The position numbers and the translations under genes were made by a program. The notes under the pieces are model-generated. The model did not search any database and was not told where the DNA came from. It saw only the letters and a list, made by a program, of their open reading frames with translations. Below are positions 1 to 11,048 of a stretch of 11,048 bases of DNA, piece after piece. The stretch spans positions 1-11,048 of the forward strand of contig JBBQPO010000208.1 in assembly GCA_038217285.1 (NCBI GenBank), read 5' to 3'. Within the stretch, counting starts at the first letter, position 1, and every line of letters begins with the position of its first letter. This DNA comes from Chthonomonadales bacterium. Lineage in GTDB: Bacteria; Armatimonadota; Chthonomonadetes; Chthonomonadales; Chthonomonadaceae.

Positions 1-825
1 CGTCCCCCCAACTGGCCCTTCGCCCTTCTCGGCCTCCTGCGCGATGGTCAGGCAGAGCCTCTGGGTCATGTAGGGATGCCCGCCCGTCCAGTAGAGTACG
101 CGCTCCAACAGGGCGGTGCTGCCTCCGGAACCGGTCTGGTCGGGAAGATGGCTGGCCAGGGGAGCGGCTTCACGAGGGGTGAAATCGGTCAGGCGGATAC
201 GCGATCCGATGTTGAAGGGGCTGAGGCGCACGTCGCTGATAAGGTCGGCGGGAGAGGCGACGCCGAGCAGACAGAAGGTGAGGCGTTCGTAGAGCGGGTC
301 TTCGGCGCGGCGATTGTAGCAGGCGCGGATGCCGCCGAAGAACTCGTCGGTGGAAAACGGCAGTCCCTTCACCGCGTCGATCTCATCGATGAAGACGACC
401 AGTCGGCCCGGCTCTCCGGCCTTCTCACAGGCCGCAATCGCAGGCAGCACGACCTCGTGCAAGGCTTCCATCCAGCGCTGCAAGGGGCCAAGCTCTTTGT
501 GGTCGCGCCAGAAGGCGGAGATCGGTGTCAGCAAGTTCAGGGTAACGGCCATGCGCCGCAGCATCCCGAAGTACCACTGCTCGAGGCTGATATGCTGCCC
601 GACCGCCGTCAGGTCCAGCACACAGACGGCGGTGGAGGCGCTTCGGAGTTCCTGTGCCGTCCGCACCATAAGCGAGGATTTGCCCATCTGTCGCGTGTTG
701 AGGACATAGCAGAATTCACCGCGCAGCAGGCTCGACACGAGTTCGCTGTCGGCCTCGCGCACCACGTAGGAGGAGGCGTGGAGAGGCAGTGTCCCCCCGG
801 TGAAATAAAACGGCTCGTCAGACAT
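1..825 (-). CDS. AAA_35 (AAA-like, STAND-class) NTPase domain protein; N-terminal 275 aa, 3' end beyond the window
   Basis: Not in the ORF track because no stop falls in the window. Manual translation from ATG at 825: MSDEPFYFTGGTLPLHASSYVVREADSELVSSLLRGEFCYVLNTRQMGKSSLMVR...LVVFIDEIDAVKGLPFSTDEFFGGIRACYNRRAEDPLYERLTFCLLGVASPADLISDVRLSPFNIG...LYWTGGHPYMTQRLC. It has Walker A (NTRQMGKS), Walker B (VVFIDEID), the SPFNIG motif and the STAND GxP motif (GGHPY). The frame is open to base 1 and starts 36 bp after the stop of the upstream gene. Confidence 0.93.
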   Translation of the reverse strand, partial: MSDEPFYFTGGTLPLHASSYVVREADSELVSSLLRGEFCYVLNTRQMGKSSLMVRTAQELRSASTAVCVLDLTAVGQHISLEQWYFGMLRRMAVTLNLLTPISAFWRDHKELGPLQRWMEALHEVVLPAIAACEKAGEPGRLVVFIDEIDAVKGLPFSTDEFFGGIRACYNRRAEDPLYERLTFCLLGVASPADLISDVRLSPFNIGSRIRLTDFTPREAAPLASHLPDQTGSGGSTALLERVLYWTGGHPYMTQRLCLTIAQEAEKGEGPVGGT

Positions 826-861
826 GCTGGTCTCGTTTCTGCGGAGGCGGTATTCGACGTG

Positions 862-3177
862 TCAGGGCAGACGGTGGGAAAGGTAGGTAGAGTAGATACG
901 GCAGCGAAAGCCAATGGAGGCACCCCATTCGCCGGCGAGCACACCGGCGCTGCGCAGTCGGTAGAAGCTCTCGGGCGTTGGGCACGGTCGCCCATTCAGC
1001 ATCGCGCGGACGATCTGTGTCAGCGCCTCGTCCTGCACCAGGGAGGTGAGAAGGCGGCGCAGGTGATCCCCGAACGCGCCTTCGTCTCGATCAGCCTGCA
1101 TCTCCAGCGCGTCCAGCGTCATTCCGCCCACGGCCAGGGCGTCGAGCGCTCGCCGGGTCAGATAGGGCTGTCCGCCAATGAGTGCATAGAGGCGTTCCAG
1201 CGCTGCGCGGTCTCGCAGCGGACTGCCGCAGCGCCGGTTCAACTCGGAGACCTCCTCGATCTTGAAGTCGTGGAGCACCAGATGAGTACCGACGTTGAAC
1301 GGAGACTGATTGAGGTCGGAGACGAAGAGGTGCGCTTCGGTTGCATAGGCGATGGCGAGGGTGACGCGGCTCCAGGGGCCTCCCGGTTCCAGCGATCGTT
1401 CATTGTACCACGCCCGGAACAGGCCGAAGATCTCGCTGCCGAAATCACAGGTGAAGAGGCGATCCACCTCGTCCAGCGCCCAGACGAGCGGCCCGTCGAA
1501 GCTGCCGAGTACCTGTTCGCACAGAAATAGCTCCATGTTCAGGTTCGCGCCCATATCGGGATCCCACGCCTCTTTGCCGGGCGGCGGCAGTCCGGCCTGT
1601 CGCGCGATGGTGATCGCGAGGGCGTATAGGAAGGTATCGGGCGACTCCATCTGCGCCCGGTTGAGCTTTTGCAGATCGGTACGCACGACTTTTGCCCCGC
1701 GCTGCCGCGCTGCCGCCAGGCTGCGGGCGAGGAGCGAGGTCTTGCCCATCTGCCGCGCGCCCTTGACGAGGACGATGCTCTGCTGGTCGGCAAGCGCCCG
1801 CTGAAAAATCCGGTCGGTGGGCCGCTCGATGTAGTACGGGGAGTCGACGGGCATGCCGCCGCCGATGGCTTCGATGCGATGCGGCGGCGCGGGAAGGGCC
1901 GGAGGCTCCAGCAGAGACTTCAGGACTGCCGCAACGAGGGCCGGGTTGTCCTGCTCGCTGCTCCACTGCAAGTGCTGGAGGGGATTGAGGATGTCGGCCA
2001 TCGCGGTTGTCGGCGGGAGAGGCGCAGTGTAGCGGACGCGAATGGGCAGCAGCATGGGCAGGCCGAACTGCGCCTGCGCGGCGTTGTGCGCCGTTTCGAT
2101 CTCGTAGTCGAGCATCTCGCTCTGGACGGCGGTTTCCGAGAGCAGAGGGACGACCGCATAAGAGTGCCGGATCTGGCGTTCGATCTCTTTAGCCCACGGC
2201 ATTCCCGCGCTCACATTGCGGTCGATGAAAACGGTATAGCCTGCGTGCGCCAGTTCTCGCTCCAGCAGGCGCATCACGGTCTCGTCGGGCTGTAGGTCGC
2301 GTTTGTAGAGAATCGCCACCTGTTTTCCATGGGAAGTTGCAGGGAAAGGAGGTGCAGGAGCTGGAACCTCCAGCAGAGAGGCTCCAGACGTCTGGGGGCG
2401 GTTTTCCGGGGGGCGCACGAGAGTGGCAAGCCCTTGCCGCGCCTCGTAATGCAGGCGCGCCATGAGACGCTGGGTCTCCCCTTCAGGCTGTGTTTCGGTG
2501 CCTTCGCGCAGTCGGCGGAGCGATTCGTACGCGTCCTCTGCGGCAGCGTACCGTCCCTGCCGTGCCAGCAGTTCCAGCAGGGCTCGATACCAACTCTCAT
2601 CCCCTGTCGTCACCTGAAGGGCGTGCCGCAGCCAGCTTTCGGCGGGGGAGTAGTTCTGGGTCTCGAGGGCCTCCTGCACCAGGGCGCGCAGGATTCTGTC
2701 AAAGGAGCGCTGACGCCGGGCACGGGCATCGATGGCCCATTTGTCGTTCCAGCCCTCCAGCAGTGGGCCGCGATAGAGCGCTACGGCCTGTGCCCACGCG
2801 GCGCGATCTTCCTGCCGTGCCAACCTATCGAATTCCAGAAAATCGACCTCTGCGCCCTCCAGATTGAAAGCGACGATCCCTTTGCCCCTGGTCTCTATCC
2901 TGCCCGCATCCGGCCCCAGGCTCTTGCGCAGGGTGTAGATCGCCTGTCGCGTGTTCTTAAAGTCGCCGCCGTCCGGATCGCTGTCGTCGATTTCATACGG
3001 CCAAAAGAGCCGCGCCAGGGTGCGATAGGAGACGGGAGCGCCCTGCTCAAGCGCCAGATAGGCCAGCACTCGGACGCCTTCGCGGCGGTTCATGACGGAA
3101 AGCGACTTGTCCCCCTGCCGTACTTGAAGGGAGCCGAAAAAGGTTAGAGCCAGCACCAGCGAGTCCCTTCTCGGCAT
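862..3177 (-). CDS. SARP-type (wHTH + BTAD) transcriptional regulator fused to TIR and AAA_35 STAND NTPase domains, 771 aa
   Basis: aa ~8-105 OmpR/SARP-like wHTH (LTFFGSLQV..VLAYLALEQGAPVSYRTLARLFWP..NTRQAIYTLRKSLG). aa ~111-245 BTAD (VDFLEF..AVALYRGPLLEG..W..DESWYRALLELLARQGRYAAAEDAYE..PEGETQRL). aa ~285-422 TIR_2-like (VAILYKR..GYTVFIDRNVSAGMPWAKEIERQIRHSYAVVPLLSETAVQSEMLDYEI..LLPIRV). aa ~437-771 AAA_35 (GGGMPVDSPYYIER, Walker A GARQMGKT, Walker B LVWALDEVD, SPFNVG, GGQPYL). Confidence 0.93.
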   Translation of the reverse strand: MPRRDSLVLALTFFGSLQVRQGDKSLSVMNRREGVRVLAYLALEQGAPVSYRTLARLFWPYEIDDSDPDGGDFKNTRQAIYTLRKSLGPDAGRIETRGKGIVAFNLEGAEVDFLEFDRLARQEDRAAWAQAVALYRGPLLEGWNDKWAIDARARRQRSFDRILRALVQEALETQNYSPAESWLRHALQVTTGDESWYRALLELLARQGRYAAAEDAYESLRRLREGTETQPEGETQRLMARLHYEARQGLATLVRPPENRPQTSGASLLEVPAPAPPFPATSHGKQVAILYKRDLQPDETVMRLLERELAHAGYTVFIDRNVSAGMPWAKEIERQIRHSYAVVPLLSETAVQSEMLDYEIETAHNAAQAQFGLPMLLPIRVRYTAPLPPTTAMADILNPLQHLQWSSEQDNPALVAAVLKSLLEPPALPAPPHRIEAIGGGMPVDSPYYIERPTDRIFQRALADQQSIVLVKGARQMGKTSLLARSLAAARQRGAKVVRTDLQKLNRAQMESPDTFLYALAITIARQAGLPPPGKEAWDPDMGANLNMELFLCEQVLGSFDGPLVWALDEVDRLFTCDFGSEIFGLFRAWYNERSLEPGGPWSRVTLAIAYATEAHLFVSDLNQSPFNVGTHLVLHDFKIEEVSELNRRCGSPLRDRAALERLYALIGGQPYLTRRALDALAVGGMTLDALEMQADRDEGAFGDHLRRLLTSLVQDEALTQIVRAMLNGRPCPTPESFYRLRSAGVLAGEWGASIGFRCRIYSTYLSHRLP

Positions 3178-3246
3178 AGCGTTTTTATATTATCGAGACT
3201 GTGTTCCGTCTCTTCCATCGCTCGGACCAAGCCAGATTGTGCTTCA

Positions 3247-3252
3247 ATTATA
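3247..3252 (-). promoter_or_regulatory. Candidate sigma70 -10 element (TATAAT) for the SARP-TIR-STAND operon
   Basis: ATTATA on + reads as perfect TATAAT on the minus strand, 69 nt upstream of the ATG at 3177 in an AT-rich patch. No convincing -35. Confidence 0.5.
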
Positions 3253-3332
3253 CCTGAATGTAAACGCACTTGATATGTACGCCTGTTGCAGCCGCTCACC
3301 AGCCTTCTAAATTCCACACTGCCCCTCCTGAA

Positions 3333-3507
3333 TGACGCAAACAGCCGGTTCTTTGACGCTGGAACCGCGAAAAATGACGCCAGTGCTTGACAAAACGCTG
3401 CCTTCCTGAAAATACAGGCTGACGCTCTTTTCTGCTCCGAATCCGACCGCCGAATCTTTGACGCTGGACCGCTGAACTCTGACGCAAATTCGTGCATCGC
3501 TGACGCA
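3333..3507 (+). repeat. Phased direct-repeat array of TGACGC boxes (putative activator operator)
   Basis: TGACGC starts at 3333, 3354, 3375, 3420, 3459, 3480 and 3501, all in the same orientation. Spacings are 21, 21, (84 = 4x21 from 3375 to 3459), 21, 21. A 14-bp exact duplication TCTTTGACGCTGGA lies at 3350-3363 and 3455-3468 (105 = 5x21 apart). Confidence 0.85.
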
Positions 3508-3515
3508 CAGTGACC

Positions 3516-3521
3516 TATACT
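3516..3521 (+). promoter_or_regulatory. Candidate -10 element (TATACT) for the PEP-CTERM gene, with no recognisable -35
   Basis: TATACT matches TATAAT at 5/6 positions and lies 8 nt after the last TGACGCA heptamer (3501-3507). The -35 position (~3493-3498, TGCATC) is a poor match, as expected for an activator-dependent promoter. Confidence 0.55.
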
Positions 3522-3640
3522 TTCCCTGGATCAACCCAATTACATTAAGAGATCCAGGCATTCCGTTCCGGACACAATTTACCCTCTGCAAAGGAGGGAT
3601 CGAACGTGTCGGGGAATGAAGCCAGGAAAGGTGTTCGCCT

Positions 3641-4615
3641 GTGAAAATCAACAACCGTTACCTGCACTCCGTGTATCGCTCCAAAGCCGCTGTGGTAGGG
3701 AGCGGTCGTACCCTCCTGGGCGTGGCTCTGGCTTTCACGCTCAGTGCCCAAGTTCGATCCCAGAGACTCTACGTCGCAGATTACAACACTAACACGATCG
3801 TCAAGTTCAACAGCAGCGGAGTCGGAACGCAGTTCAATGTCAGCGGGAGTCTGAGTGGACCGCAATTCTTGGCTTTTGATACTCTGGGGAATCTTTACGT
3901 CACAAACAGGACCTCGAACACAATCGAAAGATTCCCAAGTTCCGGGGCGGGAACGCAGTTCAATGTCAGCGGAACTCTGAATCAACCAGAAGGTATGGCT
4001 TTCGATTCTGCCGGTAATCTCTACGTCGCAAGCTCCGCCGATAACAACATCCTAAAGTTCACCACCGGTGGGGTGGGATCGGTGTTCAATACCACCGGGA
4101 CAGCAGTGAGTAATCCTCGCGGTCTAGCATTCGACTCTGCCGGCAATCTCTTGGTCGCAAGCGCCAGCAATAACACTATCGTAAAGTACACCACGGGCGG
4201 TGTGGGATCGGTATTCAATACCAGCGGGCCGGCTTTGAGTGAACCCAACGGTCTGGCTTTCGATTCCTCCGGCAATCTCTACGTCTCAAACTACGGCAAT
4301 AGCACCATCGAAAAGTACACCGCCGCCGGGGTGGGTTCGGCGTTCACTACCAGCGGGACAGCAGTGAGTAGCCCGGAAGGTCTGGCTTTCGATGCTTCCG
4401 GCAATCTCTACGTCGCCAACTCCGGCACTGGCACCATCGGAAAGTACACCGCCGCCGGGGTGGGAACGACGTACAATACCAACGGGAATGTGAATGGCGC
4501 CACTGGCATTGCTTTCGCACCGGCGACGCCCGAACCGGGCAGCGTCGCACTGCTCACCGCCGTGAGCCTCACTGGCCTCTCCGCAGTGATCCGCAGGCGC
4601 CGCAAACGCGCCTGA
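3641..4615 (+). CDS. Secreted NHL-type repeat six-bladed beta-propeller protein with C-terminal PEP-CTERM sorting signal, 324 aa
   Basis: GTG start preceded by GGAAAGGTG. Basic n-region plus hydrophobic signal peptide (LLGVALAFTLSAQVRS). 42-43-aa repeats PxGLAFDxxGNLYVxN/S..TIxKY/F. C-terminal TPEPGSVALLTAVSLTGLSAVIRRRRKRA (PEP motif at ~4529-4537, TM helix, basic tail) is a canonical exosortase substrate. Confidence 0.93.
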   Translation: MKINNRYLHSVYRSKAAVVGSGRTLLGVALAFTLSAQVRSQRLYVADYNTNTIVKFNSSGVGTQFNVSGSLSGPQFLAFDTLGNLYVTNRTSNTIERFPSSGAGTQFNVSGTLNQPEGMAFDSAGNLYVASSADNNILKFTTGGVGSVFNTTGTAVSNPRGLAFDSAGNLLVASASNNTIVKYTTGGVGSVFNTSGPALSEPNGLAFDSSGNLYVSNYGNSTIEKYTAAGVGSAFTTSGTAVSSPEGLAFDASGNLYVANSGTGTIGKYTAAGVGTTYNTNGNVNGATGIAFAPATPEPGSVALLTAVSLTGLSAVIRRRRKRA

Positions 4616-4622
4616 TCCCTAT

Positions 4623-4685
4623 CGCTTCTCCCTGTTGCTGTCGGCTTCCGAGGGCAACAGGGCGGAAGCGCCCTCCGCCGGGAGG
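4623..4685 (+). terminator. Strong stem-loop(s) immediately after the PEP-CTERM gene (terminator or mRNA-stabilising hairpin)
   Basis: Nested inverted repeats CGCTTC/GAAGCG, CCCTGTTGC/GCAACAGGG and TCGG/CCGA span 4623-4670, followed by CCTCC-GCCG-GGAGG (4672-4685). Only a weak T-tract follows, so Rho-independent termination is uncertain. Confidence 0.55.
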
Positions 4686-4748
4686 CCGTTTGCTGTCACC
4701 CACCTCCGGCAGTAACGCTCTACGCATGTCTGGATGTCAAAAAGATAG

Positions 4749-6194
4749 ATGTTTATGTCTCTCCTCAATACCATGACTTCCCTCTGGAATAGACCTTCGG
4801 TCCGTCCGCACCATTCGAGCGCGGTTCTTTCTGCCCCTCATCCAGTCGGGAAGATCGCCGCGACCATCGCCACGGCGCTGAATCCAGCCCGTGTCCCGGT
4901 TCGAAAGCGAACGAAGCAAGGGACCTCCCCCGGAAACAGGCCACGTCCCGCCTCCGGCCAGTCGCCCACGCCTGCCCGTCGAAAGCGCAAGATCCGCCAC
5001 GATGTTGTGAGAATGACCTTCTGTGGTTTCTGTGAAGCGCCCCTCCAGATCGGTAGCCCCTGTACCCGGTGTCGCTCTCTGAGCCACGGGTTGTTTCCTG
5101 GGAAGAAACTGTGGCTGAGGATAAAGAGTTTTGGAACGGCACTCGCCCATAGGCGTGCATCCGCCCGACGTGGGGAGAGAATGGATTGTCCCCGTTGTTA
5201 CGGCAGCCTCAAAGCGGGAGCCAGACAATGTAGGCGTTGTCGGTGGAAAGCGGTTTCGGAGACGCCGATACACCTACCTCGACGCAGATTCCTCTCGATC
5301 TTGTGTCGCAAGGCGCAGACGGACGAGCAGGCGTTCTGCCCGAACTGCACCGCTTCCCTCGCCAGGAGGGCAACCCGGTGCAAACACTGTCATTGGACGC
5401 TCCGCCCTTCCCTGCTTCGTCGCCTGACGCTTCCCCGCCTACGTCCGGCAACAAAGGTGCCTCTCTGCGTCCATTGTGCCTGGCCGGTCCGGTCGCGGAC
5501 AAGTCTCTCGTTTCGCTGCCTCTGTGGGCAGCGTACGCGCTCTCGGGCAATCGACTGCACTGCCTGCGGCTCTCCCCTCGGCGCAGGAAAGATCGCCTGC
5601 TCCTATTGCGGAGAGGAGAGACCCCGCCGGGAGGCGCGTCGGGAGTATGCCCTGGCCGCCTGCCGTCAGGTGGGCCAGGACCTCAAGCGGGTCTGGGCGG
5701 CTCTGCTGCCTCGCCGATCTTCCCGCCCCGGTTGCATGCATTGCGGGGCGCAGGACAAGATGCGAGCGGGCGTATGTTGGGAGTGCGAGGAGCCAACTCC
5801 CCGTCGACTGAGCCTGTTCGAACCCCTGAAGCGGTGGCAGCAGGCGCGCCGCATCGCTCGGACAAGCCTGGAGGCCTGCACGCGGGAATGCCCGGACTGC
5901 AATACGTCTCTACTCCGGCGCGCGCGGCTCTGTCTGGTTTGCGGCTGGCGGCGGGGCGGAGCCAAACGACCGAAGGGGCGATTCCAGTGGAATCCGCTGC
6001 GCGTACGTATGTCTTCCTGCCCCAATTGTAGCGCCGCTTTCCCGACATTCCGGCGTCGCTGTGACCAGTGCCACTGGGTCCACTCTCCCGTGGAATACTG
6101 GCGACACACCTCCAAGCTTCTCCCGACAGCCCTGACGCTTACGGTGGCCGGTCTGATGTGGCTTCTGGTGTGGCTCATGGTAACATTTTTATAA
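4749..6194 (+). CDS. Arg-rich multi-zinc-ribbon (DZR-like) protein with C-terminal transmembrane anchor, up to 481 aa (start uncertain)
   Basis: 15 CxxC motifs plus one CxC, mostly paired as CxxC-x10-CxxC (CPRC..CRRCRW, CPNC..CKHCHW, CTAC..CSYC, CMHC..CWEC, CPDC..CLVCGW, CPNC..CDQCHW). Hydrophobic terminal helix LLPTALTLTVAGLMWLLVWLMVTFL. The regular Cys spacing argues this is the real frame among the overlapping ORFs. Confidence 0.8.
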   Translation: MFMSLLNTMTSLWNRPSVRPHHSSAVLSAPHPVGKIAATIATALNPARVPVRKRTKQGTSPGNRPRPASGQSPTPARRKRKIRHDVVRMTFCGFCEAPLQIGSPCTRCRSLSHGLFPGKKLWLRIKSFGTALAHRRASARRGERMDCPRCYGSLKAGARQCRRCRWKAVSETPIHLPRRRFLSILCRKAQTDEQAFCPNCTASLARRATRCKHCHWTLRPSLLRRLTLPRLRPATKVPLCVHCAWPVRSRTSLSFRCLCGQRTRSRAIDCTACGSPLGAGKIACSYCGEERPRREARREYALAACRQVGQDLKRVWAALLPRRSSRPGCMHCGAQDKMRAGVCWECEEPTPRRLSLFEPLKRWQQARRIARTSLEACTRECPDCNTSLLRRARLCLVCGWRRGGAKRPKGRFQWNPLRVRMSSCPNCSAAFPTFRRRCDQCHWVHSPVEYWRHTSKLLPTALTLTVAGLMWLLVWLMVTFL

Positions 6195-6267
6195 ATGACT
6201 CTGTGATCGGCAATCCCATCAAGTTCTAAGCGGTCTGCGGGCCTCCCTCTCAAAGGAGCAAGGAAAC

Positions 6268-7245
6268 ATGAATCTGTTTACTCCCATGCTATGGCATCTG
6301 CTGTTCTCTCTCTCGATTACCGTGATGACGTGGGGGCAGGCCGTGAACTGTCTGACCCACGGACGCCGAGCACGCCGCGAGTTTTTGGAGCGGGAGGCGT
6401 TGCATCAGTACCGCCTGCGTGTGGAACGCGGAGAATCGGTGCATGAGCCGATCAATGTGCTGGTTCCGCGCAAAGCGCGCTGGAGAGTCGCGTTCTCCAT
6501 GGGCGCGACTTTCTGCTGGTTAGGGCTGGGCTGCTGGAGTCTGGTGGGCCTGGTGACGGCCTTCCATACCAGTGTGGCTGCCTTTCACGCAGGACAGTTC
6601 CACGCGGATCATGACTATATTCGTGCCTCCACAGCGTACCGAACGGCACTGGCTGCGGATCCGGTCGCGAATAGCCTGCATACACATCTGGAGACAACGC
6701 TTACGCTGGAGGAGTCCAACGACGGAGAGTATGGGTACGCCAAACGCATGGTACGCAATCATCCAGGGGACTGGAAACCGCACGACACACTGGCAAGCGT
6801 GTTGGTGGCACGTGATGATCTCGCGGGAGCGGCGGTGGAGTATCGGCAGGCCATCCAACTGGATCCGAATAATCCGGCCTCGCACAATAACCTGGGCAAC
6901 GTCCTCCGGAAGTTGGGCCGACTGGACGATGCCGAGCAGGAGGTGCGGCGCACTCTGGAGTTAGACTCCAGTTCCGGAGCCGCCCATGCCAATCTGGCAG
7001 ACATCTGCTATATGAATCACAAGCTCACCCTGGCCATTTCGGAGTATCGGATTGCCATCACTCTGGATCCCAAGCGCGGAACGCCGTACTTTAACCTGGC
7101 GCTGGCATTGCGGTCCACCGGACGCTCGGCAGAAAGTCTCGCCGTCATCGACCAACTCCTCAAGGAATCCAAACACGATCCGGAGATGTCGGACGTGGCT
7201 GTCCGAGCTGCTACCATTCGAACCCAGTGGACACACCGTATGTGA
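6268..7245 (+). CDS. Membrane-anchored tetratricopeptide-repeat (TPR) protein, 325 aa
   Basis: RBS AAGGAG/AAGGA before the ATG. Two hydrophobic N-terminal segments (aa ~3-28 and ~73-98). At least four 34-aa TPRs (HDTLASVL..YRQAIQLDP; SHNNLGNVL..RRTLELDS; AHANLADI..YRIAITLDP; PYFNLALAL..). Confidence 0.9.
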   Translation: MNLFTPMLWHLLFSLSITVMTWGQAVNCLTHGRRARREFLEREALHQYRLRVERGESVHEPINVLVPRKARWRVAFSMGATFCWLGLGCWSLVGLVTAFHTSVAAFHAGQFHADHDYIRASTAYRTALAADPVANSLHTHLETTLTLEESNDGEYGYAKRMVRNHPGDWKPHDTLASVLVARDDLAGAAVEYRQAIQLDPNNPASHNNLGNVLRKLGRLDDAEQEVRRTLELDSSSGAAHANLADICYMNHKLTLAISEYRIAITLDPKRGTPYFNLALALRSTGRSAESLAVIDQLLKESKHDPEMSDVAVRAATIRTQWTHRM

Positions 7246-7365
7246 CCGGTTCATCGTTCATGCTGCCTTCGCGCCGTATGACGTCGTGTCCGTCTCCCTG
7301 CTCACCGCCTTGGCGCTCGGCACGACTCCGCTTTCTCACCCGCTGCGCAATTTGCCTCCATCCTT

Positions 7366-7635
7366 CCGCAGACCAAGCACAGTTCTTTCCATACCACCTT
7401 CAACATTCTGGAGGGACTGTCGGTGGCCGCCGACGCGGGCATCATCTCGAAGAGTGTTTTCCGTGACAGTGAAGTGCGGGCGTTAGGCAACTCCCAAGAA
7501 TTACCGCTCCACATTCGGACCCCTTCTGACCCCAGTTGCGGCAGAATTGTGGAGCAATAATAGTTTGGCGGCTCCTTAGAGTTCATGCTGGCCCACCGGA
7601 TGTACCGTTCAGATCGAACCGGCGAGGTCATCCAC
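7366..7635 (+). pseudogene. Internal remnant of a squalene-cyclase/prenyltransferase-like (alpha/alpha barrel) hypothetical protein gene, interrupted by an insertion
   Basis: Removing 7486-7578 yields the continuous frame PQTKHSSFHTTFNILEGLSVAADAGIISKSVFRDSEVRAL|EFMLAHRMYRSDRTGEVIH. From memory, this resembles the SSFHTTxxVLEGL...EFLLxHRLxRSxRTGEVI signature of a widespread family often annotated 'squalene cyclase'. The N- and C-terminal parts appear to be missing. Confidence 0.7.
7486..7575. mobile_element. 90-bp MITE-like non-autonomous insertion with TTA target-site duplication
   Basis: Flanked by TTA at 7483-7485 and 7576-7578 (TTAG if read as 4 bp). Ends are GG...CC. Imperfect terminal inverted repeats: left GGCAACTCCCAAGAATTACCGCTCCACA, right (reverse complement) GGAGCCGCCAAACTATTATTGCTCCACA. 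Excision restores the host reading frame. Confidence 0.72.
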
Positions 7636-7717
7636 TTCGAAATCAGTGAAGTCGGGCTCGAATCGTCTTTACGAACCACACAGTGGCTCAACTGGTCAGC
7701 GACGAAATTGGGCCATT

Positions 7718-10700
7718 TCAATGGCTGAATAGAGCGTTTGTCTCGGCCAGCAGGAGTTCCATCTCCAGGCGCGGCGCCCAGGCTTCGCTGGTGTCGGCTC
7801 TTTCCTGCGTGGAGCGCAGATAGGCTTCCGCTCGCTGCCGACCTTCCGTCAGGTAGTTCTGAGCCTGTGGATCGTGATGCAGGCGATGGTGCGCCATAGC
7901 GAGGAACAGCAGAGAGTGGATCGTATCCTCTCCGCTTTCGTTGGGTAAAGCCTTTTCGAGCCTCGCAATCGCCTCGACAAAGCGATCGGCATGGTAGAGC
8001 AGGCAGCCGGTCGCGTGCAGGAGGTCGGCGTCGCCGGGATGGGCGACATACGCCTTCTCGCCTTCTACGACCAAGGCATGGAGCGTTTCGGTGGGGCTCT
8101 GGCCTAGGGAGGCGATCTCCAGCAGTTCGGCGAGGTAGCCAGGGTTCGCACTCTGGGAAATCTCACTTCTCATGCGGGCGCAGAGGGCAGCGTAACCGAT
8201 ACGGTCGCCTGCTTTAAGGAGAAGCAGCGCTTCGGGACGCGCGGCGGTCATCCGGGTTTCCAAATGGGGATCGGCGCTGAGGCGGGCGTAGTCGGCAGCG
8301 GCGGCTTGCCAGTGTCCCTGCTCCCGATGGATGTGAGCCGACACCGTGACAGTCTCTCCGGCGCTGCCTCCGTGCTTGACCATCTGCGCGAAGTCCTCGT
8401 GGGCGCGTTCGTCTTGACCGAGGTTGAGAGCCGCGACCCCATGCAGGTACCAGGCGTTTGAGTCGTCCGGGGTCTTGCGGAGGAGGGCATCGGTGGCCAG
8501 AAGCGTCTGCTCCCACTGCTTATGGGCGGCGCTATCGCAGGCGAGTGCGAACCACGAGTCGGCGTCGTCCTGCCCGACCAGCATTGCTGTTCGCATTCGG
8601 TCTTTCTTCTGCCTGGCTACAATCGTCTCTTTCTCCAACGCCAGCGCCACGGTGTAGTTCCGTTGCTCCCGTATATCGTGGGTCCAGTCCGGCTGTTGCT
8701 GAGACGGGGCTGCGAAGTCGGAGGAGTGGTGCGAACGCAGGGTATCCCAGGCTTTGCGCACCTCGGCGAGGCCGACCTCCATCCGATTTCCGTCGGCGTC
8801 GATATGCTGTCCGCACAGCAAGGCGTTCAGTCGGTCGAAATCGGCTTCGGGGCGGCTGTCCGGCGACAGGTCCAGACGCAGAATCCCGTAGCGTGTCCCG
8901 ACGATCAGGCAGCGACTGTCCTGTGTGAAGCGGAACCACTCCAGTTCGGATCGAATGGCGGGTATCAAAGGATCTCCCGAGGCGAGATCCCAAACGCGCA
9001 AGTTTCCTTTGCTGTCGATTACGGCCACTCGATTCCCGTCCGGGCTGAGTTCCTCCGAGCCGTAACTGCCGTCCCTGTTCTCCAACCGTATCCCTATCTG
9101 CATGGGAGGCGAGAGTGGATAACCTGTTTGCGCATTCCAAAGCCGTACCAATCCATCGGTGGTCGAGGTCAGAACGCGGCGCCCATCGCGGCTGAAGTGA
9201 GCGCCCGTGAAGGCCTGGTCCTGCGGCAAGGAGACGACCTGGTGACCGGTGGCAGTGTCGTAGATTCCCTGGCCCTGCGACATGCCTCCTGGCAGTGAGA
9301 GGGGCACGAAGCGAGTGTGATCGCCGCTAAAGCCCGCCGCGCCCGCTGCCATATCCACATCGAGAGTAAGTACACCGGCAGAACTCTTTGACCCCCGTGT
9401 GGGTAGGACGTCCAGCGCTCGCCTGCCTTGGGCGGTGATTGCGGCAGCGGAAGCGACATCGGAGTAGAACTGGATCGATTCAAAGTCCCGGGCGAGCCAC
9501 AGCTTCAGGTCGCTTCCGGCACGCGCCTGGTTCGGGCGGTGCAGGTTTATCTGCGCCCGAAGCCGACCTGAGTGCAGATCCCACAGGAAAGTCTCTTTGT
9601 CGTTTGTCCGTGTGATCAGGAGATGCCGTTCGGGCAGAAACCAGGTCCGCGAGAGGTCCACCGCATGTACCATGAGCGCCCCGAGCGGTCTGGCAGTCGC
9701 CGGATCCCATTCCTGGAGATCGCGCAGTCCTAATTTGATCAGGAGATTGCCGTCGTGAGACGACACGCACGACATCACTTTGCCCGTATAGGCCGGTGGG
9801 CCGACCGCCGCGCCGGTCGCTGTGACGAACGACTGAATGGCTCTCTCCGACGTCAGGACCCAGTAGTGGCGTCCATCCGGGCAGAGTTCCGTCTGGATGG
9901 CGTTCGCGGGCAGCGGGTGAGACGGGGTGAGCGGCTTGCCTGTGCGAGTATTATAAACGCGAAAGGCATCGTGCGAGACGATTCCGAGCGTTCGTTCGTC
10001 CTCGCTTGGCCTCACTGCGCTTGCCGGGACGCGCAGCAGAGGGACGCCCCGAACCGAGTCTACCAGAACTACCTCCTGGCGTAGATTGGAAAAGAGAAGG
10101 GTCCGGCTCGCCTCCAGAAGAGGCGTCGTGGAGAGCCCGGCGTCGTCCTGGTAAACCGACACGGGCAACGCTTTCGGTCGGAAACTCCAGAGCCGTGTGG
10201 TATGGTCTACGCCCGCCGTGAGCAGGCGCTGCCCTGAAGAATCGAAGCTGGCCGCCACCACCTCGCCCGCGTGGTGTACGGTCGGAGACGACAATGCGCC
10301 GGACGTGGCATCCCGGATCGATACGGAGCCATCGATACAGGCGAACAGCAGACGACTGCCGTCCGGACTGAACTGTGCGTCACGGGTCTCCGCAGACAGT
10401 GCGATGGAGGGAGAGAGCGCCTCTCCCGTCCGCGTAGAATAGACACACGCCCGCACCCCTTCCTGCCTGCCTTGTATCTGACGCGATCTGTTGATGATGA
10501 GCGCCTGCTTGCCGTCGAGACTGAGGCGGGCGGCGGCGGGCATCTCGGGGGAAAAGATCCGGATCGGCTGCCCGGTCCGCACGTCGAACAGCCCGGCTCG
10601 ATTGTAGTGGGTTAGCGCATCGGTGCCGTCGGTCAGCAGGGACTTCCCATCGGGAGTGAACTCGATGCTGTGCGCGTTCCAGCAGCGGTCGATGGTAGAG

Positions 10701-11048
10701 CAGATCGTTCCGGTACCGGCGTCCAGAACCAGGGAACGCCATCTCCAGATGGCCAACGCTAAATGTCTGCCGTCGGGGCTGAACGCCGCGTCTTCGACGG
10801 TGATCCCTGCGATCCGGAACGTAAACTGCGTTTTGCCGGAGAGGAGATCCCAGATCGCAACCTGATCCCCTGCATAGACCGCGAGATGATGGCTATCGGG
10901 ACTCCAGAGGGGAACGCAGTTGCCCACCGTGACGCTCTTCAGAGCAAGCTGCCCAGCAGGGACCAGCAGACGTCCTGTTCGGGCGTCGGCCACCTGCGCC
11001 GTTCCGTCCAGCCAGGTCGTCGCCAGATAGCGGCCATTCGGGCTGAAG
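7718..11048 (-). CDS. Large WD40-repeat protein with C-terminal TPR region (>1100 aa, 5' end beyond the window)
   Basis: The frame stays open upstream of the ORF-track start at 10993 (FSPNGRYLATTWLDGTAQVADARTG), so the true start is outside the window. Many WD40 blades (AAFSPDGRHLA, AQFSPDGSRLL, SFDSSGQRLLTAGVDHTTRLW, HFSRDGRRVLTSTTDGLVRLWNAQTG) span ~8870-11048. TPR-like helices (DSNAWYLHGVAALNLGQDERAHEDF, GCLLYHADRFVEAIARLEKAL, LLFLAMAHHRL) span ~7718-8570. Confidence 0.92.
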   Translation of the reverse strand, partial: FSPNGRYLATTWLDGTAQVADARTGRLLVPAGQLALKSVTVGNCVPLWSPDSHHLAVYAGDQVAIWDLLSGKTQFTFRIAGITVEDAAFSPDGRHLALAIWRWRSLVLDAGTGTICSTIDRCWNAHSIEFTPDGKSLLTDGTDALTHYNRAGLFDVRTGQPIRIFSPEMPAAARLSLDGKQALIINRSRQIQGRQEGVRACVYSTRTGEALSPSIALSAETRDAQFSPDGSRLLFACIDGSVSIRDATSGALSSPTVHHAGEVVAASFDSSGQRLLTAGVDHTTRLWSFRPKALPVSVYQDDAGLSTTPLLEASRTLLFSNLRQEVVLVDSVRGVPLLRVPASAVRPSEDERTLGIVSHDAFRVYNTRTGKPLTPSHPLPANAIQTELCPDGRHYWVLTSERAIQSFVTATGAAVGPPAYTGKVMSCVSSHDGNLLIKLGLRDLQEWDPATARPLGALMVHAVDLSRTWFLPERHLLITRTNDKETFLWDLHSGRLRAQINLHRPNQARAGSDLKLWLARDFESIQFYSDVASAAAITAQGRRALDVLPTRGSKSSAGVLTLDVDMAAGAAGFSGDHTRFVPLSLPGGMSQGQGIYDTATGHQVVSLPQDQAFTGAHFSRDGRRVLTSTTDGLVRLWNAQTGYPLSPPMQIGIRLENRDGSYGSEELSPDGNRVAVIDSKGNLRVWDLASGDPLIPAIRSELEWFRFTQDSRCLIVGTRYGILRLDLSPDSRPEADFDRLNALLCGQHIDADGNRMEVGLAEVRKAWDTLRSHHSSDFAAPSQQQPDWTHDIREQRNYTVALALEKETIVARQKKDRMRTAMLVGQDDADSWFALACDSAAHKQWEQTLLATDALLRKTPDDSNAWYLHGVAALNLGQDERAHEDFAQMVKHGGSAGETVTVSAHIHREQGHWQAAAADYARLSADPHLETRMTAARPEALLLLKAGDRIGYAALCARMRSEISQSANPGYLAELLEIASLGQSPTETLHALVVEGEKAYVAHPGDADLLHATGCLLYHADRFVEAIARLEKALPNESGEDTIHSLLFLAMAHHRLHHDPQAQNYLTEGRQRAEAYLRSTQERADTSEAWAPRLEMELLLAETNALFSH

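Follow-up and report, generated by a model that had tools for sequence, protein, structure and literature searches.

The NLR-like (STAND) proteins known from bacteria act either as phage sensors in the cytoplasm or as activators made of one chain, AfsR and MalT being examples of the latter. MalT of E. coli is an NTPase that oligomerises in a signal-dependent manner, and several of its DNA-binding heads occupy repeated boxes in a divergent control region. For the SARP activators, the accessible part of PMC10936776 gives a promoter rule, with direct repeats at a spacing of 11 or 22 bp and the 3' repeat 8 bp from the -10 element. According to the accessible part of PMC1569441, sites for the PrsK/PrsR sigma-54 system recur upstream of PEP-CTERM genes in Proteobacteria. 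Here we describe a stretch of 11,048 nucleotides (referred to as the window) from a soil-type bacterium of the Chthonomonadales. Judging from the sequence, a SARP-TIR-AAA_35 protein (A) and its AAA_35 partner (B) most likely let the neighboring surface-protein gene be turned on via six boxes. We consider it fairly probable that the locus represents a two-protein, NLR-like split signalling switch linked to the membrane, which has an operator of its own and one gene dedicated to it as the target.

The features of the window are collected in Table 1. Genes A1 and B1 are separated by 36 nt, and given this gap it is plausible that they form an operon. AAA_35 was found in both reading frames; in the first one, BTAD and TIR_2 were found by Pfam, and the winged helix (wHTH) by profile and fold comparison. 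The two-gene layout of the original prediction was thus confirmed. The product of 7718-11047 is 92% identical over 980 aa to residues 654-1633 of the B2 ORF of a congener (numbered by the stop-to-stop reading from L037), and the B1 product is 84% identical to the B protein of another contig of the same genome (C156). A circular contig, conceivable because both ends lie in B-type genes, was rejected: the two frames cannot be joined, and this 92% identity links the right end to the congener B2, not to B1. An assembly collapse of the left end with C156 was also rejected, as the nucleotide identity is merely 82%. No Rfam family reached its gathering score anywhere in the window.

Table 1. Coordinates of the features in the window
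Feature	Position	Strand	Remarks
Gene B1 (partial, first 275 aa)	1-825	-	AAA_35 NTPase, Walker A GKS; runs off the contig
Gene A1	862-3177	-	771 aa; wHTH ~aa 1-110, BTAD ~112-254, linker, TIR 283-425, AAA_35 440-767
TIR coding part of gene A1	1960-2319	-	aa 287-406; Pfam TIR_2
Inverted repeat GAGAC-N8-GTCTC	3195-3212	.	gene A1 leader
TATAAT, candidate -10 of the regulator operon	3247-3252	-	from sequence; TATAAC in the paralogous locus
Distal TGACGC triplet (3333, 3354, 3375)	3333-3380	+	21 bp apart; in register in 4/4 loci
CTTGACA just past the distal triplet	3386-3392	+	kept in 4/4 loci
Seventh TGACGC box	3420-3425	+	outside the 21-bp register; absent from paralogous and orthologous loci
Proximal TGACGC triplet (3459, 3480, 3501)	3459-3506	+	21 bp apart; 84 bp (4 x 21) after the distal triplet
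TATACT -10 element	3516-3521	+	9 nt past the last box; identical hexamer and gap in 4/4 loci
Target gene	3641-4615	+	signal peptide, NHL beta-propeller, PEP-CTERM sorting tail
WD40/TPR region at the C-terminal end of the B gene in the neighboring paralogous cassette (contig C156)	7718-11047	-	sister system; Pfam WD40/TPR

In the A1 product, Pfam places BTAD at residues 123-242 (E 1.2e-10), TIR_2 at 287-406 (2e-15), and AAA_35 at 440-767 (1.1e-73), whereas the winged helix was not detected by Pfam at E<=0.01. A phmmer search of A against the PDB sequences returned TLR1 at E 0.44 and nothing else, and this near-empty result called for a profile search. Among solved structures, the family profile of A matched the SARP domains of AfsR (8hvr, E 1.5e-11 over profile positions 5-233) and of EmbR (2fez, 1.9e-8). 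In addition, the AF2 model of A (pLDDT 88.2) superposes on the AfsR SARP chains (Foldseek TMt 0.58-0.60). The N-terminus of A is a SARP, in which the winged helix is followed by the BTAD helical domain.

The Walker A lysine (K479) and the Walker B residues D569-E570 of A are invariant in 48/48 relatives. The AF2 model of the NTPase contains alpha/beta, helical, and small beta-hairpin modules. In the manner of STAND proteins, the intact Walker A and B motifs of A are followed by helical and winged-helix domains. When the NTPase alone was compared by Foldseek, the best matches were archaeal ATPases (2qen, TMt 0.63, and 2fna), followed at similar E-values by ORC/Cdc6, CED-4, Avs, MalT, NOD2, and RuvB. 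For A as a whole, the best match was plant RPP1 (7dfv_B, E 2.5e-9), with an rmsd of 20 Å over 561 columns, so that the domain arrangements are not superposable. Avs3 (2.9e-7), Avs4 (4.3e-6), EfAvs5, and MalT (8bob_C, E 1.8e-5) were also matched.

The intergenic region upstream of the target gene contains exactly seven TGACGC boxes on the + strand, at spacings of 21, 21, 45, 39, 21, and 21. The window-wide count of 15 is unremarkable (9.5+/-2.7 in shuffles; 15 was reached by 8/200 shuffles), and it is the clustering, not the count, that stands out. TGACGC occurs in the genome at a rate of 0.40 per kb per strand, at which the Poisson probability of seven or more in 174 bp is ~1.5e-12; the cluster in the window is the only one of at least four boxes in 6.21 Mb. 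The hexamer 17 nt upstream of TATACT is TGCATC, which matches TTGACA at 2/6 positions. A sigma-70 scan gave no two-hexamer promoter on the + strand of the control region. CTTGACA was considered as a -35 element and rejected, as the paralogous locus has no conserved -10 element after it. Within the array, the two halves form an imperfect duplication with a spacing of 105 bp and 71% identity. The distal triplet lies ~150-195 bp upstream of the inferred transcription start, which is too far for direct contact with the polymerase. In the A1 leader, the inverted repeat GAGACTGT...CCGTCTC recurs in 3/4 loci; in the fourth (G001 C452), the left arm is GGACTGT, one base short. Of four DNA runs compared with the locus, X4 gave a 185-nt contig that covers 3199-3383 with three changes, none of which is within boxes 1-3.

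The readable SARP-TIR-AAA_35 loci are four: the window, C156 of the same genome, and two contigs of the congener G001. Since these are two paralogous lineages in two congeneric genomes, they amount to at most two to four related observations. In all four loci, six boxes (3+3) are found at offsets of 0, 21, 42, 125-126, 146-147, and 167-168; 23 of the 24 conserved boxes read TGACG and one reads TAACG. TATACT follows box 6 after 9 nt, again without a -35 element, in each of them. The remainder of the intergenic region has diverged, with a mean column identity of 72% between the paralogous loci. The seven-box array before a -35-less -10 element, as originally described, was thus found in the window with its TATACT and poor -35, but the seventh box did not prove to be a conserved part, and the array is better written as 3+3. 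With its 21-bp spacing and a hexamer followed by 9 nt (equivalent to a heptamer followed by 8), the geometry of the operator fits the SARP promoter rule in 4/4 loci, and binding of the putative operator by the SARP head would be in line with this.

TGACG triplets with gaps of 15-17 nt occur at four places in the 6.2-Mb genome, which are the two triplets of each cassette. The pattern Box-N10-TATA[AC]T occurs five times in the genome, and two of these are the cassette promoters. Among 186 loci (1.36 Mb), triplets were seen at the cognate loci and in two further upstream regions of SARP genes (L161 and L043), and nowhere else. This supports the predicted regulatory core, in which a SARP head is encoded beside phased direct repeats and the -35-less promoter of a divergent PEP-CTERM gene. 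The co-occurrence proposed as a check also held: the boxes, the 9-nt gap to TATACT, the PEP-CTERM target, and the downstream AAA_35 gene are found together in 4/4 loci.

Five TIR-less relatives, L119 (=L009), L012, L014, L015, and L018, have three to four related boxes each at a spacing of 9-22 bp; these boxes read TAACGC, GTGACC/G, TCACG, and GTCACGC. All five arrays stop ~9 nt short of TATACT, TATAAT, or a hexamer resembling a -10 element. L119, L012, and L014, the three of the five that were taken into the alignment, have the recognition-helix motif TRQA(I/V)..LR in common.

These observations bear on the possibility that the boxes are bound by another factor, such as a global PEP-CTERM regulator, or that, without any connection to A, a local duplication left them behind as a neutral remnant. 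The shared PrsK/PrsR sites of the proteobacterial genes offer a precedent for the former, and the 105-bp duplication within the array is what the latter would produce. However, the genome has only ~58-64 PEP-CTERM ORFs, and apart from those of the two A-encoding cassettes none of them has the triplets. A search for sigma-54 -24/-12 elements with up to three mismatches gave 41 matches in the window, none of which is on the + strand at 3291-3733. The boxes are invariant whereas their flanks diverge, and in the TIR-less relatives the box sequence varies whereas its position relative to the -10 element is kept. Furthermore, A is the sole DNA-binding protein encoded in the cassettes. Either form of this explanation thus seems very improbable.

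The target gene was confirmed as a surface-sorted beta-propeller gene, as had been predicted: it contains NHL repeats (7.3e-31), its product ends in the tail ATPEPGSVALL...RRRRKRA, and an exosortase (PF09721, 191.6 bits) is encoded on contig C17 of the genome. Its product is a predicted PEP-CTERM/exosortase substrate. The targets of all four loci pass TIGR02595, at 17.9 (the window), 19.3, 18.5, and 21.6 bits against a cut-off of 16, although one of them has a different body without NHL repeats. Of the five TIR-less relatives, three likewise have a PEP-CTERM gene facing them.

AAA_35 is found in the B1 ORF at E 8.2e-24, and the Walker residues of B (K49, D147, and E148) are invariant. In the full-length relatives of B, AAA_35 is followed by one TM helix, a coiled coil, WD40 propellers, and TPR. 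The hydrophobic helix after AAA_35 is seen in 4/5 long B proteins and carries basic residues on its N-side. The AF2 model of a full-length relative (pLDDT 85.9) shows helices at 376-418 and 423-525, and then a propeller. B is thus predicted to be a single-pass membrane protein with its WD40/TPR part outside the cell. With this layout, the sensor probably faces outward and the cue is probably extracytoplasmic; a phage-defence framing is unlikely.

B-type AAA_35 genes accompany A in most loci. Among 25 distinct SARP-(TIR)-AAA_35 loci, the B-type gene is directly downstream in 16 and divergently upstream in four; none was seen in five, four of which have less than 500 bp of downstream sequence. 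The pairing is kept in 20/21 judgeable loci. Five A-B pairs were counted in the genome of the window, and a 2-kb contig contains a further A-type gene, the sixth. For the paralogous cognate pair A2(430-768)+B2(1-388), complex prediction gave a score of 0.53 (0.53, 0.53, and 0.44 in the runs) against 0.00 for the best of three controls, and likeness of these paralogous NTPase modules to solved AAA+/STAND oligomers may raise this score. The mark for the score is met by 58/80 solved complexes and 2/110 mismatched pairs; the band past the mark up to 0.60 holds 7/80 solved complexes and both passing mismatches. The runs showed at least 88% contact agreement, with a partner pLDDT of at least 83. This gives weak support to contact between A and B through their AAA_35 modules. 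As for the proposal that the downstream STAND protein is the sensor, its architecture speaks for it, and so, weakly, does the complex prediction, with a score in the weak band.

A might instead be an ordinary large SARP that acts alone, as a side-by-side dimer or on a short array, with B as an independent paralogue or negative regulator and the TIR domain as a structural spacer. As the accessible part of PMC10936776 describes it, AfsR is active in the form of a SARP dimer and is modulated in cis by the NOD/TPR that it carries itself. In the TIR-less L119, boxes and a PEP-CTERM target are present, yet the 4.8 kb downstream contain no B gene, and the low complex score and the loss of the TIR glutamate in some relatives (see below) point in the same direction. 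On the other hand, A carries no sensor repeats, the C-terminal WD40/TPR repeats being on B alone, and B carries no output domain; this complementary pairing is kept in nearly all judgeable loci and in all five pairs of the genome. The Walker motifs are intact in both proteins, and the A2-B2 pair is well separated from its controls. We therefore regard action of A alone as unlikely.

A contains a TIR fold. The profile matches were 7uxr (1.5e-5), Cat1 (9.9e-5), AbTIR 8g83 (3.1e-4), and SARM1 (3.2e-3). E359 aligns with the glutamate of the W-x-x-x-E/YEL motif (...W-T-E-Y-E-L... in 7uxr and 7uwg), which we take to be the catalytic glutamate in the bacterial TIR structures; the tryptophan position of the motif is occupied by Met in A. 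The glutamate is present in 16/16 genomic relatives and in 42/48 aligned relatives. In the other six, all SARP-bearing, it is replaced by Q, L, or G, and an enzymatic TIR output is thus not universal. The TIR domain of A may be a second output that consumes NAD or makes a signal, or an assembly collar.

The TIR domain also raises the question of an anti-phage or conflict system of the Avs/TIR-STAND kind, in which the STAND pair would detect infection, the TIR domain would deplete NAD+ or make an arrest signal, and the SARP part would autoregulate or be a side feature. The position of the TIR domain N-terminal to a NOD-like NTPase recalls the plant TNLs, in line with the fold matches to RPP1, Avs3, and Avs4; the putative catalytic glutamate is retained in A; and relatives consisting of TIR-AAA_35 only (471-564 aa, e.g. 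P0067, P0049, and P0087) suggest that the TIR domain can be the sole output. However, the PADLOC matches of A were all partial and weak (30 bits on TIR and 26.6 bits on the P-loop), B had no match, and neither protein has a family-level match to a defence model (Avs and others). The sensor of B is predicted to lie outside the membrane, a place in which it would not encounter phage proteins. Signalling domains make up the alternative N-terminal modules of the family, one genome contains as many as six A-type genes, every SARP version comes with a private operator that is conserved and with a surface protein as its target, and the glutamate is not always kept. Defence as the role of the locus is accordingly judged quite unlikely.

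The breadth of the family was also examined. The module before TIR-AAA_35 is a SARP, a kinase, or a cyclase; the 120 relatives listed include 38 of kinase families, at least 15 of the cyclase family, and 38 with BTAD, and hundreds of proteins carry some module ahead of TIR-AAA_35. For B, 5540 relatives were found at E<=1e-20 among 8000 candidates scored. The SARP-TIR-AAA_35 architecture itself has 37 other members in the protein database (42-79% identical among the matches listed), which were covered at the protein level. A metagenome scan with the N-terminal SARP alignment gave, among the matches listed, generic SARP relatives (<=38% identity) and none of the 42-79% proteins. The fusion was found in 2/401 genomes of the phylum (E<=1e-55), and a scan of genome contigs likewise added only the congener. 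Among the papers listed, the literature search gave none on the SARP-TIR-AAA_35 or B family; no paper naming PF14516 was found, and the papers combining SARP with TIR domain were all on mammalian topics. According to the original prediction, no characterised system is known to combine these parts; this agrees with the literature search, but A is a member of a large modular family and not a one-off.

Taken together, the split, membrane-linked switch would operate as follows. B would be placed in the cytoplasmic membrane, with AAA_35 inside and the coiled-coil stalk, WD40, and TPR outside, and its outer repeats would sense an envelope or external cue. Activated B would then engage the paralogous AAA_35 module of A, which has no sensor of its own; the complex prediction supports this step weakly. 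As a result, several A protomers would be gathered, and their SARP heads would occupy the same-strand TGACGC boxes two helical turns apart. The promoter-proximal protomers would span the missing -35 element and recruit RNA polymerase as AfsR does, so as to turn on the divergent PEP-CTERM/NHL gene; geometry, exclusivity, and conservation of the boxes point to these two steps. The distal triplet, in phase 84 bp upstream, might serve cooperative or looped binding, or autoregulation of the A-B operon, which is speculative. The same assembly would cluster the TIR domains, located between head and NTPase, either for a NAD-consuming or signal-making output or as a collar. It should be mentioned that a membrane-tethered A-B complex must draw the DNA to the membrane or release A.

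A more far-reaching form of this model would be a transmembrane "resistosome for signalling", in which the outward-facing WD40/TPR sensor nucleates a membrane-located ring or filament of the SARP-TIR-NTPase protein, six heads dock cooperatively on the helically phased 3+3 operator, the TIR domains make a nucleotide signal as a coupled second output, and the TIR-AAA_35 core is reused with kinase or cyclase heads across soil phyla. The extended 3+3 array was found only with TIR-bearing proteins, the TIR-less relatives having three to four boxes. At present this form seems doubtful.

Comparison with the described systems is most direct for AfsR and the large SARPs, which share the N-terminal SARP followed by a NOD-like NTPase and, in the accessible part of PMC10936776, same-strand repeats whole helical turns apart, a 3' repeat 8-9 nt from the -10 element, and a poor -35 element. 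In this locus, however, the NTPase is AAA_35 instead of NB-ARC, a TIR domain is inserted, and the phylum is Armatimonadota. AfsR has NOD and TPR in one chain, whereas the sensor repeats here are on a second, paralogous protein with a predicted membrane anchor. Two 11-bp repeats in AfsR contrast with six boxes over 174 bp, and antibiotic genes with a PEP-CTERM surface protein as the target. MalT, as an NTPase with DNA-binding heads on a box array, resembles what is proposed for A, in addition to the fold-level match, but it is a single chain that responds to a cytoplasmic ligand and carries its LuxR-type head at the C-terminus, and it has neither a TIR domain nor a membrane partner.

The plant TIR-NLRs (RPP1 and ROQ1) and the paired sensor/helper NLRs are alike in their TIR-NOD order and in the split of sensor and output between NOD proteins; the present system differs in having no LRRs, a transcription-factor head, a sensor predicted to be extracytoplasmic, and a putative NADase. 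Avs1-5 and bNACHT share a STAND-like NTPase joined to an effector domain, as reflected in the fold matches to Avs3, Avs4, and EfAvs5. Unlike these, the system here comprises two genes, a predicted membrane sensor, a private operator, and a target gene, and lacks a family-level PADLOC match. PrsK/PrsR/PrsT, as far as the accessible part of PMC1569441 describes it, is also a dedicated transmembrane sensor and activator for single-gene PEP-CTERM operons with long upstream regions. It consists of a histidine kinase and an NtrC-type sigma-54 activator, whereas a SARP-NTPase without a sigma-54 motif is found here. The locus would offer a non-proteobacterial answer to the control of PEP-CTERM genes.

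Compared with all of these, the novelty is that sensor and output are on two paralogous NTPase proteins, that the sensor is predicted to face outward across the membrane, and that the output chain unites a transcription-factor head with a TIR domain. The locus also bears on whether TIR domains can serve ordinary signalling rather than cell death. The system is unusually testable, with a predicted regulon of two promoters, an operator defined base by base, and one surface protein as the target. If the resistosome form of the model is true, the reuse of TIR-AAA_35 would amount to a class of signal transduction, next to one- and two-component systems, that had so far gone unrecognised.

The domain order originally predicted for gene A, a SARP head followed by TIR and AAA_35 modules, and the AAA_35 partner in its putative operon were confirmed by Pfam, a SARP profile and an AF2 model (see table). 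The winged helix of gene A was not detected by Pfam; a profile of the 48-sequence gene A family matched, from profile position 4-5 onward, the solved SARP domains of AfsR (8hvr; E 1.5e-11) and EmbR (E 1.9e-8). The AF2 model of the protein (mean pLDDT 88.2; flexible linkers at residues 255-281 and 430-432) is superposable with the AfsR SARP chains. Walker motifs are invariant in the NTPases of both A and B. The nearest folds for both are the archaeal ATPases 2qen and 2fna, followed at similar scores by ORC/Cdc6, CED-4, Avs, MalT and NOD2; for this reason, the label "STAND-like" seems reasonable but is not settled.

Coordinates of the genes and gene A domains in the window
Feature	Position	Strand	Description
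Gene A	862-3177	-	771-aa ORF
BTAD	gene A aa 123-242	-	Pfam
TIR_2	gene A aa 287-406	-	Pfam
AAA_35	gene A aa 440-767	-	Pfam
Target gene	3641-4615	divergent to gene A	signal peptide, NHL propeller blades, PEP-CTERM tail passing TIGR02595
Double zinc ribbon protein	4749-6194	+	481 aa, hydrophobic C-terminus; next after target gene
TPR protein	6268-7245	+	second gene after target

Exactly seven TGACGC boxes are located on the + strand at 3333-3506. The window-wide count of this hexamer is ordinary, and the clustering is the unusual part: at the genome-wide rate of 0.40 per kb per strand, the Poisson probability of seven in 174 bp is ~1.5e-12, and no second cluster of four or more was found elsewhere in the genome. 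In all four loci compared (the window, the paralogous cassette on contig C156 of the same genome, and two contigs of a congener), boxes occupy offsets 0, 21, 42, 125/126, 146/147 and 167/168, reading TGACG in 23 of 24 cases and TAACG in the remaining one. The window box at 3420 has no counterpart in the three other loci. The originally noted seven boxes thus stand for the window, and the array is corrected to 3+3: what the four loci share is two triplets, four 21-bp steps apart. The intergenic DNA around the boxes has diverged (72% column identity between the paralogous loci). TGACG triplets of this spacing occur genome-wide only at the window and C156 cassettes and, among 186 fetched loci (1.36 Mb), besides the cognate loci, at just two more places, each upstream of another SARP gene. 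In these two loci (L161, 2740-2830; L043, 2136-2182), three TGACG boxes lie 20-23 bp apart just upstream of the SARP regulator genes and point away from them. One of the two regulators is of the NB-ARC type, from a related family member, and a gene for a secreted-repeat protein lies opposite the L161 regulator.

The predicted -10 element lacking a -35 was likewise recovered. In the window, the last box is followed after 9 nt by TATACT, ahead of which no -35-like hexamer was present. The same geometry, with TATACT 9 nt past box 6, is seen in all four loci, where the -35 position matches TTGACA in 1-2 of six bases. It should be mentioned that CTTGACA at 3386-3392, 5 nt past the distal triplet, is also kept in the four loci; no conserved -10 was found downstream of it across them.

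SARP targets, as described in a PLoS Biology paper on AfsR (PMC10936776), have direct repeats at 11 or 22 bp spacing and 8 bp between the 3' repeat and the -10; the proximal triplet of the window fits this description. TIR-less wHTH-AAA_35 relatives carry three to four boxes, related but distinct in sequence, at the same place before a -10-like hexamer (5/5 loci), and three of these five loci face PEP-CTERM genes. The recognition-helix motif TRQA(I/V)..LR is common to the four A proteins and to L119, L012 and L014, the three of the five relatives included in this alignment. The box sequence thus differs among relatives while the geometry is constant, which is the pattern expected of a cognate operator. 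Only the TIR-bearing proteins were found with an extended 3+3 array. The original proposal, that the PEP-CTERM gene is activated in SARP fashion via the boxes, is well supported by comparison of the loci, and we regard it as likely.

The divergent PEP-CTERM β-propeller gene was as predicted, with NHL blades and the sorting tail. The targets of all four loci pass the PEP-CTERM model; one of them has a non-NHL body, yet its sorting tail is unchanged. An exosortase gene is present elsewhere in the genome. A perfect 8-bp stem (CCTGGATC ... GATCCAGG, 3525-3558) begins 4 nt past the -10, which would place it at the extreme 5' terminus of the target transcript; it is retained with a different loop in the orthologous locus of the congener and absent in the paralogous cassette. 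Further downstream (3595-3644), a strong Shine-Dalgarno-like AAAGGAGGG precedes a 12-codon frame with a GTG start, which ends in a TGA overlapping the GTG with which the PEP-CTERM ORF begins (GTGA). Because this frame runs on into the gene in the congener, the true start codon of the PEP-CTERM ORF is uncertain. On the regulator side, an inverted repeat (GAGAC-N8-GTCTC, 3195-3212) between the start codon and the candidate -10 of gene A may serve in autoregulation or fold into a hairpin in the leader; GAGACTGT...CCGTCTC is found in three of the four loci, and the fourth (congener contig C452) is one left-arm base short.

Gene B (ORF 825-1) begins 36 bases downstream of gene A and runs off the contig. 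Its N-terminus is a second AAA_35 module, distantly related to that of gene A (28% identical). Of 25 distinct SARP-(TIR)-AAA_35 loci, 16 have a B-type gene directly downstream and 4 a divergent one; in the remaining 5 no such gene was seen, and in four of these the downstream sequence is too short for judgement. The genome itself holds five A-B pairs, and a 2-kb contig carries one further A-type gene; the heads of the A proteins are SARP-TIR, SARP alone, wHTH alone, or a cyclase fragment with TIR. The four A-type genes outside the two cassettes, which bear the last three kinds of head, are on contigs C120, C260, C2 and C456; B is directly downstream in the first three, and C456 (2 kb) ends before B could be seen. 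The proteins faced by the genes on C260 and C2 have a signal peptide and no PEP-CTERM tail.

Long B proteins comprise AAA_35, one strongly hydrophobic helix (4/5), a helix of ~100 residues, WD40 propellers and TPR repeats. Basic residues precede the hydrophobic helix, and hence the NTPase should be in the cytoplasm and the propellers outside the cell. Complex prediction for the complete paralogous A-B pair gave a score of 0.53 (runs 0.53, 0.53 and 0.44); the best of three controls scored 0.00. Of 80 solved complexes, 58 reach the mark for this score, as do 2 of 110 mismatched pairs; at scores of 0.60 or less, just 7 of those 80 reach it, plus both passing mismatches. At least 88% of contacts agree between runs, with a partner pLDDT of at least 83. 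Part of the score may stem from resemblance to solved NTPase oligomers. The prediction lends weak support to NTPase pairing; control by B through such contacts seems plausible, with the balance slightly in its favor.

The TIR-only profile matches bacterial TIR structures, AbTIR and SARM1. E359 of gene A aligns with the Glu of the W-x-x-x-E motif in the bacterial structures, which we take to be the catalytic residue. This Glu is invariant in 16/16 genomic relatives; in 6 of the 48 database relatives, each of them SARP-bearing, Q, L or G stands in its place. The TIR-AAA_35 core, ~55% identical across the family, also occurs by itself as well as C-terminal to kinase or cyclase modules, so that the TIR may serve as a second output or in assembly. 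That the cassette is an anti-phage defence system seems improbable: there is no family-level PADLOC match, the sensor is predicted to be external, the alternative heads across the family are signalling domains, paralogous modules are many in this genome, and the predicted operator is private, with a surface-protein target.

The C156 cassette encodes an A protein 67-82% identical by domain to gene A, a B gene (B2) and a divergent NHL/PEP-CTERM gene, and the congener holds orthologues of both cassettes. Over residues 654-1633 of the congener B2 ORF (read from L037), identity to the window ORF 7718-11047 (-) is 92%, and C156 (L001 12909-14789) breaks off at residue 627 of its B gene. The window ORF thus corresponds to the missing C-terminal two-thirds of this gene, with ~27 codons unassembled between the contigs. 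From this match, the two contigs are almost certainly adjacent and both cassettes almost certainly form one locus of ~26 kb, in the probable order PEP-CTERM <- array -> A2 B2 ... <- TPR <- DZR <- PEP-CTERM <- array -> A1 B1. The AAA_35 of the window B gene (1-825) is 84% identical to that of B2 vs 51% to the supposed congener orthologue (L036), and 82% identical to C156 at the DNA level, which points to gene conversion between the cassettes or to a replacement event in the congener. The double zinc ribbon protein adjoins the target in the congener too (80% over 142 aa). The TPR protein matches PrsT far below the cut-off (64 vs 312 bits), by TPR similarity only. The 139-aa ORF 7302-7721 (-) has no Pfam match; at least seven other contigs of the genome carry copies of a ~40-aa stretch of it (65-82% identical). 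It resembles a dispersed repeat more than a gene.

The window comprises the entire contig C208 (11,048 bp) of an assembly of 6.21 Mb in 459 contigs, which is 95% complete. The full-length A-type fusion was found in 2 of 101 relatives (species representatives) and 2 of 401 genomes of the phylum: the SARP-TIR-AAA_35 fusion is rare among species representatives. The BTAD+TIR+AAA_35 architecture is shared by 38 proteins among the best 120 protein-database matches, that of the window included. No published description of the system was found in the literature searches run. It combines known kinds, the large SARPs and the TIR-NLRs, in a new form.
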